Below, piece after piece: positions 1 to 64,000 of a stretch of DNA of 64,000 nucleotides (position 1 is its first letter; every line of letters starts with the position of its first letter). Location of the stretch: IMG/VR virus record IMGVR_UViG_3300043427_002668, one strand, 5' to 3'. The position numbers and the translations under genes are program-made. A model generated the notes under the pieces. The model did not search any database, was not told the DNA's origin, and saw nothing but the letters and a program-made list of their open reading frames with translations. The DNA comes from a virus (lineage: Duplodnaviria > Caudoviricetes).

Positions 1-855
1 GAAGAGGCAATTGAGTATGCTTTAACTGAAGCAACTGTAACCTACGGTCATGATACTCCAACTGGAGAGAAGAAGAGAAAAAATCTTGTGGGAGCAGTAG
101 CAAGACTTGCAAGACAAAAACTTTCTAGTAAAGTTCGTGGTGCTAAGAAAGCAGCAAAACAAGCAGTAGCAACTGGTGCAAGAAAAGTTGCTAAGGGTGC
201 ATTGGGTGTTGCACGTAAGATGGAAGGCGGAGACAAAAAACCACATACTGCAGCAAGAAAACCATCAACCTATCGTGGTGCTGGTGCAGGTCAGAAGGAA
301 AAAGTAAGCAGTGGATCTTATACTCCACCATCTAAAAAGAAAGCAGAAAAATCACCAGATCCCTGGGCTGGAAGTGAGACAACTCCACCAAAAGCAAAAG
401 CAAAAACTAAAAAAGCAGCAGCACCAAAGGCAAAGGCAACTACTGCACCAAAAAGAAAGAGAAAGTCAAAGTTAGATGATTTGCTTGCATCTGTAAGAAG
501 TGAAAGCGTTCAGATTGATGAAAAGGTCTTAAGTACTGCTGAAACAAAAGAAAAGGAAAGAATTGTAAAGTCGATGAAGTCAAAAGCACCAGACTTTGAA
601 AAGAGATATCCTGGTCGTGGTAAAGAAGTGATGTATGCTACTGCTACTAAAATGGCTAAAAGAATGGCAGAGCAGGCAATGGAAATTCAACCAAAAACGC
701 AGGCTCAACCTCAACAGTCTCAACAAGCAAATCAGGACGCAAAGGCAAAAGCAGCAGCACAAAGAGCAAAATCAGCAGCAGTAACTCTTAAGACGAAGGA
801 ACTACAAACCCTTAGACAAACTCCAGCTGGAACTTCAGTATCTAGTTTTGGGTGA
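1..855 (+). CDS. 5'-truncated Lys/Ala-rich basic protein of unknown function
   Basis: Frame 1 is open from base 1 (EEAIEYALTEATVTYGHD...) into the 88..855 ORF, so the start lies upstream of the window. Low-complexity KAKA tract. Confidence 0.75.
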   Translation, partial: EEAIEYALTEATVTYGHDTPTGEKKRKNLVGAVARLARQKLSSKVRGAKKAAKQAVATGARKVAKGALGVARKMEGGDKKPHTAARKPSTYRGAGAGQKEKVSSGSYTPPSKKKAEKSPDPWAGSETTPPKAKAKTKKAAAPKAKATTAPKRKRKSKLDDLLASVRSESVQIDEKVLSTAETKEKERIVKSMKSKAPDFEKRYPGRGKEVMYATATKMAKRMAEQAMEIQPKTQAQPQQSQQANQDAKAKAAAQRAKSAAVTLKTKELQTLRQTPAGTSVSSFG

Positions 856-898
856 AAAAATCCTAAATAGTTTTAGGTTATACTTATAGGAGGTCATT

Positions 899-1084
899 AT
901 GTCAATTGGAGCACTACTTGCTTTTTATAAAGCAAATGAAGCAGCAATTTTAACGATTCTACTTATTATTTCTGAGTTTCTTGGCGCGAATCCAAAAGTC
1001 AAAGCAAACGGAATCCTTTCATTTATTTTGCAACAAGTTCGCAAAAAGGCGGAAGATGGTGGTGCAGTTGATCCAACTCCTTGA
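899..1084 (+). CDS. small membrane protein (possibly holin-like)
   Basis: 61 aa, AGGAGG SD upstream, hydrophobic segments. Confidence 0.65.
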   Translation: MSIGALLAFYKANEAAILTILLIISEFLGANPKVKANGILSFILQQVRKKAEDGGAVDPTP

Positions 1085-1105
1085 TATTTCTTTATAAACT
1101 CTTAA

Positions 1106-1136
1106 AGAGACCTCATTTTTGGGGTCTCTATTTTTT
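1106..1136 (+). terminator. intrinsic terminator
   Basis: AGAGACCTC/GGGGTCTCT stem followed by a T-run. Confidence 0.7.
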
Positions 1137-1143
1137 ATAAATA
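1136..1143 (+). promoter_or_regulatory. T4-type late promoter TATAAATA
   Basis: Exact T4 gp55 consensus upstream of the 1177 gene. Confidence 0.7.
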
Positions 1144-1176
1144 TTTCTACGAATAAATTTAGAAAAGGTAAAAAGA

Positions 1177-1941
1177 ATGGCACTCTGGGGAAACAATGAC
1201 AATGTTGGTTCTGGTGGTACAGTATCATTAAATTATAGTACTCTTGAGGTCACTGGAACCGGAACTACTTTCGGAAGAGTTGGTGCGGCTGCAACTGGAG
1301 ATGTGATTAGATTTGGTATTCGTGGTGGCGGTGGCACCTACTTCGGAGATGCTGTGATCGTTGGTATTACAAGTGATACATTATTAACTATTGGATCTAC
1401 TGCAGGACTAAGTGGAGCAGCAATTGCAGGAACATCTTTCTATATTAGCGAACTTCCTAGTTACACAGTTCTAGACAGTACCTTTAGTAATGCTAATGAT
1501 GCTGCCCCATCATTAGCAACTTTAGCTATTACGGGAACAGCAACTACAAATGCTAATATTGGAACTTCAGTTATTCCTGTTGTTCCTCCATCTGGTTTGA
1601 TTGCTGGCGATTTACTTTTAAATAACTCAAGCAACATTCGCATTTCTGTTGTTGGAGTTACCAGCATTACTCTTGCATCTACAATTTCTGCTGGAATTGC
1701 GACGGGAGATACTCTGACATTTAAGAGATATACTGATGGATATGACCGTCAAGTTTATGGAATTTCTACAACAACTGATTATGTTGCAGTTGGATACAGT
1801 GGGTACGCTCACGCTGGATGGGTTGGAGTAACAACCTACATTGACTGCCAAGGAAACTTCAGAGTTAAGACTGAAACTTTAGTTGCAATGTCTGGAATTA
1901 CAACTGGATCTGACGGAATTCTTTATCCAACTCCTGTCTGA
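1177..1941 (+). CDS. putative virion structural protein (Gly/Thr-rich)
   Basis: 254 aa MALWGNND... type seen in cyanomyoviruses; late promoter upstream. Confidence 0.6.
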   Translation: MALWGNNDNVGSGGTVSLNYSTLEVTGTGTTFGRVGAAATGDVIRFGIRGGGGTYFGDAVIVGITSDTLLTIGSTAGLSGAAIAGTSFYISELPSYTVLDSTFSNANDAAPSLATLAITGTATTNANIGTSVIPVVPPSGLIAGDLLLNNSSNIRISVVGVTSITLASTISAGIATGDTLTFKRYTDGYDRQVYGISTTTDYVAVGYSGYAHAGWVGVTTYIDCQGNFRVKTETLVAMSGITTGSDGILYPTPV

Positions 1942-1947
1942 TAATAT

Positions 1948-2340
1948 ATGATTTTTAATGAATTGAATGAGAGTAATTTTCTCTTATTTGCTATTAAACA
2001 TTATGAGAACCCACAAGCGGTTACAAAAGAAGACTTTGAAAAAGATTTAAATCATTTTAAATATATCAAAAGGTTGCTGAAGAGATACAAAAAATCAGGT
2101 GAGCTCAAAACTCACCTGATTTTAAATCATTTTATTGTCCTTTATAATATCTTTGGTGAAGCAGCAACTCCAATGTTGTTTTTTAAAATAGAAAAAGATC
2201 TTTGGTCTTCTATGAAAAGTTTTATAATATTCTTGAATAAACTTCCAGAGTATCCCAAGTGTTATATTCATAACATCCAAGTTGATTTATATTGCTTAGA
2301 ACAATTATATAAGATCTACAATGGAAAAGAAGAAGCTTGA
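1948..2340 (+). CDS. conserved T4-like cyanophage hypothetical protein
   Basis: 130 aa ORF, ELNESNFLLFAIKHYENP motif. Confidence 0.75.
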   Translation: MIFNELNESNFLLFAIKHYENPQAVTKEDFEKDLNHFKYIKRLLKRYKKSGELKTHLILNHFIVLYNIFGEAATPMLFFKIEKDLWSSMKSFIIFLNKLPEYPKCYIHNIQVDLYCLEQLYKIYNGKEEA

Positions 2341-2533
2341 TTGGATTGTTTCAATTATAAGAGAGCAAATGGTTGCAAATGCTCCAGGTGCTTCTGGTGG
2401 ATTTTCTGGTTCTGCGGATCCAAAGGGACCTGTTGCTGGATTTGATCCTTTGATGGGAAAAAAGAAGAAGGATGGAACAGTAGATTTTAGAAGAATCAAA
2501 CCAAATTATAGAAGATGGGTAAAGGATAAATAA
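2321..2533 (+). CDS. hypothetical protein
   Basis: 70 aa ORF overlapping the previous stop; operon-like packing. Confidence 0.6.
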   Translation: MEKKKLDWIVSIIREQMVANAPGASGGFSGSADPKGPVAGFDPLMGKKKKDGTVDFRRIKPNYRRWVKDK

Positions 2534-2596
2534 TTTCAATACTACTTGAGGTTTTTGTTTCATAGAGGTAGTAGGAGAAATAATCACCTCAAAAAA

Positions 2597-3007
2597 ATGT
2601 TTAATCAAAATACATCTGCTGACACTAAAATTGCAGTATTGGAAGAGCGCCTTTCCGCTTATGAAACTATGATTAATAAGATTGATGAAGCAATACAGAT
2701 AATGGGAAAGGCAAGTCAAAATATTAATAAGATGCTCGCCGTTCATGAAGAAAGAATAGAGCAGTGTCACAAAACAGATGATTATATTGGTAGAGTTATT
2801 GAAGAATTAAGAGTTGAAAATAAAGATCAGCACGAAGAAGTATCAAAAAGAATAGAAAAGGTAGAAAATAAATTAGAAGAATTTGTAAAATATCGTTGGA
2901 TAATAGTTGGGGTTTTTGCGGTTGTTTCTTTTGCATTTTCACAATCTCATATGGTTGTTGATTTTTTAACTCCAGACACACCTCAAGTACAGATACGACA
3001 AAAATAA
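2597..3007 (+). CDS. coiled-coil protein with C-terminal transmembrane helix
   Basis: ATG 2597 preferred over the ORF-track start; heptad-rich body followed by YRWIIVGVFAVVSFAF. Confidence 0.7.
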   Translation: MFNQNTSADTKIAVLEERLSAYETMINKIDEAIQIMGKASQNINKMLAVHEERIEQCHKTDDYIGRVIEELRVENKDQHEEVSKRIEKVENKLEEFVKYRWIIVGVFAVVSFAFSQSHMVVDFLTPDTPQVQIRQK

Positions 3008-3033
3008 ATAGTTGAGTGTTGGCGTTAGAGCCA

Positions 3034-3141
3034 ATGAAAACTCAAAAGAAAGTTACTCTCTACACCCTACAAAAAACAACAAATTCTGTTGTGAAGTGGA
3101 CTGGAATCATCACTTCACTTTGCCTTGACAAGTCCAAATAA
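3034..3141 (+). CDS. 35 aa hypothetical peptide
   Basis: MKTQKKVTLYTLQKTTNSVVKWTGIITSLCLDKSK read manually. Confidence 0.4.
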   Translation: MKTQKKVTLYTLQKTTNSVVKWTGIITSLCLDKSK

Positions 3142-3152
3142 ACTGGTAGAAT
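3125..3152 (+). promoter_or_regulatory. sigma70-type early promoter for primase
   Basis: TTGACA-16 nt-TAGAAT with TG extended -10. Confidence 0.65.
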
Positions 3153-3176
3153 ACATCAACTGGATACTGTTTGATT

Positions 3177-4145
3177 ATGGACTTTGTTGATGTAAAGTAC
3201 ATCAATTTGATTTCTGCGCGATTTCAAAAGTTTAAGAAAGTAAAGCACAATCTCTACAACTTTCGCTGCCCTATTTGTGGAGACTCGCAGAAGAATAAGA
3301 ATAAAGCACGGGGATATTTGTATCAAGTCAAAAGTAATACAAACTTTAAGTGTCATAATTGCGGACTTAATATTTCCTTTAATAATTTTCTCAAACAATT
3401 AGATCCAGTAATTTACAAACAATATACATTCGAAAAATTTAAAGATGGAAATACTGGTAAAAACTTTATTGTAGATGAACCGAAATTTAATTTCGAAGCA
3501 CCGAAGTTTAAACCTAAGTTAGATTTACCGAAAGCATCTGAGAATTCCATAGCAAAATCTTACTTAGAAAAGAGAAAATTAAATCCGGATAAATTTTATT
3601 ATACCGACAAATTTAAGGAGTGGACTAATTCTCTCCAACAAACATTCGACAGCACAGAAAGAGATGAACCAAGGATTATTATTCCTTTGTTCTATCAAAA
3701 TACTCTAGTCGGATTTCAAGGAAGAGCACTTGGTCCAAATAAGATTAAATATATCACCGTGATGTTAAATGATGATGCCCCAAAAATCTATGGTCTCGAT
3801 GAAATACAAAAAACTGAAACTGTCTACATCACCGAAGGTCCATTTGACTCAACATTCATTCGCAACGCGATTGCTTTATGTGGAGCTGATGGTGATGTTA
3901 GTAAGTGGGGTATTGACAGGTGTGTTTGGATTTACGATAACGAACCACGTAATGCAGAAATCCATTCAAGAATCTCCCGCGTTATTGACAGAGGAGAAAG
4001 GGTCGTTGTCTGGCCTTCATCAATAAAAGAGAAAGACATTAATGAGATGGTACTATCTGGACTGGACGTTCAGTCTGTGATAGAATTAAATACTTATTCT
4101 GGATTAGAAGCAAAACTAAAATTTACTACTTGGAAGAAAATATGA
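3177..4145 (+). CDS. gp61: DNA primase (T4 gp61 family)
   Basis: Zn ribbon CPICGDS...CHNC; TOPRIM motifs ITEGPFDS and YDNEPRN. Confidence 0.95.
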   Translation: MDFVDVKYINLISARFQKFKKVKHNLYNFRCPICGDSQKNKNKARGYLYQVKSNTNFKCHNCGLNISFNNFLKQLDPVIYKQYTFEKFKDGNTGKNFIVDEPKFNFEAPKFKPKLDLPKASENSIAKSYLEKRKLNPDKFYYTDKFKEWTNSLQQTFDSTERDEPRIIIPLFYQNTLVGFQGRALGPNKIKYITVMLNDDAPKIYGLDEIQKTETVYITEGPFDSTFIRNAIALCGADGDVSKWGIDRCVWIYDNEPRNAEIHSRISRVIDRGERVVVWPSSIKEKDINEMVLSGLDVQSVIELNTYSGLEAKLKFTTWKKI

Positions 4146-6442
4146 GCAACGGAACCAAAGTTAAAAAGCGTGATGGTCGAATTGAATCTCTTGACCTAGA
4201 TAAAATGCATTTGATGGTTGAAGAGGCGTGTAAGGGTCTTGCTGGAGTCTCTGCTAGTCAAGTTGAAATGACTTCTGGTATTCAGTTTTATGATGGAATT
4301 ACAACAGCAGAAATTCAGGAAATTTTGATTCGTTCTGCTTCTGACCTTATTGATTTGGATCATCCAAATTATCAGTATGTTGCTGCTCGTCTGCTTTTAT
4401 TTGCAGTCCGAAAGCAATTGTATGGAAGAATGAAAGAAATTCCAACACTAGAGCAACACATCTATACTTGTGTAAATGCTCAAGTGTATGATGATGATAT
4501 TTTTAACAAATACTCTAGAGAAGAAATTGAACGTGCCGATTCATATATCGATCATAGTCGTGATTATCTCTTCACTTATGCAGGTCTTCGCCAAGTAGTT
4601 GATAAGTACTTGGTTCAAGATCGTAGTGGTGGTGGAGTATATGAAACTCCTCAGTTCATGTATATGATGATTGCTCTGACTATTTTTGCAGAGTATCCAA
4701 AAGAAACCCGTATGTCATATGTTAAGAGGTACTATGACGCAATCTCAAAGCACAAAATCAACATTCCCACACCTATCATGGCGGGGGTTAGAACTCCACT
4801 TCGACAGTTTGCTAGCTGTGTTCTTGTTGATGTTGATGACACCCTCGATTCTATCTTTAGCTCTGATATGGCAATTGGTAGGTATGTTGCACAGAGGGCG
4901 GGCATCGGTATCAACGCAGGCCGCATCCGTGGCATCAACAGTAAAATCAGAGGTGGAGAAGTTCAGCACACAGGTGTTGTTCCATTCCTCAAAAAGTTTG
5001 AGGCAACTGTCCGATGCTGCACTCAAAATGGCATCCGTGGTGGATCAGCAACTGTCCACTTCCCAATCTGGCACCAAGAAATCGAAGACATCCTAGTGCT
5101 GAAAAACAATAAAGGTACGGAGGATAATCGTGTTCGCAAACTTGACTACAGCATTCAAATCAGCAAACTCTTCTATGAGAGGTTCATTCAGGATGGTGAG
5201 ATCACGCTTTTCTCCCCACATGATGTACCTGGACTATATGATCGTTTCGGATTCTCTGATTTTGATGATCTCTACGTTTCGTATGAAAAAGATCCGTCCA
5301 TTAAGAAAAAGACTATTAAAGCGCAAGAACTCATTCTTAACCTCCTTAAGGAACGTGCGGAAACGGGTCGTGTCTACATTATGAATATCGATCACTGCAA
5401 TTCACACTCTTCTTTCAAGGATAAAGTAAATATGAGTAATCTCTGTCAGGAGATCACTCTTCCAACAGATCCTATTCAGCATATTGATGATAATATGGGT
5501 GAGATCGCTCTCTGTATTCTCTCCGCTATTAACGTTGGCAAAGTAAAGTCTGATGAGGAACTTGAAGAACTCTGTGATCTTTCTGTTCGTGGATTGGATG
5601 AGTTGATTGACTATCAAAAATACCCCGTAGCAGCGGCAGAAATCGCCACTAAGGCACGTCGTTCTCTTGGTGTTGGGTTTATTGGATTGGCACATTATCT
5701 TGCTAAACTTGGATTTAATTATGATTCTCAAGAAGCATGGGATGCAGTTCATGGACTTTCTGAGTCTTTCCAGTACTACCTTCTGAAAGCATCCAATCAA
5801 CTTGCTAAAGAAAAAGGTCATTGTGAATACTTTGGACGTACTAAGTATGCTGATGGTATTCTTCCAATTGATACCTATAAAAAAGATGTAGACGAAATCA
5901 CTTCCATTGATTATGAACACGATTGGAAATCTCTTAGGTCATCGATCCTGGAGCACGGTCTCAGGCACTCAACACTGTCCGCACAGATGCCATCGGAGAG
6001 CAGTTCCGTTGTGTCAAACGCAACTAATGGAATCGAACCACCTAGAGATTACCTGTCCGTTAAAAAGTCCAAAAAAGGACCTCTCAAGCAGATTGTTCCA
6101 CAGTATCAAACCCTTAAGAACAATTATACGCTTCTGTGGGATATGCCTAGCAACCGTGGGTATATTAATATTGTTGCAGTTATGCAAAAATTCTTCGATC
6201 AAGCGATTTCTGGAAACTGGTCGTATAATCCAGAAAATTATGCCAACAATGAAGTTCCTACTTCAGTAATGGCAAATGATTTTCTGACTACATACAAGTA
6301 CGGATGGAAAACTTCTTATTATCAAAATACATATGATATTAAGACTGATGAAGTGGTAGAAGAGAAGAAGTCCGAATTGGAAAGTCTTCTTAATGAGTTA
6401 AGTTCAGTAGAGGAGGGAGAGTGTGAATCCTGCGCAGTTTGA
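4142..6442 (+). CDS. nrdA: ribonucleotide reductase class Ia alpha subunit
   Basis: N-terminal ATP cone (VKKRDG), QFASCVL, SNLCQEI, ALCILSAIN, C-terminal CESC; uninterrupted ORF. Confidence 0.97.
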   Translation: MSNGTKVKKRDGRIESLDLDKMHLMVEEACKGLAGVSASQVEMTSGIQFYDGITTAEIQEILIRSASDLIDLDHPNYQYVAARLLLFAVRKQLYGRMKEIPTLEQHIYTCVNAQVYDDDIFNKYSREEIERADSYIDHSRDYLFTYAGLRQVVDKYLVQDRSGGGVYETPQFMYMMIALTIFAEYPKETRMSYVKRYYDAISKHKINIPTPIMAGVRTPLRQFASCVLVDVDDTLDSIFSSDMAIGRYVAQRAGIGINAGRIRGINSKIRGGEVQHTGVVPFLKKFEATVRCCTQNGIRGGSATVHFPIWHQEIEDILVLKNNKGTEDNRVRKLDYSIQISKLFYERFIQDGEITLFSPHDVPGLYDRFGFSDFDDLYVSYEKDPSIKKKTIKAQELILNLLKERAETGRVYIMNIDHCNSHSSFKDKVNMSNLCQEITLPTDPIQHIDDNMGEIALCILSAINVGKVKSDEELEELCDLSVRGLDELIDYQKYPVAAAEIATKARRSLGVGFIGLAHYLAKLGFNYDSQEAWDAVHGLSESFQYYLLKASNQLAKEKGHCEYFGRTKYADGILPIDTYKKDVDEITSIDYEHDWKSLRSSILEHGLRHSTLSAQMPSESSSVVSNATNGIEPPRDYLSVKKSKKGPLKQIVPQYQTLKNNYTLLWDMPSNRGYINIVAVMQKFFDQAISGNWSYNPENYANNEVPTSVMANDFLTTYKYGWKTSYYQNTYDIKTDEVVEEKKSELESLLNELSSVEEGECESCAV

Positions 6443-7619
6443 TTTTAAAGTTTCTTCCACGGAAGACCAACAAACAAATATTAAAGGAATGACGGTATTT
6501 AATACTGAAAAGGTTGATACCAAAAAACAACCAATGTTTTTTGGCAAACCTCTTGGAATTCAAAGATATGATTCATACAAATACCCTATCTTTGATAAAT
6601 TAACAACTCAACAACTTGGATACTTTTGGAGACCCGAAGAGGTTTCTCTCCAGAAGGATCGTGGAGATTATCAGACTTTACGACCAGAACAAAAGCATAT
6701 CTATACTTCCAATTTGAAGTATCAGATTATGCTTGATTCCGTTCAAGGTCGTGGTCCTGGTATGGCATTTATTCCTTACTGTTCTCTTCCTGAACTGGAA
6801 GCCTGTATGGAAGTGTGGGGATTTATGGAAATGATCCATTCACGATCCTATACCTACATCATCAAGAATGTTTATTCCGACCCTTCTGAGGTCTTTGATA
6901 CCATCATCGGTGACGAGCGCATTCTAGAGCGTGCTAGAAGCGTTACAGAGTCATATGACGACTTCATTCAATCAGCACAAACTTATGGGACATCCAGTGA
7001 TTGGATGTTTAGACTTGAGGGAGTACAAACCGCAAAAGAGACACTCACAGATGTTAAACGAAAACTGTATAGAGCAGTCGCAAACGTTAATATTCTTGAA
7101 GGCATTCGCTTCTACGTTAGTTTTGCTTGTAGTTTCGCCTTTGGTGAACTCAAGCTCATGGAAGGATCAGCAAAAATTATTTCTCTTATTGCAAGGGATG
7201 AAAATCAACACCTAGCACTTACTCAGAATATTCTGAATAAGTGGAGAGAAGGTGATGATCCTGAAATGAAACAAATTGCTAAAGAAGAGGAAGAATGGGT
7301 TTATAAAATGTTCGATCGTGCTGTAAATGAAGAAAAGAAGTGGGCTGATTATCTTTTTAAAGATGGCAGTATGATTGGACTCAATGATAAACTTCTTCAG
7401 CAATATGTTGAGTGGATTGCTAATCGTAGACTTAAAGCGATTGGTCTTAAACCCCAATATGATATTTCTGCAAATAACAACCCACTTCCTTGGACCCAGC
7501 ACTGGATTTCTTCCAAAGGTCTTCAGGTTGCTCCACAGGAAACTGAGGTAGAATCCTATGTAGTTGGAGGCATTAAGCAGGATGTTACCAAAAATACTTT
7601 CGCAGGATTCCAATTATGA
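6423..7619 (+). CDS. nrdB: ribonucleotide reductase class Ia beta subunit
   Basis: FWRPEEV, EMIHSRSYTY, LEGIRFYVSF, RDENQH di-iron motifs. Confidence 0.97.
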   Translation: MNPAQFDFKVSSTEDQQTNIKGMTVFNTEKVDTKKQPMFFGKPLGIQRYDSYKYPIFDKLTTQQLGYFWRPEEVSLQKDRGDYQTLRPEQKHIYTSNLKYQIMLDSVQGRGPGMAFIPYCSLPELEACMEVWGFMEMIHSRSYTYIIKNVYSDPSEVFDTIIGDERILERARSVTESYDDFIQSAQTYGTSSDWMFRLEGVQTAKETLTDVKRKLYRAVANVNILEGIRFYVSFACSFAFGELKLMEGSAKIISLIARDENQHLALTQNILNKWREGDDPEMKQIAKEEEEWVYKMFDRAVNEEKKWADYLFKDGSMIGLNDKLLQQYVEWIANRRLKAIGLKPQYDISANNNPLPWTQHWISSKGLQVAPQETEVESYVVGGIKQDVTKNTFAGFQL

Positions 7620-7731
7620 TGAATGGTGCGAGGAAGCAATTCTAAATGCCTATAAAGAGGCAGCAGAATGCGATGAGTTTATGTTTGGAGATTATGACTT
7701 TTGTAGGGAATGGTTAGGTGCAAATGAATAG
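7582..7731 (+). CDS. 49 aa acidic hypothetical protein overlapping the nrdB 3' end
   Basis: MLPKILSQDSNYDEWCEEAILNAYKEAAECDEFMFGDYDFCREWLGANE read manually. Confidence 0.5.
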   Translation: MLPKILSQDSNYDEWCEEAILNAYKEAAECDEFMFGDYDFCREWLGANE

Positions 7732-7735
7732 ATAT

Positions 7736-7758
7736 AGGAGGTTATACCTCCTTTTTTT
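7736..7758 (+). terminator. intrinsic terminator
   Basis: AGGAGG/CCTCCT stem plus T-run. Confidence 0.6.
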
Positions 7759-7920
7759 ATGTCTAAGAATCAACTTACAAAAGATGAGTTAAAAGTTCGC
7801 GTTTTAAAACTAAAAAATAATTTGTATAATGAACATATTAGGCATGATATGGATATGAAAGGACTCGCTCATAAATATCTGAACGAAGTTCTTGATATTA
7901 TTGATGAGTACAGATATTGA
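7759..7920 (+). CDS. 53 aa hypothetical protein
   Basis: MSKNQLTKDELKVRVLKLKNNLYNEH... read manually. Confidence 0.55.
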   Translation: MSKNQLTKDELKVRVLKLKNNLYNEHIRHDMDMKGLAHKYLNEVLDIIDEYRY

Positions 7921-8347
7921 CTATGAAAACCCTTGGACCTATAATGGAAAGGTTTTTGAGTCTAGTGATATTCAAGATCATTTTGGTTTTGTTTATCATA
8001 TTCAAAACAATCTCAATGGTAGGGAATATATTGGTAGAAAATATTTTTGGAGTTTTAGAACTCCTAAGGGGAAAAAACGAAAAGTAAAATCCGAGTCCAA
8101 CTGGAAGGAGTATTATGGGTCTTGTCCGGAACTTAAAGAAGACATTGACAAATTTGGCAGAGAAAATTTTAGTCGAACTATCTTATCATTACATAAAACA
8201 AAGGGCAAAACAAACTTTGAGGAAACCAGACAGTTATTCGCCCATAACGTCCTTACCGAAGGACTTGACGACGGAACCCCAAGGTACTACAATAGCAACA
8301 TCCTCAACAGGTACTTCCGAAAAGATTATTATGAACGCAACGACTGA
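7904..8347 (+). CDS. GIY-YIG family endonuclease (Seg-like, free-standing)
   Basis: GFVYHI...YIGRK, conserved YYGS, FSRTIL, catalytic-type EE and YYNSNI. Confidence 0.8.
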   Translation: MSTDIDYENPWTYNGKVFESSDIQDHFGFVYHIQNNLNGREYIGRKYFWSFRTPKGKKRKVKSESNWKEYYGSCPELKEDIDKFGRENFSRTILSLHKTKGKTNFEETRQLFAHNVLTEGLDDGTPRYYNSNILNRYFRKDYYERND

Positions 8348-8504
8348 AGATATTGTTGCTCATGTGCGAGGGTGGTCTCTTGACCGTGCTGCGGATATGA
8401 GTATTGAAAAGGAAGATGCCCGTGCAATTCTTGCTGAGTTCTATGAGTGGATTGAACCAGAAGGAGATGAACTTGAAATTGTTTCCTTAGAACCAGAAGA
8501 TTGA
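8331..8504 (+). CDS. 57 aa acidic hypothetical protein
   Basis: MNATTEDIVAHVRGWSLDRAA...; ATG 8331 overlaps the previous stop region. Confidence 0.6.
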   Translation: MNATTEDIVAHVRGWSLDRAADMSIEKEDARAILAEFYEWIEPEGDELEIVSLEPED

Positions 8505-8529
8505 CAAACTCTAAATAAAAACTTATAAT
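8501..8529 (+). promoter_or_regulatory. sigma70 promoter (perfect consensus)
   Basis: TTGACA-17 nt-TATAAT. Confidence 0.8.
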
Positions 8530-8584
8530 GCTAAAATCCCTGTTATGAGCAGGGTTTTTTATTATGAGACTTTGATACTTGATT

Positions 8585-8651
8585 TAGAGCCGTGGAGACT
8601 GCCCCTTGAGAAAGGGGATGTGCGCTTTCTCTATACGGATGTAGAGTTCTA
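8585..8651 (+). ncRNA. candidate structured 5' leader RNA of the lysozyme gene
   Basis: CCCCTT-GAGA-AAGGGG and CTCTATA-CGGA-TGTAGAG hairpins closed by TAGAG/TTCTA, 9 nt before the ATG. Confidence 0.45.
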
Positions 8652-8660
8652 TTAATTTTA

Positions 8661-9284
8661 ATGCTTAACGTCTTTACTGTAGCCCTGCCCCTTCTGGCAT
8701 CGGTTACAACCATAACGGCAACACTGCCATCATCTGCAAGTGCTCCAAAATATTCTATTATTAAGGAGTTTGAACCAGAGAAGACAGCGATCCTAGAGGT
8801 TGCTCCCGAAAAGCCAAAAGAGAAAAGGCTAATTTGTAAAGGGTGTAATGAACATGAAAATGCTGCCCTGGCATATTTCCAGGACCGTGGTATTAAAGAC
8901 AGAAACGCCCTTGCTACCATCATGGGTAACATTCGTCAGGAATCAACTTTTATTCCTAACATTTGTGAAGGTGGTAGCAGAACCAGTTGGAATAACTGCG
9001 GCCGCGGTTATGGACTGATTCAATGGACATCTGCCGATCGTTATTATGGATTGGGTGATTTTGCTAAAAGGTATGGTGGTTCTCCATCATCACTTGATAC
9101 GCAACTTCGTTATCTTACAACTGAAGTCCAATGGAGACGAATTGAAGAAAGGATGAAAACTCCTGGCAAGTCTATCAATCGTTATATGGACTATGCGTAT
9201 AGTTGGATTGGTTGGGGGCATCATGGTGCCCGCACTTCGTATGCTCATGATTATGCCAACCGACTGATTCAGGTAGAAGTTTGA
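8661..9284 (+). CDS. phage tail-type lysozyme (Phage_lysozyme2-like) with N-terminal signal/TM
   Basis: ATIMGNIRQES and GYGLIQWT motifs; hydrophobic N-terminus. Confidence 0.8.
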   Translation: MLNVFTVALPLLASVTTITATLPSSASAPKYSIIKEFEPEKTAILEVAPEKPKEKRLICKGCNEHENAALAYFQDRGIKDRNALATIMGNIRQESTFIPNICEGGSRTSWNNCGRGYGLIQWTSADRYYGLGDFAKRYGGSPSSLDTQLRYLTTEVQWRRIEERMKTPGKSINRYMDYAYSWIGWGHHGARTSYAHDYANRLIQVEV

Positions 9285-9288
9285 TTGT

Positions 9289-9313
9289 AAGGGGAGTATA
9301 CACTCCCCTTTTT
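9289..9313 (+). terminator. intrinsic terminator
   Basis: AAGGGGAGT/ACTCCCCTT stem plus T-run. Confidence 0.7.
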
Positions 9314-9356
9314 AGTGCATATATACTTAATCCTAATTATTTTTTTGAGGGGTATT

Positions 9357-9554
9357 ATGTCTGAAACTGCACAACAAATTGCTGATGCATTTGCGACTTG
9401 GCAATCTGAGGATGAAAAATTTGCGAATGGAAACAGTGCTGCTGGCACCAGAGCCCGTAAAGCACTTCAAGAACTGACTAAACTTGCAAAAGCACGTAGG
9501 TCAGAAATCTCAGAAGAGAAGACTGCCAGAAAAGAAGCAAAGGCATCTGCTTGA
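9357..9554 (+). CDS. Hc1/histone-H1-like small basic protein
   Basis: 65 aa from ATG 9357 (GAGG SD); GNSAAGTRARKA matches the GNKAAGTRARK signature as recalled for Hc1-like proteins. Confidence 0.6.
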   Translation: MSETAQQIADAFATWQSEDEKFANGNSAAGTRARKALQELTKLAKARRSEISEEKTARKEAKASA

Positions 9555-9589
9555 TAAAATAAATAGAGGGGAGTGTATGCTCTCCTCTT

Positions 9590-9883
9590 ATGTCTATTGA
9601 TAATCTTCCACAAGAACCAGAAGACATAGTTAATATTGCTGCTAGAACAGGATATTTAAAAGTAGAAACTGATATAGGTGAAGTTAAATTAAACTCTTAT
9701 AATCAGGTAGAGATACAACCAAAAGGAACTCCATTTGGAACAAAGTTAAAAGTAGAAGCAGATGGGTCTATAACGCCGACTCTAACTTTTGATACCAAAA
9801 AGATGAGAGAACCTAGAAAGAAAATTGATCCAGAACAAATATTAGATGATGCTCTAGAGGATTTTTTTGATGAGCAACAGTAA
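9590..9883 (+). CDS. hypothetical protein
   Basis: 97 aa ORF, tight packing. Confidence 0.65.
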   Translation: MSIDNLPQEPEDIVNIAARTGYLKVETDIGEVKLNSYNQVEIQPKGTPFGTKLKVEADGSITPTLTFDTKKMREPRKKIDPEQILDDALEDFFDEQQ

Positions 9884-10151
9884 GTTTAATATCTTTGAAT
9901 TTAAGTTTGGTAAAGAAAAAAAATCTCTAAAGGAATGGATAAAGATAGGTGCAATTATTCACGGATCTTTAGACTTGATTTCTTTGATTCCTGGAGTTGA
10001 GAAAAGAAAGGCTTTTAATTTAATGGATGAGATTCAATTGAGAATCGGGACTATTGATGTTATTAATGATTATATTATTCAAGATGAAGAGTTATTAAAA
10101 TATCGTATAGATAGAGTTATTGATAAGTCTCTGGAGGAATATAATGATTAA
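9870..10151 (+). CDS. hypothetical protein
   Basis: 93 aa ORF overlapping neighbours. Confidence 0.65.
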   Translation: MSNSKFNIFEFKFGKEKKSLKEWIKIGAIIHGSLDLISLIPGVEKRKAFNLMDEIQLRIGTIDVINDYIIQDEELLKYRIDRVIDKSLEEYND

Positions 10152-10581
10152 ACTTTTCACTATCAAAGGTGGAAAAGTTAATATATTCGGTATTACTAAG
10201 GCGATGGTAATCGCTTTTATTACATCAAGTATTGTAGTTGCTATTGCGGGATATTTTAAATTATCTCAAGAAGATCTTTGGAAGTTTATTACGCTTATTC
10301 AACAGGAACTGGGAATTGAATTTGGAGAGGATTTGAATGAGAAGTTTAGGAATGATGAGAAGTTATTAGATTTTATCATCAAAAACAAAGTAGATCAAGC
10401 CATATATGACTATGAACGCTTGACAGGGGACTCTGGAACCCCTAGAATACCTTTGCCACGGTTGATAGAGAAGGCTCCAGAAGCTTCTATATGTTACACT
10501 GAAGAGTGTAAGAAACTAGGAGGAGAAATGAGACTTTGTGCTCCGTGGCTTGACACCTGTAAGGAAGAACCTGTAAAATAG
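10144..10581 (+). CDS. membrane-anchored protein with C-terminal four-Cys motif
   Basis: N-terminal TM; ICYTEECKKLGGEMRLCAPWLDTC. Confidence 0.65.
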   Translation: MIKLFTIKGGKVNIFGITKAMVIAFITSSIVVAIAGYFKLSQEDLWKFITLIQQELGIEFGEDLNEKFRNDEKLLDFIIKNKVDQAIYDYERLTGDSGTPRIPLPRLIEKAPEASICYTEECKKLGGEMRLCAPWLDTCKEEPVK

Positions 10582-10670
10582 AATATGTCGCGGTTTAAAC
10601 CTTAAGATAAGATCCAGTGGGGCACTTATTAAAAAGGTTTAATTTAGATTCACAACCACGCGACACTCAC

Positions 10671-10699
10671 TTGACGATCAAATCCTAACCTGGTATGAT
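10671..10699 (+). promoter_or_regulatory. sigma70 promoter for the tRNA array
   Basis: TTGACG-17 nt-TATGAT with TG extension. Confidence 0.7.
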
Positions 10700-10777
10700 T
10701 GTTTTGTTGGTTCGGAAGTCCTCTAACACTTCTGGTAATATACATAAGGCACTGTCTTATGCGTTTCCAACTTATAT

Positions 10778-10849
10778 GGGCTCATAGTTAAGCGGATATA
10801 ACCTTCGCCTTCTAAGCGAATGTCCCTGGTTCGATTCCAGGTGAGCCTG
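10778..10849 (+). tRNA. tRNA-Arg(TCT)
   Basis: Cloverleaf GGGCTCA/TGAGCCT; anticodon loop CT-TCT-AA; TTCGATT T-loop; no encoded CCA. Confidence 0.92.
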
Positions 10850-10933
10850 TTGGAGTTTATCTCCATATATAAAAGTAATAGAGAGTAAGTCTCTGTTATA
10901 TCCTTATGAGGTATATCACACTTACTCCATCTT

Positions 10934-11018
10934 GCCCGAATGGCGGAATTGGCAAACGCAATAGGTTTAGGTCCTATCGCCCTACGACGGCTTACAGGTT
11001 CAAATCCTGTTTCGGGCA
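10934..11018 (+). tRNA. tRNA-Leu(TAG)
   Basis: GCCCGAA/TTCGGGC; loop TT-TAG-GT; long variable arm. Confidence 0.92.
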
Positions 11019-11019
11019 C

Positions 11020-11048
11020 TTGACAATCAAACTCAAAAGGTTTATGAT
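11020..11048 (+). promoter_or_regulatory. sigma70 promoter inside the tRNA array
   Basis: TTGACA-17 nt-TATGAT, embedded in a GACAATCA/TGATTGTC inverted repeat. Confidence 0.65.
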
Positions 11049-11058
11049 TGTCTCATAA

Positions 11059-11129
11059 GCGGGTATAGTTTAGGGGTAAAATGCCATCCTTCCAAGTTGG
11101 AGTCACCGGTTCGATTCCGGTTACCCGCT
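11059..11129 (+). tRNA. tRNA-Gly(TCC)
   Basis: GCGGGTA/TACCCGC; loop CT-TCC-AA. Confidence 0.92.
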
Positions 11130-11149
11130 CTGAACCTTCGGGTTCTTAT

Positions 11150-11221
11150 TCCACAATGGCGCAGCGGTAGCGCAGAAGACTGTTAATCTTTTGGTCCCTG
11201 GTTCGAATCCAGGTTGTGGAG
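11150..11221 (+). tRNA. tRNA-Asn(GTT)
   Basis: TCCACAA/TTGTGGA; loop CT-GTT-AA. Confidence 0.93.
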
Positions 11222-11255
11222 TTGAAAGGGTTGGAAATGTCCGATTCTTTCATAT

Positions 11256-11453
11256 TGGTTCTGGGTGGAATTCCCAGCAGTTCCGTTAGGGACTGTCCTT
11301 TGTAGGTTCGATACCTACATCTTCCTTATGGGAGATAAGAACGGCTATTGGAAACCTTCGTAGGTGCCAAAACCTCTCCCCAGGTCGATGTTTAAACTGG
11401 TGCTTGGGTGAATGTAAAGAGTGGGGACATAGGTAAAGTCCCCAACACCTACC
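11256..11453 (+). ncRNA. ~200 nt multi-stem structured RNA, candidate manA RNA motif
   Basis: Four-hairpin junction closed by GTTCT/AGAAC, includes a T-loop, plus 3' pseudoknot. Size and tRNA adjacency fit the cyanophage manA motif; identity not verified. Confidence 0.5.
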
Positions 11454-11457
11454 ACAT

Positions 11458-11529
11458 CCTCTGGTAGTCTATTGGTAAGGACAGGCAGACAATGCACTTG
11501 GAAACTAGGTTCGATTCCTAGACAGAGGA
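11458..11529 (+). ncRNA. tRNA-like element with aberrant anticodon arm
   Basis: Acceptor, D and T arms are canonical; anticodon arm forms only a bulged stem with a 5-nt GACAA loop. Confidence 0.65.
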
Positions 11530-11535
11530 CCTTTT

Positions 11536-11608
11536 GCCCGATGACCCAGCTAGTGAAGGGACCTGCCTTACAAGCAGGCATCGGTAGGGGCGGAACCTAT
11601 ATCGGGCA
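11536..11608 (+). tRNA. tRNA-Val(TAC) with non-canonical T-loop
   Basis: GCCCGAT/ATCGGGC; loop CT-TAC-AA; T-loop GGCGGAA. Confidence 0.82.
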
Positions 11609-11638
11609 TACTTGATAAATAAATACAAAAAGAGTATA

Positions 11639-12073
11639 ATGGAAAAACTGTTTAAACTCTTAAGTGATGCTCAGTCATCACTTTTTGTTTTATTTCATAA
11701 AACTTGGGCGTTTCACTGGAATGTAGTTGGAGAAGATTTTACTCAACTACATCAACTCTTTGGCGGACAGTATGAAACGATGTTTGAAGAGATTGACAGA
11801 CTCTCCGAACATATGAGATACTTAAATGTAAAACCATTAAGTTCTCTTTCAAGAATGCTTGAGGTTACACAAATTAAAGAGGCAGCAAGTTCATCTGGAG
11901 CAAAAGATATGCTTCAAGAACTTCTGGATAATAACACTAAGTTTTGTGAGTTGATGGTAGAGATTTCGGAAGAAGCAGAGCAACAAAAGTCTTATGCAAC
12001 TGCTAATCTAGTTCAAGATTTAATGGAATCTCACGGTAAGTTTGTATGGCAATTAAGATCACATTTACAGTGA
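11639..12073 (+). CDS. dps: Dps family ferritin-like DNA-protecting protein
   Basis: HWNVVG..F..LH.LF..QY...IDRLSEHMR ferroxidase signature; C-terminal HGKFVWQLRS. Confidence 0.9.
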   Translation: MEKLFKLLSDAQSSLFVLFHKTWAFHWNVVGEDFTQLHQLFGGQYETMFEEIDRLSEHMRYLNVKPLSSLSRMLEVTQIKEAASSSGAKDMLQELLDNNTKFCELMVEISEEAEQQKSYATANLVQDLMESHGKFVWQLRSHLQ

Positions 12074-12088
12074 TGAGGATGAAGAACA

Positions 12089-12340
12089 ATGTTATCAATA
12101 AGATGCAAAGATTGTAATAGAGAACTAACAGGACACCACTCAAAAACAGTTACTTGTGGATGTCCGAATATGGCAACAATTCGTGGAGATAAGATTTCGG
12201 CACTTGACTTATCTCGCATTGTTATGCTAAACTCTTTAAAAGAAAATCAAAAAAAAGGTGTGCTGACTTCTCAAGATATTGCTTGGCAAGAAGCACGTCG
12301 CCAGCGTAAAGTTAGGCGTCTTGATTTTGAAGTTCGTTAA
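12089..12340 (+). CDS. small Zn-finger hypothetical protein
   Basis: CKDC...CGCPN motifs. Confidence 0.7.
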   Translation: MLSIRCKDCNRELTGHHSKTVTCGCPNMATIRGDKISALDLSRIVMLNSLKENQKKGVLTSQDIAWQEARRQRKVRRLDFEVR

Positions 12341-12352
12341 GAACTGAATATT

Positions 12353-12437
12353 GGAAAGGTGGTCGAGTGGTTGAAGGCTCCAGTCTTGAAAACTGGCGAT
12401 GTGAAAGCATCCGTGGGTTCGAATCCCACCCTTTCCG
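12353..12437 (+). tRNA. tRNA-Ser(TGA)
   Basis: GGAAAGG/CCTTTCC; loop CT-TGA-AA; long variable arm. Confidence 0.93.
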
Positions 12438-12549
12438 TTAAGAAGCATTAAAAATTTAAGATTCTCTTCAACAGTGTTACTCTTTGAACACAAATCGTTG
12501 ACGTTCAAAAGTCCAGAACTAGTATATAGTAGTAATACGAACTAGAAAA

Positions 12550-12699
12550 ATGGATCAACGCACCTATGATAATTGGGTGAAGATCAAAGAAACTTTTGAG
12601 GCTTCTGGTAACACTGATAATATGTTCTATAAAAGAGCAGTTGAGATAGTTAAAACCCGTAGAGATCCTCTTGCAAAATTTCTTGGAGATGAGAAGTGA
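12550..12699 (+). CDS. 49 aa hypothetical protein
   Basis: MDQRTYDNWVKIKETFEASGNTDNMFYKRAVEIVKTRRDPLAKFLGDEK read manually. Confidence 0.6.
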   Translation: MDQRTYDNWVKIKETFEASGNTDNMFYKRAVEIVKTRRDPLAKFLGDEK

Positions 12700-12899
12700 T
12701 GGAACCTCAAGACGAATTTATTACTCGTTCAGAAGTTCAGGAGATGATTGATGCAGCAATACGACGACACAACCGTAATGCTTCTATCATTAGTATGTGC
12801 GTCGGTTGGGTGGTTCTTGCTTTATTTGCTGAGGGACTACTGAGACTGATTGGTATTATTCCCCCACTCTTACCTTGGCTTAAGATCACGTTAAACTAA
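12699..12899 (+). CDS. small membrane protein
   Basis: ITRSEVQEMIDAAIRRHNRNAS followed by a TM helix. Confidence 0.7.
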   Translation: MEPQDEFITRSEVQEMIDAAIRRHNRNASIISMCVGWVVLALFAEGLLRLIGIIPPLLPWLKITLN

Positions 12900-13003
12900 T
12901 GTCAGAAGAAGATTTAGAAGAACTACTAAAAAGAGTTTTACAACAAAAGATGAATGAACTTTTTGAAGAACCTTCTACATACGAGGACGAAGACGATGAA
13001 TGA
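12899..13003 (+). CDS. 34 aa acidic peptide
   Basis: MSEEDLEELLKRVLQQKMNELFEEPSTYEDEDDE; overlaps both neighbours. Confidence 0.5.
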   Translation: MSEEDLEELLKRVLQQKMNELFEEPSTYEDEDDE

Positions 13004-13085
13004 CCGCATCTATACAGCACTCACAATCTTTGGTATAATAGGATTGTTAATCATTTGGTCCCTAGATCACGCATATATAAAATGA
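12996..13085 (+). CDS. 29 aa single-TM peptide
   Basis: MNDRIYTALTIFGIIGLLIIWSLDHAYIK. Confidence 0.5.
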   Translation: MNDRIYTALTIFGIIGLLIIWSLDHAYIK

Positions 13086-13198
13086 TTTTCCATATCGTAG
13101 AAGCACTCGCAGCAAATCCATTTTTTCTTTTTCTCTGCGGGTGCGGGTTGACAATCGTACCATTTGCTGGTATTATGTTTATACATAGAGACAAGTAA
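13082..13198 (+). CDS. 38 aa membrane peptide
   Basis: MIFHIVEALAANPFFLFLCGCGLTIVPFAGIMFIHRDK; ATGA overlap. Confidence 0.5.
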   Translation: MIFHIVEALAANPFFLFLCGCGLTIVPFAGIMFIHRDK

Positions 13199-13272
13199 CC
13201 GGGTTTAGCGCAGTTTGGTAGCGCATCTGCTTTGGGAGCAGAGGGTCGCAGGTTCGAATCCTGCAACTCGGA
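13199..13272 (+). tRNA. tRNA-Pro(TGG)
   Basis: CCGGGTT/AACTCGG; loop TT-TGG-GA. Confidence 0.92.
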
Positions 13273-13288
13273 CTCATAAAATCACTTT

Positions 13289-13522
13289 ATGAAAATGAAT
13301 CCAGAAATCGAAAAACTTCCATCCTTTACAATTGAAGAGTTTCAAGCAGATTTTGATAACCTTATGAATAGAGTAGAAAGCGGTGAGACACTACTCATCA
13401 AAAGTCAACACGGAAATGCAGTAATGGTTCCTTACAAAGAAGTGGTTAGTATATGTAACGAAGCAAATGTGGATCTTGAAGAGATAGTCAAGATTCACAC
13501 AGACCACGAAGAAGGGTCTTGA
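13289..13522 (+). CDS. Phd/YefM-like small protein (orphan antitoxin-like)
   Basis: FTIEEFQADFDNLMNRVESGETLLIKSQHGNAVMVP follows the Phd pattern; acidic tail. Confidence 0.45.
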   Translation: MKMNPEIEKLPSFTIEEFQADFDNLMNRVESGETLLIKSQHGNAVMVPYKEVVSICNEANVDLEEIVKIHTDHEEGS

Positions 13523-13547
13523 CAGAGCGTTCCAGGTCCGCTACTAT
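13519..13547 (+). promoter_or_regulatory. sigma70 promoter for tRNA-Ile
   Basis: TTGACA-17 nt-TACTAT. Confidence 0.7.
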
Positions 13548-13561
13548 AGATCTGGTCTTAA

Positions 13562-13633
13562 GGGACTGTCGCCTATGGGTTAAGGCCCACTGCTTATAAC
13601 GGTGTGAACTGAGTTCAAGTCTCAGCAGTCCTA
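13562..13633 (+). tRNA. tRNA-Ile(TAT)
   Basis: GGGACTG/CAGTCCT; loop CT-TAT-AA. Confidence 0.88.
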
Positions 13634-13635
13634 CT

Positions 13636-13783
13636 TTGCTTATCCATTTTGTAGTGGGTTTTTTAGGATAAGCAACAGAAAACCTACTTGAAAAAAGGAG
13701 AGTGAAAAACCCCAGCTGCAAGTCGGTGCGAAACAGACCTATGACTTGTATTGCGCTTCTGTTTCACTGTATGGATCTCTCCT
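13636..13783 (+). ncRNA. candidate structured RNA(s) between tRNA-Ile and the HNH gene
   Basis: 10-bp stem with pseudoknot potential (13636-13687), then nested stems AGGAGAG/CTCTCCT, GTGAAA/TTTCAC, TGCAAGTC/GACTTGTA. Confidence 0.5.
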
Positions 13784-13798
13784 CCAACATACATTTAT

Positions 13799-13806
13799 TA
13801 TAAATA
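13799..13806 (+). promoter_or_regulatory. T4-type late promoter TATAAATA inside an RBS-sequestering hairpin
   Basis: Exact consensus, flanked by ACATACAT/GTGTATGT. Confidence 0.7.
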
Positions 13807-13811
13807 GGTGT

Positions 13812-14252
13812 ATGTATACGTTCATAACCAAAATGATTATCTGTAAATCCTGCGGTAAAGAAGTTGAACAACATCCACGAAAAGGTGGAAGAGCAAAACT
13901 CTATTGTAATGAAACTTGCCGAATGAAATGGAGATATAGAAATGATCCTTGTGTTATGAACAGAAACACTTATACTGAACAAAAAGAACGTGCATATTCC
14001 AATAAATGGAAAGCACTTCAATATAAAGGTGCTAAGTGTCAAACTTGTGGTGAAGATAGGCCAGCAACTCTATGCTTTCATCATAGAGATCCTTCTCAAA
14101 AAGAATTAAAACTTGATGGAAGATCTTTTGCTAATAGGAAATGGGACACTATCAAAGAAGAAGTAGATAAATGTGATCTTCTTTGTCATAACTGCCATCA
14201 TATATTACATTATGGTGATAGTTGGGGAGAGTTTTTACAAACGCTGGTTTAG
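13812..14252 (+). CDS. HNH endonuclease (free-standing, in tRNA array)
   Basis: CQTCG...FHHRDP...KCDLLCHNCH; N-terminal CxxC/CxxxC; ATG 13812 follows an AGGTG SD; stop lies inside the tRNA-CAT gene. Confidence 0.85.
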   Translation: MYTFITKMIICKSCGKEVEQHPRKGGRAKLYCNETCRMKWRYRNDPCVMNRNTYTEQKERAYSNKWKALQYKGAKCQTCGEDRPATLCFHHRDPSQKELKLDGRSFANRKWDTIKEEVDKCDLLCHNCHHILHYGDSWGEFLQTLV

Positions 14253-14315
14253 CTCTCTGGCGAAAGCACTGCCCTCATAAGGCAAGATAGGTCGGTTCGA
14301 TCCCGACAACCAGCA
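14243..14315 (+). tRNA. tRNA-Met(CAT) (elongator Met or Ile2 not distinguishable by eye)
   Basis: GCTGGTT/AACCAGC; loop CT-CAT-AA. Confidence 0.85.
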
Positions 14316-14340
14316 TCAGACACTTCCCAAAGCGTCCTAC

Positions 14341-14369
14341 TTGACTTTCAAACATCAACACTCTATAAT
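14341..14369 (+). promoter_or_regulatory. sigma70 promoter
   Basis: TTGACT-17 nt-TATAAT. Confidence 0.75.
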
Positions 14370-14391
14370 AACAAGGTCAACAATCAAAACA

Positions 14392-14607
14392 ATGACTCTC
14401 ACTTCTAAATTCAAGAAAGACGTTCAAACCCTTCGCGGTGCAGCAAATGGTGATTTCTACCTTGATGTAAAGAATCCGAAACTCTACAAAAAGGTTCGCC
14501 GTTACTATGAAAACGAAGGTGTAGTGTTCTCGGGTGATCCTCTGGATGATTATGAAATGCTTATGGAATATGTTCTTGCCGATCTTGAATCCGTTGAAGT
14601 TGCATGA
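14392..14607 (+). CDS. conserved cyanophage hypothetical protein
   Basis: MTLTSKFKKDVQTLRGAANGDFYLDVKNPKLYKKV; ATG 14392 lies downstream of the promoter. Confidence 0.7.
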   Translation: MTLTSKFKKDVQTLRGAANGDFYLDVKNPKLYKKVRRYYENEGVVFSGDPLDDYEMLMEYVLADLESVEVA

Positions 14608-14837
14608 CAAAAGTTCTTCTGGAACGTGAAGGATATCGCTTCGTGGAAGCAGGTATCCTTGAAATCAACGGTAAACCTGATTATCGTTTACAGAAACAAA
14701 ATTACTATACCAAACGCTGGAACGACATTTATCTTTTTGATAATGGTCTTCAATGTACTACCGCTATGGAAGACATTGAGTATGCGAAATGGTTAGATCC
14801 AGATAGAGTTCCTTGTTATGTAAGGGATGATGATTAA
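14604..14837 (+). CDS. conserved cyanophage hypothetical protein
   Basis: 77 aa; ATGA overlap. Confidence 0.7.
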   Translation: MTKVLLEREGYRFVEAGILEINGKPDYRLQKQNYYTKRWNDIYLFDNGLQCTTAMEDIEYAKWLDPDRVPCYVRDDD

Positions 14838-14884
14838 ATAGTCACGGATGGACTTTAACAGCACTGGTCGGGAGCAAACCCCTA

Positions 14885-15112
14885 ATGTCAAAAACAAGTA
14901 TCTTACGATATCTTGGTAATCTTCTTCTCATTATTGGTTATCAAACTATGTTATGGGGAGATTTTAAATATGGTTTAATGTTAAAAGTTGTTGGGGGATT
15001 ACTCACAGTACCTTTTGCAATTAAACTTAAACTTTGGGATGTGCTATTCTTATGCGCTTTCTTTGGTATCTCCGAAATATCAAAGTTATCCCAACTTTTC
15101 TTAGTTTCATAA
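14885..15112 (+). CDS. small three-TM membrane protein
   Basis: 75 aa hydrophobic ORF. Confidence 0.65.
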   Translation: MSKTSILRYLGNLLLIIGYQTMLWGDFKYGLMLKVVGGLLTVPFAIKLKLWDVLFLCAFFGISEISKLSQLFLVS

Positions 15113-15178
15113 AACTAAGTGGTGGAGTCAACACGACCCCTTAAAACTAAATAAATTGAGAGTTTTTTACTAATAAAA

Positions 15179-15376
15179 ATGACAGTTAAAAAATCAACAT
15201 CTTCGGATAAACCTTATATGTCCGAATACGATAAAAGTGTTGAGACTCGTCTTCAAAATCTTGAAGAAAAGTTCAGCGATTCTAGTTCAGATAATATTGA
15301 TGAAGATAGACTTTCTGCTTTAGAAGCAAAGGTTAATAATCTTATTGAGAGACTTTCTAAAAAAATGTCTTTCTGA
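15179..15376 (+). CDS. short coiled-coil protein
   Basis: VETRLQNLEE...LSALEAKVNNLIERL. Confidence 0.6.
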   Translation: MTVKKSTSSDKPYMSEYDKSVETRLQNLEEKFSDSSSDNIDEDRLSALEAKVNNLIERLSKKMSF

Positions 15377-15377
15377 G

Positions 15378-15470
15378 TTTCCAATTTCTCTCAAGAATTG
15401 GTGGTGCGGATGGGGAATTCTTTCTCCGCCTGGTTTCCAATTTCCAGTTAAAGAATTGGTGGCGAGCCTG
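15378..15470 (+). ncRNA. probable wcaG RNA motif
   Basis: Two repeated CCAATT/AATTGG hairpins, each followed by TGGYG (TGGTGCGGA; TGGCGAGCCTG); located before a polysaccharide gene island, as known for the cyanophage wcaG motif. Confidence 0.6.
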
Positions 15471-15481
15471 AATTAATTATT

Positions 15482-15515
15482 GGAGGTTGACAACAACCTC
15501 CTTTTTTTGTATCAT
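15482..15515 (+). terminator. terminator hairpin overlapping a sigma70 promoter
   Basis: GGAGGTTG/CAACCTCC plus T7; contains TTGACA(15487)-17 nt-TATCAT(15510). Confidence 0.65.
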
Positions 15516-15541
15516 ATATAGATGGCGTTTAGTTATTTTCG

Positions 15542-16447
15542 ATGAATGTAATTGCTGGAAATTGTGCGGGAGTTTTTAGTGGATTTCTTCTGCAACTTGC
15601 ATGGATGGAAACCGCAGAAAGATCAGATGGAGAAATAAATCTTTCACTTCACACAAGAAATAAAACTCATTACCCCGGTAGCAGCTATTCAAACTATAGG
15701 TGGTTGAAGTCTTCTGAAGTAAATAATTTTGATGAGGTTTTGGAAAAAAACGTTCTTTTTGATTTTTTTGAACCAAATGAGTATATGGTAAAAGAATATC
15801 CAAAAGAGTTTACTTATTTTGAAGCTTATCCTGCAGATATAAAATCTGAACTAAAATTTTATCCAGAAGATACTCTAAAATATGATGGTAGAGGTAGTAA
15901 AAAAGAGCAGTATGTTGACCTGGAAAATATTAGCAAAACAAGAGTAGCTTTAAATCGACAGTGGAATAAGTTTAAACTTCTGGATCATTTTAATCAAAAA
16001 GCAAAAGAAGAAGAAAAACTAATAGAGGGAAAAAAAGTAATGTCTATTATGCTAAGGCATTCGGGGCATTATCAAGGAATAACCAACGTTGTAGAACATG
16101 CTATCGACTCAGTTAAGAGTAAAATAGATGATTATGATGCTGTTCTCTTAACCACAATGATTCAACCGTTTGTTGATGAGTTTAAAAGTGTTTTTGGTAA
16201 TAGGTGCATTTGTGCTGAAAGACCAAGACTTTCTACTGATATTGATTGGAAAGGTGGAAGACCTTCTAATCAGGAATCTATGACTGATGATGAGTATGCA
16301 ATTGAATATCAGAATGCCTTTCTAGATGTAATTTTATCCAGTAAAACCGATCTCATTATTGGTAGTAGTAGTAATATGTTTCTTTCTGCATTGTCTATGA
16401 ACCCAGATGTTTCATATGATCTTTTTTATTTTACTGATGGATATTGA
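15542..16447 (+). CDS. NodZ/O-fucosyltransferase-like glycosyltransferase
   Basis: IMLRH and LDVILSSKTDLIIGSSSNMF resemble GDP-fucose-binding motifs of GT23/GT11-fold enzymes. Confidence 0.55.
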   Translation: MNVIAGNCAGVFSGFLLQLAWMETAERSDGEINLSLHTRNKTHYPGSSYSNYRWLKSSEVNNFDEVLEKNVLFDFFEPNEYMVKEYPKEFTYFEAYPADIKSELKFYPEDTLKYDGRGSKKEQYVDLENISKTRVALNRQWNKFKLLDHFNQKAKEEEKLIEGKKVMSIMLRHSGHYQGITNVVEHAIDSVKSKIDDYDAVLLTTMIQPFVDEFKSVFGNRCICAERPRLSTDIDWKGGRPSNQESMTDDEYAIEYQNAFLDVILSSKTDLIIGSSSNMFLSALSMNPDVSYDLFYFTDGY

Positions 16448-16449
16448 TT

Positions 16450-17250
16450 ATGAAAAAAAAGTTTAACTTAGTTGGTAATACTTTTACCCATCTTACTAAT
16501 GGTAACAAGGGATATTCCGTTCATGGAAAAGAATCCAAATATATTGAGTGGGTTCAAGATGGTGGTGATGGAACTTTTTACATCGATGATACTATTAATA
16601 ATGGGATTAATGATAAAATGAAGGGACCAAAATATCTTTGGTTGCTTGAATCTAAATTCATTAAACCTGGACTTGTAGAAAGTATTATTGAAAATCGTGA
16701 GTTAGTTGAGAATACTTATGAGACTATTTTCACTCACGATCAGAGACTTTTAAATCTTGGTGATAAGTTTAAGTGGGTTCCCGCTCAGGGATTTTGGATT
16801 AAAGAACCTAAAATTTATGAGAAATCAAAAATGATTTCAATGATCTCTTCAAACAAAAGAATGTGTGAGGGGCATATTAAAAGGTTGGAATGGGTAGAGA
16901 GGATTGGAGAACAAGTTGACCTTTATGGTCGCGGATTTAAAGAAATTGCTGATAAAGAAGAAGGATTATGTGACTATATGTTCTCGGTAGCAATTGAGAA
17001 CGGTCAGTATGAAACATACTTTACAGAAAAACTTCTTGATTGTTTCGCAACAGGAACAATTCCTGTTTATCTTGGAGCACCAGATATTGGTAGTCATTTT
17101 AATACTGATGGTATTATTGTATTGAGTGAAGAGTTTGATGTTTCTGAAGAAATCTATTATAGTAAAATGGATGCAATTCAGGACAATTTGGAGCGTGCTA
17201 AAAAGATGGAAATTTTAGAAGATTTTATTTGGGAGAATTATTATGTTTGA
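16450..17250 (+). CDS. glycosyltransferase family 10 (alpha-1,3-fucosyltransferase-like)
   Basis: YMFSVAIEN...YFTEKLLDCFATGTIPVYLGAP. Confidence 0.85.
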   Translation: MKKKFNLVGNTFTHLTNGNKGYSVHGKESKYIEWVQDGGDGTFYIDDTINNGINDKMKGPKYLWLLESKFIKPGLVESIIENRELVENTYETIFTHDQRLLNLGDKFKWVPAQGFWIKEPKIYEKSKMISMISSNKRMCEGHIKRLEWVERIGEQVDLYGRGFKEIADKEEGLCDYMFSVAIENGQYETYFTEKLLDCFATGTIPVYLGAPDIGSHFNTDGIIVLSEEFDVSEEIYYSKMDAIQDNLERAKKMEILEDFIWENYYV

Positions 17251-17830
17251 TAAAAACAAATACTTCAAGAAGGTATATGCAAAAGAGTCTAAAAATATAC
17301 CAACTTGCGCTTTTCTGTTTAGGGATTTTGGAGTTAAACTTGGATGCAAATATTTTGTTGAAACTGGAACACATCTCGGACATGGAGTTCAGTACGCATT
17401 GGATCATGGATTTGAGTATGTTCTAAGTTGTGAGTTCATGCAGGATAGATATCAGCATTGTATGGATAGGTTTGCAAAAAATGATAATGTAAATCTTTAT
17501 CTTGGAACTTCATTAGAATGTATGCCTAAAATGCTGGAAGCAGTGAATGATAAAGCATGTTTTTGGTTAGACGCTCATGATGAGGGTGGTGGAGTTCCTA
17601 CATTTGAAGAACTTCAACTCATTAAAGATCATCCGATAAAAAATCACACAATTGTGATCGATGATATTCCAGTTTACTTTTCTGATAAGAAGGAAGAATT
17701 GGAAAATTTAATTTTTTCTATTAATAAAGATTATAAAATTGAATATGTCCCCGTATATTTTGGAATTGCTCCAGAATATACTTCTCATCGAGTTGTCGAT
17801 GATTATCAACTATTTGCATACGTGGAGTGA
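17243..17830 (+). CDS. SAM-dependent methyltransferase-like protein
   Basis: FVETGTHLG, FWLDAH, IVIDD. Confidence 0.6.
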   Translation: MFDKNKYFKKVYAKESKNIPTCAFLFRDFGVKLGCKYFVETGTHLGHGVQYALDHGFEYVLSCEFMQDRYQHCMDRFAKNDNVNLYLGTSLECMPKMLEAVNDKACFWLDAHDEGGGVPTFEELQLIKDHPIKNHTIVIDDIPVYFSDKKEELENLIFSINKDYKIEYVPVYFGIAPEYTSHRVVDDYQLFAYVE

Positions 17831-17834
17831 AACT

Positions 17835-18179
17835 ATGAGTAATTTCGGAGAACTGATTGATAAGTGTATTGAAGAAACAATTAATGAAGTTCTTTCTCGC
17901 AGAGAACTTCCTGATGTTGAATACATTGAAACTGACAATCTTGGGGAAGTAATTGAAAAACTTTCAATTCTTCATACTCGTATGTGGATGTTGGAAGATG
18001 CAATTCAAGAAGCAAAAACAGATGCAGAAATAGCAGAACTAAAAAAGAAAATTGACATTTGCTTTAAGGTTAAAAGACCACGTTTGGTTCAAGCTGTGAA
18101 TCTAATGGTAGATAATGCAATTTCCACGGGAAGAACTTTGAGGGAAGATTCTGTAAAACTTTATAAAGGTGTTGAATGA
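17835..18179 (+). CDS. helical hypothetical protein (DUF4254-like)
   Basis: DNLGEVIEKLSILHTRMW motif. Confidence 0.55.
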   Translation: MSNFGELIDKCIEETINEVLSRRELPDVEYIETDNLGEVIEKLSILHTRMWMLEDAIQEAKTDAEIAELKKKIDICFKVKRPRLVQAVNLMVDNAISTGRTLREDSVKLYKGVE

Positions 18180-18901
18180 AAATTTGTTTAATTAATCAAC
18201 CAGCAGGAATTGGTGATGTATTTTTTCTGCAATATGTTGCAAGAAAGTATCTTGAAATGGGATACAAAGTTATTTGGCCGTTAAGAGAAAGTATTCTTTG
18301 GATTAAAGATTATATTACTGATATTGATTTTTGCTCTCAAAATGATAATTTTCCTGGAAAGGAATATTATGGACAAATGGGAATTATTCAATCTCCTCAA
18401 TTTGTTTATCTTGGAATGGATATGATCCATTTTTGGAAAAATGATTTTGGAATTTCTGAGTCTGAAACGTGTATGTGTATGCACGCAAAGTATCTTCAAC
18501 TCTTTCTTGATTGGACTAAATGGTCTGAAGGATTTAAATTCACACGAAACATAGAAAGAGAAAATTATCTTTATTATGATGTATTGGGTCTGAAAGATGA
18601 TTCTGAATATGTGTACGTTAATCGTTATGCAAACACTGATCTCAAGAAAAACAACATTCTTAAATTTCCAGAATTTGATCTTCCAGTTGTAGAGAACGAT
18701 ATTAATTATTGTTTATTTGACTATTGCAAAGTACTTGAAAATGCAAAAGAAATTCATACAGTACATACATCGGTTCCTTACCTGATTGATGTTCTTGATA
18801 TTAAAGCTGAGAAATATCTAATGTATCAGGGAATTCATAATGATGATGTGAAGCACATTCCATTTCTAAATACAAATCCAATTTACATTCCAAATAATTA
18901 A
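18176..18901 (+). CDS. putative glycosyltransferase (GT-B-like)
   Basis: QPAGIGDVFF N-terminus; located in the sugar island. Confidence 0.5.
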   Translation: MKICLINQPAGIGDVFFLQYVARKYLEMGYKVIWPLRESILWIKDYITDIDFCSQNDNFPGKEYYGQMGIIQSPQFVYLGMDMIHFWKNDFGISESETCMCMHAKYLQLFLDWTKWSEGFKFTRNIERENYLYYDVLGLKDDSEYVYVNRYANTDLKKNNILKFPEFDLPVVENDINYCLFDYCKVLENAKEIHTVHTSVPYLIDVLDIKAEKYLMYQGIHNDDVKHIPFLNTNPIYIPNN

Positions 18902-18905
18902 AACT

Positions 18906-19244
18906 ATGTACGTAGAAGAAAGACCTTGGGGGATTTTTGAAAACTTATGTGATGAAGAGACCTATAAGGTAAAACGAATATATGTAAATCCAAATCAATC
19001 ATTTTCTCTTCAGTACCATAATAATCGTTGGGAAGATTGGATTGTGGTTCAAGGTAGTGGTATAATTAACGATGGTTTTGAAGTTAGAAATTGTATTGTT
19101 GGCGATAGGTTTCATATTCCACCAAAAAACATCCATAGAGCAACTGCTGGTCCGGAAGGATTAACTTTTATCGAAGTTCAACGTGGTGTTTGTGATGAAA
19201 ATGATATTGTAAGAATTGAAGATAACTACGGTAGAGTTGCATAA
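18906..19244 (+). CDS. mannose-6-phosphate isomerase, cupin type
   Basis: ERPWG...KVKRIYVNP...SLQYH...IEVQRG...DIVRIEDNYGR. Confidence 0.9.
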   Translation: MYVEERPWGIFENLCDEETYKVKRIYVNPNQSFSLQYHNNRWEDWIVVQGSGIINDGFEVRNCIVGDRFHIPPKNIHRATAGPEGLTFIEVQRGVCDENDIVRIEDNYGRVA

Positions 19245-19289
19245 CTTATTTTTTCATACTATAATTGCAATTAAGTATTAAGTAAAAAA

Positions 19290-20030
19290 ATGAATCGAAT
19301 TACAAATTACTCTGATCTTGAAACTCGCATTGTTTCTTGGTTAAAAGAATATGCCGAAAAATTTAATATTAAGGCATTTGTAATTGGTGTTTCTGGTGGG
19401 ATTGATTCTGCCGTTTCATCCACTCTTGCTGCTAAAACAGGTCTTCCAGTTTATGCTCTTGGAATGCCTATCCTTCAAAAGGAAGAACAGGAATCACTCT
19501 CTGATACCCATCTTGAATGGTTGCAAGCAAACTTTAGTAATGTCATCGTTCAAAAGTATGATCTCACTAAAGTGTTTGAGACCTTTAAGTTCACGATGAG
19601 AGAATTCGGTACTGATACTCATGCTCTTGCCAATACACGTTCTCGTATTCGTATGGTTACATTGTATCAAGTTGCCACTTCAGTTGGTGGTATTGTTGTT
19701 GGTACAGGAAACAAAGTTGAGGATTATGGTGTAGGATTTTATACTAAATATGGTGACGGTGGAGTTGATATTGCTCCTATCGCAGATCTCTATAAGACTG
19801 AGGTTTGGGAACTTGGTAGGCATTTTGGTGTAGATCAACGCATTATTGATGCCTCTCCTACTGATGGTCTCTGGGATGATGGAAGAACTGATGAAGATCA
19901 ACTCGGTGCTTCTTATTCTGCTTTAGAGGAAGCAATGGAACTTGGTACAGGTGATGCTGTAGAAGTTCTTAAAAAATTCAATGCTATAAACAGTCATAAA
20001 ATGAATCCTATTCCTACTTTTACTCTATGA
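19290..20030 (+). CDS. nadE: NH3-dependent NAD+ synthetase
   Basis: VIGVSGGIDSAV, NTRSRIRMVTLY, GTGNKVE, GFYTKYGDGGVD, PTDGLW, TDEDQLG; no glutaminase domain. Confidence 0.93.
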   Translation: MNRITNYSDLETRIVSWLKEYAEKFNIKAFVIGVSGGIDSAVSSTLAAKTGLPVYALGMPILQKEEQESLSDTHLEWLQANFSNVIVQKYDLTKVFETFKFTMREFGTDTHALANTRSRIRMVTLYQVATSVGGIVVGTGNKVEDYGVGFYTKYGDGGVDIAPIADLYKTEVWELGRHFGVDQRIIDASPTDGLWDDGRTDEDQLGASYSALEEAMELGTGDAVEVLKKFNAINSHKMNPIPTFTL

Positions 20031-20950
20031 GTGTTTGTCTTACTTTAAGTAATAAAATTTCCGATGATAGTTGGAAAAAAACTATTCCATTGATTGACGG
20101 ATTTGGAACAGAAGGAATAGGTTCCATGATGCAATATCATCTACTCCTGAGGTTTTTTACAGACCTCATCGGGGTAGATTTTACTTATCCTGGTTCTGCA
20201 AATTTTGCTCATCATTCTTACAGTGGATATTCTGAAAATGAATATATGAATTTGATTGATTCCTTTTTTAATTTTCCAAATTTAAAGAATAGTTGGGACG
20301 AAGTTTATAATATTACAGATATTAATTATGAATTATTTTCTTTGATCGAGAATCACAAAAATAGTGATAGGAAAATATTAATCAATCTTTCTAATTGTCA
20401 TAGGCAAATATCAAATATATGTCACCAAAAACTTGACGACATATTTACTAAAGATAGAATTGATCGAATTAGAGAAAAACTATCTTTTGATGGAGAAAAG
20501 TATTTTGATGATGGTGTAAATATTTGTTTGCATCTTAGAACATCAAATCCAAATGATATTCCTTCAGAGATTGCTTCTCCGTTGAGAGAATATTATGTTA
20601 GGGAACGTGAATTTTTTAGATATAAAAATCTCATTGATTTTTTAAAGAAAAATACTGAAAATCAAAAAACAACTCTTCACATTCATTCTCAAGGATTTAC
20701 GACAAATTTTGAAGAATTTTTAGAATTTAAAACTCACGATTTTAATATTCAACTTCATATTGACGATCATCCCATAAGTGATCTCTATCATATGTCAAAT
20801 TCTGATTTATTCATAATGTCTAATAGTTCATTTTCTTGGATAGCATCTCTTTTAAATAGCAATCAAAAGATAGTTAGAGATAATTTTACAAATGGACCTT
20901 TTGTGCCTAATTCATTAAAAGCAAACTACGATTATACTGAAATTATATGA
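20027..20950 (+). CDS. GT11-like glycosyltransferase
   Basis: LHLRT and DLYHMSNSDLFIMSNSSFSWIASLL. Confidence 0.6.
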   Translation: MSVCLTLSNKISDDSWKKTIPLIDGFGTEGIGSMMQYHLLLRFFTDLIGVDFTYPGSANFAHHSYSGYSENEYMNLIDSFFNFPNLKNSWDEVYNITDINYELFSLIENHKNSDRKILINLSNCHRQISNICHQKLDDIFTKDRIDRIREKLSFDGEKYFDDGVNICLHLRTSNPNDIPSEIASPLREYYVREREFFRYKNLIDFLKKNTENQKTTLHIHSQGFTTNFEEFLEFKTHDFNIQLHIDDHPISDLYHMSNSDLFIMSNSSFSWIASLLNSNQKIVRDNFTNGPFVPNSLKANYDYTEII

Positions 20951-21729
20951 AACCTACAATTAATGAAGTTAAGTCCTTCTGGGACAATAGACCTTGTAAT
21001 GTTAGGCATTCTAAAAAAGAAGTTGGAACTAAAGAATATTTTGATGAGGTGGAAAATAAAAAATTTTTTGTTGAACCTCATATTAAATCTTTTTCCAAGT
21101 TTAATGAATGGAATGGTAAGAAGGTTTTGGAAATTGGATGTGGTTTGGCTACCGCAGGAATTAATTTTGCTAGGTATGGTGCAGATTACACTGGAGTAGA
21201 ACTTTCCGAAGAAAGTCTTGCATTGGCACAAAGAAGATTTGAAGTTTACAATCAACGTGGTGAGTTCTATCAAGGAAATGCAGAAAATCTTTCTGACTTT
21301 CTTCCGGAAGAAAAGTATCATTTGGTTTATTCTTGGGGAGTAATCCACCATACTCCACATCCTGAAAAAGTAATCAAAGAAGTTAGTAAGTATATGAGTA
21401 AGGATGGTGTATTTAAGTTGATGATGTATGCATCCGAGTCCTGGAAGAATTATATGATTAGTATTGGACTCGATCAACCAGAAGCACAATATGGATGTCC
21501 TATTGCTTATACATATACTGAAGAAGAAATTTATGATTTACTTTCAGAAGATTTTGATGTAATTTCTATAGAAAGAGATCATATTTTTCCTTATCAAATT
21601 GAACCATACAAGGAAGGAAAATATATAAAACAACCTTGGTTTGAAGTTATGCCTGATGAAATGTTTGAAATTTTAGAAAAAAAATTGGGGTGGCATTTAT
21701 TAATTACAGCGAAACTTAAAGGAGAATGA
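20947..21729 (+). CDS. class I SAM-dependent methyltransferase
   Basis: VLEIGCGLA motif I; YSWGVIHH. Confidence 0.88.
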   Translation: MKPTINEVKSFWDNRPCNVRHSKKEVGTKEYFDEVENKKFFVEPHIKSFSKFNEWNGKKVLEIGCGLATAGINFARYGADYTGVELSEESLALAQRRFEVYNQRGEFYQGNAENLSDFLPEEKYHLVYSWGVIHHTPHPEKVIKEVSKYMSKDGVFKLMMYASESWKNYMISIGLDQPEAQYGCPIAYTYTEEEIYDLLSEDFDVISIERDHIFPYQIEPYKEGKYIKQPWFEVMPDEMFEILEKKLGWHLLITAKLKGE

Positions 21730-22898
21730 GTATGAAGATTGGAGTAATTGGAGCTGGGAGACTTGGAATTTGTTTTGCTCTTCTATGTGAAGCAGCAGGA
21801 TATGATGTTTTAGTTTCTGATATTAGGGAAGATTATGTTAATGGTCTAAATGACCGCAAGATTATTACAAATGAACCAGAAGTAGAAAACCTTCTTCGTG
21901 TTGCTAAAAACTTTAGAGCGACTACAGATAATAAAGAAGTAATTCGTGAGTGTGATTTAATTTACACACTTGTCGCAACTCCTTCACTTGAGGATGGTTC
22001 TTATGATGTTTCTGCTATTTGGAGTGTAGTAGAAGATATTAAAGAAGAAATCGAAGTAAATCCAAAGAAAAAATATTTTGTTGTTGGATGTACTACTAAT
22101 CCTGGTGACTGTGAAAACTTTAAAAAGCAACTTCCTTCCTGTGTAAGTGTCTTCTACAATCCAGAATTTATCGCACAAGGATCTATTATTAACGATCTTC
22201 GTACCGCTGATATGGTTCTTTTGGGGACAAATCCTTTTGAAGATAATGACAGAATTGTATCTGAAATTAAAAAGTTATACGATAAAATCCAGACTACTCG
22301 TGCAATCGTATGTACGATGTCAACAACCGCAGCAGAAATAACTAAGATTGCAATTAACTGTTTCCTGACGACTAAAATTAGTTACGCAAATATGCTTGGT
22401 GATGTTCTTCATCATTCTGGTTGTGGGGATGAAGTTTCTGCTGTTCTGAGTGCTGTAGGAACTGATAGTAGAATTGGCAGAAAGTATCTTGGATATGGAT
22501 TTGGTTATGGTGGTCCTTGTCTTCCAAGGGATAATAGATCCTTTGCTGCATTTGCTAAAAAGGTTGGACTGGAGTATAATTTAGGATCAGTAACTGATGA
22601 AATTAATAATCAACACGCAGGATTTATTTGTGATTATTATGAAAAAATGAATTCTGATAGAAAACCTTTCTATTTTGAATATATCACTTATAAGAAAGGA
22701 ACTGATATTCTTACCGAAAGTCAGCAATATCGTTTATGTATTGATTTACTAGATCGAGGACATACCGTTTACATTCTTAATGATAGTAGAGTTACTCCTC
22801 AAGTCTGTGATTACTTACTTGATACGTATGGGGAAAAAGTTAAATTTGTTGATGATAAAAAATACGTTACCGAATCAATTTTTATTATAAATTTATGA
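21726..22898 (+). CDS. ugd: UDP-glucose/GDP-mannose 6-dehydrogenase
   Basis: IGVIGAGRLG, YNPEF, AEITKIAIN, GYGGPCLPRD. Confidence 0.88.
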   Translation: MSMKIGVIGAGRLGICFALLCEAAGYDVLVSDIREDYVNGLNDRKIITNEPEVENLLRVAKNFRATTDNKEVIRECDLIYTLVATPSLEDGSYDVSAIWSVVEDIKEEIEVNPKKKYFVVGCTTNPGDCENFKKQLPSCVSVFYNPEFIAQGSIINDLRTADMVLLGTNPFEDNDRIVSEIKKLYDKIQTTRAIVCTMSTTAAEITKIAINCFLTTKISYANMLGDVLHHSGCGDEVSAVLSAVGTDSRIGRKYLGYGFGYGGPCLPRDNRSFAAFAKKVGLEYNLGSVTDEINNQHAGFICDYYEKMNSDRKPFYFEYITYKKGTDILTESQQYRLCIDLLDRGHTVYILNDSRVTPQVCDYLLDTYGEKVKFVDDKKYVTESIFIINL

Positions 22899-23989
22899 CT
22901 AAGTATATAAAAATTAGTTCTATTGATCAGATAAAACCGATTCTTAATTCGATTAATACTGAAGAATATTCATTAGTAAACTACATTTGGACTGAATATG
23001 GTTTTCTTGCATTGATGTTCAATGAAATGTTTATTGATTATTTTAAATCTACGGGACCAAAAATCGGATTTTGTTTTCCGGGTCATGAAATATTTTATGA
23101 AAAACACGTAGATATTTTAGTTACTCTCGATGGTTTTATTGATACTACGAAGGCATATAAAGACAATAAAGAAACAGAATTACTTTTAAATAATTTTAAA
23201 AACATATCTGATAGAGGAATTGCTTTCTGGCATACTATTCGTAATTTTGATGAAGATGCCTATGTTTCTATGTTTGATGGGTATGTATTTAAAAATGTTT
23301 TGTATCCAATAGGAAAGGAACTGCATTGGAGTTTGGGATGGCCTATTGGTCCTGGATATAAGTATGCTGAAGGTGAAGATGGTGTTTGGTATACTCCAGA
23401 CACAGAATGGAACAGAACGGGAACGGCAAATTGGGATTTAGACTTATGGGATTCTGATTTTATAAAGGGCGAAGAACTTAATATTGAAAATTACAATTGC
23501 TTTTTTGTAAAAAATTCTTGGAAAACTAGAAGACATTCTTCAACGAATATTGAAGATCTTTTAGTTGAAAGTGAAAGTTCTGCTGACTTTGGATTTGTTG
23601 GATTTGAACTTTATAGTAAAATTGTCAAGTATCATATTGATAACAAGATAAATTTAGTTGTCATTGATGATCTGGTTGAATTTCCTCATGTTGAAAGTGA
23701 GTACATTCATTATGTGACAATGACTAATTTTCTTGATGTCAGACTTCTGATGACAGTAGCAAATAAGTCTAATAACTTTATTAGTAGTGGCACAGGTCCT
23801 CAGGATTTGGCATTATATTATTGCGATACTAATCAGATTGTTGTTACCAACAGTGATTTTATATGTCAAAAAGTGCATTTCTTTGAAAAAATGCAAAAGA
23901 TAAGAAATAGAAAACAATTTTTCTACGATATGAGATGTGATAAACTTGATGACGTGTTGGAATTTTTAAGCGAAGAAACTATCTCATAG
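22895..23989 (+). CDS. hypothetical protein (sugar island)
   Basis: 364 aa ORF with ATGA overlap; no motif recognised. Confidence 0.7.
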   Translation: MTKYIKISSIDQIKPILNSINTEEYSLVNYIWTEYGFLALMFNEMFIDYFKSTGPKIGFCFPGHEIFYEKHVDILVTLDGFIDTTKAYKDNKETELLLNNFKNISDRGIAFWHTIRNFDEDAYVSMFDGYVFKNVLYPIGKELHWSLGWPIGPGYKYAEGEDGVWYTPDTEWNRTGTANWDLDLWDSDFIKGEELNIENYNCFFVKNSWKTRRHSSTNIEDLLVESESSADFGFVGFELYSKIVKYHIDNKINLVVIDDLVEFPHVESEYIHYVTMTNFLDVRLLMTVANKSNNFISSGTGPQDLALYYCDTNQIVVTNSDFICQKVHFFEKMQKIRNRKQFFYDMRCDKLDDVLEFLSEETIS

Positions 23990-23998
23990 GTTAAGTTT

Positions 23999-25003
23999 AT
24001 GAAAGTTGCACTTATTACAGGAATTACGGGTCAAGATGGTTCATATCTTGCGGAATTTCTTTTATCAAATGGATACCAAGTTCATGGTATTATTAGACGT
24101 TCATCATCTATTAACACGGATAGAATTGATCATATTTTTAATAAAATTACATTACACTACGGTGATCTAAATGATTCTACCAATATTATTAGAGTGATTC
24201 AGGATGTTCAACCAGATGAGATTTATAATCTTGGCGCTCAGAGTCATGTAAAAGTTTCTTTTGAAACTCCTGAATATACTGGTATGGTTGATGGTCTTGG
24301 AACTCTCCGCATTCTTGAAGCAGTTCGTCTTCTAGGAATGGAAAAGAAAACAAGAATCTATCAAGCATCTACTTCAGAAATGTTTGGTAAAGTTCAAGAG
24401 ATTCCTCAGAAAGAGACTACTCCATTTTATCCTCGTTCACCTTATGGTTGTGCCAAACTTTATGCATATTGGACTACCAAAAATTATCGAGAAGCATATG
24501 GAATATATGCCTGCTCTGGAATTCTCTTCAACCATGAATCTCCAAGAAGAGGAGAGACATTTGTAACACGTAAAATTACCCGAGGTCTCAAGGCAATGTC
24601 TGAGGGTAGGCAAACCGTTCTTAAACTTGGCAACCTGAACGCAAAACGTGACTGGGGACACGCTAAGGACTTTGTAGAAGCAATGTGGTTAATGCTCCAG
24701 CAAGATGAACCTGAGGATTATGTGATTGCAACTGGAGAACAATATTCTGTTCGTGAGTTTGTTGAAGAAGCGGCACCTTATTTTGATATGAATATTGAAT
24801 GGCAATTTACTGATGTTGGGACAGAAATTGGCGTTGATAAAAATTCTGGACTAGTAAGAGTTATTGTTGATGAAAAATATTTTAGACCTGCTGAGGTTGA
24901 TACTTTGCTAGGCGATGCTTCCAAAGCTAAAGAAAAGTTGGGTTGGAAACCAAGAATTTCTTTCAAAGAACTTGTTAAGGATATGTGTCTCAATGAAAAG
25001 TGA
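23999..25003 (+). CDS. gmd: GDP-mannose 4,6-dehydratase
   Basis: [48 protein letters not shown]. Confidence 0.97.
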
Positions 25004-25919
25004 TTCTAGAATCTTAGTTGCTGGTGCCAACGGAATGGTTGGTTCTGCAATTGTTCGAAATCTTGAAAGTAAAGGTTACACAAATATTATGAAAGGCACC
25101 CGTCATCTTGTAGATTTTACAAATCAACAAGCAACTGATGATTTTATTGAATCTGTAAGACCTGAGTATGTTTTTTTAACTGCAGCAAAGTGCGGTGGAA
25201 TACTGGATAATATTAACAATCCGGTGAATTATTTGTTGGATAATCTAAACATTCAAAATAATGTAATTTCATCTTCTCATAAGTATGATGTTAAGAAGTT
25301 AATGTTTTTTGCTTCTTCCTGCGTTTATCCTAAAGAAAGTCCTATGCCCATAAAGGAAGAAAATCTAATGATGGGTAACTTTCAAAAAACTCACGAGTTT
25401 TATTCAATTGCTAAAGTATCTGGAATTAAACTTTGTGAGGCATATCAAAAACAATATGGATCTGACTTTATTTCTGTGAATCCTTGCAACATATATGGAA
25501 TAGAAAATAAAGTCGATTCTCCAAACGCACACGTAATGTCAAGTTTGGTCTATAGAATTTGGAAAGCAAAAAAAGATAACGTTCCTCAAGTTGAATGTTT
25601 TGGTGACGGATCTCCAAAAAGAGAGTTTTTGTATTCTGATGATCTCGCTGATGCTGCAATATTTTTAATGACTCAAAAAACAGATTCGTTTATTAATATT
25701 GGAACTGGTATTGAAACTAGTATTGTGGAGTTAGTAGATGAGATTTGCAATATTATTGAATATAGTGGTAAAATAGTATGGGATACATCAAAACCAAACG
25801 GAGCACCAAGAAGAGTTTTGGATGTTAGTAAATTGAACTCTCTAGGGTGGAAACCAAAAACTTCCTTAAGAGGAGGTATTGTAAAAATTGTTAATCATTT
25901 AAATCAGAATTATGTCTAA
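24993..25919 (+). CDS. fcl: GDP-L-fucose synthase / GDP-L-colitose synthase family (Fcl/WcaG/ColC)
   Basis: [37 protein letters not shown]. Confidence 0.9.
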
Positions 25920-27078
25920 ATCAACTTGGCCACTGATGGAAAACACGATTACGTTTTCTGATCGTTTTAAGATGGCATTGTTTCTTCTCACTAGTGACAA
26001 ACTTACTAATGGACCAAAAGTTCGTGAATTTGAAAATAAGTGGTCTGAGTGGTTAGGTGTTAAACATTCTTTATATGTTTCTAGCGGCAGCACCGCAAAT
26101 ACTTTGCTTGTTTCTGCCGTAAAGGAATATTATGGATTAAAGGATGGGGATAAAGTTCTTGTTCCATCTTGTACTTGGATGACTAATATTGCTCCTGTAA
26201 TTCAAGCAAATCTTCAACCTATTTTTTGTGATATTAATCTTAGAAATTTTTCTTTTGATATTGATGAATTAAAGTATATTGCATCCGAACATCCGGATAT
26301 TAAAGCAGTCTTCATCACACATTTGATTGGACTTTCTTCTAATGTGGAAAAGGTTCGTGAAATTTTTCCAAACGTATTGGTTATGGAAGATATATGCGAA
26401 TCACATGGTGTACGAGGGCCTGATGGAAATAAACGTGGAATAAATTCTGTAGGATCGACTTTTAGTTTTTATTTCGGACATCATATTACAACAATCGAAG
26501 GTGGTGTTGTTTGTACGAATAATACCGAACTTTATGAGTTGATGAGAATGAAGCGTAGTCATGGTATGGCAAGGGAAGCATCTCCTCATATGTTTAAAAA
26601 GTATTCCGAAGAAAATCCAGATATTGATCCAACCTTTTTGTTTATGACAGAAGGGTTTAATCTTAGAAATCATGAGGTTTGTGCTGTTCTTGGATTGTCT
26701 CAGTTGAAAAAGTTGGATAAAAACATCCAGATTCGCAAAGAAAATTTTAAGTATTGGTGGGAAAAAATTTTTAAATCCGAGTCCTATTTTATCCCAGAAT
26801 ACCAAAGGGGAAATAGTAGTTTTTGTTTTCCTATTATCACCAAAGAAAGTTCTTCTATTTCCTTGGTGAAAGAAAAATTAAAAATGAGTGGCATAGAATA
26901 TCGCCCTATCATTAGTGGAAATATTCTTCTACATCCTGCATTTAAAAATTATAAACTTTGTACCAAAAAAGAAACTCCCAATGTCCTTACTCTTCACCAA
27001 AACGGTGTGTATGTTGGTAATAGTCAGTTCGTAAACAAAGAAAGAATTGATAAATTAATTTCAATAATGGATGTATAA
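25912..27078 (+). CDS. DegT/DnrJ-family PLP enzyme, ColD/E1-type sugar 3-dehydratase
   Basis: SSGSTAN, EDICESHG, FSFYFGHHITTIEGG with His at the usual Schiff-base Lys position. Confidence 0.8.
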   Translation: MSKSTWPLMENTITFSDRFKMALFLLTSDKLTNGPKVREFENKWSEWLGVKHSLYVSSGSTANTLLVSAVKEYYGLKDGDKVLVPSCTWMTNIAPVIQANLQPIFCDINLRNFSFDIDELKYIASEHPDIKAVFITHLIGLSSNVEKVREIFPNVLVMEDICESHGVRGPDGNKRGINSVGSTFSFYFGHHITTIEGGVVCTNNTELYELMRMKRSHGMAREASPHMFKKYSEENPDIDPTFLFMTEGFNLRNHEVCAVLGLSQLKKLDKNIQIRKENFKYWWEKIFKSESYFIPEYQRGNSSFCFPIITKESSSISLVKEKLKMSGIEYRPIISGNILLHPAFKNYKLCTKKETPNVLTLHQNGVYVGNSQFVNKERIDKLISIMDV

Positions 27079-27103
27079 TATATAAATCTGAACTAAATTA
27101 ATC

Positions 27104-28066
27104 ATGAACAAAACTATAAACTTTTTTAATGGATTTCACTGCGGTGATTTATTTTCTAGTAAAGAATTTGTCAGACAAATAACAACAGAATTAACTGGAT
27201 TCAATTTTGGATATTATCACGAAAATCATCCAAAGGTTTTATTGGATTTGAATATTCCTTGTTTGGGTCAATATAAGTTAGAACACAACGTACATAAATT
27301 TGTAGAAGAAGAGAATACTCTCAATATTAATACTTGGAGTGGAGCTTATTCTCCAGCTTGTTCTTTTGAACCTCCATATTTTCAAGTTGATGGTATTGGA
27401 ATAAGTTTGGATCTTCTTTGTCTGGAATGGGAGTTTATTTTTCAGAAAATTAATGATACTTTTGGGACTTCTTTGAAGTTAAAGGAAAAGTCTAATTATG
27501 TTCCTGAAATTAACTTTGAATGTTTTAATTTAGAAAATCATAAAAAGTTTTTGGAAGAAAGAGGAAACACCAAGAAAATATTATTTTGTAATGGATTTCC
27601 AATGTCAGGACAGTCAATTCCTGGTGATATGAAAGATATTATTTTGTATTTTGCCGAAAAGTATCCTGAGTATGATTTTATTTGTACTAAGAAATTTGAT
27701 AGTGAAATTAAAAATATATTGTTTACTGACGACATTACCGTCAAATATGATATTCCTATTCGCCTTAACATCCCTTGGAATGATAGAACAAATGGTATTT
27801 GTGATTTGAATGAAATTTCTTATTTGAGTAATTTTTGTGATCTTATAATCGGAAAGCAATCTGGTCCTTTTTGTTTTTGTGCCACAAAGGATAACTTTAT
27901 GAATAAGAATAAACATATAATTTCATTTAATAATAATCCCACTGATTCTCTTGCACATAATCTGGATGTTGAATGTGATTATTTTCTTTGCAGTGAATTT
28001 GAAAGATTTTGTAATGATACACAATACGTTATGGACATCATTGAGGAAAAAATAAATATAATTTAA
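27104..28066 (+). CDS. hypothetical protein, possible glycosyltransferase
   Basis: HCGDLF N-terminus; CDLIIGKQSGP. Confidence 0.6.
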   Translation: MNKTINFFNGFHCGDLFSSKEFVRQITTELTGFNFGYYHENHPKVLLDLNIPCLGQYKLEHNVHKFVEEENTLNINTWSGAYSPACSFEPPYFQVDGIGISLDLLCLEWEFIFQKINDTFGTSLKLKEKSNYVPEINFECFNLENHKKFLEERGNTKKILFCNGFPMSGQSIPGDMKDIILYFAEKYPEYDFICTKKFDSEIKNILFTDDITVKYDIPIRLNIPWNDRTNGICDLNEISYLSNFCDLIIGKQSGPFCFCATKDNFMNKNKHIISFNNNPTDSLAHNLDVECDYFLCSEFERFCNDTQYVMDIIEEKINII

Positions 28067-28123
28067 ATGTTTTCTTGACATTTTTGCTTTTACATATTAC
28101 TATACATAGAGGTTTTATTTTTT

Positions 28124-29209
28124 ATGAAAATGGGTCAATATAAAAAAACTGCTCTTGTTTGCGGTGCTGGTGGATTTATTGGAAGTCATATGGTTAAAAG
28201 ACTTCGTTCGGAAGGATACTGGGTTCGTGGTGTTGATATTAAGTATCCTGAGTATTCTAAAACACAAGCAAACGAATTTATTGTTGGAGATCTGACTGAT
28301 TTTGATTTTGTTACCAGAATTATTGAATATAAAGGTGAGTCTGGTAATTTCCACAATTTGGTTCCGGAAAAATATGTGGATTCTTTTGATGAGATCTATC
28401 AGTATGCTGCTGATATGGGTGGAGCTGGATATATTTTCAGTGGAGAAAATGATTCTGAGGTAATGTATAATTCTGCTACTATCAACCTCAATATTCTAAA
28501 AGCTCAACTGAATCTTAATACTCGAAAGGAAGTTAATAAGACTAAGATTTTCTACAGTAGCAGTGCATGTATGTATCCAGAGTACGCTCAAATGGATGTA
28601 AACAATCCTGGACTAAAAGAATCGGATGCTTATCCTGCTGGACCTGATTCTGAATATGGTTGGGAAAAACTATTCTCTGAGCGACTGTACTTGGCATTTA
28701 ATCGCAATCACGAAATTCCTTGCCGTATTGCACGTTTCCATAACATCTATGGTCCTGAGAGCACTTGGGAAGGTGGTAAAGAGAAGTCTCCTGCTGCAAT
28801 GTGTCGTAAAGTGGCATATGCAGAAGATGGCGGTGAAGTTGAGATTTGGGGCGATGGAGAACAAACTCGTTCATTCTTGTATATTGATGAGTGTCTGGAA
28901 GCAACACGTCGTCTAATGGAGTCTGACTTCTTGGGACCTATTAACATTGGTTCTGAGGAAATGGTTACGATTAATCAACTAGCAGATATTGCCGCTAAAG
29001 TTGCTGGTAAGACAATCACCAAAAAGCACATTGATGGTCCTCTTGGTGTTCGTGGTCGCAATTCAAATAATGATCTGATTCGTGAAAAACTTCAATGGGA
29101 TTATGGAATGTCTCTTGAGGAAGGTATTGCCAAGACTTATGATTGGATTTCATACCAGATTGAAAAAAAGGAAAGACTTGCTAATTGGGAACCACTTCCT
29201 AACTTCTGA
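28124..29209 (+). CDS. GDP-mannose 3,5-epimerase-like NAD-dependent epimerase
   Basis: GAGGFIGSH, AADMGGAG, YSSSACMYPE, YGWEKL, EKSPAAMCRK, GVRGRNS. Confidence 0.85.
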   Translation: MKMGQYKKTALVCGAGGFIGSHMVKRLRSEGYWVRGVDIKYPEYSKTQANEFIVGDLTDFDFVTRIIEYKGESGNFHNLVPEKYVDSFDEIYQYAADMGGAGYIFSGENDSEVMYNSATINLNILKAQLNLNTRKEVNKTKIFYSSSACMYPEYAQMDVNNPGLKESDAYPAGPDSEYGWEKLFSERLYLAFNRNHEIPCRIARFHNIYGPESTWEGGKEKSPAAMCRKVAYAEDGGEVEIWGDGEQTRSFLYIDECLEATRRLMESDFLGPINIGSEEMVTINQLADIAAKVAGKTITKKHIDGPLGVRGRNSNNDLIREKLQWDYGMSLEEGIAKTYDWISYQIEKKERLANWEPLPNF

Positions 29210-29231
29210 TATTAATAGTAGAGAGTAAACT

Positions 29232-30101
29232 GTGATTGGATATAATCGTCTTGGAACAAATGGACGTTTGGGAAACCAAATGTTTCAATATGCTGCTCTG
29301 AGAGGAATTGCATCAAACAATAACTTGGAATGGTGCATTCCTCCAGAGGATACTCCTACATATGCAAATTATGGTCTTTTTGAAGCATTTAAACTTACTA
29401 ATTTAAAACATACAGGTCTAGTTAATGGTCCAACTTATGATGAACCTGGATTTGAATTTGATGAAAAACTATTTAACGATTGTCCTGATAATGTAAATAT
29501 TGATGGATATCGTCAAAGTGAAAAATATTTCAAACATATTGAAGAGTCTATTCGTGAAGACTATCAATTTAAAGATGATATCTATGAACCTTGTGCTGAG
29601 TTTATGAGTCAGTTTAAGGGAGATATTACCTTACTTCACATTCGTAGGGGAGATAATACTGGTCGTCCAAATTGGTATCCAATGCCAACAATAGAACATT
29701 ATGAATATCTTTTTGAAAAATATTTCACGGACAATCAACCAGTTTTAATTTGTTCTGATGATCTTGACTGGGTAAAGGAACAAAAACTATTTCAAAGTGA
29801 TAGATTTTATCTATCTGAAACGAGGGTTTATTATCCTCATCAAACTTTAAATGGTGCAGGACAAATGGAAAGATCATTAGTTCCATTTTATGATCTATGT
29901 TTAATGTCTATGTGTAGTAATGCCATTATTGCAAATAGCTCTCTATCTTGGTGGGGTGCTTGGTTGCAAAAAAATTCAAACAAAAAAGTTATTACTCAAA
30001 CTCCTTGGTTTGGTAAAAATCTTTCATTTAATAATCTTAAAGATTTAATTCCAGAATCTTGGATCATTGAACCAATTCCAGAGGAGAGAATACAAAAATG
30101 A
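29232..30101 (+). CDS. glycosyltransferase family 11 (alpha-1,2-fucosyltransferase-like)
   Basis: GRLGNQMFQYA, GYRQSEKYF, HIRRGD, NSSLSWWGAWL. Confidence 0.9.
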   Translation: MIGYNRLGTNGRLGNQMFQYAALRGIASNNNLEWCIPPEDTPTYANYGLFEAFKLTNLKHTGLVNGPTYDEPGFEFDEKLFNDCPDNVNIDGYRQSEKYFKHIEESIREDYQFKDDIYEPCAEFMSQFKGDITLLHIRRGDNTGRPNWYPMPTIEHYEYLFEKYFTDNQPVLICSDDLDWVKEQKLFQSDRFYLSETRVYYPHQTLNGAGQMERSLVPFYDLCLMSMCSNAIIANSSLSWWGAWLQKNSNKKVITQTPWFGKNLSFNNLKDLIPESWIIEPIPEERIQK

Positions 30102-30904
30102 TGGACTTAACTTTTTTAATTCCAACTAGAATTGAGACTGAAGATAGATTGAGAAATATCATTTCTTCAGTCTCTTATTTGCTTAGACATATTCCTGCAA
30201 AGGTAATAGTCAAAGAAGTTTCAAGTCGTCCTACATTTCAGTTTAGAGCAGTTCCTGAAATTAGAAAATATGTGGATACTTCAAATCTTGAGTATTTGTA
30301 TGAAGAGTCTCAAGAACCCCTTTTTTGTAAAAGTAAAGTTTTAAATGATTTAATTGTTGCATCATCTACAAAAGTTGTTGCAAATTATGATGCTGATTGT
30401 ATTCTTCCAATCGATTCATATTATCAGGCATATACTGCAATTAATGAGGATCGAGTAGATGTAGTCTATCCTTATGGATGCGGAATTTATCAATGGAAAG
30501 CATCATACGGTCCAGAGATCTATGAGAGATTTGTAAGCACTTTGGATACCTCTATTTTAGATCAGAATAAATCACTTTCTAACTCCACTATTGGATGGAC
30601 TCAATTTGTAAACCGAAAGAAGTATATTGAGTCTTATATGATGAATGAAAACTTTATTTCCTGGGGATGTGAGGATGATGAATTTTATTATCGTATGAGC
30701 GTTCTTGGTAATCGTATTGGAAGAATTGATAATTATGTCTACCATTTAGAACACTCAAGAACTCATAATTCTTGGTTTAGCAACCCCAACTTTAATAATA
30801 ACTACCATCTTTGGAATCAAATTAAAACATTTGACAGAAATCAATTGATGGGATATTATGAAAATCAGGACTATGTAAAAAATCGCAGAAGTCAAATACG
30901 ATGA
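30098..30904 (+). CDS. GT2/GT7-like glycosyltransferase
   Basis: YDAD DxD motif, ENFISWGCEDDEF, YHLEH. Confidence 0.8.
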   Translation: MMDLTFLIPTRIETEDRLRNIISSVSYLLRHIPAKVIVKEVSSRPTFQFRAVPEIRKYVDTSNLEYLYEESQEPLFCKSKVLNDLIVASSTKVVANYDADCILPIDSYYQAYTAINEDRVDVVYPYGCGIYQWKASYGPEIYERFVSTLDTSILDQNKSLSNSTIGWTQFVNRKKYIESYMMNENFISWGCEDDEFYYRMSVLGNRIGRIDNYVYHLEHSRTHNSWFSNPNFNNNYHLWNQIKTFDRNQLMGYYENQDYVKNRRSQIR

Positions 30905-31725
30905 TTGGTTTTAATGCACTAGGTAGAATGGGACGTTTGGCAAACCAAATGTTTCAGTATGCCTCACTTAAAGGAATTGCGAGAAATGTAGGAGCAGATA
31001 TTTGTATTCCAAATCATTCTCAAGCAGTTGATGATGGTATCGGCAACAAACTCAGAACAGAACTTTTTGATTCTTTTGATCTGAAAGTTAATGTTGGACT
31101 TCTGAATAACGGACATTCCCCTACCGTTCAAGAAAGATATTTTCATTTCGATGAGGAACTTTTTTCAATGTGTCCGGATCATGTGAGTCTTCAGGGATAT
31201 TTTCAGACAGAAAAATACTTTAAACATATTGAGTCGGAGATCCGCGAAGATTTTACTTTTAAGGATGAGATTCTTAAACCCTGCCAAGAAATGATTTCTT
31301 CTATTGAAAATCCTCTGGCACTTCACGTAAGAAGAACTGACTATATTGTAAATAGCGATAATCATTTTAATCTTCCACTTGAATATTATAAAGCAGCATT
31401 AAAGCATTTTGATAATGATCGAAGTGTGATTATTTTTTCTGATGATCCTGAATGGTGTAAGTCTCAAGAGATATTCTCAGATGATCGTTTTATGGTTTCT
31501 GAGAATACTGATAATCGAGTGGATCTTTGCTTGATGTCTCTCTGCAATGATTTTATTATTGCAAACTCTTCTTATTCTTGGTGGGCTGCTTGGTTATCTT
31601 CTAATGAGAATAAAAAAGTTATTGCACCCGTCCAGTGGTTTGGTAAAACTGGATATACAAAAGATCACAATACTAAAGATTTAATTCCCGATGACTGGAC
31701 AAGAATTATTGATGGACAAGAATAA
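30901..31725 (+). CDS. glycosyltransferase family 11 (second copy)
   Basis: GRLANQMFQYA, GYFQTEKYF, HVRRTD, NSSYSWWAAWL. Confidence 0.9.
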   Translation: MIGFNALGRMGRLANQMFQYASLKGIARNVGADICIPNHSQAVDDGIGNKLRTELFDSFDLKVNVGLLNNGHSPTVQERYFHFDEELFSMCPDHVSLQGYFQTEKYFKHIESEIREDFTFKDEILKPCQEMISSIENPLALHVRRTDYIVNSDNHFNLPLEYYKAALKHFDNDRSVIIFSDDPEWCKSQEIFSDDRFMVSENTDNRVDLCLMSLCNDFIIANSSYSWWAAWLSSNENKKVIAPVQWFGKTGYTKDHNTKDLIPDDWTRIIDGQE

Positions 31726-32509
31726 GTCTGCATATAAACTTAAAGGAATTCCGCAAATTTACTGGATCAACCTTGATGCAGATACTCACAGGCGTGAGTA
31801 TATGGAAACCCAATTTAAATATTGGCAAATTGAGAATCATACTCGTATTTCTGGATATGACGGGAGAGAGGATGATGTATCAAGTCATTTAAAAGGAAGA
31901 ATTCCTGATAATGTGTCACAAAATGAATTGGGGTGTTGTATGTCACATCTCAAAGCAATTAAACATTTCTATGAAAATAGTACAGATGATTATTGCTTGA
32001 TTCTTGAGGATGATGTTAATTTTGACATTGTTAGGTATTGGAATTTTACCTGGACTGATTTTTTTGTTGAAGTGCCATATGATTGGGATTGTGTTCAGTT
32101 AACTACAATTTGTACTGGAGATATCCATGTTAAGTTGCACTTAAAATTCATCAACGATTTTTCTGCTGCAATTTATTTGATTACTCGTCACCACGCTGCA
32201 AAGATGATGAAGCATCATATTCGTGGCGATAAGTACAAATTGGATAATGGTGTAAAACCTAGAGCGGTTTCTGAAGATACTATTTTAGAGACGGGTAAAA
32301 CTTATACTATTCCTCTTTTCCTTTATAACCTTGAAATGGGATCTGCAATTCATCCAGAACATCTTGGAATTTTCCATAAGGCACCTCACGATGCTCTGTT
32401 GAACTATTGGCAGCAAGCAGGATCTGATATTAATATTAAAGACTATATGAATTATGATCCTTACCTTGGGAGGATAACTGAAAACTCAGCAGCACAACAG
32501 ACCACTTGA
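31712..32509 (+). CDS. glycosyltransferase family 25
   Basis: YWINLD..THRR, GCCMSH, LILEDD. Confidence 0.85.
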   Translation: MDKNKSAYKLKGIPQIYWINLDADTHRREYMETQFKYWQIENHTRISGYDGREDDVSSHLKGRIPDNVSQNELGCCMSHLKAIKHFYENSTDDYCLILEDDVNFDIVRYWNFTWTDFFVEVPYDWDCVQLTTICTGDIHVKLHLKFINDFSAAIYLITRHHAAKMMKHHIRGDKYKLDNGVKPRAVSEDTILETGKTYTIPLFLYNLEMGSAIHPEHLGIFHKAPHDALLNYWQQAGSDINIKDYMNYDPYLGRITENSAAQQTT

Positions 32510-32534
32510 CACCAGATCAAATCTGGCGTACAAT
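32506..32534 (+). promoter_or_regulatory. sigma70 promoter for the porin
   Basis: TTGACA-17 nt-TACAAT. Confidence 0.75.
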
Positions 32535-32648
32535 AAATACGTTCTGGTGACGATACCTCAAATACTTGTTGACTCACTGAATAAACGGAGTTATGTCGAA
32601 ACTCCTTACATCCGCAGGAAAACTCTGCGAGAAAATATAGAGGTACTT

Positions 32649-34121
32649 ATGTTTAAATCCGCTTTCGCAGCAACCCTTGCTGCAACTCCACTGGTCGCTG
32701 GTGCTGCGTTCGCAGAACCCTATGGCACTTATGGACCTTATGTAGAATCTCAAGTTACGAGCATCTCACAGTTCTCTGATGTTCGTCCTACCGATTGGGC
32801 ATATCAAGCACTCAACAACCTTGTAGAGCGTTATGGTTGTGTTGCTGGTTATCCTAACGGCACTTATGGTGGTGGTCAGTCAATGACCCGTTATGAGGCA
32901 GCTGCTCTTCTGAATGCTTGCCTGGATCGTGTGACTGAAGTTACCGATGAACTGAAGCGTCTTCAGGCAGAGTTCGCTCAAGAACTTGCCGTTATCCGTG
33001 GTCGTGTAGATAAACTGGAAGCACAAGTCGGTCAACTGGAAGCAACTCAGTTCTCTACCACTACGAAACTTCGTGGTGAGGCTACCTTTGTTCTGGGTGG
33101 AGTTCCTGGACTTGAAACTAATGACGGTGGAAACGTTGGCGACACCGCATTTAATTATGATGTCCGTCTGAACTTCGATACCAGCTTCACTGGTAAGGAC
33201 CTGCTCCGTACTCGTCTGCGTTCTTCTAACTTCAGCACGGATCCTTTTGCTTCTTCGGGTTCCCTTTTCAAACTGGATAAAGCAGATAACACTTCTAGCG
33301 AAGTTGGCGATAACGTAGTTATTGATCGTCTGTATTATCAGTTCCCTGTGTTTAACGACACTACCACCATCACTGCTGGTGCTAAAGTCCGTAACACTGA
33401 GATTGCTTGGGTTCCTTCCGCATATAAGTCGGAAATCCTTGACTTCTTTGCTACTGCTGGTACTCCTGGTGTATATAATAAGGCACTCGGTGCTGGTTTC
33501 GGTATTCAGTATGCTGGTAATGGTGGATTTGTTGCTGGTCTGAACTATGTCGCTCAGGACGGTGATAACTCTTCTACTGGCGTCTTCAATGAAGATGGTG
33601 CTCTGAACCTGCTGGGTCAAGTCGGTTATCGTGGTAAGAACTGGGGTGTTGGTGTTGGATACCGCTATGGTACTGAAGGCACCCGTCCTCGCTCCTACAA
33701 CGGTCTCCTGGGTGCTACTGGTACTCTTGTAGACGGTCAGACTTCTAATGGTCTTGCAGTTAACGCTTACTGGCAACCCGAACAGTCTGGTTGGATTCCT
33801 TCAATCAGTGCTGGTTACGGTTACAACTGGGTTAATGGTACTACTGGTGTTACTGATGCTACTGATAGTCAGTCCTGGATGGCTGGTCTTCAGTGGAGCG
33901 ATGTCTTCCTCAAGGGTAACTCTGCTGGAGTTGCTGTGGGTCAAGCACCTACTGCTGATACCAAAGGTGTAGATGACGCCACTCTTGTTGAAATCTTCTA
34001 CAAGTTCCAAGTGTCTGATAACATCAGCATCACTCCTGCTCTGTTCTACGTTGATAACAATCAGCGTTATCAGGACTCTGCTAAGTGGGGTGGTGTAATC
34101 CAGACCAAGTTCACGTTCTGA
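32649..34121 (+). CDS. cyanobacterial SLH-domain outer-membrane porin (Som/OprB family)
   Basis: Signal peptide; FSDVRPTDWAYQAL..LVERYGCVAGYP SLH; coiled coil; QFSTTTKLRG; C-terminal QTKFTF. ATG 32649 has an AGAGG SD. Confidence 0.92.
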   Translation: MFKSAFAATLAATPLVAGAAFAEPYGTYGPYVESQVTSISQFSDVRPTDWAYQALNNLVERYGCVAGYPNGTYGGGQSMTRYEAAALLNACLDRVTEVTDELKRLQAEFAQELAVIRGRVDKLEAQVGQLEATQFSTTTKLRGEATFVLGGVPGLETNDGGNVGDTAFNYDVRLNFDTSFTGKDLLRTRLRSSNFSTDPFASSGSLFKLDKADNTSSEVGDNVVIDRLYYQFPVFNDTTTITAGAKVRNTEIAWVPSAYKSEILDFFATAGTPGVYNKALGAGFGIQYAGNGGFVAGLNYVAQDGDNSSTGVFNEDGALNLLGQVGYRGKNWGVGVGYRYGTEGTRPRSYNGLLGATGTLVDGQTSNGLAVNAYWQPEQSGWIPSISAGYGYNWVNGTTGVTDATDSQSWMAGLQWSDVFLKGNSAGVAVGQAPTADTKGVDDATLVEIFYKFQVSDNISITPALFYVDNNQRYQDSAKWGGVIQTKFTF

Positions 34122-34144
34122 TAAAACACTCATAGGTTGAGTGG

Positions 34145-34171
34145 AAGCACCCCTTTCTGGGGTGCTTTTTT
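34145..34171 (+). terminator. intrinsic terminator
   Basis: AAGCACCCC/GGGGTGCTT plus T-run. Confidence 0.75.
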
Positions 34172-34195
34172 GTGGAAATCCGAACAAATACCTAC

Positions 34196-34224
34196 TTGAC
34201 TTTTCTTAACAATCCCTATATAAT
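34196..34224 (+). promoter_or_regulatory. sigma70 promoter for the hli cluster
   Basis: TTGACT-17 nt-TATAAT. Confidence 0.75.
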
Positions 34225-34250
34225 ATTGTTGTAAATCGTTACAAAAGAAA

Positions 34251-34445
34251 ATGACTGTAACTTCTAATGAGTACGGCCAACAAAATATGTGGGCGAAAGA
34301 ACCCGTAATGTACTATCAGAACTACGGAATGCTGACCCCCAATCAAGTCAAGGAGAGAACTAATGGACGCTGGGCGATGGTCGGTTTTGTTGCTGGTGTT
34401 ATTTCTTATGCTATCACTGGTAACTTCTTCTTCGGTGTCTTCTGA
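34251..34445 (+). CDS. hli: high-light inducible protein
   Basis: ERTNGRWAMVGF (ExxNGRxAM chlorophyll-binding motif); NMWAKEP leader. Confidence 0.9.
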   Translation: MTVTSNEYGQQNMWAKEPVMYYQNYGMLTPNQVKERTNGRWAMVGFVAGVISYAITGNFFFGVF

Positions 34446-34531
34446 TGACTGAAACAATCTTCACCTTTACAGGGGTTGCTTTTTTAGTCCTCCTGAGTTA
34501 TGCTGTTGAGAAGGTCGTAGAAACTTACTGA
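34445..34531 (+). CDS. 28 aa single-TM peptide
   Basis: MTETIFTFTGVAFLVLLSYAVEKVVETY; TGATG overlaps at both ends. Confidence 0.55.
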   Translation: MTETIFTFTGVAFLVLLSYAVEKVVETY

Positions 34532-34806
34532 TGAGTGCTAATATGTTGGGGCAGTTTGCTCTTGCCCTTGAAAAACTTGGATGGGATACCGATGATGAAC
34601 TTTCTGTTGAAATCGGTGGTGTAGCAGTAACTGGAACTGCAACTCATCCAGATGCTAATGCAAAGTGGGCGAAACCATTTGGGACAGTAACATATCAAAA
34701 TGATTCTTTCATTGTGATTAAAAATAAAACCAGAAGTCCTATGGTTTTCTCGCAACCTAATCCAGAACTTAAACAACAACATCCATATCAAGGAGAAAAC
34801 AAATGA
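34531..34806 (+). CDS. conserved cyanophage hypothetical protein
   Basis: 91 aa; coupled to its neighbours. Confidence 0.7.
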   Translation: MSANMLGQFALALEKLGWDTDDELSVEIGGVAVTGTATHPDANAKWAKPFGTVTYQNDSFIVIKNKTRSPMVFSQPNPELKQQHPYQGENK

Positions 34807-34922
34807 ATAAACTGTTTACTGATGCTGCTGAAAAACTGAATGGTCGTGCTGCGATGATTGGTTTCATTGCTGCTACCGCTTCTTATCTCACGACAGGTCA
34901 AATCATTCCTGGTGTATTCTGA
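34803..34922 (+). CDS. hli: high-light inducible protein (second copy, 39 aa)
   Basis: AEKLNGRAAMIGF...TGQIIPGVF; below the ORF-track cutoff. Confidence 0.9.
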   Translation: MNKLFTDAAEKLNGRAAMIGFIAATASYLTTGQIIPGVF

Positions 34923-34938
34923 TTACTAGATTTTAATT

Positions 34939-35514
34939 ATGTTTAATTTTTTCAATAAAAAAGAAGAAAATACTATGGAGGTTAAAATGCGTAGCGAAGG
35001 TTATCAAATTCCTCAAGTAGAATTTGTGTTCCGTGAGGCAGGTGAGTTTGTAACTCGCACTTCTTCCGAACTCTTCAACGGAAAGCGTGTTGTGATTTTC
35101 TCACTTCCTGGTGCATTCACTCCTACTTGCTCTGCATACCAACTCCCTGGTTTTGAAGAGAAGTTTGAGGAATTCAAAGCACTTGGTATTGATGAAATCT
35201 ATTGTATCTCTGTGAATGATGGTTTCGTGATGAACGCTTGGGCTCAAGACCAAAATATTCAAAACGTAAAACTGATTCCCGATGGAAATGCATACTTCAC
35301 CCGTTCGATGGGTATGCTCGTCCGTAAGTCAAATCTTGGCTTCGGTGAGCGCAGTTGGCGTTACGCTGCTGTGGTAGATAATGGTGTGATTGAGAAACTA
35401 TTTGTTGAAGCAGGTCAGCGTGATAATGCTGATACTGATCCTTATGAGGAAACAACTCCAACAGCAGTTCTGGATTATGTGAAATCTACAATTCTAGAAA
35501 AAGAACTTGTGTGA
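34939..35514 (+). CDS. type II peroxiredoxin
   Basis: FSLPGAFTPTCS, CISVND.FVM.AW, RSWRYA; start codon uncertain (34939/34972/34987). Confidence 0.92.
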   Translation: MFNFFNKKEENTMEVKMRSEGYQIPQVEFVFREAGEFVTRTSSELFNGKRVVIFSLPGAFTPTCSAYQLPGFEEKFEEFKALGIDEIYCISVNDGFVMNAWAQDQNIQNVKLIPDGNAYFTRSMGMLVRKSNLGFGERSWRYAAVVDNGVIEKLFVEAGQRDNADTDPYEETTPTAVLDYVKSTILEKELV

Positions 35515-35520
35515 TTTAGA

Positions 35521-35545
35521 AGGAGGGTTAAAACCCTCCTTTTTT
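35521..35545 (+). terminator. intrinsic terminator
   Basis: AGGAGGGTT/AACCCTCCT plus T-run. Confidence 0.75.
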
Positions 35546-35575
35546 AATAAATAAATTTACTGAATAGGTAAAGAT

Positions 35576-36277
35576 ATGAAAATAGATCTCCATAATTTCT
35601 TTTTACACTACGATCCTAAAAATCCAAAGCACGTTGCAGCAGTAGAGCAGTTTGAAAAGGATTTGGAATCTAAAAATCCAGACTTGCTTGATGATGAAAC
35701 GAGTTGGATAAAAATTTATAGATCAAAAGTAGAACCAGTAGTTCCAGGAGTTCTTAATGTTCCTTGGTTCCCACAAACAGATAATTACAGAGATGCACAA
35801 AGAACCTGTAATTCATCTTCTTGTGCGATGTGTCTAGAGTATTTCAAACCAGGCACACTTCAAGGAGCAACAGGCGATGATGCCTATATTCAAAAGGTAT
35901 TCGCAATTGGTGATACGACTGATCACACCGTCCAAACAAAAGTTTTGGAAGGTTATGGTATTAAGTCACGATTTGTTTACAATCTTTCTTTTGCTGATCT
36001 TGATCGTGAGCTTGCCGCTGGGAGACCTGTCGTTATCGGGATTCTTCATCGCGGTTCTTTATCTGCACCTACTGGCGGGCACTTACTTGTAGTGATCGGT
36101 AAGAAAGGTGATGATTATGTTGTAAATGATCCTTATGGTTCTCTCAACGATGGATATACGGGACCAGTTACAAATGGTAAAGGTGCTGTATATAAGAGAT
36201 CAGATCTAATGCAACGATGGTTGGATAAAGGAAAAGATAGAACTGGATGGGGTCGTATTTTTGATGCAAAAAAGTAA
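35576..36277 (+). CDS. C39-like cysteine peptidase (putative endolysin domain)
   Basis: QTDN...CNSSSCAM, GGHLLVVIG, NDPYG (Cys-His-Asp). Confidence 0.85.
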   Translation: MKIDLHNFFLHYDPKNPKHVAAVEQFEKDLESKNPDLLDDETSWIKIYRSKVEPVVPGVLNVPWFPQTDNYRDAQRTCNSSSCAMCLEYFKPGTLQGATGDDAYIQKVFAIGDTTDHTVQTKVLEGYGIKSRFVYNLSFADLDRELAAGRPVVIGILHRGSLSAPTGGHLLVVIGKKGDDYVVNDPYGSLNDGYTGPVTNGKGAVYKRSDLMQRWLDKGKDRTGWGRIFDAKK

Positions 36278-36308
36278 TTAGTTCTATTCCAGTTAAAGGG
36301 GTAGAACT
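36268..36308 (+). promoter_or_regulatory. putative programmed -1 ribosomal frameshift signal
   Basis: In-frame A-AAA-AAG heptamer, 5-nt spacer, then 11-bp hairpin AGTTCTATTCC/GGGGTAGAACT. Confidence 0.7.
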
Positions 36309-36747
36309 GATAAAAGTATTTGAAGGTTGTAAATTAAGAGCATATCCAGATCCTTTGACTGGAGGTGCTCCAATCACAATAGGTTGGGGTTCTACTAGCA
36401 GAAAAGATGGAACTGGATTTATAATGGGTAATACCATTACACAACAGGAAGCAGATGATCTGTTAATGTTTGATATTGAAACAAAATTTATTCCTGCACT
36501 ACAAAAAATCCCTTATTGGAATGAGATGAATGAAAATCAACAAGGAGCACTTCTTTCTTTTGCTTATAATCTTGGTGCTAATTTCTACGGGGGTCCCAAT
36601 TTTAATACCATAACTAGAGTATTAAAGAATAAGGAATGGGATAAAGTTCCTGATGCTTTATATCTTTACCGAAATCCTGGAAGTAATGTAGAGGCAGGAT
36701 TAGCAAGAAGAAGAAAAGCAGAGGGTGATCTTTGGAAAAGAACTTAA
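36271..36747 (+). CDS. GH24 (phage lysozyme) domain with no in-frame ATG upstream of its catalytic Glu; probably made as a fusion
   Basis: LIKVFEGCKLRAYPDPLTGGAPITIGWG (E/D/T triad; Glu at 36322), LLSFAYNLG, GLARRRKAE. The ORF-track start at 36355 omits the Glu. Confidence 0.8.
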   Translation, partial: KVISSIPVKGVELIKVFEGCKLRAYPDPLTGGAPITIGWGSTSRKDGTGFIMGNTITQQEADDLLMFDIETKFIPALQKIPYWNEMNENQQGALLSFAYNLGANFYGGPNFNTITRVLKNKEWDKVPDALYLYRNPGSNVEAGLARRRKAEGDLWKRT

Positions 36748-36784
36748 AATAAATAACAATAGACTTTATTGAGGTGTTATTATT

Positions 36785-38029
36785 ATGGATGAATTTCAAC
36801 TTGAAGAACTGCAAAAGTCAAATCAGCAAATACAGGATACTATCCCTTATGATCCTAATGCTGCATCTAGGTATCCTAATGGATATACACCTGTAGGAAT
36901 TGGTGAAGATAATACTCCAGTCGAACAGGTTGATCCTGTAAACGTTCCTGAAGTAGAAGTAACATCTCCAATATTAAACGACATTATTCCTCAGGACGTT
37001 TATGGGTCTTCTGGGGACAATATTTCCTTTGCGAATAGAAATATTCCAGAGATTGAAAATACAAGAATAGATTCAACAACTCCTATAAGAAACGCAAATG
37101 TCGTTATTAGCAGTTTACCTGGGAATAATATTGTTCCTGATAGTTCTAGCAATAGTGATGGACCACCTATCGAAGAAGATGTGGTAGATCCTCCAGTTGA
37201 TCCAGAGCCTCCTGTAGACCCCCCAGTTGATCCTGAAGATCCACCACCACCTCCACCACCTGAAGAACCTGAAGATCCAGAGGAACCTGAAGAACCTGAA
37301 GAACCTGAAGATCCAGAGGAACCTGAAGAACCTGAAGAACCTGAAGATCCAGAGGAACCAGAGGAACCAGAAGATCCTGAAGATCCTGAAGATCCAGAGG
37401 AACCTGAAGAACCTGAAGATCCAGAGGAACCTGAAGATCCAGAGGAACCTGAAGAACCTGAAGATCCAGAGGAACCTGAAGAACCTGAAGATCCAGAGGA
37501 ACCTGGTGGGGGTAATCCTGGTAATGATAAAGATGTAGGCAATTCCCCTTGGGATGGTGAGACAGGAGCATCAGACAATCCAGGCAAAGGTAATCACCAA
37601 GATGGACAAGATCCCGAACCAAACCAACCTCCAGGCGATTCAAAGAATGATGGAGGACAAAATAATGATCCAAAAGATCCTCCTGGTAATGGAGGAAATG
37701 CTGGAAATGGTGGAGGAAAACCTGATGAACAGCAAAATAATGGATGGGGGAACGGAGATGATGATGCTCCAGGTAATTCCCTCAATCACAATAACGCTGA
37801 AAATGATCAGTCTCCAAGTGAACATTATGATGATTTTGTTGGAAGATTCTTAGAAGAAAATCCAGTAGATCTAAATGTTATTAATACTCACGAAATTCCT
37901 AACGAGCATCCTCTTGATAATTTTGATACTCATATTCCTGATGTTGTATTAGATAATCTCCCAGAGGTTCACTTCGATCACTTTGATCTTCCTACAGATC
38001 ATTTCGATCACGGACCTCATAGTATGTAA
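36785..38029 (+). CDS. acidic Pro/Glu-repeat low-complexity protein
   Basis: 414 aa; (PEE/PED)n tract; Gly/Asn/Asp-rich NNGWGNGD region. Confidence 0.75.
   Translation: MDEFQLEELQKSNQQIQDTIPYDPNAASRYPNGYTPVGIGEDNTPVEQVDPVNVPEVEVTSPILNDIIPQDVYGSSGDNISFANRNIPEIENTRIDSTTPIRNANVVISSLPGNNIVPDSSSNSDGPPIEEDVVDPPVDPEPPVDPPVDPEDPPPPPPPEEPEDPEEPEEPEEPEDPEEPEEPEEPEDPEEPEEPEDPEDPEDPEEPEEPEDPEEPEDPEEPEEPEDPEEPEEPEDPEEPGGGNPGNDKDVGNSPWDGETGASDNPGKGNHQDGQDPEPNQPPGDSKNDGGQNNDPKDPPGNGGNAGNGGGKPDEQQNNGWGNGDDDAPGNSLNHNNAENDQSPSEHYDDFVGRFLEENPVDLNVINTHEIPNEHPLDNFDTHIPDVVLDNLPEVHFDHFDLPTDHFDHGPHSM
37259..37504 (+). repeat. coding tandem repeat of 9-nt units
   Basis: Mixture of CCTGAAGAA, CCTGAAGAT and CCAGAGGAA units, often as a 27-nt superunit. 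Confidence 0.95.
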
Positions 38030-38358
38030 GGATACGCAATACCTTCATTTAACATTCTTTCATTTACAGTGACTGGATCTCCAACACAATAAAGAACTCC
38101 AAGTATTCTTCCGTACTTGTCTTCTTTATGTGTTTCGATAATCCAGTCACCTTCTCTTGCAAGTTCTTTTTCTAACCAAAGTCTTGCATCAATACCTTTT
38201 TTCTTTTCTTCTAAGTCTTTAGTTCTTGTCTCTGCTGCATCAATATCTTTGAGACGAACTCTTTGTCTGAGTGTAATGCTAAATCCTAAATCAATATCAA
38301 CGTCAACAGTGTCTCCATCAATGACCCTGTGAATCTTCTTTATTTTGTACTGATACAT
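38017..38358 (-). CDS. thermonuclease (SNase-like) family nuclease
   Basis: VIDGDTV, RVRLKDIDAAE, DKYGRILG; the frame extends upstream to 38451 as a hydrophobic leader. Confidence 0.85.
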   Translation of the reverse strand: MYQYKIKKIHRVIDGDTVDVDIDLGFSITLRQRVRLKDIDAAETRTKDLEEKKKGIDARLWLEKELAREGDWIIETHKEDKYGRILGVLYCVGDPVTVNERMLNEGIAYPYIL

Positions 38359-38454
38359 TTTCCTGATTTGCGATGAGTAGGATTTTGTAGATAGCCCAAG
38401 CAACACCAACCAAACAAATACCAAGAAGAATATTAACAGACCAAACGACATCTT

Positions 38455-38646
38455 TCATTTTCCCTCTTGCTTATGAATCCAAGTTTTAAGTTCGTGTAAG
38501 TATTGTCTCAGCATATCTGCTTTATGTAGATGCCAAACATCACCACTCTTAAAGTATTCTTGAGTGTGATTATCTATTGCTTTTAGAATGTTATGTATCG
38601 GTGCGTTCCAAGGCTCACGCTTGGGAGTATTCCATTCTCGCGGCAA
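38455..38646 (-). CDS. conserved cyanophage hypothetical protein
   Basis: MPREWNTPKREPWNAPIH... Confidence 0.7.
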   Translation of the reverse strand: MPREWNTPKREPWNAPIHNILKAIDNHTQEYFKSGDVWHLHKADMLRQYLHELKTWIHKQEGK

Positions 38647-38655
38647 GGTGACACC

Positions 38656-38757
38656 TCACTTTTTCTTACCACCATTTTTTGCTTTTTTCGCAGTCGCATT
38701 ACCTTGATTTTGTTTTGAAGGTCCTTTCTTGGACTTCTTGTTAGGCGACTTAGACAT
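38656..38757 (-). CDS. 33 aa Lys-rich peptide
   Basis: MSKSPNKKSKKGPSKQNQGNATAKKAKNGGKKK read manually. Confidence 0.5.
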   Translation of the reverse strand: MSKSPNKKSKKGPSKQNQGNATAKKAKNGGKKK

Positions 38758-38792
38758 TAGTAGTCCTTATGATGCAAGAGTATTTAGGGGGG

Positions 38793-38821
38793 TTGACAGG
38801 TTCTTCACGAACTGTTATGAT
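38793..38821 (+). promoter_or_regulatory. sigma70 promoter for psbA
   Basis: TTGACA-17 nt-TATGAT. Confidence 0.75.
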
Positions 38822-38865
38822 AAATACATCAACGGGTTAAGAAATGTAACAGGTTCTTAATCTTT

Positions 38866-38980
38866 GTGCTCCCGTTAACCGAGACCTATGGGAGGGTAAA
38901 TCACGTCTCTCATACCCACACTGGAGGGTGGTGTGGGGAATATTGTAACATCCAGAACCCCCTGGACTTTTACTTACCCT
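38866..38980 (+). ncRNA. structured psbA leader, probable PhotoRC-II motif
   Basis: CTCCC/GGGAG, GAGAC/GTCTC, CCACAC/GTGTGG and TCCAG/CTGGA pairings upstream of phage psbA. Confidence 0.6.
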
Positions 38981-38990
38981 TTAACGAAAA

Positions 38991-40070
38991 ATGACTGCTA
39001 CAATTTCACAACAACGTTCTACTTCCACTTGGGATCAATTCTGCGAGTGGGTTACTTCAACGAACAACCGCCTCTATGTTGGTTGGTTCGGTACTCTGAT
39101 GATTCCAACGCTGCTTGCCGCAACGATTTGTTTCATCGTCGCCTTCATTGCTGCACCTCCTGTAGACATTGACGGCATCCGTGAACCAGTTGCTGGTTCG
39201 CTAATGTACGGAAACAACATCATTTCAGGTGCTGTTATTCCTTCAAGCAACGCCATTGGCTTGCACTTTTATCCCATCTGGGAAGCTGCCTCTCTTGATG
39301 AGTGGCTTTACAACGGTGGTCCTTACCAACTGGTAGTCTTCCACTTCCTCATCGGTATTTTCTCTTATATGGGACGTGAGTGGGAACTCTCCTATCGTCT
39401 TGGTATGCGTCCTTGGATTTGCGTAGCATATTCTGCACCTGTTGCTGCTGCTACTGCTGTTTTCCTGGTTTATCCTTTCGGTCAAGGTTCTTTCTCTGAT
39501 GGTATGCCTCTGGGTATCTCTGGTACTTTCAACTATATGCTTGTGTTCCAGGCAGAGCATAACATTCTGATGCACCCCTTCCATATGCTTGGAGTTGCTG
39601 GTGTCTTCGGTGGTTCTCTGTTCTCTGCGATGCACGGTTCACTGGTGACTTCCTCGCTGGTTCGTGAAACCACTGAGAATGAGTCGCAGAACTATGGTTA
39701 CAAGTTCGGTCAAGAAGAAGAGACTTATAACATCGTTGCCGCACACGGTTACTTTGGTCGTCTGATCTTCCAATATGCTTCGTTCAACAACTCTCGTTCG
39801 CTGCACTTCTTCCTCGCTGCCTGGCCCGTTGTAGGCATCTGGTTCACTGCTCTTGGTGTTTCTACGATGGCTTTCAATTTGAATGGTTTCAACTTTAATC
39901 AAAGTATTGTTGATAGTCAGGGTAAGGTAATCAATACCTGGGCTGATGTACTCAACCGTGCCAATCTCGGGATGGAGGTGTCCCATGAGAGAAACGCACA
40001 TAACTTTCCATTGGATCTTGCAAGCGTAGAAGCAACTCCTGTTGCTCTTACCGCTCCTACAATCGGTTGA
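38991..40070 (+). CDS. psbA: photosystem II D1 protein
   Basis: Full-length D1 ([25 protein letters not shown]); intronless; Ser replaces the usual Met331. Confidence 0.99.
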
Positions 40071-40091
40071 TAAAAACTTCATAAGTTTTTT

Positions 40092-40124
40092 AGAGACCCG
40101 AAAGGGTCTCTTTTTTTATAAATA
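40092..40124 (+). terminator. psbA terminator followed by late promoter TATAAATA (40117-40124)
   Basis: AGAGACCC-GAAA-GGGTCTCT plus T7. Confidence 0.8.
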
Positions 40125-40150
40125 AGTATAGAAAATAAGCATTACAAAAA

Positions 40151-40522
40151 ATGAAAGTTTGTTCTAAGTGTAATCAATCTCTACCAGAAAGTTCTTTTCA
40201 TAAACGAACTTATTCTTCTGGTAGTGTTGGGTTGCAACCAAAATGTAAAAAGTGTTCTACTGAAAATCGTAGGCAATACTATAAACCTCACGAATTTATG
40301 CGTAGGAAGTTCAAACTTACCGAACAGCAATACGCAGAACTTATGAAAAATGAGAACTGTCAGATATGTAATGTGGAACTAACAAAGAAATGTATAGACC
40401 ACTGCCACTCTACAAATAAGGTTCGCGGTGTCCTCTGCAATAACTGCAATACTGCACTGGGTCTTGTTGGAGATAATATTCAAACACTTCAAAAAATGAT
40501 TGAATATCTAAATGCTTATTGA
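40151..40522 (+). CDS. endonuclease VII-like (F-CphI/DHHRN-type) free-standing homing endonuclease
   Basis: CQICN...IDHCHSTNKVRGVLCNNCNTALG; N-terminal CSKC...CKKC; directly downstream of psbA. Confidence 0.85.
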   Translation: MKVCSKCNQSLPESSFHKRTYSSGSVGLQPKCKKCSTENRRQYYKPHEFMRRKFKLTEQQYAELMKNENCQICNVELTKKCIDHCHSTNKVRGVLCNNCNTALGLVGDNIQTLQKMIEYLNAY

Positions 40523-40548
40523 TATAAAACTTAATAACTGATATAATT

Positions 40549-40575
40549 AAGAGGGTATAACAACCCTCTTTTTTT
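40549..40575 (+). terminator. intrinsic terminator
   Basis: AAGAGGGT/ACCCTCTT plus T-run. Confidence 0.7.
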
Positions 40576-40848
40576 ATGCTTTATCTTTTCTCAAAAACGG
40601 AATGCGGTCCTTGTATTCTAGTCAAAAAGTATTTCAAAACGATGAATGACCCAAGGACAGAACAAATTAAAGAAATTCTTCTTGATGATGGATGTGCCGA
40701 AGAAGATCTTCAATTTGCTAAAAAATATGGAGTTACCGCAACTCCTACTCTTCTAGTCATTAAAGATGATGAAGTAATCGAAGAGTATATTGGTGGAGTT
40801 CCTATTACACAGAACATTACCAAGATTTTAGGTAACTATACTGATTGA
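40576..40848 (+). CDS. thioredoxin/glutaredoxin-like protein
   Basis: CGPC active site; YGVTATPTL. Confidence 0.85.
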   Translation: MLYLFSKTECGPCILVKKYFKTMNDPRTEQIKEILLDDGCAEEDLQFAKKYGVTATPTLLVIKDDEVIEEYIGGVPITQNITKILGNYTD

Positions 40849-40873
40849 CTTCCTGATTAAGAAACATTACAAT
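40845..40873 (+). promoter_or_regulatory. sigma70 promoter for psbD
   Basis: TTGACT-17 nt-TACAAT. Confidence 0.7.
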
Positions 40874-40901
40874 AAATATTACAAATCATTACGGAGGATT
40901 G

Positions 40902-41963
40902 ATGGTTTCGTCAACACTTTCACAACCAATTTCACAAAGGGGGTGGTTCGATGTCTTGGATGACTGGCTTAAACGAGATCGCTTTGTATTTGTGGGCTGG
41001 TCTGGACTACTTCTTTTTCCCACTGCTTATTTGGCCCTTGGTGGCTGGCTTACTGGCACAACGTTTGTTACAAGCTGGTACACCCACGGGTTGGCGTCTA
41101 GTTACCTTGAGGGTGCTAATTTCCTCACAGCAGCTGTTTCGACGCCTGCAGATGCTATGGGTCATTCTCTTCTTCTACTTTGGGGTCCTGAGTCTCAAGG
41201 GGATTTCGTCAGGTGGTGCCAACTTGGGGGACTCTGGACTTTTGTGGCGCTCCACGGAGCCTTCGCTCTTATAGGTTTTATGCTTCGACAGTTTGAGATT
41301 GCTCGTCTTGTAGGCATCCGTCCTTACAATGCAATCGCATTCTCTGGTCCTATCGCTGTATTTGTTTCTGTATTCCTGATGTATCCACTGGGTCAATCCA
41401 GTTGGTTCTTTGCTCCATCCTTTGGTGTTGCTGCTATCTTTAGGTTCCTTCTGTTTCTTCAGGGTTTCCACAACTGGACCCTCAACCCCTTCCATATGAT
41501 GGGAGTTGCTGGTATACTGGGTGGAGCACTGCTCTGTGCGATTCATGGAGCAACTGTAGAAAATACATTATTTGAAGATGGCGAACAAGCAAACACTTTC
41601 AAGGCATTTGAACCGACTCAAGAGGAAGAGACTTATTCGATGGTTACTGCAAACCGATTCTGGTCGCAGATTTTTGGAATTGCTTTTTCCAATAAGCGTT
41701 GGTTACATTTTTTCATGCTTTTTGTTCCCGTTATGGGTCTCTGGACTAGTTCTATTGGCATTATTGGTTTGGCTCTCAATCTTAGGGCCTATGATTTTGT
41801 AAGTCAGGAAATTCGTGCTGCGGAAGACCCGGAATTTGAGACATTTTACACAAAAAATATATTATTAAACGAAGGCCTCCGTGCTTGGATGGCTCCTACA
41901 GATCAACCTCACGAAAACTTCCAGTTTCCTGATGAAATATTGCCGCGAGGAAATGCTTTATGA
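40902..41963 (+). CDS. psbD: photosystem II D2 protein
   Basis: [45 protein letters not shown]. Confidence 0.99.
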
Positions 41964-41969
41964 TATAAT
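41940..41969 (+). promoter_or_regulatory. promoter built into the last psbD codons
   Basis: TTGCCG-18 nt-TATAAT; the psbD TGA stop supplies the TG of an extended -10. Confidence 0.55.
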
Positions 41970-41986
41970 TAGTATTACTTGCGGTA

Positions 41987-42571
41987 ATGCTAATGGTTTG
42001 GAATAAAGGATTAAAAAATGACCCCCGATTAAAAGGGGGTCGCCCTAAATCAAGTCTCTCATATGTCGGTCAGACTTGTGGGAGACTTACTATTTTAGAA
42101 CAGTATAGTGATAAGAAAAGCATTTATTTTAAATGTGAGTGTGAATGTGGTAATATAAAGGACAAAATTCGTAAGGATTATATAATAGGATCTAAAGCAG
42201 AAATAAAATCTTGTGGATGTAGATTAAAAGAACTTCATCAAGAAAGGAGGGAGAAAGGTATTGATGAAGTATCTGCCATGTGGTCTAGAGCAAAATATAG
42301 AGCAAAGCAGAAAGGATTAGACTTCGCAATAGAACAAAAAGATATTATTATTCCAGATAAGTGTCCTCTTCTTGGAATACCATTAGAATGTCATCGTGGT
42401 AAGGGAAGTCAGCAAGGAAATTCTCCATCTTTAGATCGTATTGACCCCTCAAAGGGATACATAAAAGGTAATGTGTGGGTCATAAGTAATAGAGCAAACA
42501 CTCTCAAAAATGACGCCACCCTACAAGAACTTCAAACACTTTTAGAAAACCTCAAATTTTATGTCTCATAA
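41987..42571 (+). CDS. His-Me/HNH-like free-standing endonuclease
   Basis: GRLTI...CECECG...SCGC N-terminus; CPLLG...SLDRIDPSKGYIKGNVWVISNRAN. Confidence 0.78.
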   Translation: MLMVWNKGLKNDPRLKGGRPKSSLSYVGQTCGRLTILEQYSDKKSIYFKCECECGNIKDKIRKDYIIGSKAEIKSCGCRLKELHQERREKGIDEVSAMWSRAKYRAKQKGLDFAIEQKDIIIPDKCPLLGIPLECHRGKGSQQGNSPSLDRIDPSKGYIKGNVWVISNRANTLKNDATLQELQTLLENLKFYVS

Positions 42572-42680
42572 CCGCGATTACGAACCTATGGAGCCCTGGG
42601 TGGTTTGGGCTGGTGTAGGAATTATGATATTTACAGTTATTGTGTTTGTTGTATTCACTCTTTCGATGATGTACTTTTAA
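42561..42680 (+). CDS. 39 aa single-TM peptide
   Basis: MSHNRDYEPMEPWVVWAGVGIMIFTVIVFVVFTLSMMYF. Confidence 0.5.
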   Translation: MSHNRDYEPMEPWVVWAGVGIMIFTVIVFVVFTLSMMYF

Positions 42681-42891
42681 GCATATGTTCTTCATCCTTA
42701 CAGTCTTCATACTCTTTGGTATCTTTATGTTTGTAATTTCATTCATATGATATTGACAACTATGCAAAAATCGCATAGAATATCAACACTTCCCACAAAT
42801 GGGACTTGCGCTATATCTAAAGGTTTGTTATACTATGGTCAAGAAAGGGCACCAAGTGTAGTGTCTTTTTTATGTCCTTTACGATAAAAAA

Positions 42892-43317
42892 ATGAAACCT
42901 TTTTCATATTATCAAGAGACTTCGGTATCAATACCAAAGAAAGACGATTATATGACCATCTATTATTACCGAAAGGGAGTAATGGTAGGAATGAAAAGAC
43001 AGTTTGAAGATGATTTTGAACCTCCAAAGGGATGTGTAGAAGAGAAGGTTCTTGATGAGGTTTCATTTAATGCTCATATGAAACATTATCATGAAGAAAA
43101 CAAAAGATTGCAGGATGAGTTTCGTAGAGATCTCATTGAAGAATATGGAATGACAGGGCATCCAAAAGCAGATAAGATTTTTAATAAGGCTTGGGATATG
43201 GGATGCTCTTTGGGTTATCAAGCAATTCAAGATTACTTTGAAGATCTTGTAGAACTATTTGATAAAGAACTGGTGATTGACGAAAGCACAAATCTTTTTG
43301 AAGTAATGGTCAATTGA
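42892..43317 (+). CDS. hypothetical protein
   Basis: 141 aa; HPKADKIFNKAWDMG motif. Confidence 0.7.
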   Translation: MKPFSYYQETSVSIPKKDDYMTIYYYRKGVMVGMKRQFEDDFEPPKGCVEEKVLDEVSFNAHMKHYHEENKRLQDEFRRDLIEEYGMTGHPKADKIFNKAWDMGCSLGYQAIQDYFEDLVELFDKELVIDESTNLFEVMVN

Positions 43318-43517
43318 TATGGAAAAAAAAACAAAAAGAAATTGTTAGAACCCTTCAAGTTCTATTATGGTTATGGTTTGGTGTTATGACTTCATTTGTT
43401 TCAACTAATGTTGTAAATATTGCAAGACTTGAAACTGAAGTAAAAGTCCTTCACAAGGACATAGAAGATTTACAAAATCGCATTATATCCTTAAAGCAAC
43501 ATACTACATCAAAATAA
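43314..43517 (+). CDS. small TM plus coiled-coil protein
   Basis: 67 aa ORF. Confidence 0.5.
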   Translation: MIWKKKQKEIVRTLQVLLWLWFGVMTSFVSTNVVNIARLETEVKVLHKDIEDLQNRIISLKQHTTSK

Positions 43518-43521
43518 AATT

Positions 43522-43833
43522 ATGTCTCTTACTATTGAACAAATCGAACAACAGATTTCGGATCTCCAAAAAACTTTGGATGAACTGAAAAACCAAAAAC
43601 TCAAAGTATCCCGACACTTCTCTGGGCAATACTTTGAACCTTATCAAGGTAGACTGTATAGGCGAATGGAATCTGACGGAGTACCTCTTTGGGAAACCTA
43701 TCTTGATATTAAAAAAGAATGGGTTATTCTTGATGCAAAAGAAATGATGGAACTTGAAAAGACTTATTTAAATGATTGTGTTTCCTTGAATAAGGAACCT
43801 TCTTCAGAAAGTCTTGAAGAATTTATGAAATAA
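43522..43833 (+). CDS. hypothetical protein
   Basis: 103 aa ORF with N-terminal coiled coil. Confidence 0.7.
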   Translation: MSLTIEQIEQQISDLQKTLDELKNQKLKVSRHFSGQYFEPYQGRLYRRMESDGVPLWETYLDIKKEWVILDAKEMMELEKTYLNDCVSLNKEPSSESLEEFMK

Positions 43834-43873
43834 AAAATAAAGAGTGGTGCTGTAGCATCACTCTTTTAAAGTA

Positions 43874-44152
43874 TTAAGATACTGGAGGAATTGGTTCTAT
43901 TATCGGAACAACATCTGGTGGATTCTTAGAAGATTCTGGAGCAGGATGCATTGATTGATTAATCACAGAATCCTGAATTACATCAGTCATATCTCCAAAG
44001 TTATTAATACTTTGATCTACATCTGCAATCTGACTATCAATTATATTTTTTTGATAGTTGTAGTATGGATTGTAATAATATCTTCTATAATAATAAGGAT
44101 CAATATTATAATATCTCATATAATAAGGATATGGTTGATAGTGGTATTGCAT
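43874..44152 (-). CDS. Tyr-rich protein (92 aa)
   Basis: MQYHYQPYPYYMRYYNIDPYYYRRYYYNPYY...; AGGAG SD before ATG 44152. Confidence 0.7.
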   Translation of the reverse strand: MQYHYQPYPYYMRYYNIDPYYYRRYYYNPYYNYQKNIIDSQIADVDQSINNFGDMTDVIQDSVINQSMHPAPESSKNPPDVVPIIEPIPPVS

Positions 44153-44166
44153 TTTGAATCTCCTAC

Positions 44167-44304
44167 TTAGTAAGGATAGTACGGATAATAAGGATAATAA
44201 GGGCAATATCTATCGTAGTAAGGATAACGCCCATAATAATAAGGATCATAGTAGTCATAGTATCTTCTATGGCAATATGGGTAGTAAGGTCTCGGATAGT
44301 ACAT
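44167..44304 (-). CDS. 45 aa Tyr/Pro-rich peptide (CotT-like composition)
   Basis: 23 of 45 residues are Tyr and 9 are Pro; AGGAG SD before ATG 44304. Confidence 0.65.
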   Translation of the reverse strand: MYYPRPYYPYCHRRYYDYYDPYYYGRYPYYDRYCPYYPYYPYYPY

Positions 44305-45049
44305 TTGAGTCTCCTGTTTGGTTGGATATGTCAAAAGTCCAAATGTCGTATCCTTCTTGTTTGAGGTATTCAAAAGGAATCCAACAGTATCCCTTATCCC
44401 CCCAGCTAGTTCCAAAACTATTCTTTGCTAAGAATAATCTCTTTTCTAAATCATAACCAACCATACACATTGCGTGTCCACCAAGACTTTTTTCTTTTCT
44501 GGAAGGAAAATGTATAGTAGAAATACGTTCATTTAGATCCATAAAACTATCATAAATTTGCATTCCAAATACAACAGGTTTGTTGTTATTCAGCACTTCA
44601 GTAATATAATAAGCACTGATAAGTTTTTGATACTTTAGAACTGTTCTTTTCTTTGCGTCCTCATAGCATTCATCTGTTGGACGATCATCAAACTTGTCTA
44701 AATCATAAGGCCACAAAGATTCAGAACAAACTCCAAACTTTGCTAACGATTTCAAACCATCTCTGAGATAGATTCCATTATCTTCCTGAATATTTCCATA
44801 CTCAGCACGGGTGTTATAGTAAATAAACAACCGACTGAGATGTGTGAAATACTCTGGATATAATTGGTTTACTGATAGTTCATATGCATTAGTGAGTGCA
44901 TTGGAAGAACAACTGCTTAATGAATCTTGCGATTCAACAATCGTATCCCACTCACGAAGATCTACATATTCCCGAAAGGAACTTGTACTATCACTTCTAT
45001 AAATGTAATCTCTTTCATCTGGTTTAGATGGTTTGATGTTGAAGTTCAT
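44267..45049 (-). CDS. papain-family (C1A) cysteine peptidase
   Basis: QDSLSSCSSNA, GGHAMCMVGY, NSFGTSWGDKGY. Confidence 0.9.
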   Translation of the reverse strand: MNFNIKPSKPDERDYIYRSDSTSSFREYVDLREWDTIVESQDSLSSCSSNALTNAYELSVNQLYPEYFTHLSRLFIYYNTRAEYGNIQEDNGIYLRDGLKSLAKFGVCSESLWPYDLDKFDDRPTDECYEDAKKRTVLKYQKLISAYYITEVLNNNKPVVFGMQIYDSFMDLNERISTIHFPSRKEKSLGGHAMCMVGYDLEKRLFLAKNSFGTSWGDKGYCWIPFEYLKQEGYDIWTFDISNQTGDSNVLSETLLPILP

Positions 45050-45051
45050 TG

Positions 45052-45696
45052 TTATAATTTTGCTGAGATAATATACCAATCCCCTTCACGACAAAAAACA
45101 GTGATAACGCCATAAGGTGTAGTGATGATGTAATCATCAGCACCATCAATCAATGCTCCATCGGAAGTTGTGACGGTAACTTTACGATTTCCTAGTGGTG
45201 GTCCCATTTCTGCTTTTACAATGATCTCACAACAATCGGTACAGTTTTCAGGTAATGTAATAGTAACAGGTTCGTTGCTGTTGACGCCGATATAGTAATC
45301 ATCGCAAGTAGCAGCATAATCATCTGAAACCAAGATGCTTTTGCATTTGCAGGTACACACTCCTGGTTCCCCTGGGGGCCCCTGTGGTCCTGGTGGTCCT
45401 TGCTCCCCTGGAGGACCTTGTTCTCCTGCTTCTCCTGGTTCTCCTTGGGGTCCTGGAGGTCCTGGTGGTCCCTGCTCTCCTGGAGGTCCTGGTGGACCTG
45501 GAGGGCACTCATCGGGGCAGTTATCACCATCTATGACAATATTAATGTTGTCATTTCCACCACCACGACTATTCAGCATCTCCGTGATTTCTGCACGAAT
45601 AGACTGAATGTTTCCAAACAGATTTGGATCATTACTTCTCTGGTATTGTGCCAGAAGATTGTAAAGATCAATAAGTCTTCTTTCTGCTGAGTCCAT
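45052..45696 (-). CDS. collagen-like protein (15 Gly-X-Y triplets) flanked by Cys clusters
   Basis: CPDECPP-(GPP/GEQ/GEP)n-VCTCKCK; C-terminal beta-rich domain; AGGAG SD. Confidence 0.85.
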
Positions 45697-45708
45697 AGTT
45701 ACTCTCCT

Positions 45709-45743
45709 TTAAAAGAAGGGGGAGGAAGGTAAAAACCTCCCCC
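45709..45743 (-). terminator. intrinsic terminator (minus strand) inside the cassette
   Basis: GGGGGAGG/CCTCCCCC plus TTCTTTT on the minus strand. Confidence 0.7.
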
Positions 45744-45762
45744 TGATAACTACTGAACTAAA

Positions 45763-46590
45763 TCAGCGTACAGCATTGCTGGTTGATGACTGACCAACAC
45801 CAGCCATGGTTCCGAAGTTAACCATACCCTGACGGGTCTCAGCAATCTGACTGTTTAAAGCATTTAACTGAGAGTTAACTTGTGAAGACAGTGCTGCGAA
45901 CTGGCTATTGAAGAGACCATCTCTGGCACCCCAATAGTCGTGGCGGCAGTGGTTGAGGTCAGTGTTACGCTCAATCAGCATACGATTGAGTTCATCATTC
46001 TTGAGAGAATTGATGAGGTCACGGGTCTTCTCATTTTCATAAGAAACCTGCTTGCTGAGATCATACTTGCTCTCAGCAATCTCTTTGCTGAGTTGTGACT
46101 GTCCAAGTGCTACAGCAGCAGCAACCTTAGCGGACTCAAGTGCAGCAGCAGTAGCAGTCTTCTCAGTGGCAAGAAGAATTTCACTGCTGAGTTTCTGAGC
46201 AGCAAGGTCTTGAGTTGCTCTTAAAGCAGCAAGATCACGGGATTGATCAAAATCTCTTGCCTGACCAGAAATATAGAAATCAGTAGCTCTTTGCTGAATT
46301 TTATCAGCAGCTTCGTCTACTTTAACTGCTGTGTTATGTCCTACGTTCAGAACATCACGGTTGGTTGCTTCTGAATGCTCAGCAATAGCGTATCTGGTAT
46401 CACCAAAACCATTTGCTAATTCTCTACGAATATCGCCTTGACCGATAGCATTAGCATAACGGTTGTCAGCGGAACGAGTAGCAACATCGTAACGGATCTC
46501 ACCACGCTCTACAGAACCTTCTCTACGGATGTCTGAGTGCTGTGCTGAGAGTGCTGCCCAAGGATCGGGCATATAAACTGGATCTGCCAT
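45763..46590 (-). CDS. Ala-rich coiled-coil protein of unknown function
   Basis: 275 aa; repeated DIRRE/DTRY units; AGGAG SD. Confidence 0.8.
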   Translation of the reverse strand: MADPVYMPDPWAALSAQHSDIRREGSVERGEIRYDVATRSADNRYANAIGQGDIRRELANGFGDTRYAIAEHSEATNRDVLNVGHNTAVKVDEAADKIQQRATDFYISGQARDFDQSRDLAALRATQDLAAQKLSSEILLATEKTATAAALESAKVAAAVALGQSQLSKEIAESKYDLSKQVSYENEKTRDLINSLKNDELNRMLIERNTDLNHCRHDYWGARDGLFNSQFAALSSQVNSQLNALNSQIAETRQGMVNFGTMAGVGQSSTSNAVR

Positions 46591-46818
46591 TTTTTTCTCC
46601 TAAAGGTTAATCGGAGAGCAATACAATCCAATTCCTCCCTGACATAATGCCAGACGAATCGAGCCCACAGACGACCATAGGTGAATCGTCTGGGATTATT
46701 TCTCTTTGAAATCGGACTGTATTACCCGATTAGAGATGAAGCATTAATGAAAGAACCATTTTTGGAATCTTTTAGTAATACATCTTATCTCTAATGAGAG
46801 GATTGCTCCTCGCAAGAT

Positions 46819-46826
46819 TATTTATG
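46819..46826 (-). promoter_or_regulatory. late-type promoter (CATAAATA) for the inverted cassette
   Basis: Minus-strand ATAAATA about 230 nt upstream of the 46590 ATG. Confidence 0.5.
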
Positions 46827-46835
46827 TAAATAAGA

Positions 46836-46979
46836 TTATAACCAAGAAATTTCTACTTCACGAGGAACTACTACAATTGATACTTCTGGAAGTTGAGATT
46901 TAGTATTTGCAAGTAAAGTTGCAATTTGTTCTGCAGTGTAAGTGTCTGGTACTTTAAGTACTAATGTTTTTGAATTCAT
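46836..46979 (-). CDS. 47 aa hypothetical protein
   Basis: MNSKTLVLKVPDTYTAEQIATLLANTKSQLPEVSIVVVPREVEISWL read manually. Confidence 0.5.
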   Translation of the reverse strand: MNSKTLVLKVPDTYTAEQIATLLANTKSQLPEVSIVVVPREVEISWL

Positions 46980-47008
46980 AATTTTCAATAGAGTGTACAG
47001 ATTATATA

Positions 47009-47299
47009 TTAAGTTGAACGGTTTTTACGCTCACTTTGCCACTTTAAAAAACCTTCCATATTATTGGGATATTTTGGTTTCCCTCTACCTCTTGGTTTCT
47101 TCTGATTTTTCATTGCAATTTCATAGTTACTCCAACATAATTCAAGTTCTTCTGGACCATTATCGAAGTTATAAAAACCATCTATCCAAAAGTCAAACTG
47201 AGATTCGTTTTTCATATAATTGCACCACAATTTAAATGATGCAAATACGTATAACCATCCAAGTCTGAGTTTTGAAAAGAAGTCTTTGAGTGTAATCAT
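47009..47299 (-). CDS. hypothetical protein
   Basis: 96 aa ORF. Confidence 0.6.
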   Translation of the reverse strand: MITLKDFFSKLRLGWLYVFASFKLWCNYMKNESQFDFWIDGFYNFDNGPEELELCWSNYEIAMKNQKKPRGRGKPKYPNNMEGFLKWQSERKNRST

Positions 47300-47400
47300 A
47301 GATACTCCTTTAAACTCAGTATTATATATTTGCAGATCAAAACATAACAGTGCATTATAGGTATAACTTCTTATAATTACTTATGAGTTCTTTTTCTTTT

Positions 47401-48063
47401 ATGAAGATCTTTTTAGACACAGCAGATGTTTCGTTAATTGGTTCAGCATATGATACTGGACTATTGGATGGAGTCACCACAAATCCCACTTTGATTCTTA
47501 AAAGTGGAAGACAATTAAAAGAAGTTATCGAAAATATATCACAAGCATTTCCAGAGTTAGAAAGCATTTCCGCAGAAGTTGTCGCAGATGAAGCAGAGGA
47601 AATGCTTTCACAAGCACAAAAGTATTACTCAATTGCACCAGCAGTTACAATCAAAGTTCCTTGTACTGTAGAAGGACTGAAAGCGTGTAACTTCTTATCA
47701 AAGCAAGGTATCAAAACAAATGTAACTCTGGTGTTCTCTGTAGCACAAGCAATACTTGCTTCAAAGGCAGGAGCAACGTATATCTCACCATTCGTTGGTC
47801 GTTGGATGGATAATTCGATTGATGGTATTGAACTCATCAAGAATATTCGTAAAGCATTTGATTACTCAGGGACTAGCACACAGATTCTTGCAGCATCTCT
47901 TCGTGATGTGAGGCAGGTAGAACAATCCGCTCTTGCTGGTGCTGATGTAGTTACGATTCCTCCGACAGTATTTTGGGGAATGTATAAGAACATTATGACT
48001 GAAAAAGGTCTTGAATTGTTTCAAAAAGATTGGAATGAGGTACTAAAAAATGAAGAAGTTTAA
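47401..48063 (+). CDS. talC: transaldolase (TalC/Fsa type)
   Basis: MKIFLDTAD, GVTTNPTLI, IKVP, NVTLVFS, YISPFVGR, ILAASLR. Confidence 0.95.
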   Translation: MKIFLDTADVSLIGSAYDTGLLDGVTTNPTLILKSGRQLKEVIENISQAFPELESISAEVVADEAEEMLSQAQKYYSIAPAVTIKVPCTVEGLKACNFLSKQGIKTNVTLVFSVAQAILASKAGATYISPFVGRWMDNSIDGIELIKNIRKAFDYSGTSTQILAASLRDVRQVEQSALAGADVVTIPPTVFWGMYKNIMTEKGLELFQKDWNEVLKNEEV

Positions 48064-48550
48064 TAATTTTATTCTTAACATTACAATAGGAATTATTGAT
48101 TTTCTTTATTATGGATTACCAATTGAAAGGTTTTGGGTTCTTGAAACGATTGCAAGAGCGCCTTATTTTTCTTTTCTAAGTGTTCTTCATCTAAAAGAAT
48201 CACTGGGACTTAGAACAGAAGAGCATTATGATCTAATGAGAGAACACTTTGAGCAGACAGTCAATGAAACGGAACACCTCAGGGAAATGGAGTTACGTGG
48301 TGGAGCAGATCGCTGGTTTGATCGCTTTTTCGCTTATCATTTGGTTCTCATCTACTATTGGGTTATGGTTGTCTATTATCTTCTTGATCCTGTTTCTGCT
48401 TATCACCTGAATGCTGGTGTTGAACTTCATGCAACAGAAACATATCTAAACTATCTTTGGTTCCACCCAAAGGATGAAAAGATTTCTCAAATTGCTGTAG
48501 ATGAAATGAACCACTATATTGAACTTAAAAAAGCAATGGAGTTGGTATGA
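48050..48550 (+). CDS. ptox: plastoquinol terminal oxidase
   Basis: RFWVLETIARAPYF, NETEH, ELHATETY, DEMNH di-iron motifs. Confidence 0.92.
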   Translation: MKKFNNFILNITIGIIDFLYYGLPIERFWVLETIARAPYFSFLSVLHLKESLGLRTEEHYDLMREHFEQTVNETEHLREMELRGGADRWFDRFFAYHLVLIYYWVMVVYYLLDPVSAYHLNAGVELHATETYLNYLWFHPKDEKISQIAVDEMNHYIELKKAMELV

Positions 48551-49872
48551 AGGGGTTAGTTATATTCGGAGCAACTGGAGATCTTTGTAAAAAGAAATTG
48601 ATTCCAGCATTGTATTCTTTACATAAGAAAAGTCTTTTGCCAAAAGGACTAAAGATCATCGGTGCCTCCAGAACCCAACACACCAAAGAAAGTTGGGTAG
48701 AAGTATTGGGAAGCTATTCTCAAGAGTTTATCAAAAGACTTGAATATGTTCCCTGTGATTTAAGTGATGCCGAATCTCTTAAGTCATTACACGATTATGG
48801 GGATATGACATACTTTCTGTCAGTTCCTCCAGAACGATATGCTGATGCTATTACAAACCTAAAAGAAGCAGGTAAGTTAGATGACGCAGAAAAATCTAGA
48901 GTTATTATTGAGAAACCTTTTGGCACCGATCTTCAATCTGCTAATTATTTACAATCTGTGGTTTCTGGATATCTACGCGAAAAACAAGTTTATCGCATTG
49001 ACCATTATCTTGGTAAAGATACTGTTAATAACATTCTTGCCACTCGTTTTAGCAATATTCTTTTGGAACCACTATGGAATCGAAATTTTATAGAGGAAGT
49101 CCAAATCTTCGCAACTGAAACAATTGGATGTGAAGGTCGAGCACAGTATTACGATACTGCTGGTGCCGTAAGAGATATGCTCCAGAACCATATGCTTCAG
49201 GTTCTGGCACTGATTGCTATGGAACCACCTTGTAGAAATGATGCAAGGGAAATCCGTAGAGAGAAAGTTAAGGTTCTAGCAGCCACCAGATTAGGTGATA
49301 ATGTGGTCCTAGGACAATATGATGGATACAAGAGTGAGGAAGGTGTGAAGTATGACTCACAAACACCAACCTTTGTTGCTGGTGAGTTGTATATCGATAA
49401 CTGGAGATGGAAAGGAGTTCCTTTTCACTTTATGACTGGTAAGAAAATGCCAGTTGGATGTGTGGAAGTTGTGATTAAATTTAAAGCACCTCCACAACAA
49501 TTGTTTGAGGGTCACGAATGTAATGATCGAATTGTAATGAGATTACAACCAGATCCACACCTAGATATGCGTATTGATATTAAATCTCCAGGACTAAATG
49601 ATATGGTAGAACCAGCACTTCTTCAGTATCATTATCCTGTAGAGAAAGCAATTGATGGTTATGTGAAACTGTTTTATGATGCGATTAATGAAGATCAATC
49701 ACACTTTGTTCATGCGGATGAAGTGCTGGAGTCTTGGCGAATTGTTGATGATCTTCTTTGTACGGGAGATTATTGCCCTATTAATACAAGACCTTATTCT
49801 TATAAGGAAGGTGTTTGGGGACCAGAAGAAAAAGCAATTACAAAGTGGGATTATCCACTCAAATTAAAATAG
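48547..49872 (+). CDS. zwf: glucose-6-phosphate dehydrogenase
   Basis: GATGDL, IEKPFG, RIDHYLGK, RDMLQNH, WRWKGVPF. Confidence 0.97.
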   Translation: MKGLVIFGATGDLCKKKLIPALYSLHKKSLLPKGLKIIGASRTQHTKESWVEVLGSYSQEFIKRLEYVPCDLSDAESLKSLHDYGDMTYFLSVPPERYADAITNLKEAGKLDDAEKSRVIIEKPFGTDLQSANYLQSVVSGYLREKQVYRIDHYLGKDTVNNILATRFSNILLEPLWNRNFIEEVQIFATETIGCEGRAQYYDTAGAVRDMLQNHMLQVLALIAMEPPCRNDAREIRREKVKVLAATRLGDNVVLGQYDGYKSEEGVKYDSQTPTFVAGELYIDNWRWKGVPFHFMTGKKMPVGCVEVVIKFKAPPQQLFEGHECNDRIVMRLQPDPHLDMRIDIKSPGLNDMVEPALLQYHYPVEKAIDGYVKLFYDAINEDQSHFVHADEVLESWRIVDDLLCTGDYCPINTRPYSYKEGVWGPEEKAITKWDYPLKLK

Positions 49873-49882
49873 GAGAAAGACT

Positions 49883-50905
49883 ATGAAAGTAGGAATGATC
49901 GGACTGGGACGGATGGGAGAAGGAATGTCTCGTCGTATGATGAAGGCAGGTATTGAAGTTTGGGGATACCGCAGGAACTATGGGAAAGCAAAAGAAGCAT
50001 TTGAGAAAGGATATGTAAATGGGGTTACGACAACGATTGAAACTTTAGTTAGAGTTGTTAAAACAGAGAATAAACCAGGAATTTTCCAGATGGTAGTTCC
50101 TGCCGAAACAGTAGAGGAAACAATCAATGAGTTACTACGATTTTGTGGTGAAGGAGATATTATTATTGATCATGGCAATAGCAATTTTAAAGACAGTCGG
50201 AAGAGAGCAGAACGTTTGGCAAAGTTGGGTATCCAATATATTGATTGTGGCACTAGCGGGGGTGTTTATGGTCTGGATCGTGGATACTGTCTTATGGTTG
50301 GCGGTGGAGATACTGCAGTCGCCACTTGTAAAAGCATTTTTAATGCCCTCGCTCCAGGAGTACACGCTGCCGAGAGGACTGAGTTTGACTCACCTGTAAC
50401 CTCAGCAGAGCACGGTTGGTTGCACTGTGGTGGTCCAGGAGCAGGGCATTTTGTAAAGATGGTGCATAATGGCATTGAGTATGGTATTATGCAAGCATAT
50501 GCAGAAGGATTTAACATTATCAAGAATGCTAATAATGGAGCACAGTATGTTAGAGAAGGAGACGCTGAAGTTGCCCCTATGGCGGATCCAGAAAGTTACT
50601 GCTATGATATTGATGTTGCTGAGGTTGCTGAGTTATGGCGTCGTGGTAGCGTTGTTGGTTCTTGGTTACTTGACCTTACTGCTTCTGTGTTGCGCCACAG
50701 CCCACAGCTTTCTAACTTCTCTGGAGGGGTATCCGACAGCGGTGAAGGTCGCTGGACGGTTAATGCTGCTGTGGATCTGGGGGTTCCCGCTCCTGTTATC
50801 ACCACTGCTCTTTATGAAAGATTTAATTCACGCAATCTGGGTACTTTCGCAGCCAAGATTCTAAATGGTATGAGGTATATGTTTGGAGGACATCACGTTA
50901 GATGA
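49883..50905 (+). CDS. gnd: 6-phosphogluconate dehydrogenase (short type)
   Basis: GLGRMG, IDHGNS, DCGTSGG, GHFVKMVHNGIEYG, SDSGEGRW. Confidence 0.97.
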   Translation: MKVGMIGLGRMGEGMSRRMMKAGIEVWGYRRNYGKAKEAFEKGYVNGVTTTIETLVRVVKTENKPGIFQMVVPAETVEETINELLRFCGEGDIIIDHGNSNFKDSRKRAERLAKLGIQYIDCGTSGGVYGLDRGYCLMVGGGDTAVATCKSIFNALAPGVHAAERTEFDSPVTSAEHGWLHCGGPGAGHFVKMVHNGIEYGIMQAYAEGFNIIKNANNGAQYVREGDAEVAPMADPESYCYDIDVAEVAELWRRGSVVGSWLLDLTASVLRHSPQLSNFSGGVSDSGEGRWTVNAAVDLGVPAPVITTALYERFNSRNLGTFAAKILNGMRYMFGGHHVR

Positions 50906-51010
50906 TTACATCAACAACACCATATAAACTTGCTGAGATTATTCGGGATACTTGGCCTGGTCTTTACAGGAAACCTCAAGCGTCCTATAATACCCAAAAG
51001 ACTTCTAAAA

Positions 51011-51343
51011 ATGAAAAAATACAATGAAGAATATTTTTCTGTAATTGAAACCAAAACTGGCAGAAAGATTGTTGATTGTGGATTAGAGGAAGATGCACTC
51101 GCAATGGTTGCTCTTGATCCACAAAACAGAACTTATACTAGAAATAAGTTTTTGATGGGACCCGTGGTAGACATTGAAATACCAAAAGCATTACCAACAA
51201 ATGAAATTGTTGACTTAGGTGGTAAATGGGATGATCCAATCCCAGAGGGTATTGATCCTTATAATTTAAGGGGGAGACAACCTTTGCAACCAGTTAAAAA
51301 ACAATTACCAGAAGATCAACGAATTCCAGTAAATCCTAAATAA
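51011..51343 (+). CDS. conserved cyanophage hypothetical protein
   Basis: MKKYNEEYFSVIETKTGRKIVDCG... Confidence 0.65.
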   Translation: MKKYNEEYFSVIETKTGRKIVDCGLEEDALAMVALDPQNRTYTRNKFLMGPVVDIEIPKALPTNEIVDLGGKWDDPIPEGIDPYNLRGRQPLQPVKKQLPEDQRIPVNPK

Positions 51344-51363
51344 TTTTCAGATTAATAAGAAAT

Positions 51364-51600
51364 ATGAAGTTCACAGTTTATTCCAAAGAAGGTTGTCCTT
51401 ATTGCACTAAAGTACAACAAGTATTGCAATTAGCAAGTCTTGATCATGTTGTTTATAAACTTAATAAAGATTTTACAAGAGATCAATTTTATGCAGAATT
51501 TGGTCATGGATCTACTTTCCCTCAAGTAATTGTAAACGATCAACATATTGGCGGATGCACTGACACGGTTCAATATCTAAAGGAACAAAATTTGGTTTAA
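51364..51600 (+). CDS. glutaredoxin (NrdC-like)
   Basis: CPYC, TFPQV, IGGCTD. Confidence 0.92.
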   Translation: MKFTVYSKEGCPYCTKVQQVLQLASLDHVVYKLNKDFTRDQFYAEFGHGSTFPQVIVNDQHIGGCTDTVQYLKEQNLV

Positions 51601-51959
51601 TGGAAAGCACTCTTAATGAAATTTATAATGACGTAGAAAAGGCAATCGACTATGCCTTTCAAGGACATTTTGTATTGAAGTTTTATGATTATCTAAAAAT
51701 TCGCGGAACAAAAAGAATAGAAGTAAAGGAGTTTATTGAAAGCTCAACCGCAAGTGAAATAAGTAGTCTTGTAATGGACTTAGATGATTACTTAGAGGGA
51801 GGATCTGACGAGATCCATAAACAACTTCGTGAAGGTTACGGACATATTCCAAAGCCAGAAGCAAGAAAAATAAGAAATTATCTTTATAATATACTTGAAG
51901 ATGCGTGGAAATATGACCATGACAAAAAACCAGGGCGGCGGAAAAAGAAAACTAAATAA
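51600..51959 (+). CDS. conserved cyanophage hypothetical protein
   Basis: 119 aa; LREGYGHIPKPEARKIRNYL. Confidence 0.75.
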   Translation: MESTLNEIYNDVEKAIDYAFQGHFVLKFYDYLKIRGTKRIEVKEFIESSTASEISSLVMDLDDYLEGGSDEIHKQLREGYGHIPKPEARKIRNYLYNILEDAWKYDHDKKPGRRKKKTK

Positions 51960-52125
51960 CTCAGAACCTCAAATTAATAGAGGTGTTGAGTTATTACTTA
52001 GGAATAGGAGAAGAAAATCAGAAAAACCAAAGACTTTTCAAGTGAAATTTGGTAAAATGATTTCTCTTTTCCGTAGAGAGTTTCATTTTTTTATAGAATT
52101 TCACTTTGATGTTAGGAAAAAATAA
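51913..52125 (+). CDS. hypothetical basic protein
   Basis: INRGVELLLRNRRRK; overlaps the previous gene. Confidence 0.55.
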   Translation: MTMTKNQGGGKRKLNNSEPQINRGVELLLRNRRRKSEKPKTFQVKFGKMISLFRREFHFFIEFHFDVRKK

Positions 52126-52143
52126 ACTCTCTGGAGAAAACAA

Positions 52144-52374
52144 ATGGAAACAGCATATGTAATTACATTCACCGTAATGTTTACCTTGCTCTTTTTTATG
52201 GTAGGTAGTATAATAGGTTGGTTAACATATAGGCATTTACTTGAATCAAGACCTCCATATTTACATCCAGAGTTTTTTGATGAAAACGGACAAGTAATAC
52301 CGGACGAAATTGTATCAGTGAGATTTGAAAACGATTATGACTACACCGACGAAGACGAGGAAGAAGACAACTGA
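52144..52374 (+). CDS. single-TM protein with acidic tail
   Basis: GGAG SD; TM then LHPEFFDENG. Confidence 0.75.
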   Translation: METAYVITFTVMFTLLFFMVGSIIGWLTYRHLLESRPPYLHPEFFDENGQVIPDEIVSVRFENDYDYTDEDEEEDN

Positions 52375-52909
52375 AAACTCAGTTAATACTCTTCCAGTAA
52401 ATCCATTTGCATTTGAGGTTCTAGAATTTGCCTCAAAGCAAAGAAGTAATGCAAAAAAAGTAGAAGTCCTTAAGACATACGAACATGATTCTCTTAAGGC
52501 TATTTTTATTTGGAATTTTGATGATAGTGTTATTTCTCTACTTCCTGAAGGAGAAGTTCCTTATGCAAACGTAGATGAACAGTCTGTATATTCAGGAACT
52601 CTTTCTGAAAATCTTAGGATGGAAGCATCTGGAGGTGAGTTAGCCACAGGTCAAGATCTTGATGGCAGAGGAAAAACATCTCTTCGTAAAGAATGGCAAA
52701 ATCTTTATCATTATGTGAAAGGTGGAAATAATAGTCTTACTTCTATCCGTAGAGAAATGATGTTTATTAATCTTCTTAGAGGTCTTCATCCCAGAGAAGC
52801 TGATTTGTTGGTTCTTGTTAAGGATAAGAAGTTGACTGATAAATATAAGATCACTAAAGAAATCGTGAGCGAAGCATACCCAGACATTCAATGGGGAGGA
52901 CGTTCATGA
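52337..52909 (+). CDS. conserved T4-like hypothetical protein
   Basis: IFIWNFD...LLPEG.VPY, REMMFINLLRGLHPREA. Confidence 0.8.
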   Translation: MTTPTKTRKKTTENSVNTLPVNPFAFEVLEFASKQRSNAKKVEVLKTYEHDSLKAIFIWNFDDSVISLLPEGEVPYANVDEQSVYSGTLSENLRMEASGGELATGQDLDGRGKTSLRKEWQNLYHYVKGGNNSLTSIRREMMFINLLRGLHPREADLLVLVKDKKLTDKYKITKEIVSEAYPDIQWGGRS

Positions 52910-53244
52910 CAGTAGTTGTGGGGGAAAGAAAAAAAATGGCAGGATCATCAAAAAAAGAAAATCAAGTTCTGCCACATGAGTATGGATGTGAAGTTTTACT
53001 TGAAAAAACAACTATTGATAAAGTCAAGGATCCATCTTTTCCAAATGATGCATATTTAATTTGGTATACTTCTGATGGAGAAACTCATATAGATCTTGTC
53101 AGATGCCCCAAAAGAGTAAATTTATTTGATATGTACTATGACAAATATGGTCCAGGTGCAGTTCAAAAAATTGATTTTGGATATGGCAGAATAAATCCCA
53201 AACTTTGGGGATATAAACAACCTGAGAAAAAGAAAAGAAAATGA
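52906..53244 (+). CDS. conserved cyanophage hypothetical protein
   Basis: FDMYYDKYGPG...GYGRINPKLWG. Confidence 0.75.
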   Translation: MTVVVGERKKMAGSSKKENQVLPHEYGCEVLLEKTTIDKVKDPSFPNDAYLIWYTSDGETHIDLVRCPKRVNLFDMYYDKYGPGAVQKIDFGYGRINPKLWGYKQPEKKKRK

Positions 53245-53453
53245 GTGCTGGATTTGGTGGAGATCCTAATCAAGGTAGACTTGGAAAGGATGCAAAAATT
53301 ACTATTGATTTAGATAACATTGATCATGTTCTAAAAAAATATAAAAAGATTAAAAAATATATGAAGTCTCCTTTATATGCTGTTAAAACAATGGACGGCA
53401 CAGAAGAGATTGTGAGTTCATTGATTAAGGAAGCGGAGGAGAATCCACTGTAA
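53241..53453 (+). CDS. hypothetical protein
   Basis: 70 aa; ATGA overlap. Confidence 0.65.
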   Translation: MSAGFGGDPNQGRLGKDAKITIDLDNIDHVLKKYKKIKKYMKSPLYAVKTMDGTEEIVSSLIKEAEENPL

Positions 53454-53454
53454 A

Positions 53455-53781
53455 ATGGGGAAGCATTACTTACTTAACTTGTATGGATGCTCGTTTGTCC
53501 TTTTGGACGACGAGCGTTGTCTTATAGACTTATTAGAAAACGCAGCAGCTGCAAGTGGTGCTACTGTAGTTCAGACCATTTCAAAGAAGTTTCATCCACA
53601 GGGAGTCACTGTGATTTGCTTGTTGTCTGAAAGTCATATCAGTATCCATACATGGCCTGAGGAAGGTAAAGCAGCAGTGGATGTTTATACTTGTGGTGAT
53701 TGTAATCCAAAGATTGGTTGTGATATTATCATTCAGCAACTTTATGCATCTAATCATACATTGAGTTACATAGAACGGTAA
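53455..53781 (+). CDS. speD: S-adenosylmethionine decarboxylase proenzyme
   Basis: GKHYLLNLYGC, LLSE|SHISIHTWPE pyruvoyl cleavage site, DVYTCG. Confidence 0.93.
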   Translation: MGKHYLLNLYGCSFVLLDDERCLIDLLENAAAASGATVVQTISKKFHPQGVTVICLLSESHISIHTWPEEGKAAVDVYTCGDCNPKIGCDIIIQQLYASNHTLSYIER

Positions 53782-53791
53782 CAAATGTTAC
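53778..53791 (+). promoter_or_regulatory. NtcA-type binding site
   Basis: GTA-ACAAATGT-TAC = GTA-N8-TAC, extended to the GTAAC/GTTAC palindrome. Confidence 0.55.
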
Positions 53792-53799
53792 AAAGTTAG

Positions 53800-53828
53800 T
53801 TGCATATATAAACCAACGGGTCTATAAT
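53800..53828 (+). promoter_or_regulatory. sigma70 promoter
   Basis: TTGCAT-17 nt-TATAAT; predicted start about 53835, at the riboswitch 5' end. Confidence 0.7.
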
Positions 53829-53834
53829 GATCCT

Positions 53835-53920
53835 ACGTTCATCCCTATGGGACGGAAGTAAGCCGACGCGGAACGGAACGTTCATCGGGAAACCGACGCA
53901 AACGCCGACTGAAGGAACGC
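53835..53920 (+). ncRNA. glutamine-II (Downstream-peptide) riboswitch-like RNA with internal duplication
   Basis: CGTTCA...CGGAAGTAAG...GAAGGAACGC landmarks; second CGTTCATC copy at 53879. Confidence 0.75.
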
Positions 53921-53952
53921 TCTTTAACCTAAAAAACTAAGGAGAAAACCTA

Positions 53953-54090
53953 ATGTCTAAAGTAGTATATCGTGGCGTTGAATATGATACGCAAAAGCGT
54001 ATTGCATATCAACAGCAAATGATGCAACAACCCCAACAATACAACGAAACCTATCGTGGTGTTAAGTTTGTAAAGGAGGGACACAAATGA
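53953..54090 (+). CDS. DUF4278-like peptide (45 aa)
   Basis: MSKVVYRGVEYDT...ETYRGVKF, two YRGV motifs; AAGGAG SD. Confidence 0.8.
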   Translation: MSKVVYRGVEYDTQKRIAYQQQMMQQPQQYNETYRGVKFVKEGHK

Positions 54091-54188
54091 ACACTTACTT
54101 CGTTCGTTACCTTAAGAAAAAAGCAAAGAAGGAACAACTCCTTCATAACGCACAATTGAATATGGCTAAGCAACCACAAGTTGCTTAA
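54087..54188 (+). CDS. 33 aa basic peptide
   Basis: MNTYFVRYLKKKAKKEQLLHNAQLNMAKQPQVA; ATGA overlap. Confidence 0.55.
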   Translation: MNTYFVRYLKKKAKKEQLLHNAQLNMAKQPQVA

Positions 54189-54194
54189 TAAATC

Positions 54195-54224
54195 AGAGAG
54201 GGACTTGACTCCCTCTCTTTTTTT
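54195..54224 (+). terminator. intrinsic terminator
   Basis: AGAGAGGGA/TCCCTCTCT plus T-run. Confidence 0.75.
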
Positions 54225-54253
54225 ATGTATAATTACCTTTGTGAGGGTTAATC

Positions 54254-54493
54254 ATGATGGATAAAGAAAATCTTAAGTTAATCATCAGAAACCTAGAGTC
54301 TCTTGTAGACTGTTTGAAGTCAGAAGTCTATTCTGATGTTAATTCATATAAACCTCAGTATGAGGAGATTGCTCCTTATATTGATGATTATGATGAAGTC
54401 TTTTATGATGAAGAGGAAGATGATGTATTTGGATCAGTAAGGGTCAACAAAAAATACAAACTAACAAACGACGATGATGGAGATGGACTGTGA
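54254..54493 (+). CDS. hypothetical acidic protein
   Basis: LKLIIRNLESLVDCLKSEVYSD. Confidence 0.7.
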   Translation: MMDKENLKLIIRNLESLVDCLKSEVYSDVNSYKPQYEEIAPYIDDYDEVFYDEEEDDVFGSVRVNKKYKLTNDDDGDGL

Positions 54494-55212
54494 AGGACAT
54501 GTTTGAAGAATTCGAATTTATGAAACCAGAGGTAAAACTGGTGTCTGTTACCCCAGATGCAGAGAAACACATGGCGTATTGTGCCCGCGTTTCTAACCCA
54601 AAGAATCAGGACAATGAAAGTTTTGATGGATTGCTTAAGTATTGTATTAAACATCAGCACTGGAGTATCTTCGAGCAAGCATCTATGACTGTAGAAATCA
54701 ATACTACAAGAGGTATTGCAGCTCAGATTTTGCGTCATAGGTCATTCACTTTTCAGGAGTTTTCTCAACGCTACGCTGATACCAATCTTCTAAACGAATC
54801 TATCCCTCTTCCTGAACTTCGTCGTCAAGATACGAAGAACCGTCAGAACTCAATTGACGACCTTCCAGACTACATGAAGCTTACTCTACTGGAAGATATC
54901 CGCGTTCTATTCGAACAGTCTCAGAGGGTCTACAACCGCCTTCTGGAGAAGGGAGTAGCAAAGGAGTGTGCTAGGTTCGTACTACCCTTAGCGACCCCTA
55001 CACGCCTCTATATGACGGGTTCTGTGAGGTCTTGGATTCACTACATTGATTTGAGAGCAGGTCATGGTACACAGAAGGAACATATGGATATTGCTGAGGC
55101 AATTCGTTGTATTTTTACTTGTCAATTCCCAGCAGTTTCTGCTGCTCTTAATTGGAATCGTGATAACTGTGCTGATTGTGAAAGTATTCAACCATCAGTT
55201 CGTATAGACTAA
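54490..55212 (+). CDS. thyX: flavin-dependent thymidylate synthase
   Basis: HWSIFEQ, RHRSFTFQEFSQRY, KECARFVLP, HGTQKEH. Confidence 0.96.
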   Translation: MKDMFEEFEFMKPEVKLVSVTPDAEKHMAYCARVSNPKNQDNESFDGLLKYCIKHQHWSIFEQASMTVEINTTRGIAAQILRHRSFTFQEFSQRYADTNLLNESIPLPELRRQDTKNRQNSIDDLPDYMKLTLLEDIRVLFEQSQRVYNRLLEKGVAKECARFVLPLATPTRLYMTGSVRSWIHYIDLRAGHGTQKEHMDIAEAIRCIFTCQFPAVSAALNWNRDNCADCESIQPSVRID

Positions 55213-55241
55213 ATACTGACATATAAAATGGAGGAATAGAG

Positions 55242-55484
55242 TTGGCAATTTATCCAATCATTCATAAAGAAACGGGTGAAAAGAAAGTAATTGAAATGAG
55301 CGTTCATGAAATTACTCAATGGTATAAAGACAATCCAGAGTGGCAACGGGATTGGTCTGAAGGATGTGCGAGTCCAGGAGAAGTTGGAGATTGGCAAAAT
55401 AAGCTAATCTCCAAAAATCCTGGATGGAATGAAGTTCTTGGTCGTGCTGCCAAGATGCCTGGTTCAAAAGTCAAAAAAATCTAA
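55242..55484 (+). CDS. conserved cyanophage hypothetical protein
   Basis: TTG start with GGAGG SD; WYKDNPEWQRDW. Confidence 0.7.
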   Translation: MAIYPIIHKETGEKKVIEMSVHEITQWYKDNPEWQRDWSEGCASPGEVGDWQNKLISKNPGWNEVLGRAAKMPGSKVKKI

Positions 55485-55490
55485 TTACAT

Positions 55491-56246
55491 ATGGCAAGAA
55501 GAAAAAGAGTAGAAGACCAACCAATTGGTGTTGGACTTACCGCAAAACAAATGAAGCGTAAGAAACCAATCAATGCTGATTTGATACGAGAGATTGAACC
55601 TCTTACGGATAATCAAAAACTTCTCTACAAAGCATATGAAGCAAATCAAAATATCGTTGCTTATGGATGTGCTGGAACAGGTAAAACTTTCATCACACTC
55701 TATAATGCTCTCTGTGATGTATTGGACGAAAGAAGTCCTTATGAAAAAATTTATATCGTAAGGTCTCTTGTTGCCACCCGTGAGATTGGATTTCTTCCTG
55801 GAGATCATGAAGACAAGTCCTCTCTTTACCAAATTCCTTATAAGAATATGGTGAAGTATATGTTCCAACTCCCCACAGACGCAGATTTTGAGATGCTCTA
55901 TGGAAACCTCAAAACTCAAGGAACGATTAGTTTTTGGAGTACTTCTTTTATTCGCGGAACTACTCTGGATAATGCAATTATAATCGTAGATGAATTCCAA
56001 AATCTTAACTTCCATGAACTTGACTCTATCATCACTCGTGTTGGAGAAAACTCCAAGATTATGTTCTGCGGTGATGCAACTCAATCAGACTTGATTAAGT
56101 CAAATGAGAAGAATGGCATCGTTGACTTTATGAAGATTCTTCGGGTGATGCCCTCGATTGATATTATTGAATTTGGTGTTGAAGATATTGTTCGCTCTGG
56201 ATTCGTGAAGGAATATATTCTTGCAAAAATGGAAATGAATCTATGA
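55491..56246 (+). CDS. phoH: PhoH family ATPase
   Basis: GCAGTGKT Walker A, GFLPG, FIRGTTLD, IVDEFQN, CGD..QSD. Confidence 0.95.
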   Translation: MARRKRVEDQPIGVGLTAKQMKRKKPINADLIREIEPLTDNQKLLYKAYEANQNIVAYGCAGTGKTFITLYNALCDVLDERSPYEKIYIVRSLVATREIGFLPGDHEDKSSLYQIPYKNMVKYMFQLPTDADFEMLYGNLKTQGTISFWSTSFIRGTTLDNAIIIVDEFQNLNFHELDSIITRVGENSKIMFCGDATQSDLIKSNEKNGIVDFMKILRVMPSIDIIEFGVEDIVRSGFVKEYILAKMEMNL

Positions 56247-56923
56247 CATTTATTCATCATAATTTTCTAGGTGATATTGAATTAGAAAAGAAAGAACAGA
56301 ATGGCATCCGCCTCTACCATCTTCCTGACGGGCAGTGGGTGCCTTCTATCACTTCGGTCACTTCATTTTATAATCGTCAGATCTTTATTAACTGGCGAAA
56401 GAGAGTTGGACTAGAAGAAGCAAATCGTATTACGAAGAGAGCAACAACAAGAGGAACTGATTTTCACCAAGTCTGTCAAGACTATCTTGAAAACAAAGAA
56501 CTGAACTGGGATGATTATCAACCTCTGACAAAGTTTATGTTTCATCATTTGAAACCTGAACTTGATAAGATAAATAATATTCACGCAATTGAAAGAACTT
56601 TATACTCTCAGTATTTTGGACTTGCTGGACGAGTTGATTGTATCGCTGAGTATGAAGGTGAACTTGCGGTTATAGACTTTAAAACTTCAGAAAAAATTAA
56701 ACCAGAAGAATGGATTGAGAACTATTTCGTCCAAGAGATGTTTTATGCATCTGCTTATTATGAAATGACTGGTAAACCAATTAAAAAGTTAATCACATTA
56801 ATGGTGACTCCTGGTGGAGAAGTGAAAGTATTTGACAAAAGAAACAAAGGCGAGTATATTAAACTACTAGTTCGCTATATTAAAGAATTTGTATCTCACA
56901 GTACTAGGCCAGATGGAGAATGA
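56243..56923 (+). CDS. PD-(D/E)xK exonuclease
   Basis: VPSITSV, AGRVDCIAE, VIDFKTS, YFVQ. Confidence 0.85.
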   Translation: MTFIHHNFLGDIELEKKEQNGIRLYHLPDGQWVPSITSVTSFYNRQIFINWRKRVGLEEANRITKRATTRGTDFHQVCQDYLENKELNWDDYQPLTKFMFHHLKPELDKINNIHAIERTLYSQYFGLAGRVDCIAEYEGELAVIDFKTSEKIKPEEWIENYFVQEMFYASAYYEMTGKPIKKLITLMVTPGGEVKVFDKRNKGEYIKLLVRYIKEFVSHSTRPDGE

Positions 56924-57170
56924 GTTAGAGAAAGTACTAGAAAGTAAATTTTTCTGTCCTTCGCGGTTCGCTCAGGAGATTGAGAATCTCGTTCAGGTGA
57001 ATATCGAAATGAATTATATTGACGCGATTATTCATTTTTGCGAACATAATAATATCGATTTGGAATCAGTTCCTAAACTCATTTCAAAACCCCTGAAAGA
57101 AAAAATTAAGTATGAAGCAATGGAACTCAACTTCTTAAAAAAGAGTTCCCGTGCAAAACTACCTCTTTGA
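56913..57170 (+). CDS. gp33: late transcription coactivator
   Basis: MNYIDAIIHFCE, KEKIKYEAMELNFL. Confidence 0.8.
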   Translation: MENELEKVLESKFFCPSRFAQEIENLVQVNIEMNYIDAIIHFCEHNNIDLESVPKLISKPLKEKIKYEAMELNFLKKSSRAKLPL

Positions 57171-57173
57171 TGA

Positions 57174-57770
57174 ATGATGCCATTCGATTCTTATAAAACT
57201 TATCTGTCCTTGAAGAATCATTTCACCAAGGACAGTTATGATTACTTTAAATATTGTGGTAAAAGTCGTGCCACTCTTCAATCTTTTTACAAACGAAAAG
57301 ACCGAATGTGGTTTGAGAAAGTTGCAAGACAAAAAACAGATCAGGAAGTTGTAGATTTTTTTGTTGCTAATTTCGTCTCCTGTAATGATCCAGAAACTCT
57401 CTGGATTGGTGAGATGATTAAAGAAGGAGAAGATAGATATCAAAATTGGCAAAAGAAAATTCAATCTCTTTCTTATCTCTTTAAAGAAGAAAGTGAATCT
57501 TTATTTGAAGAAAATAAATTTCAAGAAGTTTTTAGTTGTTCCAAAGGACATCCTCCTCTTCTTAAAAAGTTTCTAACTGGTAAAGTAAGTTTGGAAACAC
57601 TTGTCATCTACGATAAAATCTTTTCTTACTCAAAGAATTTTGATAAGAAACTTAAGGATCCAGTGTGGGAAACCGTCAGTCGTAGGGTTAAAAAATATAA
57701 TCCATTTCTAAATATTGATGTATTTCGGTTTCGTAAAATTTTAAAAGAAATCGTTTTGGAGGGTTCATGA
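57174..57770 (+). CDS. gp59: helicase loader
   Basis: YLSLKNHF...YDYFKYCGK, FFVANF, KKYNPF; T4 gp33-gp59-gp32 synteny. Confidence 0.85.
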   Translation: MMPFDSYKTYLSLKNHFTKDSYDYFKYCGKSRATLQSFYKRKDRMWFEKVARQKTDQEVVDFFVANFVSCNDPETLWIGEMIKEGEDRYQNWQKKIQSLSYLFKEESESLFEENKFQEVFSCSKGHPPLLKKFLTGKVSLETLVIYDKIFSYSKNFDKKLKDPVWETVSRRVKKYNPFLNIDVFRFRKILKEIVLEGS

Positions 57771-58108
57771 GTTTCTTTAGTTCAGAAGTTGTCCGTGCTG
57801 AGATGACTGAAATATCAGAGATGCAAGAAGAAATTTATTCGAACATCTTCAAGTTTCCTACAATGACTAAGGAAGAACGACTGGATCATGTTGAACTTCT
57901 TGAACGTCTTTTAGAAAAACAAAAAGTTCTCTATACGAGAATGAGTTTGTCTGATGACCCCGAAGCACAGCAGATGAAAGATCGTATTGTTGAATCTGCA
58001 ATGATGATGGGTATGCCTCCGGGTACTGATATGAATATCATTCTTAACAATATGTCTAGGATGCTTGAGATGATGAAGGAACAGATTGACAAGCACGACC
58101 CAGACTGA
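57767..58108 (+). CDS. conserved cyanophage hypothetical protein (DUF1825-like)
   Basis: MSFFSSEVVRAEM...LYTRMSLSDDPEA. Confidence 0.7.
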   Translation: MSFFSSEVVRAEMTEISEMQEEIYSNIFKFPTMTKEERLDHVELLERLLEKQKVLYTRMSLSDDPEAQQMKDRIVESAMMMGMPPGTDMNIILNNMSRMLEMMKEQIDKHDPD

Positions 58109-58114
58109 TAGAAT
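58086..58114 (+). promoter_or_regulatory. sigma70 promoter for gp32
   Basis: TTGACA-17 nt-TAGAAT. Confidence 0.75.
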
Positions 58115-58178
58115 ATGGGCTGGACGATCCCTTAAGCAAAGTCCCAAAAGCCAAATCCAATTAATACGGAGAAATCTA

Positions 58179-59123
58179 ATGTCTTTTTCAGATCTAAAAA
58201 AGCAATCCAAACTTGGTTCTTTGACTGCTAAACTAGTCAAAGAAGTTGAAAAAATGAGTGCCACCAGCGGTGGTGAAGATGATCGTCTCTGGAAACCCGA
58301 ACTTGATAAAACTGGAAACGGTTTTGCAGTGATTCGTTTCCTTCCTGCTCCTGAGGGTGAAGATGTTCCCTGGGCAAAGATTTATTCTCATGGTTTTCAA
58401 GGTCCTGGTGGTTGGTACATTGAAAACTCTCTGACTACTCTAGGTCAGAAAGATCCTGTTTCCGAATACAATCGCAAACTGTGGAACAGTGGTAGCGATA
58501 AAGATAAAGAAACTGTTCGTAAGCAGAAGCGTAAACTGTCTTATTACAGCAACATTTATGTTGTAAAAGACCCTACCAATCCTCAAAACGAAGGTAAAGT
58601 CTTCCTGTTTAAATACGGCAAGAAGATCTTTGACAAGATTATGGAAGCAATGCAACCTGAGTTTGAGGATGAAACTCCTATCAATCCTTTTGACTTCTGG
58701 CAGGGTGCGAATTTCAAACTCAAAATCGTTAAGAAAGATGGGTACTGGAATTACGACAAGTCAGAATTTGGTTCTGTTGAACCACTACTGGATGATGACG
58801 ATGCTCTGGAAGCCATCTGGAAGAAAGAGTATTCTCTGGCAGCAGTAACTGCTCCCGATCAGTTTAAGTCCTATGAAGAACTGGAAGCACGTATGAACGT
58901 TGTTCTGGGTCTTCAAACTTCTTCTCCTGCACGTTCCCGTGCTGTAATGGAGGAGGAAGATGAGTATGAATCTTATGCAGAAAAACCGACTGCTGAGAGT
59001 CGTGTCGTAGAGGAACTGGAGCAATCTTATGCTCGTTCTAAGTCTCCTTCACTTCCTAAGATCGCTCAGGATGATGATGAGGATGATGCTCTCTCTTACT
59101 TCCAGCGTCTTGCTGAAGAGTGA
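58179..59123 (+). CDS. gp32: single-stranded DNA-binding protein
   Basis: GNGFAVIRFLP, HGFQGPGGWYIEN, YSNIYVVKDP, acidic C-tail. Confidence 0.96.
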   Translation: MSFSDLKKQSKLGSLTAKLVKEVEKMSATSGGEDDRLWKPELDKTGNGFAVIRFLPAPEGEDVPWAKIYSHGFQGPGGWYIENSLTTLGQKDPVSEYNRKLWNSGSDKDKETVRKQKRKLSYYSNIYVVKDPTNPQNEGKVFLFKYGKKIFDKIMEAMQPEFEDETPINPFDFWQGANFKLKIVKKDGYWNYDKSEFGSVEPLLDDDDALEAIWKKEYSLAAVTAPDQFKSYEELEARMNVVLGLQTSSPARSRAVMEEEDEYESYAEKPTAESRVVEELEQSYARSKSPSLPKIAQDDDEDDALSYFQRLAEE

Positions 59124-59789
59124 TTATTCAAAGAGTCTAATATTATCTCCTTTCTTAAGGTTCTCAGCAACATACTGCTGAGAACCTTTTTTGTATGGCA
59201 TAATCTCTGCAATATCATCAAATACAATACTTAAGTATCTTGATTTGAGAACGTAGATATTTCTTTTCTTTTCTTCCAACTCAACTTCATACTCGTAATT
59301 TGTGACTGGAATCGCAAAATCTTTTGCATCCTTATATTCACCGTTATCATAGTATTGAAGACTGAATTTTTCATCAACAATTAGACCTTCTGGAATAATT
59401 ATAGTTCCATTGGAGTCTATAATTTCTGTAGTCTTATAATATTTAATTCCATTATAAAGAGTATTATAGTCATTGTATTTGTCTAGGACATACTTATCAA
59501 ATGTTCTTTGAGTCATGGGCCATTCTGTTTTTACGTCAAGTATGTTATTGGAAAGAAGAACTATCCAATCTAGGGTTTCATCATCATAAATTTTGAATGC
59601 AACATTATCGGGTCTTTCATCTCCAATAATTTGATATTTTTCAAAGTATGCTAGATTTTGAAAAATATCATCACGAAGTTTTGCTCTTTTGAAAAGATTT
59701 TTTACAACAGTGTAATCTGAAAGATTTTTTTCATCTTTTACTCGATTAATATAAGCGAAGTTTGGAACTGATCTGAAGTAGAATGCCAT
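59124..59789 (-). CDS. gp53: baseplate wedge protein
   Basis: YFRSVPN, GDERPDNVA...WIVLLSNNI, EWP, VTNYEYE. Confidence 0.88.
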   Translation of the reverse strand: MAFYFRSVPNFAYINRVKDEKNLSDYTVVKNLFKRAKLRDDIFQNLAYFEKYQIIGDERPDNVAFKIYDDETLDWIVLLSNNILDVKTEWPMTQRTFDKYVLDKYNDYNTLYNGIKYYKTTEIIDSNGTIIIPEGLIVDEKFSLQYYDNGEYKDAKDFAIPVTNYEYEVELEEKKRNIYVLKSRYLSIVFDDIAEIMPYKKGSQQYVAENLKKGDNIRLFE

Positions 59790-59791
59790 TT

Positions 59792-61165
59792 TTAGTAACC
59801 TATTTCTGATTCAAATGTTGTTGATCCCTTACCATAGTCATCATCATAAACCGGTTCAAGTTCTGAGAATTGCATTGATATATCGTATTGCGTCATTGCA
59901 CCATCATAAAAAGTTGCATAGTTTCCTGCAGGAGTATAATTGACATTGAATGAAGTGAGAGCACATTCTTTGATTTTGTTAATCCAAGGATGTTCTTTTG
60001 TTCCTATCATATATTTAATCTCAAATGTGTTAGGTGATTTCAAGAATAGTCCAGTGCTTGCTCTTTTTACTGACATTCCTTGTTTAAAAAATCTAATAAT
60101 ATTTCTAATTCTTTTTGCTTCATCTGGTTCTCTAGCAGATAAACTGAATGTAAAGTTAAACCCTCTTAAATTTGGACCTTGGAATAAAAGTTCCATATTT
60201 GGATTTATAATTCCACCAGTGGTTCTTGTTAGAAGACCTTTTGTTCCTGCTGCTTTATCTGCAAAACCTGCAGCAAATGCAGTTTTTATATCTTGAGATG
60301 CTCCAGTTAAAAGATCTGCAGATGCTTGAATTGCTTGACCAGCTCCTTCTGCTCCTCCCGTAATTGTTCCTAAAGCACCTGCTGCAGCGATTGCCTGTGC
60401 GGCGTTCATTTCATCAGATCCCCATTGAACTGTATTTGAATCTGAAATACTTGGTTGAATTGGGAGAATTACTGAACTTCCTCTTCTTTTTCCTTCAGTT
60501 GATCTTTCTCCGAAAGGGTCTCCTTTTGCAATTCCAGTTAAATTTATATTTTTTGGAGCATATTCCAACATTGTAAATCTTATATAATCTTGTTTATTTG
60601 TATCTAAACCTATTGGGTACTTTAAGTATAGACCTGCTGGATATTCAGAAACTTTTCTTGTTTCACTGCTGTCTCCAATTGTTAATTTTTTCAAATTATC
60701 TTGAGCCTGATTTAAATCTACTGTTTGTTGAGGTTCATTCGTTGCTCCAGTACCTTCTGCAGTTGCTGCTGCATTCCCATTACTTAGTTGATTTAACTGT
60801 TGGGGAGAAGCACCATTTGCCTTTGCATCTATCTGAGCGGTGCTTTTTACTGCATTATTTAAAGCACCTCCTGGTTGAAGTGATTTTAATTGATCTTGTG
60901 TTAAAATATTATTTCCACTTGCGTCTTTTGTGGGAGACCATGATTTTCCTCCATCAGTAGAAGTAGCTAATGCTCTATCAGTCTTTCCGCTTCTTGCAGT
61001 AACACTGTCCTGAAGAGTTAATTTTGACGCTCCTACTTGACTGTTTGTTATATTGGTTTCTGTCTTTACTGTATAAATTGTTGTAGAGTTTCCTATTTTT
61101 AACGGAAATGGTTTGCTAGTACTTGTTTTAGAACCTTCAGAATTCCATTGTTGGCTACTAGGCAT
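59792..61165 (-). CDS. gp48: baseplate tail-tube cap
   Basis: INPNMELLFQGPNLRGFNF, IIRFFKQGM, CALTSFNVNYTP. Confidence 0.85.
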   Translation of the reverse strand: MPSSQQWNSEGSKTSTSKPFPLKIGNSTTIYTVKTETNITNSQVGASKLTLQDSVTARSGKTDRALATSTDGGKSWSPTKDASGNNILTQDQLKSLQPGGALNNAVKSTAQIDAKANGASPQQLNQLSNGNAAATAEGTGATNEPQQTVDLNQAQDNLKKLTIGDSSETRKVSEYPAGLYLKYPIGLDTNKQDYIRFTMLEYAPKNINLTGIAKGDPFGERSTEGKRRGSSVILPIQPSISDSNTVQWGSDEMNAAQAIAAAGALGTITGGAEGAGQAIQASADLLTGASQDIKTAFAAGFADKAAGTKGLLTRTTGGIINPNMELLFQGPNLRGFNFTFSLSAREPDEAKRIRNIIRFFKQGMSVKRASTGLFLKSPNTFEIKYMIGTKEHPWINKIKECALTSFNVNYTPAGNYATFYDGAMTQYDISMQFSELEPVYDDDYGKGSTTFESEIGY

Positions 61166-61244
61166 CAACCTCTCCTCCAAATTTCTGAAGGATTAAAGAT
61201 CTCAATTTTTTGTAGAGTATGAGACATTTATATGGAGAGGACTT

Positions 61245-61634
61245 TTATTTATTTAGACGGAATTTTCCATATTGCAATGAGACTAATTCGTCCAACTCGT
61301 TATACTTAACGACGTGAAGTTTTCCGATAACTTCCTCCCAAGTATATTGTCTTGCCTGTCTCCAGTGAAAATTAAATCCTTTAAATCCCCATCCATAAAG
61401 TTCAGTGCAAGCAATTAATGGATGTTGATCGTATTCAATATCTGGTGTTTTTGGGTTATAGATGAAAGTATAAAACTTTCCTGGTTCTGGATATAGAACT
61501 TCTTCTTTGAAGATATCCATAATAATTAACATGATATCTTCTGGATCTCCACTTCCCAATTGCTCTACTTTTTTTAAGAGTTCTTTTGTTCTTACTGTTC
61601 CAGTTCCTACGTACTTTCCAAAACCTTCTGCCAT
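61245..61634 (-). CDS. gp2-like DNA end protector (short form)
   Basis: PGKFYTFIYNPK...YDQHPLI...GFNFHW resembles the T4 gp2 core; adjacent to gp4. Confidence 0.5.
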   Translation of the reverse strand: MAEGFGKYVGTGTVRTKELLKKVEQLGSGDPEDIMLIIMDIFKEEVLYPEPGKFYTFIYNPKTPDIEYDQHPLIACTELYGWGFKGFNFHWRQARQYTWEEVIGKLHVVKYNELDELVSLQYGKFRLNK

Positions 61635-62077
61635 TACTTAATACCTAAGTCTTCTTCGGTGATTACTTTGAATTCTAACATTCTATCCGCACACCACTCT
61701 TGTGCCGCTTTCCACTTTGCTTGATTTACCGCATAAGTTTTACATTCGTGCAGATAAGATTTAGTTACTCTTGACTTTTGTTTTGGTGGGACGGTTTGTT
61801 TTTTCGGTTTTACCTCAATCACGTAAGTTTTAATTTTTCCAGACGCTTCTTTAACTTTGATTAAGTAATCTGGAAAATATCTATGCACTCTATTATCAAC
61901 CGGAGACACATACCCTATACAAAACTCTTCAGAAGCCCAAGAAATTATGCTTGGATTGTGGTCGCACCAATAACAGAACCTACGTTCCCAACTGCTTCTG
62001 CAGATAATATTGTTTGCGTCACCTTGATATTTTTCTGGATACGATGGTTTGTAGATACTTTTAATACTTTCTGCCAT
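61634..62077 (-). CDS. gp4: head completion nuclease
   Basis: KYQGD..NIICRSSWE, WASEE, RYFPD, IEVKP, VNQAKW. Confidence 0.9.
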   Translation of the reverse strand: MAESIKSIYKPSYPEKYQGDANNIICRSSWERRFCYWCDHNPSIISWASEEFCIGYVSPVDNRVHRYFPDYLIKVKEASGKIKTYVIEVKPKKQTVPPKQKSRVTKSYLHECKTYAVNQAKWKAAQEWCADRMLEFKVITEEDLGIK

Positions 62078-62115
62078 TTCCAGCATACATAATATAACAG
62101 TAAAAATATTTATAA

Positions 62116-63021
62116 ATGCCAGCTCCAACTCCAAGAGTAAGGGACGTATCGTTTTTAAAAACGAAGATAATGCAACCTGCATTAACTTCGAATTTTGAAT
62201 GTCATTTTGTCATACCACCAGAAGTAAACAAGCAGCTTGGATATAATGGAATATCTGGATCATCTCCTTTTACTACAGAGACATTAACAATTTCTTGTTC
62301 TGATGCGTCTCTTCCAGGTTCATCTCTTACAACTCATGAATTAAATAATGATTTTACTGGTGTTACACAAAGACATGCATATAGAAGATTATATGATGAT
62401 AGGGCAGATTTTACTTTTTATGTAAATAGAGATTACCTTCAGATAAGATTATTTGAAATTTGGATGAGGTATATTGCCGGAGAACAAGCATCATTTGGGG
62501 AAAGTAATACCGTATCATATAGAGTAAATTACCCAAAAAATTATAAAGCAAGTGCAATCTATATTACTAAATTTGAAAGAGATCTTGGATCAAAAAGTTC
62601 TCCTAATAATAAAACCTTAGTTTATACATTTGTAAATGCATTTCCAATTTCTATAACTTCAATCCCCGTTTCTTATGATAGTTCTCAACTTTTAAAGTGT
62701 ACTGTTTCCTTTACTTATGATAGGTATTTTGTGGGTAATGTGAAGGATAAATCGCCTACAGGAGACCCATCACAATCACTAGCAACTGGTGTTCCTAATC
62801 CAAATGATGTTACTTATTCCAGTGGTGTGGATCAAAATGCATTTACTGGAGATGCATCACTTACTAAAGATGTTACAAATACTTTAAATAATGTTTCTCC
62901 AAATCAATTAAATAGGCAACCAGCATTTACTCAATCCGAGATTACTAGTGCAATAGATGCTGAGAGACAACTTCAGTTAAATGGAGTTCCTGCAGATAGC
63001 GGTGCTTTAAACCTCTTTTGA
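62116..63021 (+). CDS. gp54: baseplate tail-tube initiator (gp54 / tube-like fold)
   Basis: CSDASLPG, FTFYV, FEIWM, YTFVNAFPISI, VSFTY. Confidence 0.7.
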   Translation: MPAPTPRVRDVSFLKTKIMQPALTSNFECHFVIPPEVNKQLGYNGISGSSPFTTETLTISCSDASLPGSSLTTHELNNDFTGVTQRHAYRRLYDDRADFTFYVNRDYLQIRLFEIWMRYIAGEQASFGESNTVSYRVNYPKNYKASAIYITKFERDLGSKSSPNNKTLVYTFVNAFPISITSIPVSYDSSQLLKCTVSFTYDRYFVGNVKDKSPTGDPSQSLATGVPNPNDVTYSSGVDQNAFTGDASLTKDVTNTLNNVSPNQLNRQPAFTQSEITSAIDAERQLQLNGVPADSGALNLF

Positions 63022-63062
63022 TCTTTTAATAAATAGTCACACCTGAATTGTTTTAGGAGATT

Positions 63063-63782
63063 ATGCCTTTACCAAAAATTGCAACTCCAACATATGAGTT
63101 GGAATTACCTTCGACTGGGGAAACAATTAAGTATCGTCCATTCTTAGTTAAAGAAGAAAAACTTTTAGTCATTGCCCTAGAATCTGAAGATACGAAACAG
63201 ATTACTACAGCAATAAAGACGGTTATTAAAAACTGTATTGAGACGAAGGGAATTAAAGTAGAAACTCTTCCAACATTTGATATTGAATATTTGTTTTTAA
63301 ATATTCGTGGTAAGTCCGTTGGAGAAGAGATAGAAGTTAATATTATCTGTCCTGATGATGGGGAGACTACAGTTCCTATTAAAATTAATGTTGATGATAT
63401 CAAAGTTCAAAAGAATGAAGATCATAATAATAAAATTAAATTAGATTCTCATTTGATGATGGAAATGAAGTATCCTTCATTGGATCAATTCATTAAAAAT
63501 AATTTTGATTTATCCAACAATAATGCATTGGAACAATCTTTTGAACTTGTTGCATCATGTGTAGATAAAATTTATAATGAAGAAGATGTTTGGTCTGCTG
63601 CAGATGTAACGAAGAAAGAACTTATGGAGTTTTTGGATCAAATGAATACGACTCAATTTAAACAGATTGAAAAGTTCTTTGAGACAATGCCTAAACTTTC
63701 TCATAAAGTTATGGTGAAAAATCCAAAGACAGAAGTTGAAAGTGAAGTCGTATTAGAGGGTCTCTCAAGTTTTTTCGCATAG
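63063..63782 (+). CDS. gp26: baseplate hub subunit
   Basis: MPLPKI..PTYEL.LPS, YRPFLVKEEK, IRGKSVGE, FFETMPKL. Confidence 0.92.
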   Translation: MPLPKIATPTYELELPSTGETIKYRPFLVKEEKLLVIALESEDTKQITTAIKTVIKNCIETKGIKVETLPTFDIEYLFLNIRGKSVGEEIEVNIICPDDGETTVPIKINVDDIKVQKNEDHNNKIKLDSHLMMEMKYPSLDQFIKNNFDLSNNNALEQSFELVASCVDKIYNEEDVWSAADVTKKELMEFLDQMNTTQFKQIEKFFETMPKLSHKVMVKNPKTEVESEVVLEGLSSFFA

Positions 63783-63793
63783 CACTGATCCAT

Positions 63794-63967
63794 ATGGATC
63801 TTGAAAACTATTTTCGTCTTAATTTTTCGTTGATGCAGTATCATAAATACTCATTGACGGAAATTGAAAATATGATTCCTTGGGAAAGAGACATTTATGT
63901 TGAACTTCTCAAGCAACATATAGAAGAAGAAGAGTTTAAACAAAAGCAACAAAGTAATGGCTGGTAA
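63794..63967 (+). CDS. gp51: baseplate hub assembly catalyst
   Basis: LMQYHKYSLTEIENMIPWERDIYV; 57 aa, below the ORF-track cutoff. Confidence 0.85.
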   Translation: MDLENYFRLNFSLMQYHKYSLTEIENMIPWERDIYVELLKQHIEEEEFKQKQQSNGW

Positions 63968-64000
63968 TCCTACTTTACCTACAGAGAATATAGATGAGGT
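63957..64000 (+). CDS. 5' start of the next gene (runs off the window)
   Basis: ATG GCT GGT AAT CCT... overlaps the gp51 stop; open to the window end. Confidence 0.4.
   Translation, partial: MAGNPTLPTENIDE

Follow-up and report, generated by a model that had tools for sequence, protein, structure and literature searches.

A probable nitrogen-sensing cassette with an interlocked glutamine riboswitch doublet in a freshwater T4-like cyanophage

Introduction

Does the short stretch between speD and thyX in a freshwater T4-like cyanophage form a unit that reads the nitrogen state of the infected cell, and if so, how does its duplicated leader RNA fold and what might it control? The locus lies in a 64,000-nucleotide stretch of viral DNA (IMG/VR record IMGVR_UViG_3300043427_002668), the whole of which is referred to here as the window. 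To our knowledge, no RNA sensors of nitrogen status other than glutamine riboswitches are known in cyanobacteria. Many of these riboswitches occur as doublets, the members of which are assumed to be independent. An original prediction had read the locus as a phage nitrogen-sensing module comprising an NtcA box, a duplicated glutamine-II riboswitch and a DUF4278-like peptide, and each of the sequence features that it named is present in the window where it had placed them. Our analysis suggests, with a probability of about 70% for the reading as a whole including an interlocked fold of the RNA, that the cassette is a self-contained nitrogen-sensing unit extending from promoter to terminator.

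Results

Layout and genomic setting

The cassette is made up, in order, of an NtcA-type box, a sigma-70-type promoter, a double glutamine-sensing RNA, two tiny conserved peptide genes and a terminator; all of these lie on the plus strand except the box, to which no strand was assigned. More than 100 distinct variants were found and the cassette is widespread in cyanomyoviruses. S-PM2 has the gene order speD - cassette - thymidylate synthase - phoH in common with the window's phage; its cassette sits between speD and td, where the S-PM2 record lists nothing. A hint of transcription comes from RNA-library contigs from relatives (four studies), which cover 53851-54096 and are silent on transcription start, strand and level. 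These contigs are without cover over speD and peptide 2, a gap that counts as no evidence. A junction-pattern scan of genome contigs gave at least 120 matches, none of those listed having an aptamer context, and was uninformative on hosts.

Class of the riboswitch

The Rfam covariance model for the type-I glutamine riboswitch (RF01739) recognised the RNA at 53834-53923 with 43.3 bits against a gathering cut-off of 35, which bears out the earlier proposal of a glutamine-riboswitch leader in a cyanophage. The type-II label that came with this proposal has to be dropped: the search with the glutamine-II/Downstream-peptide model (RF01704) that had been suggested as a check gave only 12.2-13.4 bits against a cut-off of 33 on the window RNA, the type-II hairpin that encloses GGAACG and forms a pseudoknot with CGUUC is absent from the window, and there is no complement to 53903-09 on the 3' side of 53919. 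It had also been stated that glutamine-II riboswitches control gifB/DUF4278 genes; this stands for the short DUF4278 genes of marine picocyanobacteria, which type II precedes, and fails for Synechocystis gifB, whose leader carries a type-I switch (PMC6212724). RF01704 scores of 27-33 bits are reached in some marine relatives by unit 2 taken together with a hairpin further downstream. A preQ1-I match over the A-rich loop and the Shine-Dalgarno (SD) sequence (17.5 bits vs 39) was taken as chance.

In the alignment to RF01739 the window RNA forms one aptamer whose P2 contains an insert of 46 nt, and each repeat unit on its own scores below the cut-off of 35 (29.0 and 30.9 bits). Among the type-I hallmarks, the P1 pairing CGUUC/GAACG is invariant and the P1a stems show compensatory changes; loop E and the linchpin (AGUA at 53857-60 with GAA at 53911-13, and G53855:C53920) are formed in the nested fold described below and in that fold only; and in place of the simple P2 hairpin there is a 46-nt domain that holds a second core.

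A probable nested fold of the two repeats

The duplicated 5' half and its GGAACG partners were both as originally described: repeat 1 (CGUUCA-UCCC-UAU-GGGA-CGGAA) begins at 53836, repeat 2 (CGUUCA-UCGG-GAAA-CCGA-CGCAA) begins at 53879, and GGAACG occurs at 53870, 53875 and 53914. In the fold that we favour, the two repeats form one interlocked structure rather than two independent aptamers side by side. Outer P1 would pair the first CGUUC (53836-53840) with the last GAACG (53915-53919), as in the Rfam alignment and in RNAalifold columns 3-7/99-103, which are invariant in 27/27 sequences. Within it lies the P1a(1) hairpin UCCC-UAU-GGGA (53842-53852), with compensatory changes at all four pairs in relatives, followed by the joiner CGGAAGUA (53853-53860). 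On the Rfam consensus and the residue roles in PMC6698751, this joiner supplies the equivalent of the ligand-contacting G (G53854), the linchpin partner of C53920 (G53855) and, as AGUA, the 5' half of loop E. In unit 1, the nucleotides that follow AGUA (53861-53868) would then pair with those that precede GAAG in unit 2 (CGCCGACU, 53903-53910) to form a shared helix, P2*, which in the window has six Watson-Crick pairs and two mismatches (C.A and A.C) and would join two three-way junctions.

Beyond P2*, the first GAACG would pair with the second CGUUC in an inner P1 hairpin, GAACG-GAA-CGUUC (53871-53883; RNAalifold columns 44-48/52-56, and present in the minimum free energy (MFE) folds). This is followed by the P1a(2) hairpin UCGG-GAAA-CCGA (53885-53896), compensated at 4/5 pairs in relatives, and by the inner joiner CGCAAA (53897-53902), which carries a type-II-like CGC with C53899 as the linchpin base (PMC6698751), paired with G53876. 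GAAG, the 3' half of loop E, and the 3' strand of outer P1 complete the aptamer (53911-53919; Rfam alignment). The outer junction would thus be of the canonical type-I form, with CGG as joiner, AGUA/GAA as loop E and G53855:C53920 as linchpin. The inner junction, borne on the P2 arm, would be a circularly permuted core with the joiner CGC and the linchpin C53899:G53876.

The P1 sequences are invariant, so that their partners cannot be read directly from covariation. Solved structures show a pair between the nucleotide that follows the joiner CG and the one that follows GAACG (PMC6698751). When pairs were counted by script, the unit-1 joiner base complemented the base after the second GAACG in all 80 distinct relatives (C:G in 65, G:C in 15), and the base after the first GAACG was G in 79 of the 80. 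In the window's clade, the two linchpin positions would therefore be mismatched in a side-by-side fold (G.G and C.C) and paired in the nested fold (G:C and C:G), although the linchpin switch may reflect only one or two evolutionary events separating the freshwater from the marine clade. P2* shows changes that link the two units: position 8 is U-A, A-U or G-C in relatives with zero mismatches, and position 1 is A-U, G-C, G.U or C-G. The lengths of the two P2* segments change together in 18/22 combinations, as reached by 1 in 20000 permutations, and in the long class 75/96 cells are paired compared with 65.3 on permutation (reached by 0 of 20000). The halves of loop E are likewise split between the units, AGUA being confined to unit 1 and the GAA before GGAACG to unit 2.

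Outer P1 and the inner hairpin were part of the consensus fold calculated by RNAalifold, as were the two P1a stems, in which compensatory pairs occurred, and the nearest-neighbour energy was -16.4 kcal/mol for the nested fold vs -12.4 kcal/mol for the side-by-side fold. P2* itself, with two mismatches in the window, adds nothing to this energy (-16.4 vs -16.3), and the z-scores of the whole-leader MFE were unremarkable (-0.64 and -1.36). Where the original prediction had spoken of a tandem or domain-swapped aptamer, the linchpin, P2*, loop E and energy data all favour the domain-swapped form over the tandem.

One or two glutamine sites

The glutamine-contacting nucleotides of the solved structures are retained in both junctions of the nested fold, from which we infer two glutamine sites in one fold. 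In its full form, this reading takes the RNA to be one interlocked sensor with two glutamine sites, in which a type-I junction bears a permuted type-II-like core on its P2 arm and coupling through the shared helix and the exchanged P1 strands could give a cooperative, switch-like response. The reading extends to the related phages, most of which have a whole ORF inside the loop of P1a(1), P1a(2) or both (inserts of 130-200 nt), with the start and stop codons within the stem, so that folding of the aptamer would be incompatible with translation of the ORF that the loop contains. Taken together with these P1a-loop ORFs, we regard the two-site sensor as a tentative proposal, at a little less than even odds. 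We found no description of the interlocked fold or of the P1a-loop ORFs in the literature searched, which did not cover Ames and Breaker 2011.

The nested fold might instead contain one working sensor, with the outer type-I junction alone binding glutamine and the inner core being a decorated P2 arm, i.e. a relic of duplication kept for folding or stability. Consistent with this, the inner junction is without a loop E and its strand from P2* to GAACG is shortened, the Rfam model reaches 43.3 bits even with the entire interior treated as a P2 insert, and the P1a loops of relatives accept inserts of the size given above. Nevertheless, 80 distinct sequences show little or no variation in the inner CGUUCA, the CGC joiner, G-GAACG or the C:G linchpin, a degree of conservation far beyond what a spacer needs, and in the type-II structure, itself without a loop E, it is these bases that contact glutamine (PMC6698751). 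A single working site is in our view unlikely, although it retains an appreciable chance.

Expression platform

The output of the switch would be translational. The SD sequence of peptide 1, UAAGGAG (53938-53944, 8 nt before the ATG at 53953), would be sequestered in a 7-bp hairpin by an anti-SD, CUCUUUA (53920-53926), with which it pairs in the MFE folds. The anti-SD begins at C53920, the base needed for the outer linchpin, and glutamine binding should therefore compete with the SD hairpin and raise translation of peptide 1; translation of peptide 2 should rise too, via the ATGA overlap between the two genes. Host type-I and type-II switches are both ON switches (PMC6212724). Among relatives, the 6 nt at the SD complement the aptamer's CURAAG in about 75/103 leaders, including a CUAAAG:CUUUAG change, and in a model of the S-PM2 leader withholding the aptamer bases raised the accessibility of the SD from 0.16 to 0.55. 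In the window, the same accessibility was independent of the aptamer (0.15 vs 0.16 in a thermodynamic ON test), so that here the ON direction draws on one shared base and on analogy. The anti-SD is invariant within its platform class, and covariation thus gives no evidence on it. A kinetic reading could even give an OFF switch, in which UGAAGG captures UCUUUA without ligand.

Promoter and NtcA-type box

As originally predicted, a sigma-70-type promoter would start the RNA at its predicted +1: a -35-like hexamer, TTGCAT (53800-53805; TTGACT in most relatives), lies 17 nt from the -10 TATAAT (53823-53828), with the predicted start at ~53835, one base 5' of the first CGUUC. TTGCAT agrees with TTGACA at 3/6 positions only, which is why a consensus promoter scan did not list it. 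A second hexamer, TATATA (53805-53810), lies exactly 13 nt after the box and is a candidate for the -10 of an NtcA-occluded promoter or for a late-promoter-like element; it is missing the usual final T. The leader would accordingly start either at the double aptamer or ~18 nt 5' of it. The -10 TATAAT is enclosed in a potential hairpin (GGGUC-UAUAAU-GAUCC, 53818-53833) that also occurs in the MFE fold and whose stems vary among relatives while staying complementary (e.g. GGTC/GACC, GTGTTA/TAACAC, GACGC/GTGTC); the mean best stem was 6.1 bp vs 4.7 bp in shuffles, with 80 distinct stem/loop combinations among 111 sequences. TTGACTATATA was also considered as a general promoter motif of the phage and showed no enrichment (30 seen vs 34.6 expected).

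The predicted NtcA site, GTA-N8-TAC (GTAACAAATGTTAC, 53778-53791), is present as the original prediction had it, overlapping the speD stop codon, and is a conserved element in relatives. NtcA has the consensus TGTA-N8-TACA and activates from sites centred near -41.5, 22 nt before the -10. With a spacing of 31 nt to TATAAT, the centre of the box falls at ~ -50.5 relative to the best sigma-70 promoter, which departs from the activator geometry and from the classic repressor position alike. The caveat that the box is centred near -50 thus holds for this promoter, and it may dissolve if TAnATA is the -10, as the 13-nt spacing to TATATA would put the centre at about -32. The NtcA sites of gifA and gifB are at -30.5 and -7.5, which are repressor positions (PMC6316151), and by this comparison the fixed 13-nt spacing between box and TAnATA resembles the gifA repressor geometry. 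By analogy with the host gif genes, NtcA most likely represses the promoter at high 2-oxoglutarate, in which case the cassette would be expressed in nitrogen-replete cells.

The box might alternatively be no NtcA site at all: a palindrome could have arisen by chance where speD ends, or the sequence could belong to a phage architecture of overlapping early and late promoters or be the site of some other factor. In its bare form the pattern occurs in the window at a level not above chance (11 seen vs 8.55 expected), its distance from the best sigma-70 promoter agrees with none of the classical NtcA geometries, and the block TTGACTA[A/T]ATA is similar to the late motif of cyanomyoviruses, NATAAATA (PMC2984593). 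Against this, the exact box is found at fixed positions in 80 of 111 distinct related upstream regions, behind differing upstream genes, and conservation is confined to GTA, TAC and the common T/A flanks, with a variable N8, as is characteristic of the NtcA consensus. Box-N13-TA[n][A/C]TA is present in 72 of the 80 relatives with an exact box, spanning three upstream architectures, and one copy of the composite box-N13-TAnATA, a pattern derived post hoc from the relatives, lies in the window, where 0.04 would be expected. NtcA sites have moreover already been predicted in all cyanomyovirus genomes (PMC3037559). We therefore consider it improbable that the box is something other than an NtcA site.

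Peptides, terminator and glutamine synthetase

Two short ORFs and a terminator follow the RNA, in agreement with the original prediction. Peptide 1 (45 aa, 53953-54090) contains two YRG motifs, and its invariant residues are Y6, R7, G8, Y11, Y34, R35 and G36. Its description as DUF4278-like fits: although the match to PF14105 is below the gathering score (19.6 bits, E 0.0012, vs 25.3), 20/21 relatives match the same family at E up to 0.01. The peptide also matches phrog_5049 (E 1.1e-10), and in the atlas it scores 0.96 with neighbours that are partly DUF4278. Peptide 2 (33 aa, 54087-54188) is basic and helical; it has its own SD (AAGGAGG, 54072-78) and an ATGA overlap with peptide 1, and from its sequence appears to be translationally coupled to it in the window. 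Peptide 2 and its -4 overlap are conserved in ~30 relatives, and the peptide 2 module is found fused to the YRG module, at its N-terminus in marine phages and at its C-terminus in S-CREM1. The intrinsic terminator (54195-54225), conserved like the box and the peptides, consists of a 9-bp stem (54195-54218, 5 G-C pairs) followed by TTTTTTT.

The original prediction had gone on to propose that the peptides are gif-type inactivating factors by which the phage shuts down host glutamine synthetase (GS). There is precedent for this, since the host DUF4278 protein IF17 inhibits GS, gifB likewise pairs NtcA repression with a glutamine switch (PMC6212724, PMC6316151) and the phage peptides are basic and contain arginine. 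In IF17, the DUF4278 domain is the N-terminal moiety and affects stability, whereas GS is bound by the IF7-like C-terminus, whose arginines are required for this binding and which is missing from short DUF4278 proteins (PMC6316151, PMC6212724). The Pfam match, as noted, is sub-cut-off, a PDB sequence search with the peptide found no solved relative (a spurious match to P22 gp10 only), and the AlphaFold2 model of peptide 1 was of low confidence (pLDDT 63, pTM 0.25) and too poor for a fold search. Inhibition of GS by the peptides is thus not supported by anything tested in this analysis, and we consider this function doubtful.

Discussion

The cassette copies the two-layer logic of the host gif genes, NtcA plus glutamine, which suggests that phages time the production of two tiny proteins to the nitrogen state of the infected cell. 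Glutamine switches in cyanophages are already known: S-CREM1 has an annotated glnA element (99 nt, RF01739, 44.0 bits; PMC9964418), and both its cassette and its Rfam assignment match those of the window, as do those of S-PM2. The S-CREM1 record consists of the Rfam match, that of S-PM2 lists no such element, fold, box and peptides are analysed in neither, and the interlocked fold and the roles of the peptides appear to be undescribed.

An ordinary tandem doublet as counted by Sherlock et al. 2022, i.e. two independent aptamers that each close their own P1 and bind one glutamine to give a steeper 'pseudo-cooperative' response, is very unlikely here: although each unit alone reaches E ~1e-5 against RF01739 and unit 2 of marine relatives with its downstream hairpin fits the type-II model, so that a side-by-side or switching fold is possible in those phages, this arrangement mismatches the linchpin in the window's clade, leaves neither unit with both halves of loop E and each below the Rfam cut-off, offers no explanation for the covariation and matched indels between units, turns P2* into a double pseudoknot with one-nucleotide linkers and costs ~4 kcal/mol relative to the nested fold.

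Among the closest known relatives of the nested RNA is the type-I gifB leader of Synechocystis sp. PCC 6803 (PMC6212724), which has the same P1 (CGUUC/GAACG), P1a, CGGAAGUA joiner, loop E and G:C linchpin, and is likewise the 5' leader of a DUF4278-type gene with an NtcA-type box at its promoter and a translational output. The cassette differs from it in that the P2 hairpin is replaced by a helix leading into a second, circularly permuted core, in being phage-borne, in encoding 45-aa and 33-aa peptides instead of IF17, and in sequestering its SD with a dedicated anti-SD directly next to P1. Glutamine-II RNAs (RF01704), such as that of Prochlorococcus MED4 yfr6/PMM1846 (PMC6212724, PMC6698751), share with the inner core the CGC joiner and the C:G linchpin without a loop E, and also have a short DUF4278-like ORF downstream, whereas in the window the pseudoknot hairpin around GGAACG is lacking, the model scores 12-13 bits and inner P1 is a closed hairpin rather than a pseudoknot.

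Like tandem glutamine riboswitches and the cooperative tandem glycine riboswitch, the cassette has two homologous cores for one ligand in one leader, here with a single downstream output. The tandem glutamine riboswitches described so far (157 doublets and 4 triplets) have been treated as separate units with separate expression platforms (PMC9481103). The two cores of the cassette, unlike these, share a helix and exchange their P1 strands and so cannot fold independently. If the doublet is truly one interlocked two-site fold, which is directly testable with an RNA of ~90 nt, it would represent a new solution to cooperative ligand sensing beside that of the tandem glycine riboswitch.

Family membership and genomic setting

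At the cassette the sole Rfam match above its curated cut-off was RF01739 (glutamine riboswitch type I, glnA RNA), at 53834-53923 with 43.3 bits against a cut-off of 35, whereas RF01704 (glutamine-II) scored the RNA at 12-13 bits. On model score, the cassette RNA belongs with the type-I glutamine riboswitches. The original prediction was borne out in part: the sequence elements that it listed were all found at their positions, confirming the observation itself, but its glutamine-II label gives way to RF01739. The RF01739 alignment combined the 5' half of repeat 1 (unit 1, from 53836) with the 3' half of repeat 2 (unit 2, from 53879), treating the intervening 46 nt as an insert in P2; searched singly, the repeats reached only 29.0 and 30.9 bits. 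A preQ1-I candidate at 53908-53946, whose A-rich loop and Shine-Dalgarno (SD) sequence (CUAAAAAACUAAGGAGAA) are near-identical to the 3' tail of the consensus, reached 17.5 bits against 39, probably by chance.

The window is a portion of a 115-kb IMG/VR viral contig from a T4-like cyanophage. The cassette adjoins speD (53455-53781), with thyX (54490-55212) and phoH (from 55491) nearby, and S-PM2 has the identical gene order (speD, cassette, small ORFs, td, phoH). Elsewhere the window carries two known cyanophage cis-regulatory motifs, wcaG RNA (15373-15473, 95 bits) and PhotoRC-II RNA (38857-38951, 80 bits), and an Rfam cluster of eight tRNA genes (10778-14315). DNA runs containing the stretch came from freshwater, lagoon and aquaculture metagenomes. 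Four metatranscriptome studies contributed contigs, 88-100% alike, covering 53851-54096. These give no more than a hint of cassette transcription: the stretch itself was used to find the runs, and expression cannot be ranked from contigs.

The two units probably form a nested fold

Two CGUUCA units were present in 11/11 related phage loci from GenBank, and an IMG/VR scan for the junction between units turned up 112 distinct double units. Such a doublet could fold side by side, as two separate glutamine aptamers each closing its own P1, or nested, with the first CGUUC pairing the last GAACG (outer P1) and a second core inside. Five independent lines of evidence favour nesting. In both solved glutamine riboswitches a linchpin pair between the base after the joiner CG and the base following GAACG closes the ligand site (PMC6698751). 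Across 80 distinct sequences the unit-1 joiner base complemented, without exception, the base after the second GAACG (C:G in 65, G:C in 15), the base after the first GAACG was G in 79/80, and the unit-2 joiner base was C in all 80. Side-by-side folding would therefore leave mismatched G.G and C.C linchpins in the window's clade, whereas nesting gives G53855:C53920 and C53899:G53876, although the linchpin switch may stem from few evolutionary events and the P1 strands are invariant among relatives.

The unit-1 segment after AGUA (53861-68) is complementary to the unit-2 segment before GAAG (53903-10), forming a proposed inter-unit helix, P2*. Among relatives its position 8 is U-A, A-U or G-C with zero mismatches, position 1 is A-U, G-C, G.U or C-G, and a short form changes from AGUCG/CGACU to AGUCA/UGACU. 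The segments gain or lose 3 nt jointly, the length relation being kept in 18/22 combinations (reached by 1/20000 permutations), and in the long class 75/96 cells are paired against 65.3 on permutation (0/20000 reach 75). The window's own P2*, however, has two mismatches. Loop E requires AGUA and GAA; AGUA is confined to unit 1 and the separate GAA to unit 2. RNAalifold on 27 compact relatives predicted the outer P1, the inner GAACG/CGUUC hairpin and both P1a stems, the latter with compensatory changes. Nearest-neighbour energies for the window RNA were -16.4 kcal/mol nested vs -12.4 side by side, and the unconstrained MFE structure was nested too. The side-by-side doublet draws support from some marine relatives in which unit 2 also fits the type-II model via a downstream hairpin, but is the less favoured fold.

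In 82/112 distinct double units a 130-200 nt insert with a complete ORF of 45-75 codons occupies the loop of P1a(2), P1a(1) or both; the ATG falls within the stem's 5' strand and the stop codon within its 3' strand or the joiner (for example L008:1091-1270, which is S-SM2 SSM2_270, L001:1357-1533, L018 and L050, all relatives). The encoded products are hydrophobic at the N-terminus and contain two conserved Cys. Both P1a hairpins in the window are compact, without an ORF insert.

Promoter region

By itself, the pattern GTA-N8-TAC (in the cassette at 53778-53791) is about as frequent in the window as chance predicts (11 occurrences vs 8.55 expected), but the exact box occurs in 80/111 distinct upstream regions of relatives, behind differing upstream genes; its N8 varies and T/A flanks are frequent. 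Box-to-aptamer distances fall into classes of 44-46, 39-40 and 24-25 nt. In 72/80 box-carrying relatives a TA[n][A/C]TA hexamer lies 13 nt from the box, and this composite occurs once in the window vs 0.04 expected. The box is centred at about -50.5 relative to TTGCAT-17-TATAAT; relative to TATATA (53805-10) it would be at about -32, near the site at -30.5 through which NtcA represses gifA (PMC6316151). The hairpin around TATAAT (53818-33) stays paired despite many different stems among relatives, which suggests that some transcripts may begin upstream of it. NtcA sites in cyanomyoviruses have been proposed previously (PMC3037559). Alternatively, the TTGACTA[A/T]ATA block could represent overlapping early and late phage promoters, which cyanomyoviruses are thought to use (PMC2984593).

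A short upstream class (L002, L003, L056, L082, L112 and L113) lacks the TATAAT hairpin. Here 24-25 nt separate the NtcA-type box from the aptamer, and a second -10 is absent. The single -10-like hexamer ends 5-6 nt before the aptamer, and relative to it the box would sit at about -30.

Expression platform

About 75/103 relatives show complementarity between six bases at the SD (CUUCAG, CUUUAG or CUUUGG) and CURAAG of the aptamer, with one double change, CUAAAG:CUUUAG, among them. For S-PM2 the modelled accessibility of the SD rose from 0.16 to 0.55 once the aptamer bases were withheld, the same logic as the ON control demonstrated for host glutamine switches (PMC6212724). The window falls into a second class of platform, where the SD of peptide 1 (53938-44) pairs with a dedicated anti-SD (53920-26) that immediately follows P1. 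Because modelled accessibility there is independent of the aptamer (0.15 vs 0.16), and the sole visible aptamer-SD link is C53920, which doubles as outer linchpin partner and closing base of the SD hairpin, we can only infer the direction of control in the window phage.

The encoded peptides

Peptide 1 (53953-54090) shares two YRG motifs with nearly all genes 3' of the double aptamer. It matches phrog_5049 (E 1e-10) and, below cut-off, PF14105 (DUF4278), as do 20/21 relatives; its Atlas neighbours are DUF4278 in part. A PDB sequence search found no solved relative, and the AlphaFold2 model of peptide 1 was poor. Peptide 2 (54087-54188) is no artefact: in about 30 relatives its basic, helical module comes after peptide 1 and overlaps it by the same ATGA, and the module also occurs in fusion with the YRG module (N-terminal in marine phages, C-terminal in S-CREM1). 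This conserved overlap and these fusions argue that the two peptides act together. Inhibition of glutamine synthetase (GS), towards which the original prediction pointed, is not supported. In IF17, DUF4278 makes up the N-terminal moiety, and the C-terminus that binds GS is missing from short DUF4278 proteins (PMC6316151, PMC6212724).

The next promoter, a near-consensus TTGACT, 17 nt, TATAAT (11/12 positions; 54205-54233), starts within the loop of the cassette's intrinsic terminator (54195-54225) and precedes a 79-aa ORF (54254-54493; phrog_878, unknown function).

Resulting architecture and comparison with known riboswitches

The cassette RNA is an architectural variant with an interlocked double core, of which we found no description in the searchable literature. 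The nested fold would comprise two three-way junctions connected by P2*, the outer one being a canonical type-I core. The inner core would run, circularly, P2* strand, G, GAACG, triloop, CGUUC, A, P1a, CGCAAA, P2* strand; as the strand order is the same when read circularly, it would be a circular permutation of the aptamer. Crystal structures place glutamine contacts at the C of CGUUC, the C and G of GAACG and the joiner G (PMC6698751); since these bases are present and invariant in both cores, two ligand sites in one RNA are plausible.

Cyanophage glnA elements have already been recorded, S-CREM1 being annotated with a 99-nt glnA riboswitch (PMC9964418), and tandem glutamine riboswitches are known (PMC2864571), with 157 doublets and 4 triplets (PMC9481103). 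The inner core of the cassette, with its C:G linchpin, resembles the type-II glutamine riboswitch in its CGC joiner.
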